DNA of 64,000 nt from positions 11,079 to 75,078 of the forward strand of contig URXV01000003.1 in assembly GCA_900551865.1 (NCBI GenBank), in the 5' to 3' direction. Origin of the DNA: an uncultured Rickettsiales bacterium. GTDB taxonomy: Bacteria; Pseudomonadota; Alphaproteobacteria; RF32; CAG-239. The notes beneath the pieces are model-generated. The model worked only from the letters and a program-made list of their open reading frames with translations, was not told where the DNA came from and made no database searches. Made by a program: the position numbers and the translations under genes. Below are positions 1 to 64,000 of this stretch, one piece after another (position 1 is the first letter of the stretch; every line of letters starts with the position of its first letter).

Positions 1-1
1 A

Positions 2-1483
2 CACGAAGACCACCTCGGCGCAATCGCCCAGATATGGCCTGCATTGCAATGCCCCGTGTACGGCACCGATTTTTCGCTGGGTCTGGTAAAGGAACGCCTG
101 AGCGAATATAAGCTTCAGGACATTGTCCCGCTGGTATCGGTAAATAAGGAACCGGTGGTAAAGCTGGACGGGTTTGAGGTTGAGTTTATCCCGATTGCGC
201 ACTCGATTCCCGAAACCTCCGCGCTGTTCATCAAAACTCCGCACGGCAACGTTATGCATGCAACGGACTGGCGTTTTGATGACAATAAGCTGTCAATGGT
301 CAAAACCGACTTTGCGTCGTTAAAGCGCGCAGCATCCGAAGGCGTGGACATTTTCGTCTGTGATTCCACCAACGTTATGGTGGACGAGCCGCAGGCCAGC
401 GAAGAAGAAGTGCGGCAAAATTTGATAAAGATAATTCCCGAAATGCAGGGGGGCATCGTTGCTACCTGTTTCGCATCTAACATTATGCGGCTGGAAAGCC
501 TGATGCTGGCGGCGCGGGCCGCCGGGCGGACGCCGGTGCTTGCCGGGCGCAGTCTGGTAACTAACGTCAAAATCGCCCGCCAGTGCGGATATTTGACCGA
601 ATACCCCGAAATTCATACGATAGACGAGGTTGAAGGCATAACTTCCGATAAGGCGTTGTATATCTGTACCGGTTCTCAGGCTAACTACCGCAGCGCCATG
701 ACGCTGATTGCCAATGATGAAAGCAAGCATATTAAGCTTTGTGCGGAGGACAACGTTATCTTCTCGTCCAAGATAATCCCCGGCAATGAGGACAAAATTG
801 AGCGCCTGCAGGAAAAAATTCTCGCCAAGGGAGTCAACCTCGTAACCGAAGAAGATTATCTGGTGCATACTTCGGGCCATGCCTGCAAGAAAGATTTGCA
901 CGCGATGTATGAACTGCTGAATCCGAAAATTGTTCTGCCGGTTCACGGCGACAAGAAATTTATCCGCGAACACAAACGCTTTGCCAAAAGCTGCGGTGTA
1001 GGAGATGTCTTTTCTGCGCAGAACGGCGATGTCTGCCTGTATCAAAACGGCAAAATTGAAATGGTTGAGCAGGTTCCGGCGGAAGTTATGGGAGTCGACC
1101 GCGGGCGCAGTGTGTCGCTTGGATCGGAATTAATTAAAAACCGCCGCCGCATTATGTATAACTGCACTTTGTTTATTTCCGCCGTCATCAGCCGTGATTA
1201 TGAATTAAAGTCCCTGCAGTTTGATTCGATAGACATTTTGGAGGCGAACGAATGGTATGTCCTGCACGAGGAAATTATGCAGAAGGTTCGGCCGCTGATT
1301 GAACGGCGCTTGGCGGAACATCCGCATCGCAACGCGGCGGAAGATTACATCCGCGGCCAGATTCGCCGCCGCGTCTTCAATGCCACGGACATTAAGCCCG
1401 TTACCATGCTTCAGGTGCATTGGGAAGAAGACGAAGATGACGAAAGCGACGATAAGGAAGTTTACAGCGTAACAGTTTTTTAG
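2..1483 (+). CDS. rnj: Ribonuclease J (metallo-beta-lactamase / beta-CASP family), 5' end truncated by the window edge
   Basis: The frame is open from base 2 and reads HEDHLGAI (end of the HxHxDH motif). Downstream beta-CASP motifs are present (HATDWRFDD, HTSGHACKKDL, VLPVHGD). Stop at 1481-1483. Confidence 0.85.
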   Translation, partial: HEDHLGAIAQIWPALQCPVYGTDFSLGLVKERLSEYKLQDIVPLVSVNKEPVVKLDGFEVEFIPIAHSIPETSALFIKTPHGNVMHATDWRFDDNKLSMVKTDFASLKRAASEGVDIFVCDSTNVMVDEPQASEEEVRQNLIKIIPEMQGGIVATCFASNIMRLESLMLAARAAGRTPVLAGRSLVTNVKIARQCGYLTEYPEIHTIDEVEGITSDKALYICTGSQANYRSAMTLIANDESKHIKLCAEDNVIFSSKIIPGNEDKIERLQEKILAKGVNLVTEEDYLVHTSGHACKKDLHAMYELLNPKIVLPVHGDKKFIREHKRFAKSCGVGDVFSAQNGDVCLYQNGKIEMVEQVPAEVMGVDRGRSVSLGSELIKNRRRIMYNCTLFISAVISRDYELKSLQFDSIDILEANEWYVLHEEIMQKVRPLIERRLAEHPHRNAAEDYIRGQIRRRVFNATDIKPVTMLQVHWEEDEDDESDDKEVYSVTVF

Positions 1484-1492
1484 GAGAAAAAA

Positions 1493-2473
1493 ATGCAGAA
1501 GATTATTCCCGAACGGTTGCAAAAGGGCGATAAGATAATGGTCATTGCACCTGCCAGAGGCGTAAAAATTATCGGCAAAGACGTGCGCGAAATAGCGCGC
1601 GAACGGCTGGAAAGTCTGGGGCTGGAGGTTGTCTTTGCCCCGAATTCGGTGGATGAAAACTGGGATTATATGGGCTCAAGCTCCGTTGAAAAGCGCGTTT
1701 CCGACATTCATACGGCATTTGCCGACAAAAGTGTGAAAGGCATTATGACCATCATCGGCGGCGCTAATTCCAACCAGCTTCTGCCGCATCTGGATTATGA
1801 GCTTATTCGTCAAAATCCGAAAATATTCTGCGGCTTTTCCGATATTACCGCGCTGGAAAACGCCATTCTCGCCAAAACCGGGCTGGTAACCTACTACGGG
1901 CCGCATTTCAGTTCGCTCGGGATGAAGAAAGGCTGCGACTATACGTTTGAGCATTTTGTAAAAATGCTCGTAACCGACGGTCTGGATGAGGTGGAACCCT
2001 CGCAGATTTGGAGCGACGACTTATGGTTTTTGGATCAGGACAAACGCGAGTTTGAAGCAAATGAGGGGTATTGGAACATTCGCGCCGGTTCTGCCGAAGG
2101 TACGATAATCGGCGGCAATCTGGGCACGTTTAACCTCTTGCTCGGTACTTCTTACCGTCCGCGGTTTGCCCCCGATACGATACTTTTTGTTGAAGATACC
2201 GAAAGCAGCCCGCTTGCGGATTTTGAACGCAATCTGCAGGCGCTGATTTATCAGGATGACTTTAAGAACGTAAAAGGCCTCGTTATCGGCCGTTTCCAAA
2301 AAGGTTCGCAGGTTACCCGCGAGGGGCTGGAGTTTATTCTCAACACCAAACCCGAGTTAAAGAATCTGCCGATTCTGGCTAATGTGGACTTCGGGCATTC
2401 CGCGCCGCTGCTGACTATTCCGCTCGGCGGAACCGCAAAGCTGGAAAACGGACGTTTGTCGTACCGGAATTAA
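1493..2473 (+). CDS. LD-carboxypeptidase (peptidase S66, LdcA/MccF-like)
   Basis: AGGAG lies upstream of the ATG. GFSDITAL is a nucleophile-Ser motif, and the C-terminal DFGH is typical of the S66 family. Confidence 0.8.
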   Translation: MQKIIPERLQKGDKIMVIAPARGVKIIGKDVREIARERLESLGLEVVFAPNSVDENWDYMGSSSVEKRVSDIHTAFADKSVKGIMTIIGGANSNQLLPHLDYELIRQNPKIFCGFSDITALENAILAKTGLVTYYGPHFSSLGMKKGCDYTFEHFVKMLVTDGLDEVEPSQIWSDDLWFLDQDKREFEANEGYWNIRAGSAEGTIIGGNLGTFNLLLGTSYRPRFAPDTILFVEDTESSPLADFERNLQALIYQDDFKNVKGLVIGRFQKGSQVTREGLEFILNTKPELKNLPILANVDFGHSAPLLTIPLGGTAKLENGRLSYRN

Positions 2474-2534
2474 AAGACAGTTTCGGAAAAAAACGCCTGA
2501 AAAACCGATTCGGGCAAAGTTTAAGGCGGTGTTA

Positions 2535-3572
2535 TTACCGCCTTTTTTGCTGCATAATCGCAAAAATTTCCACAAATTTCTGTGCCTGTGAAATGCTGTC
2601 CCATTGTTTCGCCGTTTCGCGCAGGACGGCGCGGCGCTGCTGTACCAAAGCCGGATTTTGTTCCAGCTCCCGCAGACCGGCGGCAAATTCCTGTTCATTG
2701 CTGTACATCGGCAGCGTTTCCCCGAAAATTTTGTAAACGCCGCTGTTAAAGCGGAGATAGGGCAGACCGCCGTTTTCAATCACCTCAATAACCTGCGGGG
2801 ATACCAGCTCGTCTCGTACCGCCTCGTCGCTCTGGTCAAGCAGAACCGCGGAATAGGTTTGAAAATCTTCCGGCTGCGGCGCATTAGGCATAATCTCGTC
2901 AGCCGGCCAGACATTTTCAAAACCGTTGCCGTATATGTCAAGGCTCATGTCGGCGCGCCCTGCCAGATAAAGCGGCAGCGAAAATCCCCGGTTGTCACCG
3001 TAAAACATAGCCTTGCCGTTTGGCCGGCGGTTTGCCGGATTTTTTAAGTTAATCGCGTCCGGAATGTAAGCTGTCCGAACGTTAATCGCTTTCAGATGCC
3101 CGAAGGCCGCCATGCTTTTGACGACCACGACATCAAACGGCCGCAGGCGCGCAACGTCGTCTGAACCCTGCACCGTCGGCAGCCATAAGACATTAATGGC
3201 GTTTTTGTCGGCAACTTCAGGGAGATTGTCTATATTGTCTGCGGCATACAGGTTGAAATCTCCGGTTGCAAAAGAGCCTTTTCCCGACAGGACGACTTCG
3301 ATTCCCGTTTTGCGCAATGCCTGCGCCAGCTCCTGCATATCGCGGAAAAACGGCGAAATTTTGATAGAGTTGACATTAATGAAAATTTTGCGGACTGCGG
3401 AAACATCCGGTGTTGAACCTGTCCCGCTGCGAGTGTGTTCTGCATTTTTTGTAACAACTTGTGTCGCCGCCGTGCCTTGTCCCGGATATCTTTCCTGTCC
3501 CAGTAAGGCATAGCCGGCGATACAAATAGCCGAAATCAAAACCCCGAGAATGACTGCGTATGTTTTCTTCAT
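2535..3572 (-). CDS. Membrane-anchored CgeB-like glycosyltransferase-fold protein (function unknown)
   Basis: An N-terminal TM helix (AVILGVLISAICIAGYALL) is present. The C-terminal region resembles the two halves of the upstream 738-aa protein (LPMYSNEQEF..LEQNP). Its ATG overlaps the upstream stop (ATGA at 3569-3572). Confidence 0.45.
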   Translation of the reverse strand: MKKTYAVILGVLISAICIAGYALLGQERYPGQGTAATQVVTKNAEHTRSGTGSTPDVSAVRKIFINVNSIKISPFFRDMQELAQALRKTGIEVVLSGKGSFATGDFNLYAADNIDNLPEVADKNAINVLWLPTVQGSDDVARLRPFDVVVVKSMAAFGHLKAINVRTAYIPDAINLKNPANRRPNGKAMFYGDNRGFSLPLYLAGRADMSLDIYGNGFENVWPADEIMPNAPQPEDFQTYSAVLLDQSDEAVRDELVSPQVIEVIENGGLPYLRFNSGVYKIFGETLPMYSNEQEFAAGLRELEQNPALVQQRRAVLRETAKQWDSISQAQKFVEIFAIMQQKRR

Positions 3573-5785
3573 TGCTTGCTCCTGCCGATATCGTCAAAAA
3601 GTTGTTTTAGCTGTTTCCCCACGGCTTTGTTGGTATAGCCGTGCAGCGTAATGTTCCTTGCCTGCAACGCTTTTTTCCTGCGTTCCTCTGGATGTGCCAG
3701 ATAATAGTCGACCAGTTTTTTAAACTCTTCTTTGTTTTTATACATCGGAATGCTGTCGCCGAAAATCTCCTCAATATACGGGCTGTATTCGGAAATGATA
3801 AAAGCCCCGGCGGCGCTGGCGTCATACAGTCGGTTGATGACCAGCCCCATCGCCGCCAGGTCGTCGGGATGGTCGCTGAGGACGATTTTCGCCGATGCGT
3901 AATATTTGTTCAGTATATTGTTGTCTACATAGTCGCCCCGGATAAATCTGTCTGGGATTTTACCCTGCCAGTTCAGCCCGTAAACCGCAATGTCATAGCC
4001 GTATTCAACTGCATAGGTAACGCTGACGCGTTCATACCACGGCGAACCGACGAACAGAAGTTCGCTTTGCAGCGCGGCATCCGGCTCAAAACGGAATTTT
4101 TCCGGATTGGTAAACTGCGGCACAAACACGGCCTTGTGCCCTTTCTTGCGCAATTCCGGCAACAGCGCTTTGGCCGGCGTGGCAATCAGGTCAAAATACT
4201 GCAATTCGTCGTTCAGCGAAATGTCGGTATTGTAACGGAAAACGTCTTTGGTGTTTTTGAATTTTGCCGTATCGGGAATTTCCGTCGGAAAATAGAGGTA
4301 CATAATCCGGTTCTTACGCTCGTCTTCAAAATCCGTCTGATTGTATTTGAACTGCATATACAGCAGGTTGCCCGCATTGTCATAAAAGTCGTCGGGATAA
4401 AACTGCCGGTTAAAATAATAATTGCGCACCTCAAACCCGCTCTGCCTCAGGCCGTCTTCCAAATCCAGTTCCAGCCAGTATTCGCCGATGTTGCGCGCCG
4501 TCGCTTCCCATGGGCTTTTGATGACCAGTTTGTTGTAGTCCAAACCGTTTTCACCGCCGGAAATGCCGTCTCCTACCGCAGTATCGATGGCACCGTCTTT
4601 ACTGGCCGATACGCCTCCCGTTTCGGCCTCGGCACCATCCGCCCCATTTTCCCCGGTCGGTACACCGTCCTCTTCGGCCACAGCACTGTCCGCCCCGTTT
4701 TCTCCGGTCGATGCGCCGCCCGTTTCAGCTGCGCTTTCCTCTTCCGCCGTGTTTTTCCGCAGTTCCCAGACCGCGTTCATAATCGTTCTTGCCGCCACCT
4801 CATTGGTAAAATGCCGCAGGGTGATTTTCTGTGCCTGTCTGGCTTTTTCTTTGCGCTCCTCCGGGTGTGCCAGATAATGCTCCAGCAGCTGTTTCAGTTC
4901 CTCCTTGCTGTTAAACATCGGAATACTGTCGCCGTAAAATTCTTTTATTTCTGGCATATAGTCTGAAATCAGAAAACCGCCGCTTGCCGTAACGTCAAAA
5001 ACGCGGTTGCTGATAAAGCCGGCCTGTTTCATATCCGCGCGCGTGTCGTTGAGGACGATTTTAGCCGACGCGTAATATTTATGCAACTCCTTGTTGTCAA
5101 TGTAGGTGCCTTTGACCATTTCCGCCGGTGCCTTACCCTCCCAGCCTTCGCCGAACAGGGCGACGTCAAATCCGTTTTCAATCGCCCATAAGGCGCTGAT
5201 ACGTTCGTATCCCGGCCGTCCGACAAACAAAATGTCGTATGCCGCGTTCTTGTCATATTCGTAAAAAAACTTCTGCGGGTCGGTAAACTGCGGCACAAAA
5301 ACTGTCTTGATGCCGAACTTTTCCAGTTCTTTCTGATATCCCGGCGAGGCGACCGCCGCCAGCTGAAAATCCCAGAGCTCCGTCTGTAACGACATCCAGT
5401 CCGGTTCCGTCGTGTGTTTCAGGTTTTTGAATTTATCCATATTCGCCGTTTCCAGCGGGTAATAGAGATACAGTACGTTTGTCTTGCCGGGGTTTTCCGG
5501 CGGATTGAACGGAACAAAGCCGTGCATGTAAATGTCAACCGGGCTCTTCTCGGCGCCGAAAGGGTAGAAGTTGTCCATATACGCCGGCTGCACCGAATAG
5601 CCCAGGCGCTCAAGCCCGCTCTTCATATCCTGCCCCAGGATATAATCGCCCCACGACAGCCAGTTTTTCTCTGCCGAAATCTTTAAGCCGACGTCCGCCG
5701 CTTCCGCCGTTTGGAACATAAGCGCCCCTGTCCAGAACAGGGCGGCGCTCCGCAGCAGAACCGATGTCAGACGGCTGTAGCGCAT
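3569..5785 (-). CDS. Secreted protein with two tandem CgeB-like / GT1-like C-terminal domains joined by a G/E/A-rich repeat linker
   Basis: Signal-peptide-like N-terminus ending in AEA-AD. Both halves share FVG.PGYER, YYASAKIVL.D, GDSIPM..KEE, YLAHPEER and ITL..FT/YT motifs. Confidence 0.5.
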   Translation of the reverse strand: MRYSRLTSVLLRSAALFWTGALMFQTAEAADVGLKISAEKNWLSWGDYILGQDMKSGLERLGYSVQPAYMDNFYPFGAEKSPVDIYMHGFVPFNPPENPGKTNVLYLYYPLETANMDKFKNLKHTTEPDWMSLQTELWDFQLAAVASPGYQKELEKFGIKTVFVPQFTDPQKFFYEYDKNAAYDILFVGRPGYERISALWAIENGFDVALFGEGWEGKAPAEMVKGTYIDNKELHKYYASAKIVLNDTRADMKQAGFISNRVFDVTASGGFLISDYMPEIKEFYGDSIPMFNSKEELKQLLEHYLAHPEERKEKARQAQKITLRHFTNEVAARTIMNAVWELRKNTAEEESAAETGGASTGENGADSAVAEEDGVPTGENGADGAEAETGGVSASKDGAIDTAVGDGISGGENGLDYNKLVIKSPWEATARNIGEYWLELDLEDGLRQSGFEVRNYYFNRQFYPDDFYDNAGNLLYMQFKYNQTDFEDERKNRIMYLYFPTEIPDTAKFKNTKDVFRYNTDISLNDELQYFDLIATPAKALLPELRKKGHKAVFVPQFTNPEKFRFEPDAALQSELLFVGSPWYERVSVTYAVEYGYDIAVYGLNWQGKIPDRFIRGDYVDNNILNKYYASAKIVLSDHPDDLAAMGLVINRLYDASAAGAFIISEYSPYIEEIFGDSIPMYKNKEEFKKLVDYYLAHPEERRKKALQARNITLHGYTNKAVGKQLKQLFDDIGRSKQ
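4638..4710 (-). repeat. In-frame 51-nt (17-aa) tandem repeat inside the linker of the 738-aa protein
   Basis: The 22-nt cores at 4638-4659 and 4689-4710 match at 20 of 22 positions. They encode TGENGAD.. twice. Confidence 0.7.
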
Positions 5786-5787
5786 TG

Positions 5788-7167
5788 TCAGGCCTTTGCC
5801 GCGCTGACGTTCATCAGCGAATGTTCGGCTTTGACGTTGTATCTGTAGATTTTATAAATAAAATACAGCCCGACCGGGATGAAGACAATCGCGTAAATCC
5901 AGAAAATGTCAATAACCCGGATACCTGCCGTTCCGGCCTCGTGTTCCAGAAGGAACTTCGGCGCCATCAGCATAACCGACGTCAGCAGCCGTCCGGTCAT
6001 CATATTGACCGAAGACGAAAGCGAACGGATTTTCGGGTTGATAAGCCGGTGCAGGCGGCTGATGTGCGAAATGGTAAACATCAGCTGCAACCCGATGCAG
6101 ACGCAGAGGAAAATGATAAACAGCAGACAATGCAGCGGGCTGATATGCCCCGTTTTCATCAGGACGAAAGACAAGGCGCAGCCGATAATTTCCATAACAA
6201 AAGAGATGTTGCCGAGTTTAAACAGCGAAACGTATCTGGCAACGCTCGCGGCAAAATAGCTGAAAGACGAACGGATGACGTTGTTAATGAAAATGACCAC
6301 GCCCATAACTTTGATATAGTCAAGCCAGTTGAGGCTGAGGAGGTAGTTCCACGCCGTTTCGCCGAAAACGCGGGCATCCCAGCCGATGCTGTCCGCCAGA
6401 TCCGTCAGCGAAACCGACGGGTCAATGCCGGAACTTTTCATCAGCGGCTGGAAACTCCAGAAGAAAAAGTGCGACACTCCGACCATAAAGCCTGAAAACA
6501 GCACCAGATAGCAGTATTTGCGCGATTTGAGGATATACCGCACCGCAACCCAGAATTTTTTAAGCCGTTCCTTAAGTCCGGCAACGGTGTCTTTTGCCGG
6601 GCGGTGGGCGTTCGGCAGGCAGGAAAGCAGCAGGATGGCCGTGGAATAAATGGCAAATTCCGCAATAAGCAGAACGTGCGAACCGAGTTTTTCGTATAAT
6701 CCGGCGCCGAGCAGCGCGGCGATTCCCGTCCCGATGTACATAGCGGCGTTAAAGTTCGAATACGCCTTGACCATTTTGGCCTCTTCGTTGTTCTTTTTCA
6801 AAATGTCGTAGATAAAGGAAGAGGACACCGAATCAAAACAGGCTTTGGAACAGGCGTATAAGAATTCGCCGATAAGGATGATTTCAAACCCGCGGAAGAA
6901 AATCCACAGAAACAGCCGTCCGAGAAACAGCGCATAAGCCGTAATCAGAATATATTTGCGTGGAAAAATGTCGCCGAGGTATCCGGCCGGAATTTCAAAC
7001 AGAAAGGCAAAAAAGACAATCAGCCCCTGAATAAGGTAAAAGTCGCCGACCGTCAGCCCGTTTTCCTGATAGAAAAACAGCAGCACCGGCAGCAGAAACA
7101 GCTGCGACCGCAGAAAAGCGGCGATATTGTACAGACTCAGCGGCATAAAAGATAAATATTTGCTCAT
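5788..7167 (-). CDS. MFS transporter
   Basis: Polytopic membrane protein of about 12 hydrophobic segments with MFS-like loop motifs. Its stop lies 2 nt before the next ATG, which suggests an operon. Confidence 0.7.
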   Translation of the reverse strand: MSKYLSFMPLSLYNIAAFLRSQLFLLPVLLFFYQENGLTVGDFYLIQGLIVFFAFLFEIPAGYLGDIFPRKYILITAYALFLGRLFLWIFFRGFEIILIGEFLYACSKACFDSVSSSFIYDILKKNNEEAKMVKAYSNFNAAMYIGTGIAALLGAGLYEKLGSHVLLIAEFAIYSTAILLLSCLPNAHRPAKDTVAGLKERLKKFWVAVRYILKSRKYCYLVLFSGFMVGVSHFFFWSFQPLMKSSGIDPSVSLTDLADSIGWDARVFGETAWNYLLSLNWLDYIKVMGVVIFINNVIRSSFSYFAASVARYVSLFKLGNISFVMEIIGCALSFVLMKTGHISPLHCLLFIIFLCVCIGLQLMFTISHISRLHRLINPKIRSLSSSVNMMTGRLLTSVMLMAPKFLLEHEAGTAGIRVIDIFWIYAIVFIPVGLYFIYKIYRYNVKAEHSLMNVSAAKA

Positions 7168-7342
7168 AATCTTGCTCTTTCTTCTCAGCGGCCGGACAGG
7201 ATGTCGGTAAAACGGAAAACCTTTTCCGCGCCTTTTATTTTCGACCGCATAAATAATTTAGAATAACTTGCTTTATTTGTCTTGTGTTATTTGACAGTTG
7301 TTATAATATATCAGCAAGAGTTAACAACTTTTTAAGGCTGAG

Positions 7343-7792
7343 ATGATGGAAAAAGGACAATATACCGAGGAAGACAAGGCTTTTATGTGCCTGACCAATA
7401 AATCGCGCAACCCGTCGCGGCTGGCGGAACTGATAAGCTTTATTAAGCTGAACGGCTATAAGAAGGTAGGCATTGCCAACTGTTTCTCCGTAAACGCGCT
7501 TGCCGGGAAGCTGAAAGAAATGCTGTCCGCCGAGGGGATTGACGTTGTTCTGGTAAACTGTAAGGAGTCCGGGCTGGACGCGTCGGAGCTTTCGCCGGAA
7601 CTGTCGGGCGTTTCGTGCGATCCGAAATCGCAGGCGCAGTATCTCAACGCCGAACAGACCGATTTTAACATAAATTTCGGCCTCTGCCTCGGGCACGGGA
7701 TTCTGTTTCAGAAATATTCCGCCGCTCCGGTAACGACGCTGCTGGTTAAGGACGCGTGCCACAAACATAATATTATGGAAAATTTTGCGTAA
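7343..7792 (+). CDS. DUF1847-like Cys-rich metal-binding protein
   Basis: 149 aa with conserved Cys spacing (IANCF, VNCKE, SCDP, GLCLGH, DACHKHN), recalled as the DUF1847 pattern. Confidence 0.45.
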   Translation: MMEKGQYTEEDKAFMCLTNKSRNPSRLAELISFIKLNGYKKVGIANCFSVNALAGKLKEMLSAEGIDVVLVNCKESGLDASELSPELSGVSCDPKSQAQYLNAEQTDFNINFGLCLGHGILFQKYSAAPVTTLLVKDACHKHNIMENFA

Positions 7793-7798
7793 GGGAAA

Positions 7799-8893
7799 AT
7801 GAGTAAAAGAACCGTCGCCGTTTGCATTGTGTTGTCCGTTATGCTCGCCGCCGCAGCGTATTTCTTTGCGGCGCCGCATCGGCGTATGCCGCCGAAAAAA
7901 TATTTCCTCGGCGTGGCGGCGATTATGAAAAATGAAAAGCCGTACCTGAAAGAATGGCTGGAATATCACCGGTTGCAGGGCGTGGAGCATTTTTATCTCT
8001 GCGACAACGGCAGCACCGACGGCACGGCCGCTTATCTTGAACCGTATGTCGCCGAAGGCGTGATAACGTATATTCCTCTTCCCGGCGTTGACAAACAGGC
8101 CGAATGTTATGAAAAAATCGTTGCCGGATACGGCCGGGAAACGGAGTGGCTGGCTTTTATTGACCTGGACGAATTTCTGGTGCCTCTTCAAGACGGGGAT
8201 ATGGCGGATTTTCTGCACCGGTTTGCCGATGCGGATGAAGTCAGCCTGCATTGGATGAATTACGGTGACAACGGTATTTTCTCCCGTTCCGGCGGGTTGG
8301 TAACGGAACTTTTTACGGCGCACGCCCGCTTTCTGAACCATACCGTCAAGTCAATCGTCCGCCCCGGCTCCGTCATCGGGTTTAAGCCGTTCGGTTCCAA
8401 TCATTATATACCGGTTCGCGGCAAAAGCGTCAACGAATACGGAAAGCCGGTTGATTTTATGTTAAACTTTAACATTTCCGCCGATAAGGCGCGCGTCAAC
8501 CACTATATTACCAAGTCGTTTGCCGAGTTCCTGAACAAAAAGGGCCGGGGGCATCCCGAGGGAACGCCGATAGATTACGGGTATTATTTTTTTCATAACG
8601 AAAATGAGGTTAAAAACGATACGTCAATGCAGCGTTTTCTTCCCGGGTTGAAGCGGCGTATGGCGCAGAGCCCGCTACCGGACGTTCCGCTGCCCCGTCT
8701 GCCGGATTTGCCGGAAACGTTTGCCGACTTTTATTTTACGCCGGAAGATGTGTCGCAGATTATCGGGCACGAATATCTTAAACCCGCCGGTTTTTATGAA
8801 ACGCAGCAGCTGTGGAAAAACCGCCTGCGTCCGGTGTACGCCGCCCCGGCAGAAACGGCAGCGGGCAACAATGCAGAAAAACAGGAAAAATAA
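7799..8893 (+). CDS. Glycosyltransferase, GT92 / Glyco_tranf_2_4-like, with N-terminal TM anchor
   Basis: EWLEYHRLQGVEHFYLCDNGSTDGT and FIDLDEF (DxD-like) motifs are present, with an N-terminal hydrophobic segment. Confidence 0.65.
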   Translation: MSKRTVAVCIVLSVMLAAAAYFFAAPHRRMPPKKYFLGVAAIMKNEKPYLKEWLEYHRLQGVEHFYLCDNGSTDGTAAYLEPYVAEGVITYIPLPGVDKQAECYEKIVAGYGRETEWLAFIDLDEFLVPLQDGDMADFLHRFADADEVSLHWMNYGDNGIFSRSGGLVTELFTAHARFLNHTVKSIVRPGSVIGFKPFGSNHYIPVRGKSVNEYGKPVDFMLNFNISADKARVNHYITKSFAEFLNKKGRGHPEGTPIDYGYYFFHNENEVKNDTSMQRFLPGLKRRMAQSPLPDVPLPRLPDLPETFADFYFTPEDVSQIIGHEYLKPAGFYETQQLWKNRLRPVYAAPAETAAGNNAEKQEK

Positions 8894-10738
8894 ATGATAA
8901 AGCTGGAAAACATAACCGTTCAGATTGCCTCGAAAATTTTGTTGGAAAATGCGTCTGCGCAGATTGCCGACGGGCAGAAAATCGGCATTGTCGGCAATAA
9001 CGGCTGCGGCAAGACCACGCTGTTTAAAGTCCTGAAAGGGGAACACGACGTCAATTCCGGCGAAGTGTTTTGCCCGCCCGCGCGCCTGAAAGCTTTTGTT
9101 GAGCAGGAAATCAGGGAAGAAGACCTGCAAAAGCCGATTCTCAGCTATGTTCTGGGCAAGGACAGAAAACTGGCGGAACTGCGGCGGCTGGAGCAGAATG
9201 CCCGGCCGGAAGAACTGCCGGAAATTATGGAACAGCTGTGGCTGATTGAGGCTGATTCGGCCGAAGCGCGCACCGCGGAAATTCTCGTCGGTCTGGGGTT
9301 TAACCAGGAAGACCTTTCTCGCCCGGTCAGGGATTTTTCCGGCGGCTGGCAAATGCGCCTTAATCTTGCCGGAGCCTTGTTTCAGCGCTCGGACATCCTG
9401 TTTCTTGACGAACCGACCAATCACTTGGATTTGGAAGCCATCGTCTGGCTGGAGCATTATCTGCAAAAATACCGCGGAACCGTGCTGCTGATAAGCCATG
9501 ACCGCGACTTTTTAAACCATGTCTGTCAGGGAATCCTGCATTTTGAGGGCGGAAAGCTGGCGTTCTACAGCGGCAATTACGACACCTTTGCCCGGCAGTA
9601 TGCCCAGAAGATAGAACTTGCCGACAAGCAGATAAAAAAGCAGAACGAACGCCGCGCCCATTTGCAGTCTTACGTTGACCGCTTCCGCTACAAGGCTTCC
9701 AAAGCCCGGCAGGCGCAGAGCCGCCTGAAAATGCTGGAAAAAATGGAAGACGTTGCCGAAGTCGCGCGCGACAGGGAAAGCCGCTTTTCCTTTCCGGAAA
9801 TAAAGCCGCTTCCGTCGCCGTTGATTACGTTGGAAAATGCGGCAGTCGGCTATAACGGAGTTCCGGTGCTGAAAAAGCTGTCGTTTTATATCAATCAGGA
9901 CGACCGGATAGCCCTGCTCGGCAAGAACGGTAACGGCAAATCGACACTGGTAAAACTTTTGTCTTCGCATCTTCCGCTGCTGGATGGCACGATGAAAAAA
10001 TCCGGCAAGCTCAAAATCGGTTATTTTAATCAGAACCAGACCGAGGAGCTGCCGCTGGAACAGACGCCGGCAGAGTATCTGGCGGCATTGCTTCCCGATA
10101 AGCCGGAAAAAATCATCCGCGCCCACCTCGGACGTTTCGGTCTGGAACAGGAAAAGGCCGTTACCAAAATTAACGCGCTCTCCGGCGGCGAAAAGACGCG
10201 CCTGCTGTTTGCCCGCATATCGGTTGACGCGCCGGAACTGCTGATTTTTGACGAGCCGACCAACCATCTGGATATGGCCGGGCGGGCGGCATTGGCCGAT
10301 GCCGTAAACGCCTATCAGGGAGCAGTGATTCTGATTTCGCACGATTTTCACCTGTTGGAAATGGTTGCGGACAGCTTATGGCTGGTGCATAACCGCACCT
10401 GTACGCCGTTTGACGGAGATTTGAACGATTACCGCGAGTTTCTGCTCAATCCCGATAAGGATGCAAAGCCGCGTCCCGTTGCGCCGAAACCTGAACCCAA
10501 ACCGGTTCAGATGCTGAAAAGCAGCCGTCCGGACCGCAAGATTCGCGCCGCTTTGCGGGAAATAGAACAGAATATGACCCGCCTGGAACGGCAGAAAGAG
10601 GAAATCTTGCAAAAATTTGCCGCCGTTTCCGGCAAAGAGGTCGGCGAGCTGCAGATAAGGCTGCATAATCTGGAAGCGCAGATTGCCGCTGCGGAAGAAG
10701 AATGGCTTGAACTGACGGCGTCAGCCGAAAACGGCTGA
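8894..10738 (+). CDS. ABC-F family ATPase (two ABC domains, no TM domain, C-terminal coiled coil)
   Basis: Two Walker A motifs (GNNGCGKTT, GKNGNGKST), two signature motifs (FSGGWQMR, LSGGEKTR) and Walker B motifs (LFLDEPTNHLD, LIFDEPTNHLD). Confidence 0.9.
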   Translation: MIKLENITVQIASKILLENASAQIADGQKIGIVGNNGCGKTTLFKVLKGEHDVNSGEVFCPPARLKAFVEQEIREEDLQKPILSYVLGKDRKLAELRRLEQNARPEELPEIMEQLWLIEADSAEARTAEILVGLGFNQEDLSRPVRDFSGGWQMRLNLAGALFQRSDILFLDEPTNHLDLEAIVWLEHYLQKYRGTVLLISHDRDFLNHVCQGILHFEGGKLAFYSGNYDTFARQYAQKIELADKQIKKQNERRAHLQSYVDRFRYKASKARQAQSRLKMLEKMEDVAEVARDRESRFSFPEIKPLPSPLITLENAAVGYNGVPVLKKLSFYINQDDRIALLGKNGNGKSTLVKLLSSHLPLLDGTMKKSGKLKIGYFNQNQTEELPLEQTPAEYLAALLPDKPEKIIRAHLGRFGLEQEKAVTKINALSGGEKTRLLFARISVDAPELLIFDEPTNHLDMAGRAALADAVNAYQGAVILISHDFHLLEMVADSLWLVHNRTCTPFDGDLNDYREFLLNPDKDAKPRPVAPKPEPKPVQMLKSSRPDRKIRAALREIEQNMTRLERQKEEILQKFAAVSGKEVGELQIRLHNLEAQIAAAEEEWLELTASAENG

Positions 10739-11024
10739 TGTCCACAACAAAAGCTGGTGGTATAATACCTTCTCGTCAACCCGCCCTGTCATCTCTCCAA
10801 ACGGTACCATCCAGTCAATTTTCCCGACGACAGTATCTTGTCAGCCCGCTACCCCGACGGCAACTTCCCATCAGCAGCCCGCCACCCTGGCGTCAATTTC
10901 TTATAGGCAGCGTCCTTTCGCCAGCCAGCCTTTATCGGCAGCACAATAAAATATTGACAAAAAGGTAAAATATGATATGTTTTTTGACAATAAATAATTA
11001 TTGTATCACTTAAATTATTGTTTT

Positions 11025-12077
11025 ATGGAAAAAGTATTATCTTGGAGATGGTCGCGTTTGGCGGCTCCTTCCGCTTGGAAAAGGATTCGTAAATGGGACG
11101 TATTGCTTGTTGCTGCTGCTACCGGAATTGCGCTTGCTGTTTTTATGAGCATGCTTGCGGTAAAGACAGCCGGAATAATCTGTATCTGCTGTATTCTTGT
11201 CGGCTTGTATTTCTTTGGAATATTGGCTGAACTTTGTTGCGCCGATGACTGTTTTTTCATGTTTTATGGCAGGAAACTTTGCAAAGTTTTTGTGTATGAA
11301 ACGGAAAATGCCCAAAAGCGGATATTTTATGATATCTGTATAAAGGTACCGGGGGATGTTGTACATATTAGCGCTGCAGAATATGAATATAAGATGTTTC
11401 GTCGGGAAAATGATTGTTTCATTTACTGCGATACAGACGATTCCCAATGGTACCATGTAGCAGATTCTGATGGCGGAATGCTAATAAGAAAACTTGGAAA
11501 ACGTTTGGAAAAAACGGTATTTCTTGCTTCTGAAGAAGGTGAAAATCCTAAACGTCTGTGCGTGTTGCGAAGAAGTTCGTATAAGGAATTTTCGGCAGAG
11601 ATGTATGTCTGCGGGGATATGTATTTCCCGCTGGCGGCCGGAGAATGTATCGTTCCTGATAAAAGTTTTCGTGAACAGCGTATGTATCCGGAAGCCTGCA
11701 AAAAGCCATATGGCTATCTGCTTCTGAAAAAAGGCGGAACTTATGACTTAATCGGCTTGTATGCGGAAGAAAAACAGTTGCCGCATTTTCTTTTTGCCCA
11801 AGCGCCGGCCGTAATGTTTCGTTCAGGCATTGAAACGGTTGTTTTGCTGGCGGAAAAAGATGGCAGATATCGGGAATTTTATCGGGGTGAAAGCTTTATT
11901 CCGATAAGAAACGGTAATATTGTGGAACTGGATTGCGGCGTTCCGATGTATGGGAGAATACTTCGTCTTAATCCCGAGACCAAAACGCTGGAAAAAAAAT
12001 ATGAAGGCAGGATTACCAGTATTGGGTTTCAAAACGGAGTAGTTGGAATCGGCAATGGCAAAGAGTTCAGATTATGA
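11025..12077 (+). CDS. Hypothetical membrane protein
   Basis: This is the first ATG in the ORF. Two N-terminal hydrophobic helices are present. I recognise no family, and the GC looks lower than in the flanking genes. Confidence 0.4.
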   Translation: MEKVLSWRWSRLAAPSAWKRIRKWDVLLVAAATGIALAVFMSMLAVKTAGIICICCILVGLYFFGILAELCCADDCFFMFYGRKLCKVFVYETENAQKRIFYDICIKVPGDVVHISAAEYEYKMFRRENDCFIYCDTDDSQWYHVADSDGGMLIRKLGKRLEKTVFLASEEGENPKRLCVLRRSSYKEFSAEMYVCGDMYFPLAAGECIVPDKSFREQRMYPEACKKPYGYLLLKKGGTYDLIGLYAEEKQLPHFLFAQAPAVMFRSGIETVVLLAEKDGRYREFYRGESFIPIRNGNIVELDCGVPMYGRILRLNPETKTLEKKYEGRITSIGFQNGVVGIGNGKEFRL

Positions 12078-12110
12078 GAGAATGCAGTCAATTGCTTTTT
12101 CGTTTAAAGC

Positions 12111-12142
12111 AAAATCCCCGCGCATATAGGTGCGGGGATTTT
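12111..12142. terminator. Bidirectional intrinsic terminator between convergent genes
   Basis: AAAATCCCCGC / GCGGGGATTTT stem with a 10-nt loop and A/T runs on both sides. Confidence 0.65.
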
Positions 12143-12170
12143 GTCTGCTTGTCTTTTGTAAGTTCGGCCG

Positions 12171-13127
12171 CTATTTATAGCTGTTGATTTTATTTTGCAA
12201 ATCTTCCAAACTCCTGCCGTAAAAAGGTTCTCCGTTAATCAGCAGCATTGGAACGCCGTTAATTCCCAAAACCTGCGACAAAGCGTCAATATCCTGAACG
12301 CCGCGGCGGATTTTTTTCTCTTCCGACAGTTTTTTGATTTCGTCAACATCAAGTTCTTCGTCTCTCAAAATCTGGTTAATCGTTTCTTCGTTCATTTCCG
12401 GCAGGGTCATAATGCCTTCATAAACTTCAATGAATTTTCCTTTCTCAAACGCCGCTATCGCCGCCTTCGCTGCATAAGGCGAATGTTCGCTCATAAAGAA
12501 CAGCGGATTGAAGACGAATTTGACATCGGGATTGTTTTTTATCAGCTGAGCCATAACCGGTGCTAGAGCTTTACAGTGTCCGCACGCAAAATCAAAAAAT
12601 TCGACGACGGCAACTTTGGCGTCTTTCGGCCCGGCATACGGCGCAACGGCACTGTTTCTCATTTCTTCCCAATGGTCAATGAACTTCTGATCCGGATTCG
12701 CCGCAACGCTATCCTGTGCAGGCTCTTCACCATCGGTCGCCGCGTTTTCTCCGGTATCGCCGTTTGTGTTTACGGCATTTTTAAAAACGTCGCTATCGAT
12801 TACTGTCTTTGCGATAAATGCCGTATTACTGCGGATATAATCTTCAAGGACGGATGGATTGTTAGCCAGAAAAGTCTGTATCTTATCGTTTATTTCTTCA
12901 TCACTGACATTGGAAAAGCTCTTGATGACATTGCCGAAATTTTCACTTTTCGCCAAACTCTCCAAAATCGGCTGCGGATTGTTTTTGATATAGCCGGCAA
13001 TTGCCTCGTTGAGTTGTTCTTGAAATTTTGCCTGTTTCTGCGGGCATTTGCCGTCCAGATAAAGGACGCCCCCTGTGCCCAGTGCAGCCAATATAATGAC
13101 AGCCAGTGCTTTAAGTAATGTTTTCAT
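12171..13127 (-). CDS. DsbA-family thiol:disulfide oxidoreductase with long N-terminal extension
   Basis: FDFACGHCK is a CxxC motif and the thioredoxin fold ends in GVP. Signal or anchor sequence MKTLLKALAVIILAAL. I prefer the internal ATG at 13127. Confidence 0.75.
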   Translation of the reverse strand: MKTLLKALAVIILAALGTGGVLYLDGKCPQKQAKFQEQLNEAIAGYIKNNPQPILESLAKSENFGNVIKSFSNVSDEEINDKIQTFLANNPSVLEDYIRSNTAFIAKTVIDSDVFKNAVNTNGDTGENAATDGEEPAQDSVAANPDQKFIDHWEEMRNSAVAPYAGPKDAKVAVVEFFDFACGHCKALAPVMAQLIKNNPDVKFVFNPLFFMSEHSPYAAKAAIAAFEKGKFIEVYEGIMTLPEMNEETINQILRDEELDVDEIKKLSEEKKIRRGVQDIDALSQVLGINGVPMLLINGEPFYGRSLEDLQNKINSYK

Positions 13128-13309
13128 CGCCGTTATCCCCTCAAAATTAACATACTGTAATCTCAATCTAACAATTTGAAACGATTATGCAACAGCTTTT
13201 TGCTGACGTCTGCATAATTTTTTTGCGGATGCTGAACCACAATAGCCGCAAGTCCGCTGCAGGCGGTAACAAACTCCCCGCGCCAGCCAGACAGGGTATT
13301 TTCCCAAAA

Positions 13310-13339
13310 CTGCCGTTAGGAAAGCTGCCGTTAGGAAAG
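13310..13339. repeat. 15-bp perfect tandem duplication (CTGCCGTTAGGAAAG x2) in the dsbA-dsbA intergenic region
   Basis: Read directly from the sequence. It is followed by degenerate TCGTT(A/G)G copies. Confidence 0.85.
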
Positions 13340-13376
13340 TTATCGTTGGCGTTTCCATCGTTAGATGCGTTTGGAT

Positions 13377-13403
13377 ACAAAAAAAGCCTGCCGTTGCAGC
13401 AGG
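13377..13403 (-). terminator. Intrinsic terminator after the upstream DsbA paralog
   Basis: On the minus strand, an AAAGCCTGC / GCAGGCTTT stem with a 4-nt loop is followed by a T-run. Confidence 0.65.
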
Positions 13404-13429
13404 CTTTCCTGGTGATACAATTTCAGAAA

Positions 13430-14179
13430 TTACTTAACGTTGTTAATGGCATTCTGAATTGTGTCGGCATCAATCGCCTGCAGAGCTTCGCCGTTCATAA
13501 TCAATGTCGGAACGCCGCGAATCTGTACCTTTTGGGAAAGTTCGGCAATTGCAGAAATTTCTTTGGCAATTTCATCGCTTTCCATCAGCTTTTTCGTTTT
13601 TTCAACGTCCAGACCTGCTTTCTTGATGACATCTTCAATAACGGTAGTCGTAATCTGTCCGTTATGTGTCAGCAGAGCTTCGTAAACTTCAATGAATTTG
13701 CCCTGTTTGTTGGCAGCCATGGCTGCTTTTGCCGCCGGCATAGAGCCGAGGAACGTAACCGGCTTGAAGACAACCTTGACTTTCGGGTTAGCCTTGATGA
13801 CTTTCATTAGTTCCGGAGCCAGACGTTTGCAGTATCCGCAGTTGAAGTCAAAGAATTCGACAATCGTAACCTTGGCATCTTTCGGCCCGACAAACGGAGA
13901 ACCTTCGTAGCTGCTCAAATCTTTCCAGTTTGCCTTGTAAAGTTCGGCAATTCTCTTCTGGGCTTCAATCTGTTCCTGCTGTGCAGCCAGTTCCAAAGCC
14001 TCGCGGACTTTCCCCGGATTATTCATCAGGTAGTCTTCAATCGCCTGATTCATATCCTGTCCGGCTGCCGGCGCGGAAGCCGGAGCTTTAGAACCGCATA
14101 CCGAAGAGCACAGGGCCACGGAAACGACAACGCTTGCAATAACCGAAACCAAAACGGTGATAATATTATCTTTTTGCAT
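13430..14179 (-). CDS. DsbA-family thiol:disulfide oxidoreductase
   Basis: FDFNCGYCK is a CxxC motif and RGVPTLIMNG is present. The start at the second ATG gives 9-nt spacing from AAGG. Confidence 0.8.
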   Translation of the reverse strand: MQKDNIITVLVSVIASVVVSVALCSSVCGSKAPASAPAAGQDMNQAIEDYLMNNPGKVREALELAAQQEQIEAQKRIAELYKANWKDLSSYEGSPFVGPKDAKVTIVEFFDFNCGYCKRLAPELMKVIKANPKVKVVFKPVTFLGSMPAAKAAMAANKQGKFIEVYEALLTHNGQITTTVIEDVIKKAGLDVEKTKKLMESDEIAKEISAIAELSQKVQIRGVPTLIMNGEALQAIDADTIQNAINNVK

Positions 14180-14317
14180 ATTTCCCATCCTTAAATTAAT
14201 GTTATATAACCACTAAAAACTAATGAATTAAAAAAATAAATGCAAGCCCAAAATAAAAATATGTTGACAAACCGCCCCGGTTTAAAATCAAATGTCCGCA
14301 AGAGAAAAAACGCCTGC

Positions 14318-14358
14318 GGCGATTCTATAGGCCGGGAGGGCGATTCTACAAGCCGGGA
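14318..14358 (+). repeat. Two adjacent 20-bp direct repeats upstream of the DUF47-PiT operon
   Basis: GGCGATTCTATAGGCCGGGA and GGCGATTCTACAAGCCGGGA match at 18 of 20 positions with a 21-bp period. The pair ends 27 nt before the ATG at 14386. Confidence 0.85.
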
Positions 14359-14385
14359 AAAGAATTTTGTTAACAGGGAGAAATA

Positions 14386-15045
14386 ATGTTTAACGTTAAA
14401 ATATCATTATTTGCGCGCACCCGCGATTTAGAGCATAATATAGACAGCTTGCATGACAAGATTATAGAAATGACGATGGTTTTCAAAGAAGCCGTTGACA
14501 TATATCTGAAAGAGCGCCGCAGTGAAACTTATCGCCGGACCAGCAAAAAGATAAAGATAATAGAGCACGATTCGGATACGCTGCGCCGGGAAATTGAGAG
14601 CAAGCTGTACGAGCAGAACCTGATACCGGACTTGCGCGGCAATATTCTCCAGCTTGTTGAAAACCTTGACCGGGTCGTTAACCTTTTTGACGAGGTTGCG
14701 CACAAGTTTTATATTGAACAGCCGGATATTCCGGAAATATACCATAAGCAGCTGCAGGAGCTGGTTAGTCAGGTTGCGGACTGCGCTGAAAATATGGCGA
14801 TAGCGTCCCGGGCGTTTTTCCGCGATTTGGTAACGCTGCGCGATTATTCCCAGAAGGTCTATCTGCTGGAGCACCAGAGCGACAAAACGGCCGCCAAACT
14901 TCGCAAAGCCGTGTTTGATTCCGATTTGAGCCTGGCGCATAAAATGCAGATAAACACTTTCGTTGAAGAAGTTGCCGATATTGCCGACTTGGCGGAAGAC
15001 TGCATCGACGCGCTGCTGATTTTTGCGATTAAACGGGAAATTTAA
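14386..15045 (+). CDS. DUF47 / TIGR00153-family (PhoU-like) phosphate transport regulator
   Basis: Helical protein of about 210 aa sitting 3 nt upstream of a PiT transporter, which is the classic DUF47-PiT pairing. Confidence 0.75.
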   Translation: MFNVKISLFARTRDLEHNIDSLHDKIIEMTMVFKEAVDIYLKERRSETYRRTSKKIKIIEHDSDTLRREIESKLYEQNLIPDLRGNILQLVENLDRVVNLFDEVAHKFYIEQPDIPEIYHKQLQELVSQVADCAENMAIASRAFFRDLVTLRDYSQKVYLLEHQSDKTAAKLRKAVFDSDLSLAHKMQINTFVEEVADIADLAEDCIDALLIFAIKREI

Positions 15046-15048
15046 GCG

Positions 15049-16101
15049 ATGTTAGAATATCTGTTCTTCCTGTCCAGCGGGCTTTTTCTGGGGTGGTCCC
15101 TGGGTGCCAACGACGCGTCCAACATATTCGGCACCGCCGTCGGAACCAAAATGCTGCGTTTTACGACGGCCGCCGTCATTGCCAGTGTCTTTCTGGTTTT
15201 AGGGGCAGTCGTAAGCGGGCAGAATACGGCGGAAACCCTGAATGCGCTCGGCGAGGTCAATACGCTCCCGGCCGCGTTTACGGTGTCGCTGTCTTCGGCT
15301 CTGGCTGTTTTGATGATGCTGAAGTCCGGCATCAGCGTGTCTATCTCGCAGGCGATTGTCGGCGGCATTATCGGCTGGAACGTATATAATCATAAGCCGA
15401 CGGATACGGATACTTTGGCAAATATCTGCGCATCGTGGATTCTTTGTCCCGTTATCTCCGGCGCAATAGCGGTACTGTTGTATATCTGCGTCAAAAAAAT
15501 TCTCCACCACAGCAAAGTTCACATTTTATGGCAGGATATGGCCGTGCGCGTCGGTATGGTGCTGACGACTGCTCTGGGCGGTTTTGCGCTGGGTGCGAAC
15601 AATATGGCGAACGTCGTCGGCGTTTTTATCGATTCCAATGTATTTGAACCGCTGAAAATCGGTCGGCTGTACACCTTGAGCAGCATACAGGTACTGTTCC
15701 TGCTCGGCGCCGTTGCTGCGTGCGTCGGCGTGTTTACCTATTCGCAGAAGGCGATTAAGACAGTTGGCAAAAATGTCTTGTCTTTCTCGCCGATGGTCGC
15801 GTGGATTGTCATTTTGTCGCAGTCGCTGGTTTTGATTCTGTTTTCGTCCGAAACGCTGGAGCATTTTCTGATTTCCCTTAACCTGCCGCCGCTGCCGGCG
15901 GTGCCTGTTTCCAGCACGCAGGCCGTCATCGGCGCGATTGTCGGCATCGGTTTGGTGAAAGGCGGGAAAGGGATAAAATGGAGTTTGGTGCTGCGCGTCG
16001 TGTCGGGCTGGGTGGCTTCGCCGGTTATCGCGTTTGTGTTGAGCTTTATTTCCTTGTTTTTTATGGAAAATGTGTTTAAACAGACAATATATGTTCCATG
16101 A
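15049..16101 (+). CDS. Inorganic phosphate transporter, PiT (PHO4) family
   Basis: GANDASNIFGTAVG and GANNMANVVG are the signature repeats. The protein is polytopic. Confidence 0.9.
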   Translation: MLEYLFFLSSGLFLGWSLGANDASNIFGTAVGTKMLRFTTAAVIASVFLVLGAVVSGQNTAETLNALGEVNTLPAAFTVSLSSALAVLMMLKSGISVSISQAIVGGIIGWNVYNHKPTDTDTLANICASWILCPVISGAIAVLLYICVKKILHHSKVHILWQDMAVRVGMVLTTALGGFALGANNMANVVGVFIDSNVFEPLKIGRLYTLSSIQVLFLLGAVAACVGVFTYSQKAIKTVGKNVLSFSPMVAWIVILSQSLVLILFSSETLEHFLISLNLPPLPAVPVSSTQAVIGAIVGIGLVKGGKGIKWSLVLRVVSGWVASPVIAFVLSFISLFFMENVFKQTIYVP

Positions 16102-16140
16102 GCCGGCCTCGTCCGGTTTGGCGTCTGAGAGGAGAAAGCC

Positions 16141-17652
16141 GTGTCATATTTGAATGCCGTTTATCAAAAGTTTCCGCTTTTTTTCCTCTTGGCACATTTG
16201 GCTGCCGGTTTGGGATACTGCCTTTATATCGCCTGGTTTACGACGACGCTGGGTGGTGATACGCTTGAACATATCCATTCCTCGTGGCTCGTATATGCGG
16301 AATTTATCCCCTATAAGGATTTCTTCCAGCACCATAATCCGCTGTTATGGTATCTGTTTGCGCCGTTTGTCGGGCTGCATGCGCACGGTTTGGACGATAA
16401 TGTAATCACGTCGTCTGTCGTAACCGCGGCAATACTGGCATCGTTTCTGACCTATTATTATCTGTATCTGATTGCCTCGCGCTTTTTAACCGACAGGCAG
16501 GGCGGGCTGATTGCCGCTGCGATTGCCTTTACGCCTTATGTGCTGGTGTCTGTTGTCAACTTTCGTCCCGACAATTTTATGGTGGCGGCGTTTTTTGCCG
16601 GGCTGTATTATTATTTCGGCTATTTGCAGGAAAAGAAACTCTGGTCGTTAAGCCTGTCCATGCTGCTGTTCTGGGCGTCGTTTATGTTTTTGCAGAAAAT
16701 CGTCTTCACGCTGGTTTTGCTGGCTGCCGTTACGCTGTATCAGCTATGCCGTGGCCGGATCTTCTGGCGCGATATGCTGTATGCGCTGCTTCTGCCGTTC
16801 GGGCTGAGCCTGCTGTTTGCCGTCTGGCTCTGGCATCACGGTATTTTGTCGGTCTGGTATCAATCCAACTTTACGTTTAACCTGCATATTCCCGAACTTT
16901 TTGCCGGCCGCCGGGTCGGGGAGTTCTGGACGGAATTGCGGCTGTTGTTGGCCGGAGCCGGTTTGGCGGTGCTGTTTTGTTGGCGCGGGGCAAGCCTTTA
17001 TTTTAAAATACTGGCGCTGCTGTTTGTCGCGGAACTGTGCCAGCGCCTGTTTTATTTCTCCGCGTTTGCATATTATTTTTATCAGTTGATATATCTCGCC
17101 GCCATTCTGTCTGCGGTTTTCTTGGAAGAAAAAATTTTTAAGCGCTGCTTTGCCCTGATATACGTTCTTTTGGCGGCTCTGGCGTTTTGTATGTATAAAC
17201 CTGCGGTCTACAATGGCAATATCGGCGGCCGGGCAGGGCGTTTTTATGAACCCTTGAACAAAAAAATCCTGCGCTATATTACGCCGTGTGATTATGTCCT
17301 GAACGGCGACGGAACGCTGTATAACCTTTATAACCGCGATCCGCATTACTACTGGAATTTGTTAGGGCAGCTGGACGTTATCGGCGCCGAGGTTGGCATT
17401 CGTCCTCTGATGGATATTAATCGGGTTATCCTTACCTATAAGCCCAAAATCATCTCCGCCGCGCCGTATCGCAGCAAATATGCTTCCGAACGAGGGGTTG
17501 ATGTTTATATTCACCGTCCGGATATGGCGCTGGTCAACAAGTATTATAAGCGTTTTGACAATTCCGACGTCCTCTACATCTTAAAGCCCGAATACAGCCG
17601 GTTAAAATGCGATTTTGACTATAAACAGCGCCGGTATCGGGCTTATGACTGA
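16141..17652 (+). CDS. Polytopic membrane protein, GT-C-fold (ArnT/PMT-like) glycosyltransferase candidate
   Basis: GTG start 6 nt after AGGAG. About 11 TM helices, an early GGDTLEH loop and a soluble C-terminal domain. Confidence 0.4.
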   Translation: MSYLNAVYQKFPLFFLLAHLAAGLGYCLYIAWFTTTLGGDTLEHIHSSWLVYAEFIPYKDFFQHHNPLLWYLFAPFVGLHAHGLDDNVITSSVVTAAILASFLTYYYLYLIASRFLTDRQGGLIAAAIAFTPYVLVSVVNFRPDNFMVAAFFAGLYYYFGYLQEKKLWSLSLSMLLFWASFMFLQKIVFTLVLLAAVTLYQLCRGRIFWRDMLYALLLPFGLSLLFAVWLWHHGILSVWYQSNFTFNLHIPELFAGRRVGEFWTELRLLLAGAGLAVLFCWRGASLYFKILALLFVAELCQRLFYFSAFAYYFYQLIYLAAILSAVFLEEKIFKRCFALIYVLLAALAFCMYKPAVYNGNIGGRAGRFYEPLNKKILRYITPCDYVLNGDGTLYNLYNRDPHYYWNLLGQLDVIGAEVGIRPLMDINRVILTYKPKIISAAPYRSKYASERGVDVYIHRPDMALVNKYYKRFDNSDVLYILKPEYSRLKCDFDYKQRRYRAYD

Positions 17653-17791
17653 TTTGGCGTCCGCCTGTCCAAACCGTCCGTACCGATAATAACAGTCGAT
17701 AAATCAATTATATCCTTGACTTTTCAGACATCATTGCTTACGTTAAAACCGTTAAAACAATTATGATGTCTCACTAAAAAATTATTAAGCT

Positions 17792-17977
17792 ATGTTGACA
17801 ACGTTGCTTATTTATTATGGAGGCTGTGCTTTAGGATTGTTTGGCATGGCCAAGGTTGTGGAACATCTTCCCGAAAGTGACGGCAAGAGTTCCGGAACCA
17901 GTGATTACGGGTCTTCATCTTATGATGATAACCTGGGCTTTGACGGCGAACCAAACGGAATGCCGTATATGCCGTAA
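17792..17977 (+). CDS. Small hypothetical protein (one TM helix plus acidic G/S/D tail); coding status uncertain
   Basis: ORF only. Its ATGTTGACA start also resembles a -35 box, and a hairpin follows at about 18021-18048. Confidence 0.2.
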   Translation: MLTTLLIYYGGCALGLFGMAKVVEHLPESDGKSSGTSDYGSSSYDDNLGFDGEPNGMPYMP

Positions 17978-18122
17978 ATAATACCCCTGTGCAATATCAG
18001 TGCAGGCTGTATTCTTCTCAAAAGGTCGTCTTTGACGGCCTTTTTTCATGTTTAAAATAAAAATTGACAAATAAAAGAAAATAATTTAGTTATATTTGTC
18101 TAAAAACTAAAAAGGGTAAGAG

Positions 18123-19433
18123 ATGACCATTCTGGCAGCCGTCAGGCAAAAAATAAAAGAACGGCAGGGTAAGAGTTTTGCTTTGCTTACAGAGCGGGTT
18201 GGCAAGTCAGCTGTCGCACCGTATGGCATAAATGTTGCCGAAATTGTCAGCCCCGAAGAAACCTTGGTATTGGTTCTCGGCGGTGCCGGCGGGCGCGGCA
18301 TACATCTTCGCGGGTATAACGGATATTTGAAAAAGACGGATGATTTCATAAAAACGCATCCGGAATTGTCCGGGAAGAATGTCAGAGTCTGCGTCGCCGT
18401 TTGTTACATCGGGCGCTTTCACAATGAGCGGCTGGCGCGGGAAAAACTTTATCATGAATATTGGCAGGAACAGTATTCTCTGGATATGATGGCAAAAGAA
18501 CAGAAAGAAGAAATTTTAAGTCCCTGTTATATAAAAGACATTTTTGAACAGGCGTTTTTGCCGCGGATATCCCGAAACGGCGGAAAAGAACGCCTGCCGG
18601 CGGAACAGGCTGCACGGAATATTCGCCGTTTGAACATCGTAACGCATTGCCACGGGGCGTATGTCGCCCTGCGCCTGGAGCAGATGATGCTGCAGAAAAT
18701 GGCGGAACTGGGATATCTGCCTGCCGAACGGAAAAAGGTTGTCCGCCAGCTGATGGTGCTGAACTATGCGCCGGATTGTCCGGCAAGAATGGCGGAGTCC
18801 CGGTTTATAACCATAGAATCAGCGGCCGATGACCATAATAAGTACCAGACGAGGTTTAAAGAATACCTGCAAATGAAAGCGTTGGATTTTGGAATGCTGC
18901 GGCTGCCGGAACGCGGTGGCAACGTCTTGATGTGTACGAAAGTTGACAAAAGCGGCATAGAGGGAAATCCTCCGAAAGTTATTGTTTTAGAAAAGGTTGA
19001 TCCCGAAATTTTCTTTTTTGCCGCAGCCAGACGCCGCCACAACCCCGATGATAAAGAAAACGCCGAAAATGATAAAGAAAATCTCCAAAAAGATAAAGGA
19101 AACATCCAAAAGGAAAAGGTATTGGGAGAACATGAGTTTCTGGGGTTCAAAAAAGCGTCGAATATGAGCAAAGGTGCAGAGGAATTACAGATTTTTGCCA
19201 ATAATATTCTGAAAAATGCCGTTTTGAACTCATTATGCCAAAACGATGCTTCTGCGAAAGCTCTGCCTACCGTCAAAACTCTTGCTTGCGATACGTCGAA
19301 ACAATATGCCGCTTTTTCCCGTGCGTATCTGAAAGGTTGGCAGTTGCATACGCGTTGCGTTTTCACAAATCAGCAAAAGCTCAAAAGTTTCATCTGGCAT
19401 CACCAAACTTGCAGAATTGAGCTGGATGGTTAA
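18123..19433 (+). CDS. Hypothetical protein, possibly an alpha/beta-fold hydrolase with a Cys in the nucleophile-elbow position
   Basis: LVLGGAGG, VTHCHGAYV and ESAADDH segments occur in hydrolase-like order, followed by a K/E/N-rich low-complexity stretch. I recognise no family. Confidence 0.45.
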   Translation: MTILAAVRQKIKERQGKSFALLTERVGKSAVAPYGINVAEIVSPEETLVLVLGGAGGRGIHLRGYNGYLKKTDDFIKTHPELSGKNVRVCVAVCYIGRFHNERLAREKLYHEYWQEQYSLDMMAKEQKEEILSPCYIKDIFEQAFLPRISRNGGKERLPAEQAARNIRRLNIVTHCHGAYVALRLEQMMLQKMAELGYLPAERKKVVRQLMVLNYAPDCPARMAESRFITIESAADDHNKYQTRFKEYLQMKALDFGMLRLPERGGNVLMCTKVDKSGIEGNPPKVIVLEKVDPEIFFFAAARRRHNPDDKENAENDKENLQKDKGNIQKEKVLGEHEFLGFKKASNMSKGAEELQIFANNILKNAVLNSLCQNDASAKALPTVKTLACDTSKQYAAFSRAYLKGWQLHTRCVFTNQQKLKSFIWHHQTCRIELDG

Positions 19434-19685
19434 GTTACTGTATGTCAGATAAATCTCAGGAAGCAGCAGACAACCTTACCTCTACCATCGGCTTAGTTTC
19501 GTGTACTCTTCCCCGCAGCCATATTCGGTGTGGTATTTTCCCTTCAAGTTCTGCTCAACTTGACTATCAATTTTTTTTGCATCTAGATAATCATCAATAA
19601 AGTTCGGGCGAACCTTATTGAATTCTTATTTACAGCAATTCTGCAGTCTGAGTTCAGTATATTCTTATTTGCAGCACCAGTTTTG

Positions 19686-19718
19686 AAAAATCCGCATATA
19701 TTTCGGATTTTTTTTGTT
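19686..19718. terminator. Bidirectional intrinsic terminator between convergent genes
   Basis: AAAAATCCG / CGGATTTTT stem flanked by A and T runs. Confidence 0.55.
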
Positions 19719-19851
19719 TTTAAACAATCACTTATTTAGTTAGGTTTTGAGGATTTTATCGAGGTACTTTTGAGGCCTCTTATCGGACTTTTATCAAAAA
19801 TGCTAAGGGTTGCAAGGTTTTTTAATTTTTCTTACCAGTTCGATAAAAAAA

Positions 19852-21153
19852 CTAGCTTTTTTGTTTCTTTTCTTGATACATTTTTAGAGTGGTAAAATCA
19901 ACTTTTGAAAGGTTCTGGGTTGATTTATATGGAACTTTTGTGCCAGAGCTATTCATTCTATCTCTCAAGCTTGTTATCCTGTTGCTCGCTATTATTGACT
20001 GTATAGAGTTGTCAAAATCTTTTCTATCACCAAATATCTCCTGACGATATGAAGAGTTTATTGATATTAAAGCTTCTCCCCTTGTATAGTTGTAAGAACA
20101 GTCAGCCTTTGGATTATTTTTCCTTAGTTTGTCTTGCTGTTGCTTGTCCATACCTTTGACAACGTTAACAAAAACATCTCTTGCCAAACTATTTTGCAAA
20201 TCAACAGCCTCTTTAGTGTATTTATTATCGTCCCCAATCTCACGCATCTTATTTAAGTTGTATTTATCTAATATTATTTTTGCGTCTCGTTCTGAGCGTA
20301 AATTATAATAGTCAATAGTAGTTTCCATCGCCTCTTTAGATGGTTTGGTTAGGATAAATGCGACTATCGCGCTAGCCATAACACCTGCTTCTAGCGCATT
20401 CTCGAATGCCCTACCTTCTTTTATTTCGTCGAATGTTCTAGAATTATTATTGTTACTTTGGGAGGTTGATAATCTAGAGAGTTCATCATTAGTTAAAGCA
20501 TTTTCTTTCTTTAGCGCAGGGATTGAGAAACTTTGCTTTATTTCAGTTTGACAGCCATTATTATATTGTCCTGCATGAGAAACCTCATGAGCAACGATAT
20601 GCGTCAGCGAATCTGAAAGCATATTTTTAATTTCTTGATTTTCTATAAGTTTTTCTAGAGGTGCAACTTTTTCAATTTGAGCAAACAGTTTTAACTCTTC
20701 CCAATGTTCTAAAGTTGCTTGATTTGGTCTTTCTCCTATTGATTTGTAATAATTTTCTAGAAAATCTTGAAACCTGCTAGTTGGTTCAGTAATTTCTTGC
20801 TTTTTCGCTTTTTGCATTAGTTTTTTTATTTCAGGATCATTACTTTTTTGCAAAGTTTTAGCTATTACAGACTTGACCTCTTCATCACTTATATAAACAA
20901 CATCGCGAGTTTTATTTTTATCAATTACTTCTCTATAACAATTGCCACCAATACCTGTCCCTGCATAACCAATATAAATTTTCGATAAATTAAATTGCGT
21001 TTGAGAATCTGGGCTTGGAGTTACAGCATTCTCAAACAGTTTTTTGCCGTAAGGGGTGTTTCTTAACTTATTAACTGTGGTGTCAAGAATTTCATTAAGT
21101 GCCTTATTGTTAACTTCAAATTTATTTTCTAATGGAGTATTTACCATAAACAT
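19852..21153 (-). CDS. Orphan HExxH (zincin-like) putative metalloprotease in an AT-rich insert
   Basis: HEVSH is encoded at 20575-20589. There is no signal peptide, the composition is K/N/I-rich, and the gene is strongly AT-rich relative to its neighbours. Confidence 0.5.
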   Translation of the reverse strand: MFMVNTPLENKFEVNNKALNEILDTTVNKLRNTPYGKKLFENAVTPSPDSQTQFNLSKIYIGYAGTGIGGNCYREVIDKNKTRDVVYISDEEVKSVIAKTLQKSNDPEIKKLMQKAKKQEITEPTSRFQDFLENYYKSIGERPNQATLEHWEELKLFAQIEKVAPLEKLIENQEIKNMLSDSLTHIVAHEVSHAGQYNNGCQTEIKQSFSIPALKKENALTNDELSRLSTSQSNNNNSRTFDEIKEGRAFENALEAGVMASAIVAFILTKPSKEAMETTIDYYNLRSERDAKIILDKYNLNKMREIGDDNKYTKEAVDLQNSLARDVFVNVVKGMDKQQQDKLRKNNPKADCSYNYTRGEALISINSSYRQEIFGDRKDFDNSIQSIIASNRITSLRDRMNSSGTKVPYKSTQNLSKVDFTTLKMYQEKKQKS

Positions 21154-21394
21154 TTCCTGATTTTAGTTATAAATTACTGTTATTATAGCACAAACTCTTT
21201 AATATAAAATACTTTTTTTGTTAAATTTTGACAAAATGTTCACATATTTAAGTTTTCCCTAAAACCTCAATTTTTCTTGTTAACTTCTTAAAATCATCAT
21301 ACTTACTCTGTCCGATAATTGCACAATATCACGCAATTTTGCAACCTCTTTCAGTTGCCTTATCTTCGCAGTCAACCCGGCGTGCAACAGAATG

Positions 21395-23383
21395 TTAAAT
21401 ATCCAAGTCCTCGGCGAATTTTGCCCTTTCTATAATGAATTTGAACCGCTGTTCGGGGTCTTTTCCCATCAGCCGCTCAACCTGCCGCCGCGTTTCAAAC
21501 GCTTCGTCGCGCGCTTCTTCGGTGTTTGCCGTCGGAATCACGACCCGCAGCAAAACGCGGTTATTCTTGTCCATCGTCGTTTCTTTCAGCTGCAGCGCGC
21601 TCATCTCGCCCAAGCCTTTAAAACGGCTGATATCCGGTTTTTGGTTGGCCTTTGCCTTGCTGAGGATTTTGTCTTTCTCCTCATCGTCCAGCGCGTAGTA
21701 GTTTTTGCCGCCGAAAACGATTTTATACAGCGGCGGCGTCGCGATAAACAGGTGCCCGTGTTCTATCAGTTTCGGCATATACTGGTAGAAAAACGTCATC
21801 AGAAGCGAGGTAATGTGTGCGCCGTCCACGTCCGCATCGGTCATAATGATGATTTTTTCGTAGCGCAGGTTTTCCTCTTTATAATTGTCTTTGGTGCCGC
21901 AGCCCAGCGCTTCAATCATGTCTTTGATTTCCTGGTTTTGCGTAATCTTGTCTAGGCTGGCGCTTGCAACGTTAAGGATTTTTCCGCGCAGGGGCAGAAT
22001 TGCCTGCGTCATGCGGTCGCGTCCCTGCTTGGCGGAGCCGCCTGCGGAGTCGCCCTCAACGATAAATATTTCCGTATCCTCGGCCGCCGCTTTGGAACAG
22101 TCCGCCAGTTTCCCCGGCAGGCGCAGCTTCTTTGTCGGCGATTTGCGGTTCTGCACTTTTTCTTCTTTTCTTTTTTTGCGCAGTTCGGCACGGCTGACGA
22201 CATATTCAATCAGCGCGCTGGCGTTTTCCTTGTCCGAAGACAGCCAGTGGTCAAATGAATCTTTAACCGCCTTCTCCACCAGATAAGCCGCCTTGGTGGA
22301 CGTCAGTTTGTCCTTCGTCTGCCCCTGAAACTGCGGGTCGCGGATAAATACCGACAGCATAATCGCCGCGTCGCTCAAAAAGTCCTCCGCCGTAATGCCC
22401 GCCGCTTTTTTGATGTTGGCCATATCGGCATATTCCTTAAGCCCTTTGAGCAATGCCGTGCGGAAACCCTGCTCGTGCGTTCCGCCCTGCGGCGTGATGA
22501 CCGTGTTGCAGTAGGAATTGCAAAAGCCTTTCTCGTCGTCGGGCCAGGTAATGGCCCATTCAACCTTACCTTCGTCGCCCGACAGTTCCGCCTCGCCGGA
22601 AAACGGCGTCCGGTTAATTGTCAGCCGTGTGCCGATTTGGTAATTCAAAAAGTCCAGCAGCCCGTTCGGAAAGTTGAACTCGGTTTCGGTCGGAATGTCG
22701 TCGCCGGCAGCCAGAACTTCCGGCGCACATTTCCAGAATATTTTAATTCCTTTGAACAGAAAAGCCTTTGAACGTGCCATGCGGTAAATTTTCGCCGGAA
22801 CGAATTTATTGTCCGTGCCGAAAATCTCCTCGTCAGGCAGAAACGTAATGCTCGTGCCGCGGCGGTTAGGGGCGTTTCCGACTAAAATCAGCGGCGTAAC
22901 CGGCTTTCCGCGTGAATATTCCTGCCGGTAAAGTTTCCTGTCGCGTGCCACTTCCACCACCAGCTTTTTTGACAGGGCGTTGACGACCGACGAACCGACA
23001 CCGTGCAGACCGCCGGAAACTTTATAAGCGTTTCCGCCGAACTTGCCGCCCGAATGGAGTGTCGTCAGGATGACCTCCAATGCGGACTTGCCCGGATATT
23101 TCGGATGGTCGTCTACCGGAATGCCGCGGCCGTTGTCGGTAATCGTTACCGACAGGTCGGCGTTGACGGCGATGTCAATCCGGTTCGCATAGCCTGCGAC
23201 CGCCTCGTCCATGGAGTTGTCAAGGATTTCCGCCACCAGATGGTGCAGCGCCTGTTCGTCCGTTCCGCCGATATACATGCCGGGACGGTGCCGTACCGGG
23301 TCAAGCCCCTCCAGAACTTCAATGTCGCGCGCCGAATATTCTTCCTTGGCGGCGGTTGCGGAATTTTCAAACAAATCGCTCAT
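21395..23383 (-). CDS. parE: DNA topoisomerase IV subunit B
   Basis: GHKL ATPase motifs (EILDNSMDEA, DNGRGIP, GGLHGVG) and a Toprim domain (EIFIVEGDSAGG, IMTDADVDGAHI). The 662-aa length lacks the GyrB insertion. Confidence 0.88.
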   Translation of the reverse strand: MSDLFENSATAAKEEYSARDIEVLEGLDPVRHRPGMYIGGTDEQALHHLVAEILDNSMDEAVAGYANRIDIAVNADLSVTITDNGRGIPVDDHPKYPGKSALEVILTTLHSGGKFGGNAYKVSGGLHGVGSSVVNALSKKLVVEVARDRKLYRQEYSRGKPVTPLILVGNAPNRRGTSITFLPDEEIFGTDNKFVPAKIYRMARSKAFLFKGIKIFWKCAPEVLAAGDDIPTETEFNFPNGLLDFLNYQIGTRLTINRTPFSGEAELSGDEGKVEWAITWPDDEKGFCNSYCNTVITPQGGTHEQGFRTALLKGLKEYADMANIKKAAGITAEDFLSDAAIMLSVFIRDPQFQGQTKDKLTSTKAAYLVEKAVKDSFDHWLSSDKENASALIEYVVSRAELRKKRKEEKVQNRKSPTKKLRLPGKLADCSKAAAEDTEIFIVEGDSAGGSAKQGRDRMTQAILPLRGKILNVASASLDKITQNQEIKDMIEALGCGTKDNYKEENLRYEKIIIMTDADVDGAHITSLLMTFFYQYMPKLIEHGHLFIATPPLYKIVFGGKNYYALDDEEKDKILSKAKANQKPDISRFKGLGEMSALQLKETTMDKNNRVLLRVVIPTANTEEARDEAFETRRQVERLMGKDPEQRFKFIIERAKFAEDLDI

Positions 23384-23645
23384 ATTTTCCTCTGATGTTT
23401 TTTTCTTTGCCCGGAAGCTGCCCTCCGGCCGTTATTTTCGTAATCATCTCGCCAAAACATATAGAAACAAAAGGAAAAACACAAGAAAAATCTCCAATTC
23501 TTAAACAGAAAAAGCCTTTTTGCCGCCTTAGGGAGCATATTTTGCTCAGGCAGAAAAAGCGAAATTAAAAAAATAAACAAAAAACTTGCATTCTGTCAAA
23601 AATAGTGTTAAAAAGAACTGTATTTTTAATTTTTAATATATAGTT

Positions 23646-24314
23646 ATGTCAAAAGGACCATTCACTGCCCGTATCAATCAGATTGATACCGCAGAAAATT
23701 TCCACATCTTACAGGTGGAGCAGTTAACCGAACAGTTTTTTCACGGCCAGAAGGAAACGTTGAAAGTTCCCGCAGACGAACGGCTTTCTTCTTTGCGCTC
23801 CGGCGACGTTGTTACGTATTACCGTGCGGAGGAAGAGTATGTCATTACGGAAACGCCGCATTCGGAAGAACGTGTCGTACTCTTGTTTAAGCGCAGTCCT
23901 GACGGACTGGGGCTGCCGGAAAAGAGCTGTCTGTGGATAGCTCCGGGTAAGCCTCTGATGCAGCTGCCGGATTTGCCGCGTATTGTTCAAATTCTGCTCG
24001 GTTTATCTTCTTATTACGGTAAACGGGAGGATTTGGTAAGAGCCGCGCTGGATATTCTGGCGCTGTCGCAGGATGCCGAAGCGATTGATGCGCTGTTCTC
24101 AATTCGTCCGGATTTGCTGGATAAACTGTTGGGAATGGAATATGCGGTTGTTTCCGTGCAAGTTGCCGATTCGCTCATTGCTTTGGCTTTGGCCGGCGCC
24201 GATTTGGAACACCCACGCCGCCGTGATTTGCGGCAGATTCTTTCTTTGGCGCTGCTTCACGGCGAAGCTCAGGCCAAAATTTATGACTTTATCGCTTCAT
24301 ACGAACGCGAATAG
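23646..24314 (+). CDS. Hypothetical protein
   Basis: ORF with backbone-like composition followed by a strong terminator. I recognise no family. Confidence 0.45.
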   Translation: MSKGPFTARINQIDTAENFHILQVEQLTEQFFHGQKETLKVPADERLSSLRSGDVVTYYRAEEEYVITETPHSEERVVLLFKRSPDGLGLPEKSCLWIAPGKPLMQLPDLPRIVQILLGLSSYYGKREDLVRAALDILALSQDAEAIDALFSIRPDLLDKLLGMEYAVVSVQVADSLIALALAGADLEHPRRRDLRQILSLALLHGEAQAKIYDFIASYERE

Positions 24315-24391
24315 GTCATAAGGGCCGACGCATTCCCTGTCCGTATGCAGACGGTGCCTGAACGGTTGCCGCTTCCAACACTTGTAAAAAA

Positions 24392-24441
24392 CCGTATTTT
24401 CCCTCCTTTGTTTAAAGGGGCGGAAAATACGGCTTTTTTTT
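24392..24441 (+). terminator. Intrinsic terminator
   Basis: CCGTATTTTCC ... GGAAAATACGG stem followed by T8. Confidence 0.7.
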
Positions 24442-24462
24442 GCCTGAATATCAAAAAAAGTC

Positions 24463-24491
24463 TTGCAAATTAAATCTTTTGCCCTTATAAA
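24463..24491 (+). promoter_or_regulatory. Sigma70-like promoter candidate for rpsB-tsf
   Basis: TTGCAA-N17-TATAAA, which implies a leader of about 150 nt. Confidence 0.45.
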
Positions 24492-24648
24492 CATGTGCGA
24501 AAACGGCAATCCCGCCGTTTTTATAATTCACACGCAGGAATGGCGTCGGTCTGCCCGGATGGAAAGGACAGGCTTCACGCTCCGGTGCTTAAAGCGATTT
24601 AAGCCGAAATCCTGCGGAGGTTTAACCGGAAAATAAGGAAAAATAAAA

Positions 24649-25422
24649 ATGACACTTCCTACTTTTACATTGCGTCAGCTTGTTGAAGCCGGCGTACACT
24701 TCGGACACCACGCCCGTCGTTGGAATCCGCAGATGGCTCCGTATATCTACGGCAAAAAAGACAACGTTCACATCATTGATCTGCAGAAGACTTATCCGAT
24801 GCTCTACACAGCGCTGGCAGTTGCCCGCGACGTAGCGGCCAAAGGCGGCAAGGTTCTGTTTGTCGCGACCAAGCGTCAGGCTCAGGACATTGTTAAGGAA
24901 AGCGCTGAAAGATGCGGACAGTACTATGTTAACTACCGTTGGCTCGGCGGTATGCTCACCAACTGGAAAACCGTTAACAAGTCTATCAACCGTCTCGTTA
25001 AGTTAAACGAAATGGAAGAAAAGAACGCCTATGACGGATATACCAAAAAAGAAATGCAGAACATTAAGAAAGAACAGGAAAAGCTGGCTCTTTCTCTGGA
25101 CGGCATCAAAAACATGGGTGGCCAGCCTGATTTGCTGTTCGTAATCGATACGCCGAAAGAGGCTTTGGCGATTAAAGAAGCCAAAAAACTGGGTATCCCG
25201 GTAATCGGCATCACCGATACGAATGCAAACCCGAATGACGTTGACTATCCGGTTCCGGGCAACGACGATGCCATTCGCGCCATCCAGCTGTATTGCGAAC
25301 TCGTTTCTTCTGCAATTCTGGACGGTATGCAGGCGGAAATCGCTGCTCAGGGCGTCAAGGTTGACGACGCGGTAAATGCGGCGGCTGACGAAGCATTTGT
25401 TGAAAATGTAGAAAACGCTTAA
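24649..25422 (+). CDS. rpsB: 30S ribosomal protein S2
   Basis: [15 protein letters not shown] and the rest of the sequence are canonical S2. Confidence 0.97.
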
Positions 25423-25513
25423 TTCTTTTTAAGCATTGCATAAAAAAGCAGGCGGCGGCTTTCGGGCTGCCGCCGGACTATCGTATTTAGAACATCAAAC
25501 AAGGGGAATGATA

Positions 25514-26446
25514 ATGGCAGAAATTACCGCAGCTCTGGTAAAAAGTTTAAGAGAGACTTCCGGTGCCGGCATGCTGGATTGCAAAAAGGCGCTGGTTGAA
25601 ACCAATGGCAATATGGAAGAGGCAATTGACTGGCTCCGTAAAAAAGGCCTGGCTTCCGCTGCCAAAAAAGCCAGCCGTATCGCCGCAGAAGGTCTGGTAT
25701 CCGTATATGTGGAAGGCAATGCCGGTGCGGTTGTTGAAGTAAACTCCGAAACCGACTTCGTTGCCAAGAACGATATTTTTCAGGATTATGTTGAAAATGC
25801 CGCCAAGGCTGCTCTGGCCGTCAAAGGCGATGTTGAAGGCCTGAAAGCTTTCACCTGCCCGGTAACCGGCAAGGATATGGGAACGATTTTGACCGATATG
25901 ATTGCCAAAATCGGTGAAAATATGAACCTGCGCCGCGCCGCTTATCTGAGTGCCGCCAATGGCGTCGTCTGCTCCTACATTCACAACGCCGTTCGTCCGA
26001 ATGTCGGCAAAATCGGCGTTCTGGTTGCGGTTGAGGGCAATGCCGACAAGGCTAAAATGCAGGAACTGGGCAAGCATGTTGCTATGCACATTGCTGCCAC
26101 CAACCCGATTGCGATGACGATTGCCGAAGTTCCGGCCGAAGCCGTTGAGCGCGAAAAGAACATTTTCAGCGAGCAGGCTCTGGCTTCCGGCAAACCGGCG
26201 AACATCGTTGAAAAAATGGTTGAAGGCCGTATCCGCAAGTACTATGAAGAAGTTGTCTTGGAAGAACAGGCATACATTATGGATCCGGATAAAAAGGTGA
26301 AAGACGTTGTTGCCGAATTTGCCAAAGAAAACAACACCGACGTTAAACTCGGCGGTTTTGTATGCTTCAAGCTCGGCGAAGGCCTGCAGAAGAAAGAAGA
26401 AGACTTTGCCGCCGAAGTTGCCGCTCAGCTCGGCAAGTCTGCATAA
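25514..26446 (+). CDS. tsf: Translation elongation factor Ts
   Basis: MAEITAALVKSLRETSGAGMLDCKKAL is the canonical EF-Ts N-terminus. An internal ATG sits after a GGGGA-like SD. Confidence 0.95.
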   Translation: MAEITAALVKSLRETSGAGMLDCKKALVETNGNMEEAIDWLRKKGLASAAKKASRIAAEGLVSVYVEGNAGAVVEVNSETDFVAKNDIFQDYVENAAKAALAVKGDVEGLKAFTCPVTGKDMGTILTDMIAKIGENMNLRRAAYLSAANGVVCSYIHNAVRPNVGKIGVLVAVEGNADKAKMQELGKHVAMHIAATNPIAMTIAEVPAEAVEREKNIFSEQALASGKPANIVEKMVEGRIRKYYEEVVLEEQAYIMDPDKKVKDVVAEFAKENNTDVKLGGFVCFKLGEGLQKKEEDFAAEVAAQLGKSA

Positions 26447-26527
26447 GTTTTGGCTTTAGAGCATAAATGCCGTTTGGTACAAAAATAATGCTGTAAGGTA
26501 TAAGATTGTGCCAAGCCTGAACGAGAG

Positions 26528-26557
26528 CAGCCGGAATTAAATTCCGGCTGTTTTTTT
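26528..26557 (+). terminator. Intrinsic terminator after tsf
   Basis: CAGCCGGAATT / AATTCCGGCTG stem followed by T7. Confidence 0.8.
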
Positions 26558-26765
26558 ATTTTCTGAATGTAAAAAGTTCTTGATAAATAAAGTTCTTAAT
26601 AAATTTCGCTTTTATAAATGTTTACTTGTGATAAAAAACGGTCATTAATTTTCTACACATAAAGTTTTATGTCCGGCAAGACTAAAGTATTGTTTTTGCA
26701 CAACGGCAGAGTAACATAAAACTGCTGAATTAAAATGACCGTTTTTTTTCAGCAGGTGAGTCGTT

Positions 26766-27641
26766 ATGCGTAAGAAGTTTTATTTTACTGTTTTATTGTT
26801 TATCTTGCTGCCGACATATTGTATGGCCGCAGAATATGCCGTAAAAAAACAGGATGTAAGTTTCGGAAAGTTTACTCAAACTTCGGAAAATGCCGAAATT
26901 TATTTGTCGCCTGACGGCAGCGTTACGGCGGTAGGCGGGCGCGTTTCCGATGGGATGGCAGGAATAATACATTATTCTTTGGAAGATACAAAACAGGACG
27001 TAATGGTGAAAATGCCGGATACCTATTCCATCTATGGCGATGGCATAGGCTGCAAATTTGAAATCTATAACCATACCTATAACCCGCAGCAGTTTAACCT
27101 GTATGTCGGCGGTCCGTCCGCACAGAATGTATATATCGGCGCGACCCTGCGCATAACCGGGATTTGCGAACCGGGAACATACTCAGCGACGTATTATGTC
27201 AGTCCATCGATAAATGGGCTCAATAGCGGTTTTAGAACACCGCTTCGGGTTTCGTTGATTATCGAGGAAAAAATAGGTATCCGTGAAACACAATCTCTTG
27301 ATTTCGGAACATTGGTTTCTCCGGCTGTGGACAGTACCGTTACGGTAGATTATAACGGCAGTCGCCAAAGTTCCGGAAACATACATTTACACTCGTCAAA
27401 AGCGTCCAACGGTGTTTTTCAGCTTGAGGGGATAGCCGGGCGCAAGGTAAATGTAACGTTCCCGTCATCAGTGGATATTGGCGGCGGTATGGTTGTCAGC
27501 GATTTTACGGCGGATACGGGATTGTCTTTTCCGCTGGGAGCAGAGCGGCAGAATATGAATGTCGGGGCGACGTTGAATGTGCCTGCCGGTACACCTGAAG
27601 GAGAATACAGCGGTCAATATACCGTAACTGTCAGCTATTAA
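26766..27641 (+). CDS. Secreted protein with two tandem DUF4402-like (SCPU/pilin-like beta-sandwich) domains
   Basis: A signal peptide is present. Each half shows FG-start, GATL.V/I and G.Y.G/A.Y.V motifs, and the protein ends GEYSGQYTVTVSY. Confidence 0.5.
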   Translation: MRKKFYFTVLLFILLPTYCMAAEYAVKKQDVSFGKFTQTSENAEIYLSPDGSVTAVGGRVSDGMAGIIHYSLEDTKQDVMVKMPDTYSIYGDGIGCKFEIYNHTYNPQQFNLYVGGPSAQNVYIGATLRITGICEPGTYSATYYVSPSINGLNSGFRTPLRVSLIIEEKIGIRETQSLDFGTLVSPAVDSTVTVDYNGSRQSSGNIHLHSSKASNGVFQLEGIAGRKVNVTFPSSVDIGGGMVVSDFTADTGLSFPLGAERQNMNVGATLNVPAGTPEGEYSGQYTVTVSY

Positions 27642-27647
27642 TAAAAA

Positions 27648-27673
27648 CAGGTTCAGCCAGATGGCTGAACCTG
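27648..27673. terminator. Hairpin between convergent genes
   Basis: CAGGTTCAGCC / GGCTGAACCTG perfect stem with a 4-nt loop. The T-run is weak. Confidence 0.5.
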
Positions 27674-27709
27674 TGTGTCAGAACCTGTATTTTCGGCAGT
27701 GGACGGTAA

Positions 27710-28420
27710 TTAAGCCGTCATAAGCAGAGTTCTGACAAATTCCGGCAGCGTTTCTTCCGCTTTGCCTAAAACCAGACGGTCAAAACAAACGCTGTTTGTC
27801 GGTGGTTCCAAATTAAAAGCAAGTGTTTTGGCGCCGTTTTTCCAAGCTTCCCAGGCAAAACGGGAAGCGGGAGGAATTTCTCCTGACGTTCCGACTGCAA
27901 CGAATAGGTCGGCGCAGCGCAGCAGTTCTTTCGCAACAGAAGTGAACATTATTTCTTCGCCGAAGAAGACAATGTCCGGCCGCAGCGATTTCTCGGCGCG
28001 GCAAAAAGGGCAGGGCGTTTCAGCCGTTATATCGTCCCATGTTTCCCAGGCATTATGGCAATGAGAGCATCGGATTTTGTTAATTTGCCCGTGAATGTGA
28101 TACACGTTTTCGCTGCCCGCCTTTTCATGCAGGGTATCCATGTTTTGCGTCAGGATATATACTTCTCCTGAATAGCCCTGTTGTAGCCAGCTGATTGCCA
28201 AATGGGCGGCATTGGGCTTTGCTTCGGCCATTTCTTGCCTTAAACCGTTATAAAAGTCAAGCACGTCACTGCGCCGTAGCGAAAGGGCTTCCGCCGTTGC
28301 CACCTCTTCGGGATTGCGGTTGTTCCACAAACCGTTTTTTCCGCGGAAGAGCGATAGCCCGGATTCGGCGGAAATGCCGGCACCGGTCAGAAATACAATT
28401 TTACGGTATTGGAATTGCAT
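27710..28420 (-). CDS. cobB: NAD-dependent protein deacylase, Sir2 family (short CobB-type)
   Basis: GAGISAESGL, TQNMDTLH and HG motifs with a CxxC...CxxC zinc ribbon. Confidence 0.85.
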   Translation of the reverse strand: MQFQYRKIVFLTGAGISAESGLSLFRGKNGLWNNRNPEEVATAEALSLRRSDVLDFYNGLRQEMAEAKPNAAHLAISWLQQGYSGEVYILTQNMDTLHEKAGSENVYHIHGQINKIRCSHCHNAWETWDDITAETPCPFCRAEKSLRPDIVFFGEEIMFTSVAKELLRCADLFVAVGTSGEIPPASRFAWEAWKNGAKTLAFNLEPPTNSVCFDRLVLGKAEETLPEFVRTLLMTA

Positions 28421-28430
28421 AAATTTGGGC

Positions 28431-28492
28431 TTTTTTTAACGAGGTTGGCTCCTTTTAGCCCATTCCTTCGTGAAACAGCCGTTTGCCGTTTC
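28431..28492 (-). promoter_or_regulatory. Conserved two-hairpin leader element, copy B
   Basis: The reverse complement aligns with 39726-39792, with 14/14 and 16/16 identical blocks. It ends 10 nt before the cobB ATG. Confidence 0.45.
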
Positions 28493-28545
28493 AAAATAAT
28501 AAAACATATATTTATCAGAATAAGCGTATAATACGTTTTTTATAC

Positions 28546-28603
28546 CGTTTGTCAACAAAATATCCAAATCAGATGCCGGTGGCGAAACAGATGTTGACAA
28601 ACG
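28546..28603. promoter_or_regulatory. Divergent promoter pair embedded in a perfect 12-bp inverted repeat
   Basis: CGTTTGTCAACA and TGTTGACAAACG each contain TTGACA. The plus strand reads TTGACA-N17-TACAGT and the minus strand reads TTGACA-N16-TATTAT. Confidence 0.45.
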
Positions 28604-28668
28604 TTCCGGATTTGGCTACAGTTCGCAGCGGTTCGTTGTTTATCCAAAGCAAATAAAAGGAAATCAGG

Positions 28669-29598
28669 ATGCTATTTGAAAAAGCGGCAATTTTGGGCAT
28701 TGGCTTAATCGGCTCTTCGCTTGCCCGTTGCCTTAAGCAAAACGGCGATGTTAAAACGCTGGCTGTTTACGATGAAAATTCTGCCAACTTGCAAAAAGCC
28801 CGCGAACTGGATTTGGCCGATATTTATGCCGGTAATCTGTGCGAAGCCGTCAAAGACGCCGATTTAGTCGTGTTCGCCACACCGGTCTGCGCATTTGGCG
28901 CGTTGGCGCGGGAGAGTGCGCCGTTCCTGAAAAAAGGAACAGTCATTACCGACGTCGGTTCGGTTAAACAATATAGCTTGCGCGAAGTGGAAAAATATTT
29001 AAACCGGCATAACGGTATGGTTGTTGTCGGAGGGCATCCTGTTGCCGGTACCGAAAAGTCCGGACCCGAAAACGGTTTTGCTTCGCTGTTTAAAGGGCGT
29101 TGGTGCATTTTGACGCCGGATGAAAATTCTTCGCCTGATGCCGTTGCCCGCCTGACGGCAATGTGGGAGCATTGCGGCATGAAGGTAGATACGATGGAAC
29201 CTGCACATCATGATAAGGTTATGGCAGCCGTATCGCACCTGCCGCAGCTGATTGCATATTCCATTGTCGGTACCGTTGCCGATTTGGAGGGATATGAACA
29301 TAAGGAAATTATCAAATATTCCGCTGGCGGCTTTCGCGATTTTACGCGTATTGCCGGTTCTGACCCGACAATGTGGCGCGATGTCTTTTTGACCAACAAG
29401 CAGACGGTCTTGGAACTGATACAGCGTTTTGTTGAAGATTTGATCGCTCTTGAACGTAATATTCGCTGGGACGAGGGGGATAAGCTGTTTGATTTGTTTA
29501 AGCGCACGCAGAAAATCCGCAAAGACGTTATCGAGGCCAAACAGGATCAGCCTGAACACGAAAAGCGCATTTTGGAAGAACTTGGCGCGGAATTTTGA
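28669..29598 (+). CDS. Prephenate/arogenate (cyclohexadienyl) dehydrogenase
   Basis: Rossmann motif ILGIGLIGSS, the GGHPVAGTE catalytic region and SHLPQ motif. Confidence 0.85.
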   Translation: MLFEKAAILGIGLIGSSLARCLKQNGDVKTLAVYDENSANLQKARELDLADIYAGNLCEAVKDADLVVFATPVCAFGALARESAPFLKKGTVITDVGSVKQYSLREVEKYLNRHNGMVVVGGHPVAGTEKSGPENGFASLFKGRWCILTPDENSSPDAVARLTAMWEHCGMKVDTMEPAHHDKVMAAVSHLPQLIAYSIVGTVADLEGYEHKEIIKYSAGGFRDFTRIAGSDPTMWRDVFLTNKQTVLELIQRFVEDLIALERNIRWDEGDKLFDLFKRTQKIRKDVIEAKQDQPEHEKRILEELGAEF

Positions 29599-29763
29599 CC
29601 CCCATATTTCGCCCCCTCCGTGTTTGGAAACAGCCCATGTATTGAAAACGTCCCGTATTTTAAAACAGCCCGTGTTTTGCCTCCCTGTTTGCGGTGAAAA
29701 ATATTGACAACCGAAAATAATGGATTACATTATACCAAACTTATCTAAAGAGGAGATATGTGT

Positions 29764-30213
29764 ATGTATAGAAAAATTATAGGGCTGGCTGTCTTGCCGT
29801 TTTTGCTGGCAGGTTGTGCCGACAACATCAATTCCGACCATTATAATACCAATCAGGCCGGGAAGGTTTCAACGGTTTCCCAGTGCACGGTATTGAGCGT
29901 GCGCCAGGTCGGCGTCAACAGCGATTCGGGAGCGGGTACGCTTATCGGCGGCATAGCCGGCGGCGTAGCCGGTTCAACCATCGGCGGCGGCAGCACCGCA
30001 CATACGCTGGGAGCGGTTGGCGGTGCATTGCTCGGTGGTCTTGTTGGTGATGCCGCGGAAAAAGGGCTGAGTTCCCAGACCGGCTTGGAATATATCGTCA
30101 AACTGGACAACGGTCAGGTAATCAGTGTGACACAGGGAACGGGGCAGGCGCTCGGCGTCGGCCAGCGTTGTCTGGTATTGTTTGGCAATACGACCCGCAT
30201 TATTGCCCAGTAA
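29764..30213 (+). CDS. Glycine-zipper outer-membrane lipoprotein (SlyB / 17-kDa antigen-like)
   Basis: Lipobox LLAGC and a glycine-zipper stretch GGIAGGVAGSTIGGG..GAVGGALLGGLVG. AGGAG lies 8 nt upstream of this ATG. Confidence 0.75.
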   Translation: MYRKIIGLAVLPFLLAGCADNINSDHYNTNQAGKVSTVSQCTVLSVRQVGVNSDSGAGTLIGGIAGGVAGSTIGGGSTAHTLGAVGGALLGGLVGDAAEKGLSSQTGLEYIVKLDNGQVISVTQGTGQALGVGQRCLVLFGNTTRIIAQ

Positions 30214-30216
30214 AAT

Positions 30217-31110
30217 ATGAAAAAGCGCCTGATAGCAATCGTCTTTGTTCTGATTGCCGCGTTCGGCGTGTTATGTTACGGCAGCAGATACCGCCGGCAG
30301 AAAACGCCGGCGGTATCTGTGGTTATGCTTACCTATCAGCGGGCAGAAATGCTGCCGCAGGCGATAGAGAGCATTTTGTCACAGACTTTTTCTGATTTTG
30401 AATTTATCATCATAAACGACGGTTCATCGGACAACACCGACGAAGTTGTCGCCCGCTGTGATGACCCTCGTGTTCGCTATTATCGCAATGACCGTAACCG
30501 GGGAATTGCTTTTTCCCGCAACCGTGCCGCAGCGTTGGCACGCGGAAAATATGTTATGATAATGGACGACGATGACAAAAGCCTGCCGACCCGGATGGGT
30601 GCGCAGGTGTCGTTTCTGGAAAGCCACCCGGAAATAGCAGCTGTTGCCGGGCAGATAAAAGGGCTGCCGCGCATTCCGCAAAATCATGACGAAATCGCCG
30701 CCGGGCTGATACAGTATAACAATTTCGGCAATGCCAACGTGATGTACCGCCGCGATTTTGCCGCAAAACATAATATCCGTTATGACGAGGGGCTGAAAGC
30801 GTCCGAAGACTGGGACTTCTGGTTGCAGATTCTGTTTGCGGGCGGGAAACTGGCGGCGTTGCCCGAGGACGTATTGGAAAGGAACGGCGCCAGCACAAAA
30901 TATTACGGCATCAGTTACGAGGAAGCCAATGCTGCCGTCCGCAAAAAAATTGGCAAAGCCTTTCTGCCGGAAAAACCGGATGCGTTTTATGCCGCCGACA
31001 GTTGCGGTAAATTAAAACTCATCTCTGAAAAGAATATCTTTTCCCCGGTTTTTACGCAAAAGCTTTTTGATATCAACTGTCCTGCCGCGGCGTCTCCAGC
31101 AGTTCGCTGA
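30217..31110 (+). CDS. Glycosyltransferase family 2
   Basis: VSVVMLTYQR...IIINDGSSDNT...MDDDD motifs. An N-terminal TM segment is present. Confidence 0.85.
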   Translation: MKKRLIAIVFVLIAAFGVLCYGSRYRRQKTPAVSVVMLTYQRAEMLPQAIESILSQTFSDFEFIIINDGSSDNTDEVVARCDDPRVRYYRNDRNRGIAFSRNRAAALARGKYVMIMDDDDKSLPTRMGAQVSFLESHPEIAAVAGQIKGLPRIPQNHDEIAAGLIQYNNFGNANVMYRRDFAAKHNIRYDEGLKASEDWDFWLQILFAGGKLAALPEDVLERNGASTKYYGISYEEANAAVRKKIGKAFLPEKPDAFYAADSCGKLKLISEKNIFSPVFTQKLFDINCPAAASPAVR

Positions 31111-31795
31111 CAAATTGCGGCAGCGTATCGCCGGCCTTGCCCATAATATGCCTGTCAAAATAGAAGTTGTTTGACGTCGGCTCAAGATTAAATTCAAGTG
31201 TATCAGCCCCATAATACTTGGCTGTCTGCACAAATCCGGCTGCCGGATAAACCACTCCGGACGTTCCCACGGATACGAACAGGTCCGATGTGCTTAAAAG
31301 CCTTTCCACCTTATCCATATACAAGAGATTTTCGCCGAAGAAAACGATATTGGGCTTCATCATTCCCATAATATGGCAGTTTTCGCAAACCGTTTCCGAG
31401 GTAACGTCGCCCCAGGTTTCCAGAACGTGCCCGCAGTTCATGCAGACAGCCTGGTTTATTTGCCCGTGGATATGGATGACGTTTTTGCTTTTGGCTTTTT
31501 CATGTAAGATGTCGATGTTTTGCGTTATGATATGAATTTCGCCCGGATACTCCTGCTGCAACCGTGTAATTGCCAGATGTCCGGCGTTGGGCTTCGCGTT
31601 CCACAGTTCAGGTTTCATGTTGTTATAAAAATCGTGGACGTAATCTTGGTTGCGATAATATGCTTCAATTGTTGCCACATCTTCAACACGGTGGTTGTTC
31701 CACAGCCCGTTTTCGCTTCTGAACGTGGCGAGGCCGGATTCGGCGGAAATTCCCGCCCCGGTTAAAAACGTGATTTTTTTATACGTTTTGCGCAT
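31073..31795 (-). CDS. cobB: NAD-dependent protein deacylase, Sir2 family (second paralog)
   Basis: GAGISAESGL, TQNIDILH, HG and CxxC...CxxC motifs. The 3' end overlaps the convergent GT2 gene by 38 bp. Confidence 0.85.
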   Translation of the reverse strand: MRKTYKKITFLTGAGISAESGLATFRSENGLWNNHRVEDVATIEAYYRNQDYVHDFYNNMKPELWNAKPNAGHLAITRLQQEYPGEIHIITQNIDILHEKAKSKNVIHIHGQINQAVCMNCGHVLETWGDVTSETVCENCHIMGMMKPNIVFFGENLLYMDKVERLLSTSDLFVSVGTSGVVYPAAGFVQTAKYYGADTLEFNLEPTSNNFYFDRHIMGKAGDTLPQFVSELLETPRQDS

Positions 31796-31887
31796 TTTTT
31801 TCCTTAAATCTTTTCTTAAACAATTTAAGATATATGTAACACAAAACGTTTGGTTAGCAACCTTTTTATGAAACGGAGAACAAAATT

Positions 31888-32652
31888 ATGTGTTGCAACG
31901 GAATTCTCGCCCTGTTGGCGCTCATTATCGGTTTTATGGCTATTGTTTATCTTTTGTATCAGGTATATTCCTATATCCGCTGTGGTTGCGGGAGATACGG
32001 GCCGTTTGTGTCTTCGTACGGAAAAATCAAAGAAGACATCTTGGAAGAAGCCAGAAAAGTACTGAGAAAAGCCGGCCGTCCGCTAAAAGTAACCGACTTG
32101 GGCTGCGGCAGCGGAGCTTTGCTCCTGCCGTTGGCAAAAGAATTTCCCGAACATCAGTTTACCGGCTACGAGTGGGATATCGTTCCCCTGACGATGGGAA
32201 AGATTAAAGCTTCCGGGCTGAAAAACATTACTTTTGTCAAAGGGGATTATATGCAACAGTCCTATGCCGATATGGACTTAATCCTCTGCTATGTGCTGAA
32301 AGTAACCGGTGAACCGTTGGGCAAAAAATTAGCTCAGGAAATTAAAAAGGACTGCATTGTTATTTCCGAAATGTTTCCTCTGGCGCATTTACATGAAATC
32401 AAACAGATAGAATCTTCTATTTATGGCGTGCCTGAAAAAATTTACGTTTATCAAAAGCCTCATTCTCAGAAAGATGTAGCTCAATCCCGGAAATCCGCGC
32501 CGCAAGCTCGTAAGATTAAATCCCGGCCGGAAAAATCCGTACCGCACAACGGCAAGACCAAATCTCAGTCGAAAAAATCCGCGCCCCGGGCTGGAAAGAA
32601 ACTGTCCGGCACAGGCAGATCCAAAACCTCCAGATCCAAAACCCAAAAGTAA
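31888..32652 (+). CDS. Class I SAM-dependent methyltransferase with N-terminal TM anchor and Lys/Ser-rich C-terminal tail
   Basis: DLGCGSGALLL is motif I. The tail is built of SRKSAP.. / SKKSAP.. repeats. Confidence 0.65.
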   Translation: MCCNGILALLALIIGFMAIVYLLYQVYSYIRCGCGRYGPFVSSYGKIKEDILEEARKVLRKAGRPLKVTDLGCGSGALLLPLAKEFPEHQFTGYEWDIVPLTMGKIKASGLKNITFVKGDYMQQSYADMDLILCYVLKVTGEPLGKKLAQEIKKDCIVISEMFPLAHLHEIKQIESSIYGVPEKIYVYQKPHSQKDVAQSRKSAPQARKIKSRPEKSVPHNGKTKSQSKKSAPRAGKKLSGTGRSKTSRSKTQK

Positions 32653-32663
32653 GGAAAAGAAAA

Positions 32664-32999
32664 ATGTCTCGAAAAACTTGTTTTATGATTTTTATTGCCG
32701 CCGTTACCATAATTTTGGTGTCATATGTTATAAAATTTTCTCCGGTAACCGGGGTGGTGTCTTCTGTTTTTGCCGCAATGCAGAATCCGTATCTGGCGGT
32801 CTCTGCCGTTGTTGTTTCCCTGCTGCTGGCAAAACAGCGCTATTATTGGCTGCTGATACTGGGCTGCGCTGTTCTTGCTGCCGTTCTGATACAGCTTTTT
32901 GTTGTTGGAGGCGCCCTCGCTGCAGCAGTATTGCTGTATAAGATTGCGGCATTTGTCGTTTATGCATATTTGATTATGCTGATGCGTTTTATGCTTTAG
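32664..32999 (+). CDS. Small integral membrane protein
   Basis: 111 aa with four hydrophobic segments. AAGGAAAAG lies upstream of the ATG. Confidence 0.4.
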   Translation: MSRKTCFMIFIAAVTIILVSYVIKFSPVTGVVSSVFAAMQNPYLAVSAVVVSLLLAKQRYYWLLILGCAVLAAVLIQLFVVGGALAAAVLLYKIAAFVVYAYLIMLMRFML

Positions 33000-33148
33000 G
33001 AAAAAAGCCGCCCGTAAAACGGCGGCATATTTTTTGTCGGGGTGCGGATTATATTTTCTTTTCATAAATTTGTTTACATTTAAAACAAAATGGCTTAAAC
33101 TCCTTTCTGCTTTAAAAACAAGATTTAACTGATGGGGAATTATTTAAA

Positions 33149-34537
33149 ATGTTAAGAAGAACTAAAATTGTTGATTTGCTGAAGTCGGACACGACTAAAC
33201 CGCAGGTGTTGGCAAAAGGCTGGGTCAGAACCAGACGTGATGCCAAAGATTTTTCATTTATTGAACTAAACGACGGATCCTGCCTGAAAAATTTACAAAT
33301 CATCGCTCATAATAATCTCCCCAATTATAATGAAGTAAAAAGTTTGTCTACCGGTTCGTCCGTTGCCGTAACCGGCGCTTTGGTAGAGTCGCAGGGCGGC
33401 AGCCAGAAATACGAAGTCGTTGCCGATAAAATCGAAATTTACAGTCTGGCGCCGGAAGATTTTCCGCTGCAAAAGAAAAAACATTCCGACGAATACCTGC
33501 GCACGATTGCCCATCTGCGCCCGCGCACCAACAAATACGGTGCCGCTTTCCGCGTCCGGTCGGCGTTGGCGTATGCTATTCATAAGTTTTTTCAGGAACG
33601 CGGGTTTAAATATGTCCATACCCCGCTGATAACTGGTTCCGACTGTGAAGGTGCCGGGGAGATGTTTCAGGTAACGACGCTGGATTTGAAAAATCCTCCG
33701 CTGTTGCCTGACGGAAAAATTGATTACGGCCAGGATTTCTTTGGCAAACCCGCGCACTTGACTGTGTCCGGACAATTGAACGGCGAAATGTATGCCTGTG
33801 CTCTGGGAGACATTTATACGTTCGGCCCGACGTTCCGTGCCGAAAACTCCAATACCGCGCGCCATGCCGCCGAATTCTGGATGATTGAGCCGGAAATGGC
33901 TTTTGCCGATATTCATGACGATATGGATTTGGCTGAAGATATGGTTCGTTTTTGCGTAACCGACGTTATGGAACAATGCGCCGATGATATTGAACTGTTC
34001 GCCAAATTCGTCGATCCGGCGCTGATGGAAACGCTGAACAATATCAAAAACAACAGCTTTGCCCGCATTACCTATACCGAAGCTATCGAAATTATGCAAA
34101 AGTCGGGCAAAAAATTTGAATATGCCCCGGAATACGGGATTGATATGCAGACCGAGCATGAACGTTTTCTGGCGGAAGAACATTTCAAGCGTCCGGTAAT
34201 TGTCCGCGACTATCCGAAAGAAATTAAGGCTTTCTATATGCGGATGAACGATGATAACAAGACCGTAGCCGCTATGGATGTTTTGGTTCCGAGGATTGGC
34301 GAGCTGATTGGCGGTTCGCAGCGTGAAGAACGGTATGAGCTGTTGAAAAAGCGGATAGAAGAACTTGGAATGCACGAAGAAGATTACGCCTGGTACCTGG
34401 ATTCGCGCAAATACGGTTCGGTGCCGCACGCCGGGTTCGGGCTGGGATTTGAACGGATGATGATGCTGTTGACCGGTATTGCCAATATCCGTGACGTTAT
34501 TCCGTTTCCGCGGACGCCTAAATCGCTTAACTTTTAG
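33149..34537 (+). CDS. asnS: Asparagine--tRNA ligase
   Basis: Class IIb motifs are present ([31 protein letters not shown]) and the length is typical of AsnS. Confidence 0.93.
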
Positions 34538-34617
34538 ATGAGCCGTATTCGGATAAAGGCATGACTGTTGAACGTGCCTTATTCCGAAAAATGGCTTAAC
34601 CTTAGGGAGATAAAGCT

Positions 34618-35181
34618 ATGCAGAAAATCTTTGGCCGGGCAGTGCAGCCGTTGTTGCCGCAAAAGGTCTTGTCCGTTGCAATTGTTACGGTTGCCTTTTG
34701 TATTTGTGCCGCGGCTTCCCCTGTTGCCGCATCGGCGGAGGACGGGGACAAGCAGCCGGCAGAAGTCTTTACGCACAAGGTAGAAAAAAAGCTGCTGCCG
34801 TTGCCGGATTGTAAAGACGCCGGGCTTCTTGGCGCGGTCAAAGATTTTGTTGCCGGGTTTTATGCCGGAAATGCCGATAAAAATGCAGCGTTTCGCCGCC
34901 GCCGCCATTTTATAACCCATAATCTGGCAGAATTTTCCCGAGAAAATATTGCCAATTATAAAACAGAAGCGGCTCGCCCCGTATCGGATATTATTATTGA
35001 CCTGAAAGTTAATAAAAATATCTTGGAAGAAAATATGCTTCTCTGTAAAAATCAAAGCCCTTATAAGGATCCCGGAAACGTTTATATTCTGGTGTATCCC
35101 GAAGATGACGGCTATAAGGTGCATCTGATAAACCTGGATGCAAAAGGGGAAGATGTTTCCTTCTTTTATAAAAAGGCTTGA
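34618..35181 (+). CDS. Hypothetical exported protein
   Basis: Signal-like N-terminus ending in ASA-ED. I recognise no family. Confidence 0.45.
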   Translation: MQKIFGRAVQPLLPQKVLSVAIVTVAFCICAAASPVAASAEDGDKQPAEVFTHKVEKKLLPLPDCKDAGLLGAVKDFVAGFYAGNADKNAAFRRRRHFITHNLAEFSRENIANYKTEAARPVSDIIIDLKVNKNILEENMLLCKNQSPYKDPGNVYILVYPEDDGYKVHLINLDAKGEDVSFFYKKA

Positions 35182-35291
35182 TTTTGCCCGGCGGATACCC
35201 TAAATAAATTCCGTCGCCCCAAAAAATCTGCGGGGCGTACCGCCGGCGGCGCAACCGTCTGGATACAAAAAGAAGTCTGTTAGGAATAAGT

Positions 35292-36188
35292 ATGAGCGAA
35301 CATAAAGATTTAATCGTTGTAAAACCGAAATCCCAACTGCCTATGGTGATTGAGGAAAACGGGATTTATGCTTATCTTGAACAGATAAAAAAATTCCCGG
35401 TGCTGACCGAAGATGAAGAAAAAAAACTGATAACCGACTTTCAGACCAAAGGCGATTTGCTGGCCGCCCAAAAGCTGATTACCTCACATTTGCGCCTGGC
35501 TGCCAAGATTGCGCTGACCTACCGCCGTTACGGGCTGCCGATGTCTGATGTTATTTCCGAGGCCAATCTGGGGTTGATGCAGGCGGTTAAAAAATTCGAT
35601 ATGGATAAGAAAGTTCGGTTGGCAACGTATGCGATATGGTGGATAAAAGCTGCGGTCAACGATTACATCCTGCGTTCTTGGTCTTTGGTCAAAATCGGCA
35701 CGGTTGCGGCGCAGAAAAAACTGTTTTATAACCTGAGCCGGATAAAAGCCCGCTTGGGGTTATATGAAAATAAGGAACTTGAGCCGAAAGTGGTCAAGGC
35801 CATTGCACATGAACTGATGGTTGATGAAAAGGACGTTACCGAAATGAACCGCCGTATCGGCGGCGACAGTTCCCTGAACGTCAGTGTCGGCGATGACGAA
35901 GACGGTCATGAAAAAATCGATATGATTGTTGACCGTCGGGAAAATATTGAAGCCAAAATATCGGCACGGCAGGAGCAGGCGTATAAAGCCAGAATTTTGG
36001 CTCAGTGTATGAAAAAACTGGATGAACGCGAACAGTATATCATTAAAAACCGGATGCTGACCGAAAACCCGAGCACGTTGGATGACATTGGAACTCATTT
36101 CAACATCAGTCGTGAACGGGTGCGGCAGATTGAAAAGAAGGCTTTCGATAAGCTTTCTTCCGAAGTAAAAAAGGCAATGGCGGCATAA
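35292..36188 (+). CDS. rpoH: RNA polymerase sigma-32 factor
   Basis: Sigma70 regions 2-4 are present, together with the RpoH box (QKKLFYNLSRIK). Confidence 0.9.
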   Translation: MSEHKDLIVVKPKSQLPMVIEENGIYAYLEQIKKFPVLTEDEEKKLITDFQTKGDLLAAQKLITSHLRLAAKIALTYRRYGLPMSDVISEANLGLMQAVKKFDMDKKVRLATYAIWWIKAAVNDYILRSWSLVKIGTVAAQKKLFYNLSRIKARLGLYENKELEPKVVKAIAHELMVDEKDVTEMNRRIGGDSSLNVSVGDDEDGHEKIDMIVDRRENIEAKISARQEQAYKARILAQCMKKLDEREQYIIKNRMLTENPSTLDDIGTHFNISRERVRQIEKKAFDKLSSEVKKAMAA

Positions 36189-36218
36189 GGCTGCATTTCC
36201 GTTGTCGGAAGTTTGAGA

Positions 36219-37085
36219 ATGGACAGGCAATTGCATAACACAGCCAAGGCATCAGCCGAAAAAGGCAAGAAGGCGGCATCGCTGCGGGAAGAATTGGTCA
36301 TGGCATTGACGGCAGCGAAAATTCCGTCGCCGCGTTTGGAAGCCGGCATAATTTTGCGGTATGCCGTACCAGGATATCCTGAAATGACGGCAACGGAGGC
36401 TGCTCAGGCTCGTCAGATGCTTGCGCGGCGTCTCCGCCATGAACCGCTGGATAAGATAATCGGAGAGCGCGAGTTCTATAAATCGGTGTTTATGGTAAAT
36501 AATGCAGTGCTGACTCCCCGCCCGGATACGGAAATTTTGGTGGAAGAAGCGTTGAAAAGAATTAATCCCGAAAAAAAATGCCGGATTCTGGATTTGGGAA
36601 CCGGATCAGGATGTATCCTGCTGTCGTTGCTTAAGGAATGCCCTCTGGCAGAAGGAACCGGGGTGGATGTTTCTCCGGAAGCGCTTGCTGTTGCGCGGGA
36701 AAATGCTGCAAGGCTCGGCGTTTCCGGCAGATGCTCTTTTGTAAATCAGAGCTGGTCGGACTGGAAACCCGAAAATGAAAAATGGGACATGATAGTCTCC
36801 AATCCGCCGTATATCCCGCGCGGCGATATAGCCGGGCTGGAGGCGGAAGTAAAAGATTATGATCCGCATTTGGCGCTGGACGGCGGCGAAGACGGTTATG
36901 GCTGCTATCGGGAAATTGCCGGCCTTGTGTCTTTAATTTTGCAAAAGGGCGGTTATATCTTGTTGGAAAGCGGAATGGGGCAGGCTGAGGATATTAAGCG
37001 CATTTTTTCGGCTCAGGGGTTGGAAACAGTTGCCGTAATCCCGGATTTGGCCGGCATAAACAGATGTGTGATACTAAAAAAATAA
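36219..37085 (+). CDS. prmC: Release factor glutamine N5-methyltransferase
   Basis: LDLGTGSGCI and VSNPPYI motifs. Confidence 0.9.
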   Translation: MDRQLHNTAKASAEKGKKAASLREELVMALTAAKIPSPRLEAGIILRYAVPGYPEMTATEAAQARQMLARRLRHEPLDKIIGEREFYKSVFMVNNAVLTPRPDTEILVEEALKRINPEKKCRILDLGTGSGCILLSLLKECPLAEGTGVDVSPEALAVARENAARLGVSGRCSFVNQSWSDWKPENEKWDMIVSNPPYIPRGDIAGLEAEVKDYDPHLALDGGEDGYGCYREIAGLVSLILQKGGYILLESGMGQAEDIKRIFSAQGLETVAVIPDLAGINRCVILKK

Positions 37086-37221
37086 GTTGCAAAAATAATT
37101 TTTAGCCTCTAATATCCGTTCTGTATTTGACGCGCGGTTTCATGTTGGGCGCGTTAGCCATTTCCTTTTTGAATGTAATGAATTGACAGGGTTTAAAACT
37201 CTGTCGTGATTGTGGGAATAT

Positions 37222-37776
37222 ATGAAAAAGCAAAATAACAGATTTCGCAATAATGGTAACAATAACAACGGTTACACATTGAACTACAAATTTGACAGCG
37301 TAAGCATAGCCGGAAAAATAAGTGGTACCGCGCTGGACTTGATTCGCCGCTATAACGACCTGGCCAAAGAGGCTCAGAGCTGCGGCAATTATGTCGATAT
37401 GGAAATTTATCGCCAGTATGCCGAACACTATCGCAAAATTGTAACGGACATCAACGAGCGGCGCCAGGCACGCCAGGACGGGCAAAACCGTCAGGACGAG
37501 AAAAACCTTTCTGAGAATTCCGAAACACAGGGAACTTCAGATGTGGAAGAAGGCAATAATGGAACGTCGGCCGCGCCGGTCGAACCTGTGCCCGAAGCCA
37601 ACGGATATGTTGAAACGCTTCCCGCTCAGGAAAGTCCTGCCGCCAAAAGTTTTCAGGTGGTTGAAATCTCAGCTGAAAAAGCGGAAATTCCGGCAGAGGC
37701 AAAACCCAAACGTGTTGTCCGGCGCAGGGTTTCAGCCCCGCGCAAAACTTCAGAAAAGGCTGCGGCGGAAGGTTAG
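37222..37776 (+). CDS. DUF4167 domain protein (N/R-rich N-terminus)
   Basis: MKKQNNRFRNNGNNNNG start and YLxLA-type core. Its position next to prmC is what is seen in Alphaproteobacteria. Confidence 0.65.
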   Translation: MKKQNNRFRNNGNNNNGYTLNYKFDSVSIAGKISGTALDLIRRYNDLAKEAQSCGNYVDMEIYRQYAEHYRKIVTDINERRQARQDGQNRQDEKNLSENSETQGTSDVEEGNNGTSAAPVEPVPEANGYVETLPAQESPAAKSFQVVEISAEKAEIPAEAKPKRVVRRRVSAPRKTSEKAAAEG

Positions 37777-37813
37777 CCTGTTTTATTAAAATATGCAGAT
37801 AAGGAGAAAATAT

Positions 37814-38965
37814 ATGCCAGCAGAGCTTGCTTTTTTAATTGTCGCAGTTGCGGTAATTGCCATTACATATAAAACCTATGTCGGGTACGGGGATTACCGA
37901 TGGTATACCAAACTGGGCTTTTTTCTGTTTCTGCTGATTGGCTGGAGTGCTCCTTTTCTTGGATTTATACTGCGCCGGGCGGATTTGTCCGAAAGTTTCA
38001 TTTATTTGACCAAAGGGCTGTATTTCCTGTTTGGCTTTGTCTTTTTTCTTTTTATTATCAGTTTCATCCGCGATACGTTGTGGATGGTTATTGATTTGAT
38101 ACGCCGGGCTCCGGTTGAGGAAATGAAAAATCCGCCCTTGTTGCAAAAGGTAAATATCATTACATTTGTTTTTTGTCTGCTGTTTTGTTTTTACGGTGTA
38201 TACGAGGCTGAAAAAAATCCGGCAATTAAAACATATGACATAACATCTCCCAAAGTCAGGCAGAAAACAAAAGTCGTTATGCTGTCAGATCTGCATATTG
38301 ATGTTGACGTGTCGCCTGAAACGGTAGAGCGGCTGGTTAACCGCGTCAATACCTTAAATCCCGATGCCGTAGTTATTGTCGGAGATATCGTTGACAATAC
38401 GCCGGTTAAACTTTATAAGCAGATGCAGGAATTGAAAAAGCTGAAAGTCAAAGACCATGTTTATGTCGTTTTGGGCAATCACGAATTTTATTCAGGTGCA
38501 AGAGAGTGGGCTATGGCTTTTGCTCAGATGGGATTTGAATTTTTAAACAACTACGGTACTGCACTTGGTAATACGGGGATTTATATTGCCGGCATTCCGG
38601 ATATTAATGCAGCTAAATGGTCTAAAATGCCCATTAAAATAGAAAACGCTCTGTATAAGGCGGAAAAGGAAGACTACGTTATTATGTTGTCCCATACGCC
38701 CAAGCTTGCGGAAGGGGTAACGGCGGAAAATGTTGATTTGCAGCTTTCAGGGCATACGCACGGCGGGCAGATTTATCCGTTTCACTATTTTACGGAAATT
38801 GCCAATGACGGGGTGCTGGCCGGATTTTACAATAAAAACGGCGTTCAGATGTACGTTTCCCGCGGAACCAGATACTGGGGGCCGCCGATGCGGATTTTCG
38901 CCCCTTCGGAAATTACCGTATTTAACTTTTCTCCGGCAGGGAAAAATGACAAACCTGCTGCATAA
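37814..38965 (+). CDS. Membrane-bound metallophosphoesterase (YaeI-like)
   Basis: SDLHID, GDIVDN, GNHE and GHTHGGQ motifs, with four N-terminal TM helices. AAGGAG lies upstream of this ATG. Confidence 0.85.
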   Translation: MPAELAFLIVAVAVIAITYKTYVGYGDYRWYTKLGFFLFLLIGWSAPFLGFILRRADLSESFIYLTKGLYFLFGFVFFLFIISFIRDTLWMVIDLIRRAPVEEMKNPPLLQKVNIITFVFCLLFCFYGVYEAEKNPAIKTYDITSPKVRQKTKVVMLSDLHIDVDVSPETVERLVNRVNTLNPDAVVIVGDIVDNTPVKLYKQMQELKKLKVKDHVYVVLGNHEFYSGAREWAMAFAQMGFEFLNNYGTALGNTGIYIAGIPDINAAKWSKMPIKIENALYKAEKEDYVIMLSHTPKLAEGVTAENVDLQLSGHTHGGQIYPFHYFTEIANDGVLAGFYNKNGVQMYVSRGTRYWGPPMRIFAPSEITVFNFSPAGKNDKPAA

Positions 38966-39389
38966 GGCGTATGAAATCGCCGAAAAAGAGGACGTATCCA
39001 CGTTGCCTGACAGGGCTGTAGTATATAGTGTCAGCTATATGCCGGATTCGGAAAATAAAAAAAGAGCCGAAGACTTTGTAAAGGCAACGCCGTCCGCCCG
39101 GATGCTGGACGATACGCCCTGCGGTAAAAAGCTGATTGCGTTGGGATTGGACGGCAGGGTAGACGAAGTCGGCACCGAGATAACCGAAATATGGAAGATT
39201 GCTTCTGCCCGCTATATTGCCGCCGCTTCTGGCAGTATCAATGCGTTTGTGGACGGGGCGGACGAGCGCAGCACTTTCTGCGCGACAGAGCTGGCGGAGA
39301 TACTCAAAAATCCCCGGATTACGGAAATTAACGGGCAGGATAAGTTTGCCTTTGCCGGGGATTTCAAACCGCGGCGCTATAAAAAATAA
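38946..39389 (+). CDS. Hypothetical protein (147 aa)
   Basis: The ATG at 38946 overlaps the upstream gene end by 20 nt, and a strong terminator follows. I recognise no family. Confidence 0.4.
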   Translation: MTNLLHKAYEIAEKEDVSTLPDRAVVYSVSYMPDSENKKRAEDFVKATPSARMLDDTPCGKKLIALGLDGRVDEVGTEITEIWKIASARYIAAASGSINAFVDGADERSTFCATELAEILKNPRITEINGQDKFAFAGDFKPRRYKK

Positions 39390-39406
39390 CAACATATCTC
39401 CGGTAA

Positions 39407-39445
39407 ATCGCGTTTTTTCCAAAAGGAAAGAACGCGATATTTTTC
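39407..39445 (+). terminator. Intrinsic terminator
   Basis: ATCGCGTTTTTTCC / GGAAAGAACGCGAT stem followed by a T-run. Confidence 0.7.
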
Positions 39446-39725
39446 TTTGTAGGAATCTGATGTTGCAGCCGAAAAGACAGTCCTGACAGCAGAGAAAAAA
39501 GATACCATTTTTTTCAACGTTTTTCAAGTAAAATCTTTTATTTGTAATCAATATGTTAGGTATATGAACTTTTGGTTGTAAAAATGGTACAATTAAAATC
39601 TACAATGTAAGTATATGTGTATTATTAAAAAGGTTTTCATGGTTTTGATTTGGGGTTAGTTCTTCGGTCAGGGTTGTGCGGATTTTTTTAGTATGTATAT
39701 ACGATAAAATAAAATTTATTAACCC

Positions 39726-39792
39726 GAAACAACAGTCCCTGCGGCGTTGTTTCACGAAGGATTAGGGACAGGCCCGAACCTCGTTAAAAAAA
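39726..39792 (+). promoter_or_regulatory. Conserved two-hairpin leader element, copy A
   Basis: GAAACAAC/GTTGTTTC hairpin, then CGA(A)GG...CCTCG hairpin, then A7. It ends 9 nt before the ATG at 39802. Confidence 0.45.
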
Positions 39793-39801
39793 TCAAAAAT
39801 T

Positions 39802-40464
39802 ATGAAGATGTTATTATTAGCAATGGAGACAGGCAAAATCAGTGAAAATGATACAGTATCTTTAATCCAGACCGGACTTGAATGTAATGTACTTACGACT
39901 GACGAGTTTGTAACAAGCATGTTTGGAACGTGTGAAACAGAAGAGGAACAGTATGGGGATACCATTTTTGATACGGAGTGGGTAACCATACTTCGTCAGG
40001 GGGCTTTTCTGAAGTTTTCCGCTTCATCTCAGCTAAAGCTTTTATCATTGTTTGATCGAAGAAATTTGATTACATGTATTAGCCGCAGCTTTGACGATAT
40101 AGGAATAGCTTGTTTATCAAAAGAAGATGTCAGCTATCTGAAAGGCCTTGCCACACACTGTTTATTGGATATACTAACGATAGACTTAGTGAACGCCAAT
40201 CTGAGTAAGTTCCAAGCGTTCTCTTCCGATGACAAATTGTGTTTTATCCCTAACAAGATAAAGTGCGAAGAGACATTCAGACAAGAGTTGGATTATAAGC
40301 GAATGCTAAGTTACGGCCTATTACCGGAATTTTGCTATGATGTTACGTCTTACGGAATTCCGCTGGAATGTGCCGTGTGGTGTGAGCGATATATTCTGGA
40401 ACATGGCTTCACTGGTTGTATTAAACAGAGTCTATTAAACTGTATCAGAGAATACACCGTCTAG
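39802..40464 (+). CDS. Hypothetical Cys-rich cytoplasmic protein in an AT-rich patch
   Basis: ORF of 220 aa with about 11 Cys and no signal peptide. I recognise no family. Confidence 0.45.
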   Translation: MKMLLLAMETGKISENDTVSLIQTGLECNVLTTDEFVTSMFGTCETEEEQYGDTIFDTEWVTILRQGAFLKFSASSQLKLLSLFDRRNLITCISRSFDDIGIACLSKEDVSYLKGLATHCLLDILTIDLVNANLSKFQAFSSDDKLCFIPNKIKCEETFRQELDYKRMLSYGLLPEFCYDVTSYGIPLECAVWCERYILEHGFTGCIKQSLLNCIREYTV

Positions 40465-40472
40465 TCTGACAA

Positions 40473-40516
40473 ATACCCCGCCGGCTCAAAAGCTGTGCGG
40501 GGTATCCGTTTTTTTA
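40473..40516. terminator. Bidirectional intrinsic terminator
   Basis: ATACCCCGC / GCGGGGTAT stem. T7 follows on the plus strand, and TTTGT follows on the minus strand. Confidence 0.7.
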
Positions 40517-40529
40517 GGCAGAATTAAAA

Positions 40530-42119
40530 CTAGAAAACCTGCTCCCGCGTCGTCTTCAGGTCAACCGCCGGAAAATCCTCTTTCACTTTGTTCAAATGCC
40601 AGGCGTTCCGTGCCAGAAAGACCGTCTCGCCGTCATGATCCTGCGCAATGTTTGCCTGATTGGCGTCAACAAATTTAGCCAGCGCATTTTTGTCGGCAGA
40701 GGAAATCCAGCGCGCCGTGTAATACTGTGTCGGTTCAAATGCAACCGGGATGTTGAATTCGGTGCGGATACGGTCGGCCATAACTTCAAATTGCAACACG
40801 CCGACAACCCCGACAATCCATTCCGAACCGATAACCGGCTTAAACACGCTGGCACCGCCCTCTTCGGCAATCTGCTGCAACGCGTTGCCTAAATGCTTTG
40901 ATTTCAGCGGATCAAGCGCCCGCACCGATTTCAGCAGTTCCGGCGCAAAACTCGGAATACCGGTAAAATGCAGCTTTTCCCCCTCGGTCAGCGTATCGCC
41001 GATGCGCAGCTGGCCGTGGTTGGGTATGCCGATAATGTCCCCGGCGTAAGCGTCTTCGGCCAGTTCCCGTTCCTGAGCCAGGAACATCACCGGCGTCGGC
41101 ACCTTGACAGGTTTGCCCGTACGTATCTGCATCAGGCTCATACCGCGTTTAAAGTGTCCGGAACACAAACGCATAAACGCGATTCTGTCCCGGTGTTTCG
41201 GATCCATATTGGCCTGAATTTTGAAAATAAATCCCGTTACCTTTTTCTCGTCGGCACTGACTTCGCGTTCCGCCGCCGGCTGCGGCCGGGGGGAGGGAGC
41301 CAGATTGTGCAGGCCTTCCAAAACTTCCTTAACCCCGAAATTGTTGATGGCGCTGCCGAAGAAAACCGGGGTCAGCGCACCGGCAAGATACAGTTCCAGA
41401 TCAAATTGCGGACAGAGTTCCTTAACCATCATAACGTCCTCGCGCAGTTTGGCAACCGCGTGCGCCGGCAGAAGCTCGTCAAGTTTCGGGTCATCTAACC
41501 CCTTACAGGTTTCAATCACACTGTTAACCTGTCCCTTGTTGCCGGTTTTGTTCATCAAAATAAGCTGGTCGTTCAAAAGGTCGTAGCAGCCGAGAAAATC
41601 CTTGCCGCTGCCAATGGGCCAGCTTGCCGGGCAGACGTCAAGCGCCAGCGTCTTTTCAATGTCGTCCAGCAGCAGGAACGGGTCTTGTCCCTCGCGGTCC
41701 ATTTTGTTGATGAACGTAATAATCGGAATATTTCTGAGGCGGCAAACCTCAAACAGCTTTTTGGTCTGCGCTTCAATGCCTTTTGCCGAGTCTATGACCA
41801 TAACCGCCGAGTCTACGGCCGTCAGAACCCGGTATGTGTCTTCGGAGAAGTCTTCGTGTCCCGGCGTGTCCAGCAGGTTAAAGGTAATGTTGTTATATTC
41901 AAAAGTCATCACCGACGACGCGACCGAAATGCCGCGTTCCTGTTCCACTTTCATCCAGTCGGAACGGGCTCTCCGGTTCTCTCCGCGCGCTTTGACCGCG
42001 CCGGCCTGTTGAATGGCACCGCCGAACAGCAGCAGCTTTTCGGTCAGGGTAGTCTTACCGGCGTCCGGGTGTGAAATAATCGCAAACGTTTTTCTTTTGT
42101 TGACAGTATTCTCTGACAT
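40530..42119 (-). CDS. prfC: Peptide chain release factor 3
   Basis: GTPase motifs AIISHPDAGKTT, DTPGH and NKMD. The sequence is RF3-like throughout its length. Confidence 0.95.
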   Translation of the reverse strand: MSENTVNKRKTFAIISHPDAGKTTLTEKLLLFGGAIQQAGAVKARGENRRARSDWMKVEQERGISVASSVMTFEYNNITFNLLDTPGHEDFSEDTYRVLTAVDSAVMVIDSAKGIEAQTKKLFEVCRLRNIPIITFINKMDREGQDPFLLLDDIEKTLALDVCPASWPIGSGKDFLGCYDLLNDQLILMNKTGNKGQVNSVIETCKGLDDPKLDELLPAHAVAKLREDVMMVKELCPQFDLELYLAGALTPVFFGSAINNFGVKEVLEGLHNLAPSPRPQPAAEREVSADEKKVTGFIFKIQANMDPKHRDRIAFMRLCSGHFKRGMSLMQIRTGKPVKVPTPVMFLAQERELAEDAYAGDIIGIPNHGQLRIGDTLTEGEKLHFTGIPSFAPELLKSVRALDPLKSKHLGNALQQIAEEGGASVFKPVIGSEWIVGVVGVLQFEVMADRIRTEFNIPVAFEPTQYYTARWISSADKNALAKFVDANQANIAQDHDGETVFLARNAWHLNKVKEDFPAVDLKTTREQVF

Positions 42120-42318
42120 TGTTTTTTCTCTGTAAAATTACTTTTGTCCGTTACATGCGTAAACGGGGATAAATATGTAAGATAACTCTTTCTTGCCGCA
42201 AACCTAAGCGGTGAGCAAAACTCATGCGCATATTAACAAATAAATTGCAATATGCAAGCCAAAAATGTCTTCGTTATTGTTTCGGACGGGAAAAGCCGGA
42301 AAACTCGCAAAAAAATGC

Positions 42319-42346
42319 TTGACTCTTACAATTTATTCCCTAATAT
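42319..42346 (+). promoter_or_regulatory. Sigma70-like promoter candidate upstream of ffh
   Basis: TTGACT-N16-TAATAT. Confidence 0.5.
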
Positions 42347-42387
42347 CCATCTAGGTTTTGATAACAAAATAACACTCCACGGAGTGC

Positions 42388-42428
42388 CGTCAGTCAGCGA
42401 GGGTTCGCACACTGGCGCAATTTTTTTT
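42388..42428 (+). terminator. Terminator/attenuator-like hairpin plus T8 inside the ffh leader
   Basis: CGTCAGT..GCGA-GGGT-TCGC..ACTGGCG, then CAA and T8. It ends 35 nt before the ffh ATG. Confidence 0.5.
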
Positions 42429-42463
42429 ATCATAACGGATAATATTAAAGAATAGGAAATTTA

Positions 42464-43861
42464 ATGTTTGACGCACTGACAGCCAAATTGAGCGGAATTT
42501 TCACCAGGCTCGGTTCCCGCGGTATCCTGAAAGAGAAGGATATTGAAGACGGGCTGCGCGAGATTCGTCTTGCTTTGCTGGAAGCAGACGTGTCGCTTCC
42601 GGTCGTCCGGGAGTTTATGGTCCGCGTTAAGGAAAAGGCTCTGGGCGAAACGGTTATCAAAGCTGTCCGCCCGGATCAGCAGCTTGTCAAAATCGTTTAT
42701 GACGAGCTGGTGGAACTGCTCGGTGCCGAAAACAATGAACTGAATTTCAAGGCCGTGCCGCCTGCCGTTATTCTGATGGTCGGGCTGCAGGGTTCCGGCA
42801 AGACCACGACTTCGGCCAAGATTGCCTTAAGGCTCAAAAAGAACAAGCGCGTTCTGCTTGCCTCATTGGACGTTTACCGTCCGGCGGCGCAGGAACAGCT
42901 GGCGCAGCTCGGTGCTCAAATTGGCGTAGACGTTTTGCCGGTAGTTGCCGGCGAGAAGCCGCTGGAAATTACCCGCCGCGCCATATCGGTCGGGCAGAAA
43001 GGGCTGTATGACGTTCTGATTCTTGATACCGCCGGCCGTTTGCAGATTGACGAAACGCTGATGGACGAAGTCGCCGCGGTCAAAAAGCTGGCGCAGCCGA
43101 CCGAAACGCTTCTGGTTGCCGATGCCCTTATCGGTCAGGAAGCCTGCAACGTCGCCAGAGAGTTTAATGAAAAAGTCGGCGTTACCGGTTTGGTGCTGAC
43201 GCGTATTGACGGTTCGTCGCGTGCCGGTGCCGCGCTGTCTATGAAAATGGTGTCGGGCGCGCCGCTGAAATTCCTCGGAACCGGCGAAAAGCTGGAGGAT
43301 ATCGAAGAGTTTCACGCTGACCGTCTGGCCGGGCGCATCTTGGACAAAGGCGACGTCGTCAGTCTGGTAGAAAAGGCGGTGGAAAACATTGACCGCGAAG
43401 AAACCGAAGCGATGGCTAAAAAGATGCTGAAAGGCAAGTTTGATTTGGACGATATGCTGAATCAAATCCGCCAGATGCAGAAGCTCGGTTCCATGTCAAG
43501 CATTATGGGAATGCTGCCCGGTTTGGGAAAATATAAGGAACAGATAGAAGCGGCTAATGCCGATTCGCTGGTCAGAAAACAGGAGGCGATAATCCTCTCT
43601 ATGACCAGGGGCGAACGCCGCAATCCTGATATTATCAAGGCATCGCGCAAAAAGAGGATTGCCGCCGGTGCCGGTGTAGAAGTTCATGAAGTTAACAAGT
43701 TGCTTAAATCCTATGAGCAAATGTCAACTATGATGAAGAGAATGGGAAAGATGGGCGGCCTCGGCTCGCTCGCTTCCCGTTTTGGCAAAAACAGTCCGTT
43801 TGGGGGCGGTTCCTTCGGGAACAATCCTTTTGGCGGATTTAACAACAAATTTCCGTTTTAA
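42464..43861 (+). CDS. ffh: Signal recognition particle protein
   Basis: The NG domain carries GLQGSGKTTT, DTAGR and TRIDG motifs, followed by a Met-rich M domain. Confidence 0.97.
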   Translation: MFDALTAKLSGIFTRLGSRGILKEKDIEDGLREIRLALLEADVSLPVVREFMVRVKEKALGETVIKAVRPDQQLVKIVYDELVELLGAENNELNFKAVPPAVILMVGLQGSGKTTTSAKIALRLKKNKRVLLASLDVYRPAAQEQLAQLGAQIGVDVLPVVAGEKPLEITRRAISVGQKGLYDVLILDTAGRLQIDETLMDEVAAVKKLAQPTETLLVADALIGQEACNVAREFNEKVGVTGLVLTRIDGSSRAGAALSMKMVSGAPLKFLGTGEKLEDIEEFHADRLAGRILDKGDVVSLVEKAVENIDREETEAMAKKMLKGKFDLDDMLNQIRQMQKLGSMSSIMGMLPGLGKYKEQIEAANADSLVRKQEAIILSMTRGERRNPDIIKASRKKRIAAGAGVEVHEVNKLLKSYEQMSTMMKRMGKMGGLGSLASRFGKNSPFGGGSFGNNPFGGFNNKFPF

Positions 43862-43901
43862 GCGGAAGGAACGAAACAAATAATAACTGGAAAGGAAAAA
43901 A

Positions 43902-44324
43902 ATGACAGTTCGTATTAGACTTTCTCGCGGTGGATCGAAAAAGCACCCTTACTATCGCGTTGTAGCTGCCGATCAGAGAGCTCCTCGTGACGGTAGATTT
44001 ATTGAAAAGCTGGGTTCTTATAATCCGCTGCTGCCGCAGGACCATCAGGAAAGACTGGTTCTGGATGTTGAAAAGGTAAAATCTTGGATTGCCAAAGGGG
44101 CACAGCCGACCGAAAGGCTGCAAAAGCTGTTTGCCAACCTGGGCATCTGCGAGGCTCCGAAAATTCACAGCCAGCCCAAGAAGTCCGCTCCGAAGGCGAA
44201 AGCTCTGGAGAGAATTAAGGAAAAGGAAGAAAAGGCAAAAGCTGCTGCTGAAGCTGCCGCCGCTGCTGCGGCCGAGGCTGCCGCTGCCGCCGAAGCTCCG
44301 GCTGAAACGTCTGCTGAAGCCTAA
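43902..44324 (+). CDS. rpsP: 30S ribosomal protein S16 with Ala/Glu/Lys-rich C-terminal extension
   Basis: [24 protein letters not shown] is the canonical S16 start. Confidence 0.95.
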
Positions 44325-44370
44325 GCTTTTTCTCTTTATAAATTAAGTTTATGTTGCGATTGGTAATTTG

Positions 44371-44907
44371 ATGAGCGAAAAAAGGGTTTGTTTGGGCAAA
44401 ATTGTCGGCGTCCACGGCATCAGGGGCGAGGTCAAGGTCAAGAGCTATACGGCTGTTGACAAGGATATTGCCGCTTATGGCGATTTGGAAGACAAAGCTG
44501 CCGGAAAGCGTTTTTCGCTGAAAGTTACCGGACATTCAAAAGATTTGCTCCGAATAAAAATCAGGGGGATTGACGACCGCACTGCGGCGGAAACCCTTGT
44601 CGGAACCGAGCTTTATGCCCCCCGCGGCGTCCTTCCGGAATTAAAGGCGGAAGAGGTTTATTACGAAGCGGATTTGGTCGGTATGAAAGTGCTCGACGCT
44701 GAAAAGGCCGAAGTTGCCGAAGTTGTCGGCTTTTATAATTTCGGCGCCGGAGATATTTTGGAAATCCGGCTCAAGAGCGGGCGTTCCGAAATGCTGCCTT
44801 TTAACAAAGGCTATGTGCCGGAGATAAATCTTGACGAAGGCTATATTATTGTGGCGTCAACCGGAATGGTGTTCTTGGAAGACGGCGAGGATTCCGAAGA
44901 ATGCTGA
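44371..44907 (+). CDS. rimM: Ribosome maturation factor RimM
   Basis: LGKIVGVHGIRGEVKV motif and a PRC-barrel C-terminus. It sits in the rpsP-rimM-trmD-rplS order. Confidence 0.9.
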   Translation: MSEKRVCLGKIVGVHGIRGEVKVKSYTAVDKDIAAYGDLEDKAAGKRFSLKVTGHSKDLLRIKIRGIDDRTAAETLVGTELYAPRGVLPELKAEEVYYEADLVGMKVLDAEKAEVAEVVGFYNFGAGDILEIRLKSGRSEMLPFNKGYVPEINLDEGYIIVASTGMVFLEDGEDSEEC

Positions 44908-45593
44908 ATGTAACGGTTCTGACTGTTTTTCCCGAATTGTTTCCGGGGTTTCTCGGATACTCTCTGACAGGAAAAGCATTGGAAGAGCAAAAGTGGCAGC
45001 TGCAGGCCGTCAACATCCGCGACTATGCGTTTGACCGTCATAAGTCCGTGGACGACACGCCGTGCGGCGGCGGTGCGGGAATGATTATGCGCCCTGATGT
45101 TCTGGGACGTGCAATAGAAGCCAATCATACCCGGGGGCGGATTATTTATATGAGTCCTAAAGGTCGCCCGCTGACGCAAAAGCTGGCGCACGAGCTCTCT
45201 CTCGAAGAAGAACTGACGATTGTCTGCGGACGTTTTGAAGGCATTGACGAGCGCGTCATTGAAGCCTACAACGTCGAGGAGATAAGCATCGGCGATTACA
45301 TTCTGACCGGAGGCGAACAGGCCGCCCAGATAATGCTGGACGCAGTCGTCAGGCTGCTGCCGGGCGTTTTGGGAAACGAGGCTTCTCTTGAAGATGAAAG
45401 TTTTGAGGACTTTCTTTTGGAATACCCCCAGTATACCCGTCCGACGGAATGGGAGGGGCGCAGTGTTCCTGAAGTCCTGCTGTCCGGACATCACCGGAAG
45501 ATAGCCGACTGGCGCCGCGAACAGGCCGAAATCGCAACCAAGGCCAAACGCCCTGACTTATTTAAGAAATATCTTGATTCTAAAAATAGTTAG
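44901..45593 (+). CDS. trmD: tRNA (guanine37-N1)-methyltransferase
   Basis: DDTPCGGGAGM, CGRFEGIDERV and SIGDYILTGGE motifs. It overlaps rimM by 7 nt. Confidence 0.95.
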   Translation: MLNVTVLTVFPELFPGFLGYSLTGKALEEQKWQLQAVNIRDYAFDRHKSVDDTPCGGGAGMIMRPDVLGRAIEANHTRGRIIYMSPKGRPLTQKLAHELSLEEELTIVCGRFEGIDERVIEAYNVEEISIGDYILTGGEQAAQIMLDAVVRLLPGVLGNEASLEDESFEDFLLEYPQYTRPTEWEGRSVPEVLLSGHHRKIADWRREQAEIATKAKRPDLFKKYLDSKNS

Positions 45594-45632
45594 GTGTATA
45601 AAGTTAAAAAATTTTATAAAAAGGTAAAACTG

Positions 45633-46019
45633 ATGAACATTTTAGAAAATATTGAACAAGAGCAAGTAGCCAAATTGACTGAAGGCAAGAACATTCCTGA
45701 CTTCAAGGCCGGCGACACCCTTAAGGTTCACACCAAGGTAAAGGAAGGCGACCGCGAGCGTATTCAGATTTATGAAGGCGTCTGCATTGCCCGTAAGAAT
45801 GATGGTTTGAATTCTTCTTTCACTGTTCGCAAAATTTCTTTCGGCGAAGGCGTAGAACGCGTGTTCCCGCTGTATTCTCCGAATGTTGCGAAGATTGAAG
45901 TAACCCGTATCGGTAAGGTAAGAAGAGCCAAATTGTACTTCCTGCGTGCCCTGCGCGGCCGTTCTGCCCGTATTGCCGACGACTTGTCTGCACAGGCCAA
46001 GGCAAAGAACGCCGAATAA
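45633..46019 (+). CDS. rplS: 50S ribosomal protein L19
   Basis: [26 protein letters not shown] is the canonical L19 sequence. Confidence 0.95.
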
Positions 46020-46040
46020 GGCTTTGCTCATAGGTAAACA

Positions 46041-46071
46041 AAAACCCCGCTGTCTTCAGGCGGGGTTTTTT
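46041..46071 (+). terminator. Intrinsic terminator after rplS
   Basis: AAAACCCCGC / GCGGGGTTTT stem followed by a T-run. Confidence 0.8.
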
Positions 46072-46076
46072 GTGCC

Positions 46077-46109
46077 AAAAAGCCCCATACGTTTTACGCG
46101 GGGCTTTTT
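46077..46109. terminator. Second hairpin, likely the terminator of the convergent minus-strand gene
   Basis: AAAAAGCCCC / GGGGCTTTTT stem. Confidence 0.55.
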
Positions 46110-46155
46110 AATGGTAAATGAAAAGCATTCAGACAGTCTGAACGCCGGAACAAAA

Positions 46156-46440
46156 TCAACCGACGAATTTTTCGATTAAAAGCCTGGTTGCTTTTCTTGA
46201 GATCGGAGCCTTCTCCACAGCATAGAGCAGAAGTTCCCGATTACCGAGTTTAACCAGTTCGCATTGTGCCTCTTCCGACAGATTGTAGGTCGCAATGTAA
46301 AGCTTAATCAGAACGGCGTCACCGCGGCTGATAAGCGCAATCTGAGCCGGAATGCACAGCCAGGTATGCTCCAGAAATGATTTCAATTCGTTGACATCGG
46401 CCGTTTTCGCCAAATTGGTTTCAAATGTTTCGTCTGACAT
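46156..46440 (-). CDS. Hypothetical protein (94 aa)
   Basis: ORF only, with no clear SD. I recognise no family. Confidence 0.3.
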   Translation of the reverse strand: MSDETFETNLAKTADVNELKSFLEHTWLCIPAQIALISRGDAVLIKLYIATYNLSEEAQCELVKLGNRELLLYAVEKAPISRKATRLLIEKFVG

Positions 46441-46531
46441 AATCAATAAACTTTAAGTGATACAATAATCTGTTAATAATTATAAAAACCTGTAAAACAA
46501 TATCTGAAATTTAATAGCTGATATTCAAAAT

Positions 46532-47096
46532 TTAATGATTGATGTCCAGTGAGTCAATAATTTTTTTCGCGTCTTCAGGAGCATAATCCCAATAGGCCGA
46601 GGCAATAATCCTTTTTTGTGTTTCTTCGTCAAATCGGAATTTGATAATTCTCGCCGGACAACCGCCCACAACGGCAAAATCGGGAACATCTTTGTTGACA
46701 AAGGAATTAGCGCCGACCACGGCACCGTTGCCGATAGTAACGCCGCGCCGAATAACTGCGTTTACGCCAATCCAAACGTCGTTTTTAATAATACAGTCCT
46801 TTTTGGTTAAGTCGTGATACCCCCCCCCCCCGGTATGAAAGAAGCGTCGAGGTCGAAACCTCATCAAGATTATGTTCGCCTTGCCCGATTCTGACATGCG
46901 AAGCAATACTGCAATATCTTCCGATTTTGGCTCTGGTAATATCGACGTCCCTGCCGACAGACGTATAATCGCCGATGTCACAATGCGAATCAATAACGGA
47001 AGATTTGTCAACGCAGGTATGTTTGCCCCGTACGTAGGCATTGGCTTTTTTGTTTCTTAGAATATCAATAGCCTTTTGTATTAGTCTGATTTTCAT
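46532..47096 (-). pseudogene. Hexapeptide-repeat (LbH, Vat/CatB-like) acetyltransferase interrupted by a frameshift in a G12 tract
   Basis: The N-terminal part is the ORF 46785-47096 and the C-terminal part is the ORF 46532-47041 ([35 protein letters not shown]). The two frames meet in the homopolymer. Confidence 0.7.
46820..46831 (-). repeat. Homopolymer: C12 on the plus strand, G12 in the coding sense
   Basis: Counted directly from the sequence. G11 or G14 would fuse the two acetyltransferase ORFs in frame. Confidence 0.95.
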
Positions 47097-47114
47097 TTTG
47101 CCTCCGTTATCAAT

Positions 47115-47531
47115 TTATTTTCCTAAAACCGTCCTGATGGCAGTTGTTGATCTGACCGGCAATAAATCTTTGGGGATACGATTGCTGACGATATAACGTA
47201 TTCCTAAATCTTCTACGGCTTTACGCTTCTCTGGGCTGTCCCCGTCGCTGTTGACAAAGAAAATATCCGGCTTAATTTCTGCCAGCTCTTGCAAAAAGTC
47301 GAGTTTGCCGCTTCCTTTGGCGATAAAAGCCTGATGAACATACCGGATAGCCCCGACCATATACAGGCGTTCCTTTTCGTTATAAAGTGTTTTGCGTTTC
47401 TTCAGTTCTTCCACCGTCTTGTCTGAACCGATGGAAACATATAAGTCGCCGTACTGGCTTGCCTCTTCAAAAAAACGGATATGCCCGCTGTGCAGGACGT
47501 CAAAACAACCGGAAACAAAAACTTTAACCAT
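47115..47531 (-). CDS. Cytidylyltransferase-family protein (TagD / CTP_transf_like)
   Basis: GCFDVLHSGHIRFF is the HxGH motif, and the 138-aa size fits the family. Confidence 0.75.
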   Translation of the reverse strand: MVKVFVSGCFDVLHSGHIRFFEEASQYGDLYVSIGSDKTVEELKKRKTLYNEKERLYMVGAIRYVHQAFIAKGSGKLDFLQELAEIKPDIFFVNSDGDSPEKRKAVEDLGIRYIVSNRIPKDLLPVRSTTAIRTVLGK

Positions 47532-48357
47532 GATTACTTTTCCTAACTTTTGTTTTTATGCAAAAATCTGCCAGATAATATTTGGTTACACCGTTAACAC
47601 GTACCACTTTACATAGGCCGTAACCCCATTTTATTTTCAGTTTATTGTGTTCTGCAAGCTCCGCCGCAAAAAATCCCTGCCATTTTTTGCGGTAGTGCGG
47701 GCGGATATTCGTAATCAGCTGCGAAGCCGAAAGTGAATTAATAATATAATCGGCAAGCGCCAGTTGGTATTTTTTACCGGCAAAGTGCTGCGTATCTCTG
47801 TATTTGAATTTTTTTTGTACAACATGAGAATACAGGTCTATCGTTTGGAAAGCAAGAGTTTCACTTACCTGTGTTTGGATTTTATTACGTGAACATATTT
47901 CTCTGTTTACATCGTCGTCAAATTTTTTTAAGTTATTGGCTCGGACATTCGGAGCTGTCGTCAGTATGACGATGTTTGGAGTATGGGAATACAGATAACC
48001 GAGAAATTTTTGATATGCCCGTTCATATTGCTCCGCATCTTCAGCATTATCTGCTGTGTGCAAATACATACCATGCTTTCCTCCGATATTGACAAGTATA
48101 AGAGAATAGCTGTACTCCTTATTTTTGAAAAACATATCGCAGACATCATAAAGTAAGTGGTCTTCAATAGAAGCCGACGAACCGACAAAATCAACAGCAT
48201 ATTTGGGAAGAAGTTTTCCTAAACTGCTTCGGAATTCGCGGGAAACGCTGTCGCCGACTAAAAGAATACGCGGGCAGCCAAAATTTTTGGCATTATCAAT
48301 CCACGTATTGCTCCATTCAACATTTTCCCGGTCTTTTTCTTTATTAAAGCCAGTCAT
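47524..48357 (-). CDS. SGNH/GDSL-like hydrolase or O-acyl esterase
   Basis: LLVGDSVS (block I), NIGGKHG (block III-like) and RDTQHF (DxxH) motifs. Its ATG forms an ATGA overlap with the upstream stop. Confidence 0.55.
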   Translation of the reverse strand: MTGFNKEKDRENVEWSNTWIDNAKNFGCPRILLVGDSVSREFRSSLGKLLPKYAVDFVGSSASIEDHLLYDVCDMFFKNKEYSYSLILVNIGGKHGMYLHTADNAEDAEQYERAYQKFLGYLYSHTPNIVILTTAPNVRANNLKKFDDDVNREICSRNKIQTQVSETLAFQTIDLYSHVVQKKFKYRDTQHFAGKKYQLALADYIINSLSASQLITNIRPHYRKKWQGFFAAELAEHNKLKIKWGYGLCKVVRVNGVTKYYLADFCIKTKVRKSNHG

Positions 48358-49280
48358 AACTTTATCCAATCTTCAGGGACAATATCACCGGAATATTCGG
48401 CGGCGTCCGGTTTGAACCATTGCTTAGGCGCCACGACAATCTTGTCCGGATTTGTATTCAGCCAGGCGCCCCACCACGAAAATGTGCTGTTGGCGATAAT
48501 ATTATGGCGGCAGTTCCGCATCAGTTCCAAGTCAAAATAGCCGTGTTTTTCATCATTAATTTCAACGATAGTCTGCGGATAGGCCGTTTGTATATTTGCT
48601 CGAACCCAGTCTGTATCGCTGGAAAAAATAAAGAAATGCGGTTTATCAACGCGTTTTCCGATATAATCCATCGCATTCAGAAAATAATCCTTGTCCAAAT
48701 AAGTAAAAGGGCTGCGCGGATTAAGATAGTCGCCGCGGCGGATATGAACGGCAACGGCATTGGCTGCCCGGATTTTGGCAAGCATATCAAGATTCGCTGC
48801 ATCAAGAGTTTTTGTCAGCGTAAAATCATGCAGCAGCCTTTCTCGCAGCGGTTTGAAATATTTTTCGGTCTGGAAAACTCCGTCATAATAAACGTCGCCT
48901 TCTTTGCTTAGGAGTTCCGGTTCGTAACGGTTAATCTGTTTTTCGCAAACGCGGTTGGTTTTCAGGTAAATAAATTTTCCCAGATTAAATTTTTTACGGA
49001 TAGAACGGGGAAGAATGTTTTTAAATCTGATTTCGTTTTTACATCTTTTTATTTGTTCATCTGAGGCAAAATCTCCGCTGATGCTATACAATCCCAAATC
49101 AAAACTGCGGTAATGGTTGGTCAAAAAGCCGGTATTATCCCACAAAACATTGCCGGCAGCCAGTCCGAAGGCATATTGAAACATCTGATTGCCGAGCCCT
49201 CCGCCCAACCTGACGATACGCAGCGGTTTATTCGGGGAAACCTGGGCGGAATATTTGCTTTCTTGATGTGAAACAGCCAT
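48354..49280 (-). CDS. Alpha-1,2-fucosyltransferase (glycosyltransferase family 11)
   Basis: GGLGNQMFQYAF, HIRRGDY and STFSWWGAWL motifs. AGGAG lies 5 nt upstream of the ATG at 49280. Confidence 0.85.
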   Translation of the reverse strand: MAVSHQESKYSAQVSPNKPLRIVRLGGGLGNQMFQYAFGLAAGNVLWDNTGFLTNHYRSFDLGLYSISGDFASDEQIKRCKNEIRFKNILPRSIRKKFNLGKFIYLKTNRVCEKQINRYEPELLSKEGDVYYDGVFQTEKYFKPLRERLLHDFTLTKTLDAANLDMLAKIRAANAVAVHIRRGDYLNPRSPFTYLDKDYFLNAMDYIGKRVDKPHFFIFSSDTDWVRANIQTAYPQTIVEINDEKHGYFDLELMRNCRHNIIANSTFSWWGAWLNTNPDKIVVAPKQWFKPDAAEYSGDIVPEDWIKL

Positions 49281-49324
49281 AAAAATCTCCTTTGGCAGAT
49301 AAAATCTGACCTTTTGTTTATAAA

Positions 49325-49464
49325 AAACCAACCTTTTAAATATATACTTGAGTAGACATCCAATAGCAAGAATAAGTTATCCTAATCCATTATAATTAAA
49401 TAATTAATTGAAAAGACGAAAATCTTGTTGTGAATAAAAAACTGCTTATTTAAAAGGTTGGTTT
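49325..49464. repeat. Perfect 18-bp inverted repeat flanking a 104-bp AT-rich segment
   Basis: AAACCAACCTTTTAAATA at 49325-49342 is the exact reverse complement of 49447-49464. Confidence 0.9.
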
Positions 49465-49580
49465 AAATTCAGCAGGTTTCTAACGTGGAAAAAACGCACA
49501 CAGACAAAGGAAACAGCGGCCTTTTAAGGCGGAAAGATATAAGAAACAGCGGCGCTCTGATATGCAGTCTTCAGGTATAA

Positions 49581-49608
49581 CAAAAGCGCCTGCTTATCCA
49601 ACAGGCGC
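49581..49608 (-). terminator. Intrinsic terminator after tRNA-Pro
   Basis: GCGCCTG / CAGGCGC stem, followed by TTTTG on the minus strand. Confidence 0.65.
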
Positions 49609-49614
49609 CCAATA

Positions 49615-49691
49615 TGGTCGGAACGGGTGGATTCGAACCACTGACCTCTGCGACCCGAACGCAGCGTTCTACCAGGCTGAACTACGTTCCG
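49615..49691 (-). tRNA. tRNA-Pro (anticodon CGG)
   Basis: The manual cloverleaf has acceptor CGGAACG/CGTTCCG, anticodon loop TTCGGGT, T-loop GGTTCGAATCC and an encoded CCA. Length 77 nt. Confidence 0.9.
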
Positions 49692-49897
49692 TTGTTCAAC
49701 GAACATATATCTACACAAAAAAAAATTAGATTACAAGCTTTTTTTTCATCTGTGCGTAAAAAAAATTATCTGTACGCAAAAATGGTTTGTATGCCAATAA
49801 TCTTATATGTATAAAAATAATATTTGCATAAAAAAATTGACGCTTTTGCAAATCAAGTGTAAAACAAACCGGTCAGAAATTGTGCAAGGAGAATAAA

Positions 49898-50740
49898 ATG
49901 TTGTATTTGGGGTGTCATCTGTCATCAGCTGCCGGTTTTGCCGCAATGGGAAAAACGGCTTTGAAAATTAATGCCAATACGTTTCAGTTCTTTTTGCGCA
50001 ATCCGCGCGGCGGAGCGGCCAAAGACATCAAGCCCGCAGATGTTGCCGAATTTCTTGAATTGGCAAAGCAGAACGGATTCGGTAAAATCCTCGCTCATGC
50101 GCCGTATACGCTCAATCCCTGTTCAAAGGACGCCTCCGTCCGGAAATTTGCCGGCGAGGTTTTTGCCGACGATTTGAAACGGATGGAAAATCTTCCGGGA
50201 AACCTGTATAATTTCCATCCCGGTTCACATGTAGGGCAGGGCGTTGCCGCCGCTATTCCGCAAATCGTCGAGATTTTGGATGCTGTAATGCCGGAAGCGC
50301 GCCATACGACGGTTTTGCTGGAAACGATGTCCGGTAAGGGCAGCGAAGTCGGTTCCCGTTTTGAGGAGCTGGCGGAAATAATTTCCCGTGCCAAATCCAA
50401 CGCTCCGGAGAAGCTCGGTGTATGCCTGGATACCTGCCATGTCTATTCTGCCGGTTATGATATCGTCAACCGCCTGGATGAAGTATTGGAAGAATTTGAC
50501 CGTGTCATCGGGCTGAACCGTTTGCATGCGATTCATTTAAACGACAGTATGACGGAGTTTGCGTCGCATAAAGACCGCCACGAGCGGCTGGGGCACGGAA
50601 CAATAGGAAAAGACGCCCTGATTCGGTTTGTCAATCACCCTGCGCTCAAAGGTATTCCCGTTAATTTGGAAACGCCGAACGAACTTCCCGGATATGCGGA
50701 AGAAATAGCCCTTCTGCGTCAAAGCTATACGCAGGGGTAG
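49898..50740 (+). CDS. nfo: Deoxyribonuclease IV (endonuclease IV)
   Basis: AP-endonuclease 2 TIM-barrel motifs (HAPY, NFHPG, LETM, CLDTCH, HLND). AGGAG lies upstream of the ATG at 49898. Confidence 0.88.
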
Positions 50741-50788
50741 CTGCACATCTCTTTGAAGGCTTATAGGCCTTAGATTCCGTTTGAATGT

Positions 50789-51652
50789 TTAAAGCAAAAT
50801 TTCCGCAACGATGCCGAATACAACGCCCAAACCATACAATAATGCGAGGATGCGCAGATTCTCTTTCCGATTCGGGTTAACCCGGTATAAAACCAGATAT
50901 CCCAGTCCTGCATTGCTGAGCGTTCCCGCCAGCATCGTACCCAATGTAATCGCATTGTCAAGATACAGCTGCGTCAGCAATACCGACGGATAGCAGCTCG
51001 GAATAAGCCCCACGCCTGCCGCGATGAATTTGCTGAGTATCGGCATTCCCGTCAACAGCAACTGCACGGTTTCCCTTCCGCCGAATGCAAAAGCCGCATT
51101 GACGATGAGCGAAAAAATAAAGATAAAAATACTGATTTTTTCAGTATGTTTATAAGCGGAATGCCATATATTGTCCTTGTCGTCGCATTTGCATTTTTCC
51201 CGCTGGCAAAAAGCCTCAATGTCCGGCTCCTTTTTGTGCCTGATAAATTTTTGCGGTAGAAAAATGTCCAACAGCACGCCGCTGGCAATCGCAAAAATAA
51301 CCTTAATTCCCAAAATCTGTACAATCAAAGCCGCTCCTGCGCCGCCGGAAATCAAAATCGGCAGCATTTCGTCGGAAGTAGAAAGAAAAATGGCCATCAG
51401 CGTGCCGAGCGTAATAATGCCGGTTGCATAGAGGTTTGCCGCCGCGACCGAAAAGCCGCATTGTGGTATCAGCCCCAGCAATCCGCCGGCAACCGGACCG
51501 TAAGAACCTGATTTTTTTATATAGGAAAGCGTTTTCCGCGATGTCTTGTGTTCCAAAAATTCAAGCGCCAGATATGTCAAAAACAGGTATGGAAACAACG
51601 CCAGCGTTTCGTATAGGGAATCAATCAGAATATCCATGCCGATGTTAAACAT
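50789..51652 (-). CDS. Polytopic membrane protein, ArsP_2-like putative metal (Mn) transporter
   Basis: LEFLEH, GLIPQCGFS and STSDEMLPIL motifs, recalled from the putative 10-TM heavy-metal exporter family. Confidence 0.45.
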   Translation of the reverse strand: MFNIGMDILIDSLYETLALFPYLFLTYLALEFLEHKTSRKTLSYIKKSGSYGPVAGGLLGLIPQCGFSVAAANLYATGIITLGTLMAIFLSTSDEMLPILISGGAGAALIVQILGIKVIFAIASGVLLDIFLPQKFIRHKKEPDIEAFCQREKCKCDDKDNIWHSAYKHTEKISIFIFIFSLIVNAAFAFGGRETVQLLLTGMPILSKFIAAGVGLIPSCYPSVLLTQLYLDNAITLGTMLAGTLSNAGLGYLVLYRVNPNRKENLRILALLYGLGVVFGIVAEILL

Positions 51653-51767
51653 TGCAGCCTCTTGGAAAATTTATTGCAAAACTAACAACATATCTAACAA
51701 AACTATTGTATTTTTGCAACAAAAAAAGCCCATGTTCATAAAAAAGCTGTTGCCGGTGCAAACATAT

Positions 51768-51796
51768 TAAAAAAGACGCCTCATACGAAGCGTCTT
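51768..51796 (-). terminator. Intrinsic terminator
   Basis: AAGACGC / GCGTCTT stem followed by T6 on the minus strand. Confidence 0.6.
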
Positions 51797-51843
51797 AAAA
51801 AATTTTCGGGTTCAAACAAACCGTCTTTTCAAAAACTTAAATT

Positions 51844-52188
51844 TTAATCCTCAGCCGAAAGCATTTTTTCTTTCATCTTGGCGAGCATTAAGATTTTTGC
51901 CTGTTCTTTGGTAAAAGGCAACCTTACGTCACATTTGTTAAAAACAAGGACTTTGCCGTTTGATAATAAAACATACGCAACGCTCGAAGTCCGGCGACGA
52001 CTATCTCCACCAATCGCCATTAACGTGGCAACAACAGAATCCGGATTAAGTTCAGGTACGTCTTCCGGCACATTGGCCTCTAGCGGAGGTATAGGCAATG
52101 GTTGTATAGACTGTGCAGGCTCGGAGGCGCATGATGCCAAAACCAAACAACAGATTGCAACTGCAATCATAAATAATAGTTTTTTCAT
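51844..52188 (-). CDS. Small lipoprotein, function unknown
   Basis: Lipobox LASC after a hydrophobic signal sequence. Confidence 0.5.
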   Translation of the reverse strand: MKKLLFMIAVAICCLVLASCASEPAQSIQPLPIPPLEANVPEDVPELNPDSVVATLMAIGGDSRRRTSSVAYVLLSNGKVLVFNKCDVRLPFTKEQAKILMLAKMKEKMLSAED

Positions 52189-52385
52189 AATTGTATATTT
52201 TAATGATTAATATTTATCATCATTATCAATCAAATTTGTCTTTTTGTCAATATATTTTTTTTCATCTGACTAAAAAATAAGATTTTTTATGCTTTTACGG
52301 CTTTCCCACATAAGGAAAAGAGCCGCAAAGGTGCAGCTCTTTTCGTATTCCGGACAGGCATAACGCCAGACTTTGGAAAGTCTGA

Positions 52386-53714
52386 TTATGCTGCCTTTTC
52401 GTCAAAATTGTACAAGTCTTCAACCGAAACTTTCTTTTCCTTGGTCTGGACTTTGGAAAGGACATAGTCAATGACTTTTTCCTCATAAACGGAAGTGCGC
52501 AGACGCTCAACCGCTTCCTTGTTCTTCAGATAAAAGTCAAAAATAGCCTTTGCCTGCATCGGATAGCGCTGGGCTTCGTTCATAATCGCCTTGTTGAGGT
52601 CTTCCTGCGTTACTTCTACTTTGGCGTCGTTGCCGACTTCAGCCAGCAACAGGCCGAGCTTGACGCGGCGAACGGCGATTTCCTTGTATTCTTTCAGCAG
52701 GTCTTCTTCCTTTTTGTTCTTTTCGTCTTCGTCAAGCTGGTTGTTTTTCTTGGCGTTTTCATACTGCTTGACAATCGCCTCATATTCCATGTCAACAAGC
52801 TTGGCCGGAACGTCAAACTTGTAAGCCTTGTCCAAAGCGTCGAGCAGGGAACGTTTCTGCTTCATCTTGGAAGCGGCGTCGTAATCCTGCGCAATTCTCT
52901 TCTTGACGGTTTCTTTGAGCTTGTCAAGGTTTTCTTCGCCCATGGATTTGGCAAATTCGTCATTGATTTCCGCCTTTTTGATTTCTCTGATTTCTTTGAT
53001 TGTCGTTACAAACAGGGCTTCTTTGCCGGCCAAATCCTTGGCGTGATAGTTTTCCGGGAAAGTCGCTTTTACTTCAACGACTTCGCCGGCCTTCTTGCCG
53101 ATAAGCTGGTCTTCGTAACCCGGAATAAAGGAATTGGAACCGATTTCCAGCGGATAGGCCTCGCCTTTGCCGCCCGGGAATTCTACGCCGTCAATGGAAC
53201 CGACAAAGTCGATAACCGCAATGTCGCCTTTGGCCGTAACGCGGTCTTCTTCAACCTTAATCGTATCGCGGCGGCTCTCGGCCATATAGTTGAGTGCTTT
53301 TTCAACTTCTTCGTCCGGAACTTCGGCAACCGGCTTTTCAATCTTGATGGCGGAGAAGTCTTTGAGCTCAATCGTCGGCATAACGTCCATGGATACCTTG
53401 AATTCAACGTCTTTGCCTTCTTCAAACTTGCTCAGGTCGACATCCGGCGTAAATACCGGGCGCAGTTCCTTTTCTTTCAGGACTTCGTTGACGCCGTTGC
53501 GGACAACTTCATCCAGCGCCTCGCTCATTGCGTTGCCCTGATATTTTTTCTTAACCATCGCAAACGGAACCTTTCCGGCTCTGAAACCGGCCATGCTGAC
53601 CGTCTTGGCAATTTCATGAAGTTTCTTGTCAACTTCCGCGCTGAAATCTGCGGCGCTGACAGTAACGTTATATTCGCGGCTCAAGCCTTCTGATTTTACT
53701 TCTTTAATCTTCAT
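52386..53714 (-). CDS. tig: Trigger factor
   Basis: The ribosome-binding motif GFRAGKVP and an FKBP-type middle domain are present. I prefer the internal ATG (MKIKEV). Confidence 0.95.
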   Translation of the reverse strand: MKIKEVKSEGLSREYNVTVSAADFSAEVDKKLHEIAKTVSMAGFRAGKVPFAMVKKKYQGNAMSEALDEVVRNGVNEVLKEKELRPVFTPDVDLSKFEEGKDVEFKVSMDVMPTIELKDFSAIKIEKPVAEVPDEEVEKALNYMAESRRDTIKVEEDRVTAKGDIAVIDFVGSIDGVEFPGGKGEAYPLEIGSNSFIPGYEDQLIGKKAGEVVEVKATFPENYHAKDLAGKEALFVTTIKEIREIKKAEINDEFAKSMGEENLDKLKETVKKRIAQDYDAASKMKQKRSLLDALDKAYKFDVPAKLVDMEYEAIVKQYENAKKNNQLDEDEKNKKEEDLLKEYKEIAVRRVKLGLLLAEVGNDAKVEVTQEDLNKAIMNEAQRYPMQAKAIFDFYLKNKEAVERLRTSVYEEKVIDYVLSKVQTKEKKVSVEDLYNFDEKAA

Positions 53715-53755
53715 TATATTTATCTCTTCCAAAAAGCCCACTTCGGTACCCGAAA

Positions 53756-53839
53756 TGGTGCGGACGGAGAGACTCGAACTCTCACAGCAAAGCCACCAGA
53801 TCCTAAGTCTGGCGTGTCTACCAATTTCACCACGCCCGC
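53756..53839 (-). tRNA. tRNA-Leu (anticodon UAG), long variable arm
   Basis: Acceptor GCGGGCG/CGTCCGC, anticodon loop CTTAGGA, T-loop GTTCGAGTC and an encoded CCA. Length 84 nt. Confidence 0.9.
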
Positions 53840-53901
53840 GGATTACAACAACAAATTTGCCCCGAGTATATACAACATTTTTATATAATCAAGCAAAAAA
53901 A

Positions 53902-54813
53902 TTATAAAATAACGCCCTTTTCAAAACGAAAGCCCTTCAGCATCTCGGCCGTTTCCATCGGCTGTTTGCCTTCCCGTTGCAGCCTTTCGATACAAAGTGC
54001 CTTGCCGTCGCGCCCGGCTATCGTCAGAGCTTTTTCCCCTTCAATAATTTCTCCCGGCGCGCCCTGTCCGTCGCAGACCCGAACCCGGTAAACCTTAAAA
54101 CGTTCGCCTTTGTAGGTAAAATATGTCGCAGGGTAGGGGGAAAACGCCCTGATTTTGTCAGCCAGTGCATTCACGTCTCCGGTAAAGTCCAGACGGCATT
54201 CGGCCTTGTCCAGCTTTTCCGCATAAGTTACCAGGCTCTCGTCCTGTTTTGCCGGAACAATGTCGTCCAGCTGCCGCAAAGTCCTGACCAGCAAATCAGC
54301 CCCGACCGTAGACAATTTGTCGTGCAAATCGCCTCCTGTCATCTCCGGCGTAATGGTAACCGCCTCCTGGCAGAGAACGTCGCCGGCATCAAGCGCTGCC
54401 GCCATCTGCATAATGGAAATGCCGCTTTGCCTGTCTCCGGCTTCAATCGCCCGTTGTATCGGCGCTGCCCCGCGCCAGCGCGGCAACAGGGAAGCGTGAA
54501 CGTTAATGCACCCTTTGGGGAAAATATCCAGAACAGCCTGTGGCAAAATCAGACCATACGCGGCAACAATCGCCATATCCGCACCCAGCGCTTTCAGGCT
54601 CTGCTGTTCGTCTTCGCTTCTGAGAGACTTCGGCGTCCTGACTTCTATGCCTTTCGCTTCTGCCAGAAGATGTACCGGCGTTTTGTTGACCTTCTTGCCG
54701 CGACCGCTTTCTTTCGGCGCCCGTGTATAAACGGCGGCGATGTTATGCTCTTTCGTCAGTGCTTCCAAAACCGGAACGGCAAAATCCGGCGTTCCCATAA
54801 ATACAATTTTCAT
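53902..54813 (-). CDS. fmt: Methionyl-tRNA formyltransferase
   Basis: MKIVFMGTPDFAVP, HASLLPRWRGAAPI motifs. Confidence 0.95.
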   Translation of the reverse strand: MKIVFMGTPDFAVPVLEALTKEHNIAAVYTRAPKESGRGKKVNKTPVHLLAEAKGIEVRTPKSLRSEDEQQSLKALGADMAIVAAYGLILPQAVLDIFPKGCINVHASLLPRWRGAAPIQRAIEAGDRQSGISIMQMAAALDAGDVLCQEAVTITPEMTGGDLHDKLSTVGADLLVRTLRQLDDIVPAKQDESLVTYAEKLDKAECRLDFTGDVNALADKIRAFSPYPATYFTYKGERFKVYRVRVCDGQGAPGEIIEGEKALTIAGRDGKALCIERLQREGKQPMETAEMLKGFRFEKGVIL

Positions 54814-56711
54814 TATTCGGAAAATCCTGCGCGTTTATAGTCAATTTTAATATCCATGCCTTCCGCATAAGCATTCAGTGCACTTTGAGCCATATCCGAG
54901 CCCATCGAAACCGCCGCCCGGGTTTTTACTTCCGTCAGAGCGTCTTTATCCAGCTCGTCGGCATAATTGACCGTTTCGTACGGGGTAACGATGACAAAGT
55001 TGTTTCCCGGGTGTTCATAAAGCTTGACCGCGCCGTCTTCTGTTACGAACAGGTCGTTGATTTCCTGTGCGCTTAATCCGGCAAAAGTCTCGTTGCGGTT
55101 TATTGGTTCGGAACGGAAAACTTCCAGATTCCGCGCTTTTGCCGCATCGGCAAGCTGTTCGCCGTTTTCGGCGTCGGCAATGATGTTGTCGGCCGTTTCC
55201 TTAGCCAGCGCGTCTTTTTCCTGAACCTCCCACATTGCCGTGATTTTGTCTTTGACTTCATCAATTTCGGGCAGATGAGCTTCCTTGATTGCGGTAACCT
55301 GGATAACGGCAATGCCGTCGTCAAACTCTTCGGCCGAGCTTATCTCGTTCAGCCCGTACGAAAAAGCCAGTTCGTTAAAGTCAAGCGCGTTTTCCAGCGA
55401 TTTGAGCGCTGCCGGAACGTTCTTGACCGGCGTTGTTTCGCTGATATCAGATACCTTAACTGGTTCAATGCCGAGCATCTTCCCGACTTCTTCCAGATTT
55501 TTCCCGCCGTTGACGGCATCGTCGATTTCCGCTCTGGCGTCGCGCAAAGCGTCATAAAGGTTGTCGTTGTTCAGGATTTCCTCAATCTGCGGCTTAACTT
55601 CTTCAAACGTCATTTTCTTCGCCGGAACAATCTGTCTGACGCTGACAACCTGCCAGGTGTCGGCTACCTGTAACAGGCGCGGTTCGTTCAGCGGCATTTC
55701 AAACGTGTCGTATGCCAGATCTTCCGCCAGCTCGTCCTGGGCAACCAGCCCCAATGTCGGCTCGTCGGCATTTTCCGCCTGCATATCTTTTGCCGCAACA
55801 GCAAAGTCTTTGCCGCCCTTTACCTCGTTCAGCGCCTTTTCGGCCTGCGCCTTGTCGGTAAAGACCATCTGCAATACTTCTCTTTTTTCCGGCTGGTCAA
55901 ATTCTTTCTCGTGCTGCTTGTAATAATCCGCAACCATCTCGTCGCTGGCAGCGTATTTCTTCAAAACCGCTTCATTGGGAACAAAAAGAACCTCGGCCTC
56001 TCTTGTTTCGGGAATCATAAAGTTTTCCGAAAAATCTTCAAAATACTGTTTGACCTCGTCGTCGCTGATTCTGCGCTCAATTTGAACGTCGGCCGGAGAT
56101 ACTGTAACATATTTGAATGACTTGCGCTGATTGTCCATTTTGTGGATGGCTCTGCTGAGGGTTTCGGGAACTTCAAATCCTTCTACCAAATCGGTAACCA
56201 GCATCTTGCGTGCCATAAGGCGCTTAACCATGGCTACATATTCGTCTTCGCTCAGGCCGGCGGAAGAGAGGTAGCGTTTGAAAATCTCAGGGTTGAACTG
56301 TCCGTTGGCCGGATTTATGAATTCCGGCTGGCTGAAAATAATCTGCTGGATATAGGCCTTGGGGAAGTAAATATCGTTTTCGGCCATGGTCTGGTCAAGG
56401 ACGCTCTCGTCGACAATCTGTCTCAATACGCCTTCGGTAATGGCGTTGCGCATATCGTCGGTCAGTTCAAAATCGTCGCTGGTCAGATTTTTCAGCGCGT
56501 TTAATTCTTTCTGTAATCTGTAGGAAAATTCGCTTTGCGTCGTTTTTTTGCCGTCAACGTCGACCACGGTCTGGTTCTGGCTGGCACTGTCAATATAGCC
56601 CGTAACGCCGAAAAGCGAAACGAAACTGACGGCTACTGCTGCGGAAATAATTTTGAAAACCCAACTTTCATGTGCTTTAGCTAATTTACTTATCATTTTT
56701 TTCCATCCCAA
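54813..56711 (-). CDS. PpiD-like periplasmic chaperone / peptidyl-prolyl isomerase (SurA N-terminal domain protein)
   Basis: N-terminal TM anchor and a 632-aa PpiD-like architecture. Its stop overlaps the fmt start (TAATG). Confidence 0.75.
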   Translation of the reverse strand: MGWKKMISKLAKAHESWVFKIISAAVAVSFVSLFGVTGYIDSASQNQTVVDVDGKKTTQSEFSYRLQKELNALKNLTSDDFELTDDMRNAITEGVLRQIVDESVLDQTMAENDIYFPKAYIQQIIFSQPEFINPANGQFNPEIFKRYLSSAGLSEDEYVAMVKRLMARKMLVTDLVEGFEVPETLSRAIHKMDNQRKSFKYVTVSPADVQIERRISDDEVKQYFEDFSENFMIPETREAEVLFVPNEAVLKKYAASDEMVADYYKQHEKEFDQPEKREVLQMVFTDKAQAEKALNEVKGGKDFAVAAKDMQAENADEPTLGLVAQDELAEDLAYDTFEMPLNEPRLLQVADTWQVVSVRQIVPAKKMTFEEVKPQIEEILNNDNLYDALRDARAEIDDAVNGGKNLEEVGKMLGIEPVKVSDISETTPVKNVPAALKSLENALDFNELAFSYGLNEISSAEEFDDGIAVIQVTAIKEAHLPEIDEVKDKITAMWEVQEKDALAKETADNIIADAENGEQLADAAKARNLEVFRSEPINRNETFAGLSAQEINDLFVTEDGAVKLYEHPGNNFVIVTPYETVNYADELDKDALTEVKTRAAVSMGSDMAQSALNAYAEGMDIKIDYKRAGFSE

Positions 56712-57022
56712 AAATAACCTGATTGCCGCCTATTATAAAAGCCAAAAAAATTTATGCAATCGCAAATATAAATATGTTCAACGTTTTTTTGCAAAGCGGA
56801 AAAGCATTCGCCTTGTTTTGAGCCGGTGTTTTTTCATACGACGTTTTTCACCCTCCGGTCTTTTCCTTTATCCGGCGGGTTCCTGTCGGGCGGGGAATTT
56901 TTTCGTAAGCAGTTTTCCGGGCTGGAAAATAAATCTGTAAACAACTTTTTTTTTAGCTGGAAAATAAAAAAGCCTGTGCTAAAAAAGAACAAGTTATAAT
57001 TTATGGAATGAGGATTAAGAAC

Positions 57023-57784
57023 ATGGTGAGAAAAACTTTAATTGCCGGCAACTGGAAAATGAACTGTCTTTTGGAAGACGGCGTTGCTCTGGCCAAAGGC
57101 ATCGCCCAGGAAGCCAAAAAGGCTGCCCGCAAAGATTGCGAATTCCTGATTTGTCCTCCGTTTACCCTGTTGGCTTCGGCAAAGAAGGCAATTAAAGGGT
57201 CCCGGGTTATGCTTGGGGCGCAGGACTGCCATTTTGCGGCGTCTGGAGCGCATACCGGCGACATCAGCCCGGTTATGCTTAAAGACCTCGGATGCCAGTA
57301 TGTGATTGTCGGGCACTCCGAACGCCGTACCGACCATTATGAAAGCGATGAACAAGTCAGAAAAAAAGCCGAAGCGGCGATTAATGCCGGGCTGAAAGTC
57401 ATCATCTGCATCGGCGAAACCGAGGCGGAGCGCGATGCAGGGCATGCGATAGACGTCTGTACGTCGCAGATTAACGGTTCCGTTCCGGACATTTCCACGG
57501 CGCAGAATACGGTAATTGCCTATGAGCCGGTCTGGGCTATCGGAACGGGACGGACGCCGACAACCGATGAGGTTGAAGAAGTTCATGCCGCTATCCGCAA
57601 GGCGGTAAGCAAAAAGCTCGGCCGCGCCAACGCCAACAAAATGCGTATTTTGTACGGCGGCAGCATGAAGCCGGCGAATGCCAAGGCGCTTTTGGCTCTT
57701 CCTGATGTCGACGGCGGCCTGATTGGCGGAGCCAGCCTCAAGGTGGCGGATTTTATGGCTATTGCCGAAGCAAGCAAACAATAA
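57023..57784 (+). CDS. tpiA: Triosephosphate isomerase
   Basis: AGNWKMN, VGHSERR, YEPVWAIGTG and YGGS motifs. Confidence 0.95.
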   Translation: MVRKTLIAGNWKMNCLLEDGVALAKGIAQEAKKAARKDCEFLICPPFTLLASAKKAIKGSRVMLGAQDCHFAASGAHTGDISPVMLKDLGCQYVIVGHSERRTDHYESDEQVRKKAEAAINAGLKVIICIGETEAERDAGHAIDVCTSQINGSVPDISTAQNTVIAYEPVWAIGTGRTPTTDEVEEVHAAIRKAVSKKLGRANANKMRILYGGSMKPANAKALLALPDVDGGLIGGASLKVADFMAIAEASKQ

Positions 57785-57802
57785 TCAATAAAGGAAATAA
57801 AA

Positions 57803-58231
57803 ATGGGATCTGTATTGTTAGTTATTCATTTAATGGTGGCCATCCTGCTGGTGGTGCTGATTCTGATGCAGCGCAATTCCGGCAATGCTCTGAGCGGGCT
57901 GGGCGGCGGAAACGGGGCGGACAGCTTTTTGTCTGCACGCGGCAAGGGAAATCTGCTGACCCGTACCACGGCCATTCTGGCAACCGTATTTTTTATTACT
58001 TCGATTTTGCTTTCGTTGTATTATAAAGGCGAAACCAGAAAGCCGGAATCAATTACCGACGTTGCGCCTCTGGTGCAGACCGAACCGGCGGTTCCGAGCG
58101 TTCCTGATGCCGCGACGCAAAACCAGGGCACTGCTCCGGCAGCTTCTGATACGGCTCAAAATCCGGCACCGGCAACGGCGCCTGCTCCGACGGCAGTACC
58201 TGAAACACCGTCCGTACCGGCAGCGGAATAG
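57803..58231 (+). CDS. secG: Preprotein translocase subunit SecG with Pro/Ala-rich C-terminal extension
   Basis: Two TM helices with a G-rich loop (LSGLGGGNG). It sits in the tpiA-secG-pyrG order. Confidence 0.85.
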   Translation: MGSVLLVIHLMVAILLVVLILMQRNSGNALSGLGGGNGADSFLSARGKGNLLTRTTAILATVFFITSILLSLYYKGETRKPESITDVAPLVQTEPAVPSVPDAATQNQGTAPAASDTAQNPAPATAPAPTAVPETPSVPAAE

Positions 58232-58258
58232 CGGAATGCTGACAATAGGACTGAAAAT

Positions 58259-58290
58259 AAAGGCACCTTTTCAGGGAGGTGCCTTTTTCA
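58259..58290 (+). terminator. Intrinsic terminator between secG and pyrG
   Basis: AAAGGCACC / GGTGCCTTT stem followed by a T-run. It ends 31 nt before the pyrG ATG. Confidence 0.7.
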
Positions 58291-58320
58291 CTGCAAAATT
58301 TAACCAAAAAGGATAGAAAA

Positions 58321-59964
58321 ATGTCTGAATTAAACCCGAAAACCAAATTTATTTTTATCACCGGCGGCGTTGTTTCTTCATTGGGAAAAGGCTTGGCCTC
58401 CGCCTCTCTGGCCTCGATTTTGCAATGCCGGGGCTTTAAAGTGCGATTGCGAAAGCTGGACCCATATCTGAACGTTGACCCTGGTACGATGAGCCCGTTT
58501 CAGCACGGCGAAGTTTTCGTAACCGATGATGGAACCGAGGCCGACCTTGACCTTGGGCACTATGAGCGGTTTTCGGGTGTTGCGGCTAAGAAAAGCGATA
58601 GCACGACCACCGGTAAAATTTATCAGCGCGTTATAGACAAAGAGCGCCACGGCGACTATCTCGGGTCTACCATTCAGGTCATCCCCCATGTAACCAATGA
58701 AATCAAAAACTTTATCGTCAGCGATTTGGAAGACGAGGATTTTGTGCTGTGCGAAATCGGCGGCACGGTGGGCGATATTGAGGGGCAGCCTTATCTGGAA
58801 GCTATCCGCCAGTTGGCGTACGACCTCGGCCGTAATCGTACAATGTTTCTGCATCTGACGCTTTTGCCGTATATTCCGACCGCCGGAGAATTGAAAACCA
58901 AGCCGACGCAGCATTCGGTCAAGCAGCTGCAGGAATACGGCATTCAGCCGGATATGCTGTTGTGCCGTTCCCAGATGCCAATCCCGGAAAACGAACGCAA
59001 AAAGATTGCGCTGTTTTGCAATATTCGTGAGGAAAACGTTATTCCGGCACTGGACGTCAGCAACATCTACCAGGTGCCGCTGGCTTATTCCAAAGAGGGC
59101 ATGGACAGGGCCGTCTGCCGCTATTTCAATCTGCCGTGTCCCGAGGCCGATTTGAGCCGGTGGGAAAAAATCGTTGAAACGCTCAAGGCGCCGGAGGGCG
59201 AAGTCAAAATTGCCGTTGTCGGCAAATACGTCAAATTGCTTGAGGCATACAAGTCTTTGGGCGAAGCCCTGACGCACGGCGGTATTGCCAACAAATACAA
59301 AGTGCGGATTAAATGGATTGACGCCGAGGATATGGAAAATGAAGAGCCCTCAGCCCTGCTTTCCGACGTCAGCGGGATTTTGGTTCCCGGCGGGTTCGGA
59401 CTGCGCGGAACGGCCGGAAAAATCGCCGCCGTCAAATATGCGCGCGAACATAATATTCCGTTTCTGGGAATTTGTTTTGGAATGCAGATGGCCGTTATTG
59501 AAACCATGCGCAATATTCTCGGCGTCAAAAACGCCAATACGACCGAACTGGATGAAAATTGCGAAGCCGTTGTCGGCCTGATGACGGAATGGGATAAGGA
59601 CGGAGCGAAACAGATACGCCATAAAGACGGCGATTTGGGCGGAACCATGCGCCTTGGCGCGTATGATGCCGTTTTGAAGCCCGGTTCCAAAGCGGCGGCA
59701 GTTTATGGTACGGAACACATCTCCGAACGTCATCGCCACCGTTATGAAGTAAATATGAAATACAGGGAACAGCTGGAGCAGGGCGGTATGGTTATCTCCG
59801 GCACCTCGCCGGACGGAAAGCTGCCGGAAATTGTCGAGCGCCCGGATCATCCGTGGTTTGTTGCCGTGCAGTTTCACCCCGAACTGAAGTCGAAACCTTT
59901 TGCGCCGCATCCGCTGTTCGTGGAATTCGTCCGCGCCGCAATCAGGCAGAGTCGGTTGGTTTGA
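58321..59964 (+). CDS. pyrG: CTP synthase
   Basis: [16 protein letters not shown] start, with GICFGMQ and HRHRYE glutaminase motifs. Confidence 0.97.
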
Positions 59965-60038
59965 ATGTATTGAGAACTGGTTTGGCCGGGGAAATAAAAC
60001 AAACTTGAGCAGTAAAATTATTATTTTATGAATACAGC

Positions 60039-60067
60039 AAAGCCGCGACAGGAAATGCCGCGGCTTT
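60039..60067. terminator. Bidirectional hairpin between convergent pyrG and the HAD gene
   Basis: AAAGCCGCG / CGCGGCTTT stem. Confidence 0.6.
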
Positions 60068-60092
60068 GTTAAAATTGCCCTGTTCTTAAAGA

Positions 60093-60683
60093 TTAAGCGT
60101 GTTTCAGTGCGATATCAAGAATATCTTTGGCGTTTCGGGCTTTTTTGATGCAGGTATTGTCAATGCCTTGCCATAAAAACAAATGATGTTTGTTTTCAAG
60201 CCAAATCGGGCAGGTAACAATACCGATACTCTCAAACAAATGCCGGGGATTATCGTCAACAAAGAAAACTTCGTCATACCCGGAAGCCACTTGGCGTAAA
60301 GCTTCTTCCTTTGTTTGCTTCATGCCGACACAAATAATCTTTTCAAAACAATCGGCGTAATGCTCTTTAATGTTTTGGCGGCGTTGTTCTATATACGCAG
60401 GGTCGGCAGAACTGACTATTGCTAAATCAAAACAATGGTTGGACAAGTTAAAGGCCAACTCGGGCATTCCTTTTATCGGAAGCAGGTTTTTGAAAGTTTG
60501 CGATTGGCTGAAATATTCGCCAAATTCCAGATAAGGCTGGGGATTGTGAAGAAAATCATCAATAATGTCGTCCCAGTCTTTATCGCTTAATGACATGTTA
60601 TAATAACAGGCAAATACAGACCTCATAGCCGGCCACAAATCTAACAGAACGCCGTCAACATCAAAAATAAATAATCGTTTCAT
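60093..60683 (-). CDS. HAD-superfamily hydrolase
   Basis: FIFDVDGVLLD is motif I. A VSSA region and a VDDN motif follow. Confidence 0.7.
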   Translation of the reverse strand: MKRLFIFDVDGVLLDLWPAMRSVFACYYNMSLSDKDWDDIIDDFLHNPQPYLEFGEYFSQSQTFKNLLPIKGMPELAFNLSNHCFDLAIVSSADPAYIEQRRQNIKEHYADCFEKIICVGMKQTKEEALRQVASGYDEVFFVDDNPRHLFESIGIVTCPIWLENKHHLFLWQGIDNTCIKKARNAKDILDIALKHA

Positions 60684-60800
60684 ACATAAATATTATAAAA
60701 TGACACAATAAATATTAAATTTGTCCAAAATTATATAAAATGTAGAAGAAATGTCAAGAATATTTTGTCGCCATTAAAAATAGGTTCTTTAAAATAAGGG

Positions 60801-60829
60801 TTGAAAAAAGCAATTTTATTGCTTACAAT
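60801..60829 (+). promoter_or_regulatory. Sigma70-like promoter candidate
   Basis: TTGAAA-N17-TACAAT, 37 nt upstream of the ATG at 60866. Confidence 0.45.
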
Positions 60830-60865
60830 TCTCCTTAGTTTATTTTAAGAAAGGGAGAAAATTTT

Positions 60866-61579
60866 ATGGAAGAGAAAAATAATACGAAACAGTGGGTAGT
60901 CGCCGCTATAATTTTGGTGGTTGCCGTCTTGCTGTTTATGCTGGCGTTCTCCGGCAAAAAAGAACCGGCTCCGACAGTAACGGCGCCTGAAACGAAAGCA
61001 ACGGCGACAGCGCCGGCGGCAGAACAGGATAAGCCTTCTGCTGTTGAAAAGGCGGCCGAACAGCGGAAACAGCCGGAAGAAAAGCAGAAGCCTGCGAAAG
61101 AAAGCCAGGCTGTATCTGAAGAAACTTCTGATGCCGTTGTCGCGGCAGCCGGGAGCGAAACGCCGAAGCCTCAGAAAAAAGCGATAAAAGTTGAGCCGCA
61201 GAATGTGGTGCTGACCTTTACGGCGACTTCGGAAAAAGACTTTAATTACGAAGTGTTTTATACCGTAGAGCGCGAAGTCTGGTTTGATGCCGGGCATATG
61301 GTCGAATATCCGGGAAAATCGGGCACGCACAGATACAGCATAGTCATTCCGTCAGACGAAGTGTACCGCATTCGTCTGGATTTTGCATCCAATCCGGGAA
61401 CCGTAACCGTCAAAGATATTTATCTGATGGGGGCGCAGCGGGCTGACCTGAATCAGTTTGGCGAATATGAACTGAATCAGATTGACAAGGCTGTTGTCAA
61501 TGAAGACGGAAGCTTCACCATAATTTCGGCTCAGGATGATCCGTATATGGCATACCGTTCCCCGCTGTTGCCGGAATAA
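60866..61579 (+). CDS. Membrane-anchored protein with P/A/E/K-rich linker and beta-rich C-terminal domain
   Basis: AGGGAG SD, one TM helix and a low-complexity linker. I recognise no family. Confidence 0.45.
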   Translation: MEEKNNTKQWVVAAIILVVAVLLFMLAFSGKKEPAPTVTAPETKATATAPAAEQDKPSAVEKAAEQRKQPEEKQKPAKESQAVSEETSDAVVAAAGSETPKPQKKAIKVEPQNVVLTFTATSEKDFNYEVFYTVEREVWFDAGHMVEYPGKSGTHRYSIVIPSDEVYRIRLDFASNPGTVTVKDIYLMGAQRADLNQFGEYELNQIDKAVVNEDGSFTIISAQDDPYMAYRSPLLPE

Positions 61580-61750
61580 GCAACGCGGCGGTCTGCTTTC
61601 CGGCAGACAGTATGTCGCAAAAGTTGCTGAAATTCAAAAACCGCTTGTTGGCAAGCGGTTTTTTGTTGTACATAATCAACCGCATTGCATTGGGGAAATG
61701 TCTTACCTCATAATGCCTATGCCTCTGTGCCGCAGCACATATTGCGTCAG

Positions 61751-64000
61751 TTATGGTTTTATCAGTTCCTGCAATGCCGGATTGCGGCTTAAATCGCCGA
61801 GAACCGCAGCCGCATCGCCGGCTTCTCCGTCAGTATTGAAAATATCCTTTTCCGTTTCGGCAAAGCTCATATATCGGGCGTATGATTGTACAGATGCGAC
61901 TGAGTCAAAAACCGGCGCGTCCGCGCGGGCAAAAATATCGCCTTCAATTTCTTCAATGTTGATTTGCGGCGCATTTTCTTCCGGCTCGATGACGGCTTGC
62001 GGAATGTCAATCGGAAAATCATTGTTGCGGTATTCCTGATGGTTGAAGCCGCGTTCATGGTCTTCTTCGCGTTGCTGCAATTCCTCTTCGCTGTCATTTT
62101 CGGCAAAGAAAACCGCTGCCCTGGTGTCAATCGCCACTTCGTCTTTCAGGTAGACAGATACGTCGTCAATCTTGACGTCTTGCAGCTCTGCCAGCTCATG
62201 CCCGTCTTTTGATACGATGATTTTATATGTACCGTATGGTATGGAATCCAAAATGAAAAATCCGTCCACATCGGCAAAGGTTGATGCTCTTTCCCTGCCG
62301 TCTTCGTCAACGGCGGCAATCTGATAGCCGAACATACGGATATTGTCGTCGTTGGCGAGTTTGCCCTCAACCGCGCCGCGATGGATGAACGGAATGGCGA
62401 CGGTTCGCACCGTGCCCGGCCGCAGAACAAGTTTTTTCTCTTCGGCTTCGGGCTGCAGGGCGATGTCCAGCAGCGTTTCCGTGTCAACATTCAGGATAGT
62501 CTTCTCGTATGTCTGTAAATCGGTCAGCACCGCCACCCCGTTTTCGTCCGTATAAATCTCTTTTTCCAGCCCGTTGGCGTTCAGCCCGATTCCCTCAAGC
62601 GGATTGCCGCTTTCGTCCGCAAGTTTGACATACATCGTGCCCGTATCGCTGAGTTTGGAGTTCGCCGAGGTAATAATGCCCATTCTGTCCGGCGTTTTGG
62701 CAAAGCTGATGTTATAGGTCAGGTATGAACTGATGTTGAAATCGCGGTCGACCTCCAGCGTCGCCGTCAATCCGCCGAACGGGAAGACCTGTCCGCCGGA
62801 AAAGGAGAAATAATCCATATCTTCAATCAAATTGCGCGTATATTTGCCGGAAAGATAGGTGTTGCGTCCGGTGCGCCAGTCCAGCCGGGTAGAAAATTCC
62901 GTAAACCGGCTTTCCGGCGACGTTTCGTATGTCAGCCAGGTCTCCGAAGAGAAATTGCCCCACCATTTGTAGGCGCCGCCGCGTACCGTATTGTACGGCT
63001 TGTCCGAATGGGCATAATCGTAGTAACTGTCCTCAAGGGTAAGGTTCAGCCCGTTCATCAGCTGTTTGGACAATCGCGCCGTCATGTTGTTGAACGACGT
63101 CTGGTCGCTCTCAAGCGTTCCCTGCCGCCAGCTCAGATAATACGGCACTCGCCACGGCAGCATACCCGACAGCCTGGCTTCAAACTGTTCGTCCAGATAT
63201 TCGTCGCCGTAGAACGAAACCGGCGAGTGAATATTGTTAAACTTGTCATAACCGGCATAAACCGTTCCGATATAGACGTCGCCCTGCCATTCCGCGTGGT
63301 GCCCGAATTCCTGCGTATCCAGATTCTGTTCCAGATTGTACTGGATGGAGCTCCCCTTGATTGCGTATTGGGCGCCCGCCATGCCGAAACGCTGTGTTTC
63401 AGTTCCAGTGTCCGCGTCCGGCGTCTGCGTAAACCCGCCCATTAAAGTCAGATTGTCGGTCGCGCCGTAATATCCGGTAAAGTCAATAATCGGCGTGTCC
63501 TTGCCCTCGTATTCAAACGGTTCGTTGTCTTCTATCAGGTACCGGTACGGCTGATATGCCGCCGCCGTATAGCCGAACTCGCCTTTTTTAACCGGGCTGG
63601 TACCGGAATAGTAGCGTTCATACTCGGTGCGCGTCTCGCCGTACGGCCCGTAAAATACCAGCTTAAATGTATTCAGGCCATACGAAACCGGCATGTCCGG
63701 GAAGTTGTACTGCCCGTTGACACCGTTCTGCCGGTAGCCGACCAGCTGTTCGTTCCAGTACAGTTCAACCTGCCATCCGTCAAGCAGCGGTCCGGTAATG
63801 TCAATCGTCTTGTTGGCGGACATCACCAGATTCTTAAAGCTGCTGACTGCCGCGCCGCGTCCGTAGCTGGCATCGGCAAAGTAGGAAGAGCTGAGCCCGC
63901 TGATATCGCCGACTTTCAGAGTCTTAAGGTTAAACTTATTTTCGGGTTCGTCGAGAAACGTCCTGCTGCCGGAAATTCTGACCCTCGGGTTGCGGTCGGA
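61751..64000 (-). CDS. Large usher-like outer-membrane protein with CarboxypepD_reg-like domain and acidic C-terminal tail (N-terminus outside the window)
   Basis: The frame stays open upstream of the listed start to base 64000. A segment ITGPLLDGWQVELYWNEQLVGY..GQYNFPDMP..GLNTFKLVFYGPYGE resembles an usher plug or Ig-like domain. This is followed by Y/G/T-rich beta-strand repeats and then the DGFFILDSIPYGTYKI motif. Confidence 0.5.
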   Translation of the reverse strand, partial: SDRNPRVRISGSRTFLDEPENKFNLKTLKVGDISGLSSSYFADASYGRGAAVSSFKNLVMSANKTIDITGPLLDGWQVELYWNEQLVGYRQNGVNGQYNFPDMPVSYGLNTFKLVFYGPYGETRTEYERYYSGTSPVKKGEFGYTAAAYQPYRYLIEDNEPFEYEGKDTPIIDFTGYYGATDNLTLMGGFTQTPDADTGTETQRFGMAGAQYAIKGSSIQYNLEQNLDTQEFGHHAEWQGDVYIGTVYAGYDKFNNIHSPVSFYGDEYLDEQFEARLSGMLPWRVPYYLSWRQGTLESDQTSFNNMTARLSKQLMNGLNLTLEDSYYDYAHSDKPYNTVRGGAYKWWGNFSSETWLTYETSPESRFTEFSTRLDWRTGRNTYLSGKYTRNLIEDMDYFSFSGGQVFPFGGLTATLEVDRDFNISSYLTYNISFAKTPDRMGIITSANSKLSDTGTMYVKLADESGNPLEGIGLNANGLEKEIYTDENGVAVLTDLQTYEKTILNVDTETLLDIALQPEAEEKKLVLRPGTVRTVAIPFIHRGAVEGKLANDDNIRMFGYQIAAVDEDGRERASTFADVDGFFILDSIPYGTYKIIVSKDGHELAELQDVKIDDVSVYLKDEVAIDTRAAVFFAENDSEEELQQREEDHERGFNHQEYRNNDFPIDIPQAVIEPEENAPQINIEEIEGDIFARADAPVFDSVASVQSYARYMSFAETEKDIFNTDGEAGDAAAVLGDLSRNPALQELIKP

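Follow-up and report, generated by a model that had tools for sequence, protein, structure and literature searches.

A putative Shine-Dalgarno-independent translation leader recurs ahead of a second Sir2/CobB gene and unrelated genes in an uncultured alphaproteobacterial family

We showed that the second Sir2/CobB gene of an uncultured Rickettsiales bacterium carries, at the usual position of the ribosome-binding site, a leader element of about 75 nt (copy B). On balance and with moderate confidence, copy B is read as a cis-acting RNA that serves as a Shine-Dalgarno (SD)-independent module for translation initiation and its control. Its RNA structure, its constant spacing to the ATG, the lack of an SD and its confinement to one of the sirtuin paralogs are shown here; where transcription starts, how translation is affected and what binds the hairpin are inferred. 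As an RNA family the element is new; it is of a general kind already known, the structured translational leader, and its mechanism is a proposal. Positions are those of the window, that is, the whole 64,000-nt stretch of DNA that was analysed.

Results

Copy B lies at 28418-28494 on the minus strand and ends in the Sir2 start codon. Read from 28494 to 28418 its sequence is UUGAAACGGCAAACGGCUGUUUCACGAAGGAAUGGGCUAAAAGGAGCCAACCUCGUUAAAAAAAGCCCAAAUUUAUG, the last AUG of which starts a 236-aa ORF; this ORF matched Pfam PF02146 (E=3e-41), and its translation shows the catalytic HG motif and a CxxC...CxxC zinc ribbon. The features of this locus and of the two sites compared with it are listed below.

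28550..28555, minus strand: -35 box TTGACA, found by consensus scan
28528..28533, minus strand: -10 box TATTAT, 16 nt past the -35 box
28495..28508, minus strand: motif UAUGUUUUAUUAUU, immediately 5' of P1 and inside the predicted 5' UTR
28472..28492, minus strand: P1 hairpin, GAAACGGC / GCUGUUUC, 8 bp including one G-U, loop AAACG
28439..28471, minus strand: core hairpin of P2 and P3, matched by model R2; RNAalifold recovers both helices
28471..28465, minus strand: P2 5' strand ACGAAGG, pairing as ACG-A-AGG / CCUCGU
28444..28439, minus strand: P2 3' strand CCUCGU
28460..28457 and 28450..28447, minus strand: P3, GGCU / AGCC
Between P2 and P3, minus strand: internal loop of copy B, AAUG / AA
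28456..28451, minus strand: apical loop AAAAGG
28447..28456, minus strand: SD-like AAAAGGAGCC, formed by the apical loop and the P3 3' strand
28431..28438, minus strand: U + A7 tract, with A7 at 28437..28431
28421..28430, minus strand: SD-less spacer GCCCAAAUUU
27710..28420, minus strand: second Sir2/CobB paralog, 236 aa, ATG at 28420..28418
31073..31810, minus strand: conserved Sir2 paralog with its SD, ATG at 31795, AAGGA at 31805..31801 (5 nt upstream), without the element
39724..39804, plus strand: copy A, preceding a 220-aa protein with no Pfam match

P1 and P2 directly adjoin in copy B (linker of 0 nt), and from CCUC the leader runs through GUU, A7 and GCCCAAAUUU, 20 nt in all, to the ATG. 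The sequence-only reading had regarded this site as the same element as that at 39726-39792, here on the minus strand, and the comparison bore this out. In the alignment with copy A (39724-39804) the blocks GUUUCACGAAGGA and AACCUCGUUAAAAAAA were identical. Two models were used, R1 for the whole element and R2 for the 40-nt core without the ATG; copy B scored 84.3 bits with R1 (E=1.4e-20) and 37.8 bits with R2 (E about 9e-6, match at 28430-28471), far beyond chance. An exact-pattern search of the 1.3-Mb assembly returned copies A and B and a third at C7:60771-60852, and the reversed-pattern control gave 0 matches in the same assembly.

Searching with R2 yielded 61 copies. Of 36 genus genomes 18 had the element, some with as many as 5-7 copies, and in a sample of 151 genomes of the order it was found in 8 of 20 genera, all 8 within the same family. 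No convincing match was obtained in the other family of the order (one genome) or in 24 other families of the class (single genomes; best E=0.07). At the gathering threshold no Rfam 15 family, including preQ1-I, SAM-II/V, NAD+-I/II and the guanidine classes, matched the element, and local Rfam scans of copies A and B at E<=10 gave noise only. The Rfam matches in the window were two tRNAs and two sRNAs, all outside the element; the sRNAs, both at gathering level and on the plus strand, were rpsB (RF01815, 24529-24644, 45.4 bits) and ffh (RF01793, 42374-42425, 39.7 bits).

The genes behind the element were mutually unrelated, with Sir2 as the steadiest partner within the genus. Many encoded small membrane proteins of 41-137 aa; others encoded RGNHEEIM-type repeat proteins, a 276-aa CLCLPRSG family and, in another genus, secreted proteins of about 230 aa. 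For one element-bearing gene the protein N-terminus was presumably MYG1-like, judged by eye. Genes for small membrane proteins also occurred in tandem, each with the element, for example at G027:C68:11007-11715 (L011), where two leaders lie 630 nt apart; four element copies were seen on one contig of another genome (G015:C12). The tandem small hydrophobic proteins, all with the element, look like an expanding family.

Comparison of the 61 copies gave a common architecture, in which P1 is followed by the core hairpin, (G/A)UU, a run of 6-9 A, an SD-less spacer and the AUG. P1 is an optional and variable hairpin. P2 has the family form (A)GAGG/CCUC(U), of which AGG/CCU was invariant (60-61 of 61 copies); because it is invariant, the upper P2 is silent on pairing and would speak neither for nor against it. 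P3 measured 2-4 bp across copies, and the apical loop ended in AGG, usually as AAGG or CAGG, in nearly all 61 copies, its columns being conserved at 90% or more.

The pairing of P3 was examined in a model-derived alignment, which was fitted to the structure and is biased in its favour. There, all three P3 pairs showed compensatory changes (GC, UG, AU, UA, CG); 93% of the P3 cells were paired, against 24-57% when the 3' partner was slid by 1-3 columns, and the covariation score was matched by 0 of 500 column shuffles. RNAalifold, run independently on the same alignment rows, again returned P2 and P3. The inner pairs of P1 covaried as well, one of them being GC in 16 and AU in 11 copies; since the copies are phylogenetically related, all such counts overstate independence. 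In other genera unrelated P1 hairpins stood in the same place (e.g. GAGAU-ACU-AUCUC), and minimal sirtuin leaders of other species were without P1. Because of the compensatory changes in P1 and P3 and the strict specificity of strand and position, the element is an RNA feature, and the proposal of a cis-acting RNA made from the window sequence gained support from these changes and from the ATG that follows every one of the 61 copies.

The majority internal loop between P2 and P3 was AKUA/GAA, with AUUA/GAA in most copies and exact AGUA/GAA, the sequence expected of a possible bulged-G loop E or sarcin-ricin motif, in several. Neither was present in copy B, which has the minority variant A(A/G)U(G) / (C)AA; its own loop is shared by the ortholog L041 and is similar to the AGU(G)/(C)AA form of L012, L015, L033 and L038. 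The lower core score of copy B (37.8 bits) results from this variant loop, and by its overall score (84 bits, R1) it is a clear family member. A likeness of a few copies to the 23S sarcin-ricin loop (AGUA...GGACCGAA) was rejected, since P3 covaries without keeping a conserved sequence. A resemblance of the antisense strand to a tRNA T-arm (GAGGTTCG) was put down to chance, as tRNA genes match the same word.

The unpaired nucleotides (GGA-U-UAG, AGG, GAACCUC) were nearly invariant across 8 genera. Such conservation exceeds the needs of a simple standby hairpin and suggests a specific partner of the RNA.

Although R2 contains no start codon, an ATG opening an ORF of at least 35 codons followed 61 of 61 R2 matches. 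In the 58 distinct copies 17-23 nt separated the end of CCUC from the ATG (18-20 nt in 46), and the A-run, of 6-9 nt (exactly 7 in 38), ended 6-12 nt upstream of the ATG. GGAG, GAGG, AGGA or AAGG at -18..-4 was found in 0 of the 58. In the same genome an SD 4-mer occupied this interval in 59% of 1,068 gene starts called by a crude method, its position peaking sharply at -11/-12, compared with only 11.5% of internal in-frame ATGs as a control; the genome clearly uses SD elsewhere, as read from this peak in an assembly that lacks the 16S 3' end. The AAGGAG in the loop and P3 3' strand of copy B begins 34 nt upstream of the ATG (first A) and ends 28 nt upstream of it (last G), with no SD any closer, in agreement with the earlier remark that it is too distant to act as one unless the structure shortens the gap.

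Partition-function folding of 60 leaders gave a mean unpaired probability of 0.6-0.78 for positions -18..-3, while the 3' strand of P2 was mostly paired (0.13-0.23 unpaired) and the apical loop was exposed. Because of the start geometry, the lack of an SD and the predicted folding, the element appears to be complete in itself as an SD-less initiation region, its 5' half structured and its 3' half open and A-rich.

Upstream of copy B the predicted sirtuin promoter TTGACA-N16-TATTAT (28555..28528, minus strand) has 11 of 12 consensus matches. TTGACA-N16/17 followed by TATTAT, TATGAT, TATATT, TATCCT or TATGCT was found in most of the second-paralog loci listed from other species, and the hexamers were kept even where the Sir2 proteins were only about 55% identical to that of copy B. 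The -35 box lay 52-84 nt upstream of the conserved hairpin across these loci. With a start assumed 7 nt past the -10 box, the predicted 5' UTRs were 62-100 nt long; that of copy B was about 100 nt, with transcription predicted to start near 28521 and the whole element inside. Thus the divergent promoter and the leader of roughly 100 nt that had been proposed from the sequence both hold as predictions, the promoter recurring in most second-paralog loci.

The sirtuin promoter and the divergent tyrA promoter have -35 boxes that together make up a perfect inverted repeat of 12 bp (CGTTTGTCAACA / TGTTGACAAACG, at 28546-28557 and 28592-28603), which could be a shared operator. A terminator scan of 28380-28700 found no terminator-like site; the hairpin precedes an A-run, not a U-run.

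The motif immediately 5' of P1 recurs in the sister leaders as (A)UAUGUYUAUUAUU, about 25 nt 3' of the promoter -10 box, and it is probably transcribed there because it lies that far downstream of an extended -10 promoter. In copy B the AUG of this motif starts a 23-codon uORF, MFYYFETANGCFTKEWAKRSQPR, which crosses P1-P3 and terminates at the UAA of GUUAAAAAAA, 15 nt upstream of the Sir2 AUG. Its counterpart in other species reads MSYYFED or MFYYSEE and terminates at the internal-loop UAG. A conserved leader peptide was rejected, since frame (II versus YY) and length (6-39 codons) vary and the AUG is missing in some genera. It looks as if the nucleotide motif UAUGUYUAUUAUU is conserved, not a peptide.

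In 25 distinct non-sirtuin leaders, including that of copy A, an extra module of about 100 nt stood between the motif and P1. Its first 28 nt contain ...GUUUUUCAUARUUU..., complementary to -12..+8 of the leader's own gene, some 150 nt downstream. Predicted duplexes between this arm and the start region reached -14 to -20 kcal/mol, and their mean was -13.6 kcal/mol for native and -9.9 kcal/mol for swapped partners (25 leaders, Mann-Whitney p=8e-6, a value that overstates independence as the loci are related). The pairing tracks differences between the genes, with CAUGG/UUAUG via G-U in copy A and CAUAA/UUAUG in L011. These results point to control of start-codon access in the long leaders, and because the 5' arm would pair with the start codon across the element, the element is probably transcribed in them.

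Upstream of copy A (39600-39725, plus strand) the long leader comprises an extended -10 promoter (TGnGGTATAAT-like), the motif and the arm ..GUUUUCAUGGUUUUG... The same type was seen at G000:C7 (L004) and at about 23 loci in relatives. After the arm the long leaders have a G-rich hairpin and a U-run, the region of which gave a weak Rfam FopS match (14 bits).

In the sirtuin-type 5' UTRs no masking arm was found (-4.2 kcal/mol native versus -3.9 kcal/mol swapped). Nor did the hairpin with 40 nt upstream pair preferentially with its own start region (4.4 pairs native versus 5.2 swapped, p=0.89). A self-masking switch was rejected for copy B, the swap tests being negative for both the core leader and the sirtuin-type 5' UTRs. 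Copy B thus appears in these models as a bare leader, consisting of promoter, motif, P1, core, A-tract and AUG with no start-codon mask; hiding and exposing of the start codon is supported by modelling for the longer leaders, not for copy B.

For copy B ViennaRNA preferred an alternative fold (UGGGCU/AGCCCA plus GGAAU/AUUCC) at -23.3 kcal/mol, compared with -20.7 kcal/mol for the family fold. It was rejected, as it is lost in the closest ortholog except for a part within shared coding sequence.

In most genomes of the genus Sir2 is present twice, the two genes being separated by about 3 kb. In a maximum-likelihood tree of 39 Sir2 proteins a slow clade of 27 (100/100 support) was separated from 12 long-branch sequences; the Sir2 of copy B is one of the long-branch sequences and falls outside the clade of conserved paralogs, and the paralog at 31073-31795 is a member of the 27-gene clade. 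The element preceded 0 of the 27 conserved genes, which have a normal SD (AAATTGTTTAAGAAAAGATTTAAGAGG-N3-5-ATG), whereas among the 12 second-paralog genes of the tree 11 are SD-less and carry the element. The view that only one of the two deacylase genes of the window carries the element, and the one at 31073-31795 does not, therefore applies genus-wide. Among the element-bearing second paralogs are the Sir2 genes of L041 and of G018, the latter missed by the genome-wide model.

When five second-paralog genes outside the tree were added, the hairpin was present in 12 of 17, and all 17 were SD-less. The five hairpin-less genes were G029:C19 (L112), which is in the tree, and the divergent second copies G034:C30 (L113), G020:C9 (L136), G024:C3 (L137) and G032:C18 (L142), which are outside it; each has an SD-less, AU-rich leader and a TTGAC-type -35 box. 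Long N-terminal extensions are apparent in three of the five proteins. The remaining gene outside the tree, G010:C3:48442-48918 (L020), has a degenerate hairpin (GAAUGA for GAGGA), and its Sir2 appears frameshifted, with a 60-aa ORF from the leader ATG and the Sir2 frame resuming separately.

Because the five hairpin-less genes are SD-less too, the hairpin is not the sole enabler of SD-less translation. It would rather be an addition to an already SD-less leader, and it may be purely regulatory. The Sir2 family is a natural experiment, since paralogs with an SD and paralogs with the element can be compared across the genus.

Discussion

The following course of events is proposed for copy B. 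The leader would be transcribed from TTGACA-N16-TATTAT as the 5' UTR of the second Sir2/CobB gene, and its open A-rich single strand would act as the landing site of the 30S subunit, in the manner of an A-rich, S1-type enhancer. The base of the hairpin, 17-23 nt 5' of the ATG, would lie close to the mRNA exit point of the 30S subunit; situated at the upstream edge of the ribosome footprint, the hairpin would serve as a docking or standby and control element. Its reader may be the ribosome itself or a separate factor, either protein or RNA; a specific reader is suggested because the unpaired nucleotides are nearly invariant across genera.

The reader of the hairpin is also the point at which this proposal differs from the most serious alternative, with which it otherwise overlaps and which we consider unlikely but worth real weight. 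There, the hairpin would be the operator for a lineage-specific trans regulator, an RNA-binding protein or a small RNA, that places the accessory genes in one post-transcriptional regulon and merely gates the A-tract and ATG. The near invariance of unpaired positions across 8 genera and the unrelatedness of the downstream genes are consistent with it, and so are the five hairpin-less sirtuin leaders, in which the hairpin would be dispensable for translation. The GGA/AGG in the hairpin loop and flanking strand resemble CsrA sites. However, CsrA (PF02599) was detected in 0 of 24 genomes of the genus and not in G000 (76% complete), while the E. coli, B. subtilis and T. maritima controls were detected, and CsrA was rejected as the reader of the GGA loop. 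For a trans sRNA, short antisense words to the conserved blocks matched in the genome only the three copies themselves or gave non-specific matches, so that this candidate was rejected as well.

A bolder form of the preferred reading ranks below the trans regulator and is put forward as speculative. The hairpin and A7 would together be a self-contained, IRES-like substitute for the SD, with the 30S platform, S1 or the tail bearing the anti-SD as its direct reader. A family of gut Alphaproteobacteria with small genomes would set it, as a portable cassette, before accessory genes that evolve fast, and in many copies the 150-nt long-range start-codon mask would gate it.

The remaining explanations have little probability. 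An mRNA stability or processing element, either a protective 5' stem-loop or an RNase E-type site with no direct role in initiation, is improbable: the hairpins do lie near the predicted 5' end and an A/U-rich single strand beside a stem is a typical RNase E context, but the fixed 17-23 nt to the ATG, the absence of an SD and the loop conservation would be left unexplained.

A small-molecule riboswitch, in which the hairpin and the A-rich tail would form a preQ1-I-like pseudoknot or triplex gating the start site, seems more improbable still, although the sirtuin gene might hint at an NAD-related ligand. The element is small, it has a conserved internal loop and an A-rich 3' tail beside the start codon, and in copy B the near-isoenergetic alternative fold would place UGGGCU/AGCCCA just 5' of the ATG. 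On the other hand, even at E<=10 the Rfam scans gave no match, the loop has no conserved pseudoknot partner, native pairing between leader and start did not exceed swapped pairing, and the alternative pairing of copy B was not retained in the closest ortholog. Since the downstream genes are unrelated and share no metabolic theme, and since no alternative fold is conserved, a metabolite riboswitch is unlikely.

Least probable of all is a signal in the DNA, with the A-run (TAAAAA) as a -10 box or the inverted repeat as a repressor site on a nearly leaderless mRNA: the A-run resembles a weak -10 box and a second TATTAT lies within UAUGUUUUAUUAUU just upstream of P1, but a strong consensus promoter stands further upstream in most loci, the compensatory changes in P1 and P3 are those expected of paired RNA and not of a protein-bound DNA repeat, and this covariation together with the long-range pairing of the 5' arm across the element in the sister leaders, by which the element would be transcribed, makes such a role unlikely.

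The preferred reading, an SD-independent initiation and control module, has partial counterparts among known systems. In E. coli, rpsA, fis and rplY are translated efficiently without a true SD by means of AU-rich enhancers and specific 5' UTR structure (PMC4408793). The element resembles them in the lack of a true SD and in the combination of an A- or AU-rich single strand with 5' UTR hairpins. The rpsA hairpin loops reportedly carry GGA. Each of those leaders is specific to one gammaproteobacterial gene and is autoregulated through the ribosomal protein of that gene, whereas the element is a portable module that stands before many unrelated genes of an alphaproteobacterial family, folds differently, has an A7 at fixed spacing and shows no sequence similarity to them.

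A-rich upstream sequences promote SD-free initiation in E. coli reporters (PMC7043885), and such A-rich, Kozak-like signals are reported (PMC7043885, PMC6847099) as unstructured and situated within about 15-20 nt upstream of the ATG in genes that lack an SD. These are diffuse preferences, while the element is a discrete A7 with a conserved hairpin in an SD-using host. With preQ1-I (RF00522) the element has in common a short stem of the (A)GAGG/CCUC(U) type and an A-rich tail beside the start site, but it lacks an Rfam match at E<=10, its 'loop' holds a covarying inner helix, a conserved loop-tail pseudoknot is absent and its genes are not queuosine-related. In CsrA/RsmA leaders, too, a hairpin loop displays GGA/AGG and another GGA is close by; in the element, the GGA sites lie outside any SD, and the CsrA gene was found in none of the 24 genus genomes.

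Ribosome standby (PMC5934652) supposes an open landing region beside structure. The MS2 coat and tisB systems of standby and masking resemble the element in the landing region beside structure and, for the sister leaders, in the distant 5' arm that pairs with the start codon; copy B differs in having no masking arm, and its standby role is putative.

Conclusion

Structured translational 5' leaders are well known, and a portable module that replaces the SD before unrelated genes has no counterpart in Rfam. The element offers a natural system for the study of SD-independent initiation in a bacterium that otherwise uses SD. It marks a post-transcriptionally distinct set of genes, comprising the second sirtuin and small membrane, repeat and secreted proteins, in a common, uncultured gut lineage. 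Across the genus the two sirtuin paralogs would be expressed by different rules, which fits with a separate, conditionally used role of the second, fast-evolving sirtuin.

Follow-up and report, generated by a model that had tools for sequence, protein, structure and literature searches.

The window, i.e. the whole 64,000-nt stretch of DNA that was analyzed, contains two copies of a two-hairpin element, each followed at short distance by a start codon. Copy A occupies positions 39726-39792 of the forward strand (+), reads GAAACAACAGUCCCUGCGGCGUUGUUUCACGAAGGAUUAGGGACAGGCCCGAACCUCGUUAAAAAAA, and is followed by UCAAAAAUU and an AUG at 39802. Copy B occupies positions 28492-28431 of the opposite strand (-), reads GAAACGGCAAACGGCUGUUUCACGAAGGAAUGGGCUAAAAGGAGCCAACCUCGUUAAAAAAA, and is followed by GCCCAAAUUU and an AUG at 28420. 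Both copies had been proposed in an initial annotation, and reading of the two loci confirmed their positions, the exact blocks TGTTTCACGAAGGA and AACCTCGTTAAAAAAA present in both, the distance from the end of the element to the ATG (9 nt in copy A, 10 nt in copy B), and the differences in loop length of +7 and -2 between the copies. The gapped pattern TTTCACGAAGGA-N(8-38)-AACCTCGTTAAA gave two matches in the window, against none in 100 dinucleotide-preserving shuffles. No extra credible copy appeared in the 64-kb window when either block was allowed up to 3 mismatches, and a covariance model and nhmmer profiles returned the same two copies only. A possible third copy, suggested by pieces of the leader that match as inverted repeats at 48960-49105, was rejected; these matches lie inside the coding region of a GT11 glycosyltransferase, where nhmmer and the covariance model were blank.

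Copy A precedes ORF A (39802..40464, +), a Cys-rich orphan of 220 aa with no Pfam match, and copy B precedes ORF B (27710..28420, -), a SIR2-family deacylase of 236 aa (Pfam SIR2, E = 3.1e-41), in agreement with the original description of the two genes. Relatives of ORF A numbered only 4 among 1.8 billion representatives, and the protein was 30% identical to its L121 allele within flanks that were 97-98% identical. Searches for homologues of the orphan were thus nearly empty, and an AlphaFold model of ORF A had a pLDDT of 38 and was unusable. A second sirtuin gene 3 kb from copy B (31073-31795) has a normal Shine-Dalgarno sequence (SD) and no element. The element had been described as standing upstream of two unrelated genes, which understates the breadth of the family, whose members mostly head genes for small multi-pass membrane proteins in several related species. 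Most of the downstream ORFs encode very hydrophobic products of 77-137 aa that are multi-pass by eye and belong to several unrelated families without Pfam matches; the rest comprise the SIR2 deacylase along with Cys-rich proteins 220-277 aa long. An apparent hypervariability of the 105-aa proteins was discarded, as the identity of 56-61% had been measured against a paralogue; between the loci, identity is 95-99%.

The window belongs to a contig from a human-gut metagenome. In all, scans together with look-ups of homologues yielded 24 distinct copies, drawn from approximately 6-8 gut alphaproteobacterial MAG species; these copies are phylogenetically close, so that their counts do not represent independent events. 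A single exact-pattern scan of the GTDB species genomes yielded 8 loci, seven of which belong to MAGs titled 'uncultured Alphaproteobacteria bacterium' or 'Acetobacter sp. 46_36'. The remaining locus, a chance match in Draconibacterium, lacks both hairpin 1 and an AUG. A metagenome scan, with the four outer-stem positions in either arm of hairpin 2 set to N, returned 98 stretches. When the covariance model was applied to these metagenome matches, 70 scored 83-96 bits and the remainder were noise. Protein homology, rather than a DNA pattern, gave a further 11 copies (L113-L120, L121, L122), mostly repeats of one locus, all of which retain CACGAAGGA...CGAACCUCGUUAAAAAAA, with L122 the most diverged. 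Further copies in relatives, on which the initial annotation had made its proposal depend, therefore exist. The family was observed directly, as were the fixed position and orientation of its members: all 24 copies are sense-oriented to an ORF and carry AACCUCGUUAAAAAAA, then 9-11 nt, then AUG.

In line with the initial annotation, the element is not a known Rfam family: among the 4227 models of Rfam 15, none reached its gathering threshold on the element. Across the whole window, cmscan at gathering thresholds reported only two tRNAs and the rpsB and ffh leaders and left the element blank. The rpsB leader lies at 24529-24644 and the ffh leader at 42374-42425. A permissive cmscan (E<=10) of 300 nt around each copy returned noise of 8-16 bits only, and eight related loci were likewise blank at the element. 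One such weak match, to the Bacteroidetes FopS sRNA (RF04319; 14.4 bits, E = 8.6, at 39630-39693, vs at least 56 bits needed), was attributed to chance because it is absent from 8 homologous loci with the same upstream block. A literature search on the host clade returned nothing relevant. The element is part of a structured mRNA leader that has not been described before and was recovered only from a small number of uncultured gut Alphaproteobacteria.

RNAfold recovered both hairpins drawn in the initial annotation for copies A and B. Hairpin 1 (H1) of copy A (39726..39753, +) is formed by GAAACAAC/GUUGUUUC with an inner GUC/GGC, and hairpin 2 (P2; 39754..39784, +) consists of an outer stem ACGA(A)GG/CCUCGU and an inner stem GGG/CCC, with an internal loop AUUA/GAA and an apical loop ACAGG. 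H1 of copy B (28472..28492, -) pairs GAAACGGC with GCUGUUUC, including one G-U pair, around the loop AAACG; its P2 (28439..28471, -) has the same outer stem as copy A and an inner stem GGCU/AGCC. Folding z-scores were -4.1 for copy B (62 nt) and -2.2 for copy A (67 nt). A kissing interaction of the H1 loop (GUCCCU) with P2 (AGGGAC) was also considered and rejected; it is perfect in copy A and lost in L007, L009, and L013.

In a model-guided alignment of the family, the compensatory pairing claimed for H1 and the inner stem of P2 was retained, and the covariation sought in relatives was present: both sides had changed at five of the eight H1 pairs, e.g. the basal G-C became A-U in L038 and pair 5 changed from C-G to U-A in L122. 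Standard pairs occupied 97.9% of cells across the whole modelled structure and 97.4% in H1, fell to 30-47% once the partners were slid by 1-3 columns, and were not reached in any of 500 shuffles by any measure. H1 contains 27 G-U cells, each of which would become A-C on the opposite strand, which assigns the structure to the sense-strand RNA, to the exclusion of DNA and of an antisense transcript. In P2, the inner stem covaries weakly, its third pair being G-C, C-G, U-A, or U-G depending on the copy, and the stem being GAG/CUC in L122. H1 is probably a structural or stabilizing hairpin.

Across the 24 distinct copies, no variation was seen in the P2 outer stem (ACGA-GG/CCUCGU), in its internal loop AUUA/GAA, in the one A that separates the hairpins, or in the UUAAAAAAA tail, the sole exception being one C-A mismatch in L028. 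The pairing of GAAGGA with ACCUCG, part of the initial proposal, accordingly shows no covariation in 24/24 distinct copies, and because the P2 outer stem is invariant it is predicted by energy only. The two large scans demanded parts of the conserved blocks, so that the conservation of GTTTC, AGGA, AACC, and the A-run is partly built in; the NNNN positions and the homology-derived copies are unaffected by this bias, and since the outer stem is kept at both, its invariance is considered real.

Both start codons lack an SD. Predicted SD/anti-SD energies were -4 kcal/mol or better in 23 of 37 window genes (ATG- or GTG-start ORFs), compared with -0.3 kcal/mol for the sirtuin gene (rank 31 of 37) and +1.2 kcal/mol for the orphan (rank 34 of 37), values that assume a generic 16S 3' end, there being no rRNA in the window. 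The statement that neither copy is followed by an SD was therefore upheld. The initiation region of copy A (39785..39804, +; UAAAAAAAUCAAAAAUU, including the AUG) is A-rich and predicted to be single-stranded, and reading of copy B (28418..28438, -) gave an A-run, the linker, and the AUG in the same arrangement. The spacing from A-run to AUG is kept at 9-11 nt across copies, and the AUG lies 17-18 nt downstream of the P2 base within the A-rich tract. The GAAGGA of P2 is unlikely to be a functional SD because it is about 43 nt from the AUG and paired in both of the predicted folds described below.

The element had been presented as a self-contained unit, which does not hold for most copies, where it forms the 3' half of a leader of about 200 nt. 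Alignment of 260 nt upstream across copies revealed a conserved extended -10 promoter and, before H1, a segment of about 125 nt that is referred to here as region I. The motif TGnTAyAAT is conserved in the aligned copies, often with TTGCCA at -35. In copy A the predicted extended -10 is TGGTACAAT (39585..39593, +), with a transcription start site (TSS) at about 39600; this site was not called by a consensus scan because its -35 is weak, and the L014 homologue was called by the promoter scan (TTGCCA-17-TACAAT with TG). For copy B, a sigma-70 promoter was predicted at 28528..28555 (-) (TTGACA-16-TATTAT, 11/12 matches), with a TSS at about 28521, approximately 29 nt upstream of H1. These predicted promoters would place the element inside the transcript. 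Copy B retains only a remnant of region I, and L010 has a shortened form. No terminator was predicted inside any leader examined, including at the U-run of region I, which had been considered as an intrinsic terminator.

The two ends of region I pair as helix P0, closing a hairpin that in copy A spans 39610..39703 (+) and joins the 5' box AGUAUAUGUGUAUUAUUAAAAA (39610-39631) to the 3' box AUUUUUUUAGUAUGUAUAUACG (39682-39703). The 5' box AUGUCnUAUUAU pairs with a 3' box AUAAU..GnCAU in all 13 long leaders (z -1.4 to -6.9), with compensatory changes UCA/UGA, UCG/CGG, and UCU/AGA. Helix P0 accounts for the conserved 'ATG' of the 5' box and for the synonymous-looking variation behind it. RNAalifold did not find a consensus fold of region I, and the MAFFT register was offset between subfamilies, for which reason per-sequence duplex tests were used for this region.

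Between the two boxes lies a segment complementary to the initiation region. In copy A this anti-initiation-region segment (39632..39666, +) consists of GGUUUUCAUGGUUUUGAUUU, GGGGUU, and AGUUCUUCG, and is complementary to AUGAA, AAAUCAAAA, AACCUC, and CGAAGGAUU. The copy A duplex was predicted at -22.1 kcal/mol vs -10.9 +/- 2.7 kcal/mol for shuffles, none of 200 reaching the observed value, and the long-range pairing is the minimum free energy (MFE) fold of the full leader. Across the family, the middle of region I contains GGUUUUCA(C/U), which is complementary to AUGAAAAC; a U-rich run, which matches the A-rich linker; and (U/C)G(A/G)GGUU, the partner of AACCUCG. In several subfamilies UUCUUCG also pairs with CGAAGGA. 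Pairing of region I with the initiation region gave a duplex more stable than composition-matched shuffles in all 12 leaders tested (z -1.5 to -6.4), lying 6-15 kcal/mol below them in most copies. Of 13 leaders, 11 have a duplex that covers AACCUCG through the AUG; L008 and L009 leave the first AA unpaired, and in L011 the duplex ends short of the AUG.

The specificity of this pairing was evaluated by exchanging partners between copies. The linker letters other than A (UC, C, G, or GC) were paired in 12 of 13 cognate combinations vs 52 of 130 (40%) non-cognate combinations. Whole-duplex energies differed slightly (-18.2 kcal/mol cognate vs -16.1 kcal/mol non-cognate), because the initiation regions are all alike, and only the linker-letter test discriminates. 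Covariation was therefore found in the linker letters in addition to H1, the P2 inner stem, and P0. Furthermore, the G-to-A change in L028 (CCUCA) converts a U-G pair into U-A in the long-range helix while breaking a P2 pair.

P2 and the long-range helix are mutually exclusive because they use the same nucleotides. In 10 of 13 full leaders the enforced closed fold, containing the long-range helix, was more stable than the enforced open fold and in 8 it equaled the energy of the unconstrained MFE; the open fold was predicted to be more stable in the other 3 of 13. Open-minus-closed energies ranged from -5.6 to +9.1 kcal/mol across the 13 full leaders, i.e. the two folds are nearly equal in energy, all energies being nearest-neighbor predictions on AU-rich sequence. 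The mean pairing probability of the copy A initiation region was 0.15 without region I and 0.68 with it. Copy B offers a local alternative in which the P2 5' arm UGGGCU pairs with AGCCCA in the linker and GGAA pairs with UUCC past the AUG; this fold, which encloses the AUG, was predicted at -25.3 kcal/mol vs -23.0 kcal/mol with P2 enforced.

On balance, and with moderate confidence, the element is interpreted as the core of a modular 5'-leader that controls SD-independent initiation and is bistable, the two-hairpin fold being open and the region I fold closed. In the open state, P2 would lock the anti-SD-like AACCUCG onto CGAAGG, leaving the A-rich stretch and the AUG single-stranded and translatable. 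In most copies the transcript would begin about 125 nt further upstream and thereby include region I, with its segment complementary to CGAAGGA, AACCUCG, the A-rich linker, and the start codon with the first codons. In the closed state, the long-range helix would dissolve the P2 outer stem and bury the initiation region. For the sirtuin leader (copy B), which lacks region I, the local alternative would serve, in which the 5' arm of the P2 inner stem pairs with the linker beside the AUG. Candidates for tipping the balance are a protein or ligand that recognizes P2, 5' processing that removes region I, and co-transcriptional folding. The leader can probably hide or expose its start codons, and we infer that the two-hairpin fold is the active form and that the folds interconvert in the cell. 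P0 and the long-range helix could also coexist as a pseudoknot rather than alternate. Of the original interpretation, a structured RNA element in the 5' leader is retained, and the extent of the unit, the GAAGGA stem, and the gene set are amended.

A possible refinement of this bistable leader, of low probability, is that H1, P2, and the A-tail form the pocket of a riboswitch or protein-binding aptamer, such that binding stabilizes P2 and opens the start. Neither species nor paralogues differ in the P2 outer stem, the AUUA/GAA loop, the H1-P2 junction, or the A-tail, even as the stem and loop of H1 drift; the existence of an alternative partner for the P2 3' arm follows the logic of an expression platform; and the AGG/GGA motifs (GAAGGA, UAGG, ACAGG) resemble protein-binding repeats. 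The invariant P2 outer stem could reflect a bound factor instead of a switch. However, neither a ligand nor a protein suggests itself, the gene set hints at no metabolite, the distribution is very narrow, and CsrA is disfavored by the lack of conservation of the A in the loop GGA. The invariance is also explicable by arms that match two partners each: the dual matches of CGAAGG and CCUCG may alone explain their conservation, although a bound protein or ligand would account for it just as well. The most far-reaching form of the proposal, in which H1, P2, and the A-tail either act as the sensor of a riboswitch class not seen before or dock an RNA-binding regulator, and thereby flip the ~200-nt leader and license SD-independent translation of a regulon of strain-variable small membrane proteins and a sirtuin, is likewise entertained as a minority possibility.

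It is rather unlikely that the bistable leader does not switch and is instead a constitutive translation or stability module, in which H1 protects the 5' end and P2 with the A-tract provides an S1-dependent landing pad. Such a module would suit SD-less, A-rich start sites in an otherwise SD-using organism as well as copy B and L010, which carry the element without a long region I, and hairpins followed by a single-stranded A/U tract resemble the initiation region of E. coli rpsA, where hairpins and an A/U tract are reportedly combined. It leaves unexplained the upstream complementary segment, the copy-specific linker match, and the alternative pairing of copy B, which the bistable leader includes.

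Little probability is assigned to a type I toxin-like leader, in which the primary transcript would be translationally inert through pairing of its 5' part with the initiation region, and nuclease processing upstream of H1 or an antisense RNA would govern small hydrophobic and possibly toxic proteins. In tisB, zorO, dinQ, and aapA1 the 5' end sequesters the initiation region, and a comparable sequestration is predicted here; most products are small, very hydrophobic, strain-variable, and paralogous, and some of the units adjoin tRNA genes. The proteins, at 77-137 aa, nevertheless exceed the typical type I toxin size, and the same leader precedes the sirtuin and soluble-looking proteins of 220-277 aa. 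No conserved antisense promoter or sRNA was found, and opposite-strand matches were scattered by copy: antisense promoters within the leader were considered on account of promoter-like sites in L013 and L014, which lie at non-homologous positions, and were rejected as not conserved in position.

Attenuation by an upstream ORF is similarly improbable. The AUG in the 5' box would start a uORF of 13-38 codons across the anti-initiation segment, so that ribosomes moving along it or stalled on it would determine whether the main start becomes free. This AUG is conserved, has A-rich surroundings without an SD as the main start does, and opens a frame in every long leader; the frame, however, is not conserved, being shifted in the L009 type relative to L007 and L052 and ending at different places, and the third base of 'codon 2' covaries with its 3' box partner in helix P0, which places selection at the level of RNA and not of a peptide. 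An element acting in DNA, whether as an operator, an atypical promoter, or a mobile repeat of the REP/MITE type, is very improbable: the element is repeated, contains inverted repeats, lies near promoters, and at one locus has an inversion breakpoint nearby, but 24/24 copies are sense-oriented at a fixed AUG distance with variable loop lengths, similarity stops at the element or leader borders with no terminal inverted repeats or target duplications, the H1 G-U pairs would be A-C mismatches on the other strand, and the spacings of an ECF/EcfG-type promoter (GAAAC...CGTT) differ between copies (14, 17, 28, and 30 nt by eye) and do not fit an ECF-type -35/-10.

The element would define a post-transcriptional regulon in human-gut Alphaproteobacteria that have no cultured members and almost no functional annotation, with one control module common to seemingly unrelated genes, namely those of a sirtuin, of a hypervariable orphan, and of assorted small membrane proteins. 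It provides a clean natural case of efficient-looking SD-less initiation in an otherwise SD-using organism, and its two-partner hairpin arms offer an explanation of extreme conservation that needs no bound factor. If a ligand or protein sensor were involved, the element would represent a new regulatory RNA class. Furthermore, the covariance model can be used to annotate leaders and to correct start-codon calls of small ORFs in related MAGs.

In comparison with known systems, the element did not pass the tests that define each specific family, namely Rfam scores, ACGR loops, an SD within the hairpin, toxin size, and placement of the CsrA motif, and it is neither a REP nor a MITE. It is classed as an RNA family of its own that belongs to a familiar general type of regulator. 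For CsrA/Rsm, GAAGGA is invariant but stem-bound, the loop ACAGG is followed by A, G, or C, and there is no GGA near the AUG. ROSE and fourU thermometers are likewise 5' UTR hairpins of alphaproteobacterial genes that control translation, but they hold the SD/AUG within the last local hairpin, whereas here the AUG lies 17-18 nt beyond P2, in a tract with a pairing probability of 0.15 in the short transcript, there is no SD, and the genes are not heat-shock genes. Guanidine-II (mini-ykkC) also places two small tandem hairpins just upstream of genes for multi-pass membrane proteins of about 105 aa, but its ACGR tetraloops are absent here (H1 loops are 5-13 nt, e.g. AGUCCCUGCGGC and AAACG, P2 is capped by (N)ACAGG or AAAGG, and ACGA occurs only between the hairpins), and there was no SMR (Multi_Drug_Res) Pfam match and no Rfam match.

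Further parallels exist in other leaders. The E. coli rpsA region is also SD-less, with hairpins bearing GGA/AGG motifs followed by A/U-rich single strands; it differs in having three hairpins vs two here, in gene set, taxon, and sequence, in that the loop GGA is unconserved here, and in that S1 autoregulation is inapplicable. Type I toxin leaders (tisB, zorO, dinQ, aapA1, hok) share a 5' part that pairs with the initiation or standby region, small hydrophobic proteins, and paralogous loci, the sequestration by the 5' end being predicted here and supported by the linker-letter covariation. They differ in sequence and in product size, the type I limit of less than about 60 aa being exceeded by all products here (77-137 aa, plus 220, 236, and 277 aa), and no antitoxin RNA turned up. 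Relative to the expression platforms of add (adenine) and thiM (TPP), the present leader has no SD to sequester, no known ligand, and no Rfam match, and its sequestering strand lies about 100 nt upstream of the conserved domain rather than downstream of it. The strand sharing characteristic of riboswitches in general is found here, AACCUCG pairing with either CGAAGG in P2 or (U/C)G(A/G)GGUU in region I. As in add and thiM, the conserved domain shares a strand with the helix that buries the start, and the alternative folds have similar predicted energies.

Upstream of copy A, the two-hairpin element that precedes the Cys-rich orphan, a conserved block of approximately 115 nt (region I, 39608-39722, +) was found, as it was 5' of most family members. 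Sequence features of region I are an ATG..TATTATT box, which is conserved, together with GGTTTTCA, a T-run, and a GAGG/GGGG motif. Region I proved to belong to the leader that also carries the copy A element. A weak cmscan match to FopS, a small RNA of Bacteroidetes, overlapped this block (39630-39693, +; 14.4 bits, E 8.6). The match was absent from homologous loci and was therefore judged to be due to chance.

The ORF behind copy A (39802-40464) was hypervariable. Compared to its counterpart in L121, a contig of the same species (L121:3001-3756), overall identity was 30% and product length was 220 aa in the window versus 251 aa in L121. The N-terminal ~28 residues are conserved, as is the C-terminus; identity was 94% in the leader and 97-98% in the flanking genes. 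Furthermore, comparison with two contigs of this species (L121:1-3086 and L028), in which the flanks were 97-99% identical to the window, revealed an inversion of ~9.9 kb in the window with breakpoints at ~39504 and ~49452. One breakpoint lies immediately 5' of the leader promoter, and the other lies ~165 nt from tRNA-Pro(CGG), within AAACCAACC|TTTTAAATA. The leader unit is directly 3' of the tRNA in L121 and L028.

In contig L013 (2884-3727), two promoter-leader-small ORF units, both complete, are arranged in tandem at a distance of 627 bp; their products are unrelated membrane proteins of 112 aa and 137 aa. Two units per contig were also found in L038, L070, and L094. A weak covariance-model match in contig L009 (4534-4607, -; 15.6 bits, GC 0.27), on the same strand as the L009-type element and ~275 nt upstream of it, recurs at the same position in L098, L100, L108, and L111 and is probably an AT-rich artefact.

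The window also encodes a second SIR2-family gene (31073-31795, -), 3 kb from the element-controlled SIR2 gene, which has a normal SD (UUAAGGAAAAAA-AUG) and is without the element. Rfam leaders above the gathering threshold were detected upstream of the S2 gene (rpsB leader, 24529-24644, +; 45.4 bits) and the Ffh gene (ffh leader, 42374-42425, +; 39.7 bits).

Perfect 18-nt inverted repeats (49325-49342 and 49447-49464) flank a 104-bp segment that directly precedes a gene of GT11 fucosyltransferase-like type (48354-49280, -). Flipping of this segment was not seen, its orientation being identical in all ten other contigs compared; the arrangement is inverton-like.

Follow-up and report, generated by a model that had tools for sequence, protein, structure and literature searches.

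Glycan genes of Campylobacter, Neisseria, Haemophilus, and Helicobacter are classical examples of genes switched by an internal poly-G or poly-C run. The poly-G contingency genes of Campylobacter jejuni serve the modification of the capsule and of lipooligosaccharide (LOS), and lot3 and pglI of Neisseria are glycan O-acetyltransferase genes that carry poly-G runs. Homopolymer contingency loci of mucosal pathogens are textbook knowledge, whereas those of gut commensals are recent findings from a few cultured organisms. Invertible promoters (invertons) are known from the capsular polysaccharide promoters of Bacteroides and from fimS of Escherichia coli.

NeuO of E. coli K1 is a phase-variable polysialic-acid O-acetyltransferase with a left-handed beta-helix (LbH), and the O-acetylation that it catalyzes affects recognition by phages and by the immune system (PMC3046976, PMC13001214). 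The neuO gene is prophage-encoded and has its heptanucleotide repeats near the 5′ end. In Helicobacter pylori, the genes futA, futB, and futC, which include a GT11 alpha-1,2-fucosyltransferase gene, contain poly-C tracts and lead to phase-variable, host-like fucosylated glycans (PMC2806470). For the gut commensal Akkermansia muciniphila, experimental evolution of a cultured strain showed that G9-to-G10 frameshifts recur independently in a G9 tract of the surface-polysaccharide gene Amuc_1413, and a mucin-binding phenotype was measured (PMC13055324). The same paper cites a poly-G switch in another gut commensal, Bifidobacterium breve (PMC13055324).

Here we describe a poly-G run in an LbH O-acetyltransferase gene of an uncultured human gut alphaproteobacterium, located on a 64-kb stretch of chromosomal DNA that was analyzed as a whole and is called the window below. 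Comparison of the sequences makes it quite probable that the run is a hypermutable repeat which turns this gene into a contingency-type (slippage) switch locus. As in C. jejuni and Neisseria, an intragenic G run of about 8 to 13 nt is located in a surface-glycan modification gene, one-base changes toggle the reading frame, and many allele lengths coexist among near-identical strains. Unlike those cases, the host is an uncultured gut commensal alphaproteobacterium with a mid-GC genome (47.6%) in which G/C runs are otherwise avoided, and one such locus is visible in 64 kb. With NeuO the locus shares a hexapeptide O-acetyltransferase and a change of repeat number inside the coding sequence, decoration of a surface glycan being the role predicted here. 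It differs from neuO in having a mononucleotide run in a loop past the catalytic His, in being chromosomal and syntenic across species, and in that the closest structural relatives of the protein are the XAT enzymes VatD and CatB. The fut genes of H. pylori are comparable with respect to a small fucosylation gene set with a GT11 gene, a human gastrointestinal bacterium, and homopolymer slippage, whereas here the GT11 gene is free of a tract, the switch lies in the accompanying acetyltransferase gene, and the whole operon is apparently subject to DNA inversion. Amuc_1413 likewise has its poly-G tract in a surface-polysaccharide-type gene of a human gut commensal; in contrast to it, the present tract is known from comparative metagenomics, with a much wider natural series from G6 to G13. 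Finally, as in the invertons, a 104-bp segment with perfect inverted repeats lies directly upstream of the surface-glycan operon and occurs in both orientations in nature. Unlike the Bacteroides and fimS elements, it has no invertase gene that could be found in the window, and the promoter inside the segment is a presumed one.

Reading frame and product of the interrupted acetyltransferase gene

The features of the locus are listed in Table 1. The run spans codons 89 to 92 (Arg-Gly-Gly-Gly) of the acetyltransferase gene. In a mechanical ORF list, the gene appears as two overlapping ORFs, one of 103 aa (46785-47096) and one of 169 aa (46532-47041), with both frames overlapping across 46785-47041, and homology indicated that the true frame crosses from the first to the second ORF at the run. 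When the gene was translated with the run set to various lengths, G8, G11, and G14 were in frame (ON), and G11 gave one continuous protein of 187 aa; with G10, G12, and G13, translation ended soon past the run. The window allele, G12, shifts the sequence into the +1 frame and is an OFF length. A preliminary description of this DNA had proposed that a G12 run at this position splits the acetyltransferase into these two ORFs, that 11 Gs would give an intact LbH enzyme, and that 14 Gs would also restore the frame. The split was confirmed by the sequence, the ORF list, and homology, with the ORF coordinates matching exactly; the translation yielded the predicted protein, and frame arithmetic bore out G14 and added G8.

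Table 1. Coordinates of the features at the acetyltransferase locus, counted from the first nucleotide of the window
Feature	Position	Strand	Basis or remark
Conserved small ORF, 94-96 aa, possible fifth operon gene	46156-46446	-	Called in all related contigs
CatB/XAT-related left-handed beta-helix (hexapeptide) O-acetyltransferase gene, interrupted by the tract	46532-47096	-	Pfam Hexapep E=1.9e-15
C-terminal coding part of the acetyltransferase, +1 frame	46532-46819	-	
N-terminal ORF of the acetyltransferase, 103 aa, including catalytic His75	46785-47096	-	
Homopolymer tract, C12 on the + strand, G12 in the coding sense	46820-46831	-	CCCCCCCCCCCC on the + strand
Cytidylyl/adenylyl-transferase-like protein, 138 aa, HIGH-motif nucleotidyltransferase	47115-47531	-	Pfam PF01467 E=7e-13; TIGR00125 domain
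SGNH-fold esterase/acyltransferase-like protein, 277 aa	47524-48357	-	Predicted structure, motifs
GT11-family (alpha-1,2-fucosyltransferase type) glycosyltransferase, 308 aa, first operon gene	48354-49280	-	Pfam PF01531 E=1.7e-31
Invertible element, perfect 18-bp inverted repeats flanking a 104-bp segment	49325-49464	.	Both orientations among assemblies
Inverted repeats AAACCAACCTTTTAAATA / TATTTAAAAGGTTGGTTT	49325-49342 and 49447-49464		
104-bp invertible segment	49343-49446		
Terminator-like hairpin of tRNA-Pro(CGG)	49584-49610	-	
tRNA-Pro(CGG)	49615-49691	-	Upstream of the invertible element

The tract is not a chance feature, because it is the sole G/C run of at least 7 bases in the 64-kb window, because an iid model predicts only 0.003 G/C runs of at least 12 bases per window, and because G/C runs of at least 6 bases are about 4-fold depleted (4 found versus 18 expected). 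Its codons are uncommon as well: GGG accounts for 17% of the glycine codons and CGG for 21% of the arginine codons, the probability of CGG-GGG-GGG calculated from codon usage is 0.006, and none of the 73 Gly-Gly pairs in 33 other window genes is encoded by GGGGGG. The run looks preserved rather than accidental. Contingency loci are characterized by a slip-prone mononucleotide run (at least about 7 nt) inside an ORF or a promoter, and the G12 run, which lies in an ORF, is of this kind.

The closest PDB relatives of the restored protein are the XAT enzymes VatD (1khr) and CatB, and the structure of a polysialic-acid O-acetyltransferase (3jqy) is a detectable sequence relative (E=1e-10). In an alignment with 22 homologues, E74-H75 was invariant, and H75 aligned with the NH within GANHRMDG of VatD, a stretch that we take to contain the catalytic His. 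The characteristics of the XAT/CatB enzymes, i.e., a hexapeptide beta-helix (Pfam), a catalytic His (E74-H75 and the VatD alignment), and an extended loop, were all found. An antibiotic-resistance enzyme (Vat, streptogramin A; CatB, chloramphenicol) was rejected on the basis of the scores and the glycan-biosynthesis context. The NCBIfam Vat, CatB, and WbbJ matches were all far below their cut-offs (Vat, 87 bits versus 300; CatB, 84 bits versus 350), and antibiotic modification is unlikely. The best NCBIfam match, TIGR03308 (phosphonate-associated hexapeptide transferase), was also under its cut-off, and as no phosphonate genes are located nearby, this assignment was discarded too. No NCBIfam equivalog was found for the acetyltransferase, GT11, SGNH, or small-ORF proteins. 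A 64%-identical homologue in a complete Gastranaerophilales genome is flanked by GT10, GT11, and GT2 genes on one side and by a GT9 heptosyltransferase gene on the other. This context and the partners in the operon support a glycan role of the acetyltransferase, and decoration of a fucosylated glycan, possibly of the LPS/LOS type, is plausible.

The residues encoded by the tract, R89-G-G-(G), lie in a loop that is flanked by the conserved motifs ISTS and Y..LT. Since this loop differs in length among the 22 aligned homologues, one extra glycine in the G11 product compared to the G8 product is plausibly tolerable.

Tract length in public assemblies and in sister species

In a scan with one genome per species, the locus was detected at 97% protein identity in the metagenome-assembled genome "Acetobacter sp. 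46_36" (MNTT01). The window itself is housekeeping chromosome with ffh, rpsP, rimM, trmD, rplS, tig, fmt, pyrG, tpiA, a gyrB-like gene, and tsf. The host is very common: in the index of the assembly collection, the exact cytidylyltransferase protein occurs in 4240 blocks, most of them from human gut metagenomes.

Tract length was compared in related genomes, a check that the preliminary description had suggested. In a sample of 31 contigs chosen without regard to the tract (10 via a neighboring gene, 1 species-representative genome, and 20 via flanking sequence), 22 contained G8, three G7, three G9, two G10, and one AG7, which is in frame. The gene was in frame in 23 of the 31 contigs and out of frame in 8 (26%), and G8 was the commonest natural allele. 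The latter result bears on the idea that the tract tunes expression, with RNA polymerase slippage or ribosomal frameshifting on G12 yielding some full-length enzyme. Long homopolymers can indeed cause transcriptional slippage, futC of H. pylori pairs its poly-C tract with translational frameshifting, and the overlap of the two frames described above would suit such an event; yet G8 is simply in frame and needs no recoding, and we regard a correction at the level of expression as very improbable.

Contigs of the window clade were found through the exact SGNH or GT11 proteins; over 1.9 kb, L105 shared 95.5% identity with the window and all the others 98.5% or more. G7 was present in L096, L100, L101, L102, and L107, G8 in L097, L099, L103, L105, L108, and L114, and G12 in two SPAdes contigs and one SAMEA3879605 scaffold. 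Look-ups of the exact products of the window allele returned G6 (3 contigs), G7 (48), G8 (16), G9 (3), G12 (5), and G13 (1), and those of the main-clade allele G6 (8), G7 (119), G10 (42, one of these contigs being 1.87 Mb long), and the in-frame G11 product of 187 aa (5). With the two clades taken together, every length from G6 to G13 was found, which supports the proposal of a switch.

Miscalled homopolymers may account for part of the length differences between assemblies, above all where coverage is low and in the distinction of G12 from G13, and several of the G12 contigs may share one study or individual (PRJEB12449-related accessions). Carried further, this argument would attribute the interruption to an error of sequencing or assembly: the window strain would in truth have the in-frame G11, or the differences would mostly be miscalls, and the gene would be intact. 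Long G runs are hard for short reads, and the tract is where three contigs of the G12 strain break off, one of them with adapter sequence attached, which is equally compatible with mixed lengths and with poor read quality. Contig L115, from the unrelated run SRR24045142, has no mismatch to the window in an alignment of 3059 nt and differs from it by a single gap, G13 versus G12. In such identical backgrounds this could be a one-base miscall, but the pair also speaks for a switch, and like the broken contigs it is an indirect hint of switching within a population. The exact G11 product of the window allele was absent from the assembly collection. However, G12 was recovered in five contigs by more than one assembler and pipeline, as SPAdes NODE contigs and as METAG scaffolds, and stands beside G13 and G7 to G9 alleles. 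Each of the lengths 7, 9, and 10 is represented by dozens to more than 100 contigs, some of them 0.65 to 1.87 Mb long, G7 to G10 lie well inside the accuracy of Illumina consensus sequences, and A/T runs of 7 to 9 in the same contigs show no recurrent variation. A single in-frame length obscured by assembly error, which the preliminary description had named as an outcome that would speak against a switch, does not fit these data, and an artefact appears decidedly unlikely.

The specificity of the variation was evident when the window and 38 contigs, all distinct in sequence, were aligned over 1.94 kb. The tract was the only recurrent indel site in this alignment, with five length classes and 15 of the 39 sequences deviating from G8. 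Every other indel was either intergenic and fixed by clade or confined to one sequence. The A7 and T7 runs of the coding sequence were invariant, and upstream A/T runs of 8 to 9 differed only in singletons or between clades. On a neighbor-joining tree of these sequences built without the tract, with a mean of 0.12 substitutions per site, parsimony required at least 10 tract changes. Identical 1.9-kb flanks were combined with different tracts in L114 (G8) and L107 (G7) as well as in L011 (G8) and L093 (G7), and flanks were also identical between L007 and L009 (G9) on the one hand and L001, L002, and L005 (G8) on the other. As expected for a contingency locus, the repeat number differs with the same flanks, the changes recur independently, and the length toggles the frame of an otherwise intact, selectively maintained ORF. 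Mismatch-repair genes were not detected among the 30 further window ORFs that were scanned.

The locus is syntenic in three other species, where it lies between an AP-endonuclease gene and rplS. Species L012 (72% identity) has G8 (ON) with the same codons, although the flanking nucleotides have diverged. In L027 (76% identity), G6 (OFF) is found at the same codons and the frame changes exactly there, and L021 (71% identity) has no run.

Between the window clade and the main clade, dS of the acetyltransferase gene was 0.25 and dN 0.012, with a dN/dS ratio of 0.046 overall, 0.035 before the tract, and 0.057 after it, which indicates purifying selection on both sides of the tract. All OFF alleles examined (G12, G9, G7, and the G6 of L027) gave a complete ORF once the run was normalized, and no second lesion was found among them. 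These results have to be weighed against a mutational hotspot that is no adaptive switch, where the acetyltransferase would be dispensable and frameshifts at an accidental run would be ordinary loss of function on the way to pseudogenization. OFF alleles, notably G7, are very common, and an often-dispensable gene could give the same pattern. Moreover, one sister species lacks the tract and another is OFF, the adjacent SGNH gene has been lost too in many strains, and other frameshifts occur occasionally in the GT11 and acetyltransferase genes. On the other hand, dN/dS is low on both sides of the tract, ON alleles form the majority in the unbiased sample, and the occurrence of two ON lengths, G8 and G11, implies that alleles have gone through OFF states and returned. 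In addition, the run is kept at the nucleotide level in species of 72 to 76% protein identity, despite its rare codons and the avoidance of G/C runs. We therefore consider a hotspot without an adaptive role unlikely, and a fixed out-of-frame pseudogene with further decay, the second outcome that had been named as adverse to a switch, does not agree with a gene that is otherwise intact and under purifying selection.

The operon and the invertible element upstream of it

The acetyltransferase gene follows three genes of its own strand; neighboring genes either overlap by 4 to 8 nt or are separated by 18 nt. The first gene product was assigned to the GT11 family from its sequence, with a score of 110 bits compared to the PF01531 cut-off of 23.9, and the choice of its start codon agrees with the gene calls in related contigs. 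As the GT11 gene is split in L001, a second tract was considered, but the split is due to a singleton, nonrecurrent T5-to-T4 change. For the 138-aa nucleotidyltransferase, the rfaE domain II and TagD models remained under their cut-offs.

The 277-aa protein was below the Pfam SGNH threshold (18 bits versus 27; E=0.0024). The quality of its AlphaFold model is moderate (pLDDT 73) because its homologues are so few (8 clusters). In a Foldseek search with this model, the top 50 matches were essentially all SGNH/GDSL proteins, the best being 4h08 (BT3161) with E=1.6e-9, and acetyl-xylan esterases and sialate O-acetylesterases were further matches. Residues S37 (GDS), N90, D188, and H191 (DxxH) are invariant. 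The predicted fold is that of SGNH hydrolases, and the Ser of block I and the Asp/His of block V are present. The SGNH gene is present in some strains and absent from others.

The operon of fucosyltransferase, SGNH, and cytidylyltransferase genes that the preliminary description had outlined was substantiated, the first and last by their Pfam matches and the SGNH protein by its predicted fold and its GDS and DxxH motifs. The position of the acetyltransferase gene as the last gene of the operon is approximately right, but uncertain in view of the conserved 94- to 96-aa ORF that follows on the same strand. This small ORF has 47 to 48% identical counterparts in the sister species L012 and L027 and gave no Pfam or NCBIfam match.

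An alignment of the region upstream of the operon revealed a block that is reverse complemented in some contigs. As shown in Table 1, it is bounded by perfect inverted repeats, and the element lies 44 nt upstream of the GT11 ATG. The reverse orientation was present in 5 independent contigs (L002, L007, L011, L091, and L103; 97 to 100% reverse complement), and the forward orientation, which is that of the window and of the majority, in about 30 other distinct contigs. Both orientations occur within both clades and among contigs with identical flanks. The block is a genuine invertible element. The five inverted contigs have G8 (4) or G9 (1), with no obvious correlation between orientation and tract length.

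Since the terminator-like hairpin lies between the tRNA-Pro gene and the GT11 gene, the operon needs a promoter of its own at or within the element, and the segment may well act as a promoter switch. A strict sigma-70 scan detected no promoter inside the 104-bp segment; by eye, the sequence CTTGCT-N17-GTATAT, judged against an alphaproteobacterial consensus, is directed toward the operon in the window orientation. Contigs L114 and L115 start at the boundaries of the element. In L005, homology to the window ends a few bases from the right repeat, beside foreign DNA with a serine recombinase gene. A search of the genes near the operon and of the 30 further window ORFs gave no invertase or recombinase gene, and the window contains no other copy of the inverted-repeat sequence. 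In the sister species L012 and L021, no copy of the element was detected in front of the orthologous operon. When the regions before orthologous or homologous operons of L012, L021, L013, L014, and L016 were searched for inverted repeats of this kind, the matches were AT-rich or weak (71 to 92% complementary) and gave no indication of an inverton.

Proposed switch and its significance

The candidate slipped-strand phase-variation switch of the preliminary description is supported by lengths from G6 to G13 in identical flanks, by at least 10 independent changes, by an intact gene, and by ON alleles at both G8 and G11. In the mechanism that we propose, misalignment of the nascent and template strands in the run during replication would add or remove Gs. 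With lengths of 8, 11, and also 14, the frame would be kept and an enzyme of 186 to 187 aa would be formed, any extra glycine being accommodated in the loop of variable length. All other lengths would stop translation at residues 94 to 103, which is 19 to 28 residues past the catalytic His75. Judging from XAT structures, this truncation would remove the C-terminal beta-helix coils and the C-terminal domain and leave a dead enzyme, so that cells with the G12 allele of the window would be OFF. It is likely that cells differ heritably, and probably reversibly, in the O-acetylation of a fucosylated surface glycan, most likely of the LPS/LOS type. Two findings suggest reversibility: G8 and G11 are both ON, and the states are scattered over the tree. 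By analogy, recognition by phages, antibodies, or lectins could be altered, and a role in the evasion of phages or antibodies is conceivable in the light of NeuO (PMC13001214) and of Lewis-antigen variation in H. pylori (PMC2806470).

The inversion of the 104-bp segment, probably with its promoter, would be a second, independent switch acting on the whole operon. As a tentative but quite conceivable extension, we propose a two-layer combinatorial phase variation in which promoter inversion gates fucosylation and decoration as a whole, the poly-G tract, kept by selection in several species of the lineage, independently toggles O-acetylation, and the presence or absence of the SGNH gene provides a third axis.

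The preliminary description had called a poly-G switch surprising in a genome of this type. This stands for the lineage, as our literature search for phase variation in RF32/CAG-type gut alphaproteobacteria found nothing relevant, but not for the kind of mechanism, which is already known, gut commensals included, from the G9 tract of Akkermansia and from B. breve (PMC13055324). The locus is of value because the host is an abundant uncultured gut alphaproteobacterial lineage, the natural allele series is unusually complete, the tract is conserved across species, and a single operon of four genes combines it with an inverton and an SGNH gene of variable presence.

The switch is visible from public assemblies alone, with lengths from G6 to G13, two ON lengths, and a tract in sister species. 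For the annotation of such genomes it is relevant that gene callers and pangenome pipelines split or drop the acetyltransferase gene and that assemblies break at both switches, the tract and the inverton. The frameshift should be neither "polished" out nor labeled a pseudogene. Taken together, the allele series, the tract in sister species, and the inverton suggest that a surface glycan with fucose and O-acetyl groups is under strong and fluctuating selection, probably by phages, IgA, or lectins. If the two-layer system proves true, the surface-antigen state of this bacterium would be readable from metagenomic reads and could be related to host IgA, phage load, and disease.

An invertible segment upstream of the GT11 gene

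Directly upstream of the GT11 operon, a 104-bp segment is flanked by perfect inverted repeats (see the table). Both orientations of this segment were found among independent gut-metagenome contigs, the inverted one being present in L002, L007, L011, L091, and L103, and the segment is a candidate invertible promoter.

Features in and around the GT11 operon (window positions)
Feature	Position	Strand	Size	Location or context
Invertible element	49325-49464			directly upstream of GT11 operon
Invertible segment	49343-49446		104 bp	between the inverted repeats
Inverted repeats, perfect	49325-49342 and 49447-49464		18 bp	flank the 104-bp segment
SGNH-fold gene	47524-48357	-		within operon
Small ORF	46156-46446	-	94-96 aa (predicted protein)	downstream of acetyltransferase gene

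In L005, one of the contigs fetched via the neighboring cytidylyltransferase gene, the homology to the window ends within a few bases of the right inverted repeat (L005:1-4925; window about 49347), and upstream of this point lies unrelated DNA with a DinB-like polymerase, DUF2779, a WYL protein, and a serine recombinase (Resolvase/Recombinase). The junction could represent an integrated element or a rearrangement using the same site.

Homopolymer runs, contig ends, and indels

In the whole window, G/C homopolymers are strongly depleted, with 4 runs of at least 6 nucleotides (at 448, 41288, 44618, and 46820) versus 18 expected. Since there are only these four and none has a length of 7 to 11, the G12 run is a clear outlier. 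Three contigs from assemblies of the window's strain (L110, L111, and L112) end exactly at the G tract, and an Illumina adapter was attached once among the contigs of this strain broken there. Two further contigs, L114 and L115, start at boundaries of the invertible element. Heterogeneity of these sites within samples, or difficulty in reading them there, would be expected to give such repeated breaks at the G tract and the invertible element's edges.

Indels were also observed outside the tract. The GT11 gene is split by 1-base deletions (window about 49127 and 48722) in L001 (T5 to T4) and two other contigs, which is rare, and the acetyltransferase gene is broken by a 1-base deletion at about 46627 in 1 contig of the alignment. 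Late-frameshift products are on record as P0002, P0003, and P0153. All of these changes are singletons or doubletons and may be either real or sequencing errors. Upstream of tRNA-Pro, the intergenic region holds a cluster of A9, T8, and A8 runs (window 49717-49765 and about 49836). The length of its T run (about 49765) is 7, 8, or 9 depending on the clade, and there are singleton variants.

Gene content of the operon and its homologues

The SGNH-fold gene is a presence/absence polymorphism within the operon. It is carried by the window's clade, L003, and L008 and is missing in the other 8 of the 10 neighboring-gene contigs (main clade), in which the GT11 gene directly adjoins the cytidylyltransferase gene. 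In L108, a contig of the window's clade, it is cut down to 88 amino acids.

The small ORF downstream, whose predicted protein had no family match, may be co-transcribed with the operon. It is kept in the window's species, and the versions in two sister species (L012 and L027) show 47-48% identity.

Beyond the alphaproteobacterial clade, the closest acetyltransferase homologues (64-66% identity) occur in gut Melainabacteria (Gastranaerophilales contigs L013, L014, and L016), where the Gly-Gly codons lack a long G run (no more than 5 G's). In L014 (2360-8645), the acetyltransferase gene lies inside a glycan cluster with the order GT10-GT11-GT2-acetyltransferase-GT9; L013 and L016 were examined for GT11 linkage only. 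These observations suggest that a fucosylation and acetylation module has been exchanged horizontally between gut lineages.
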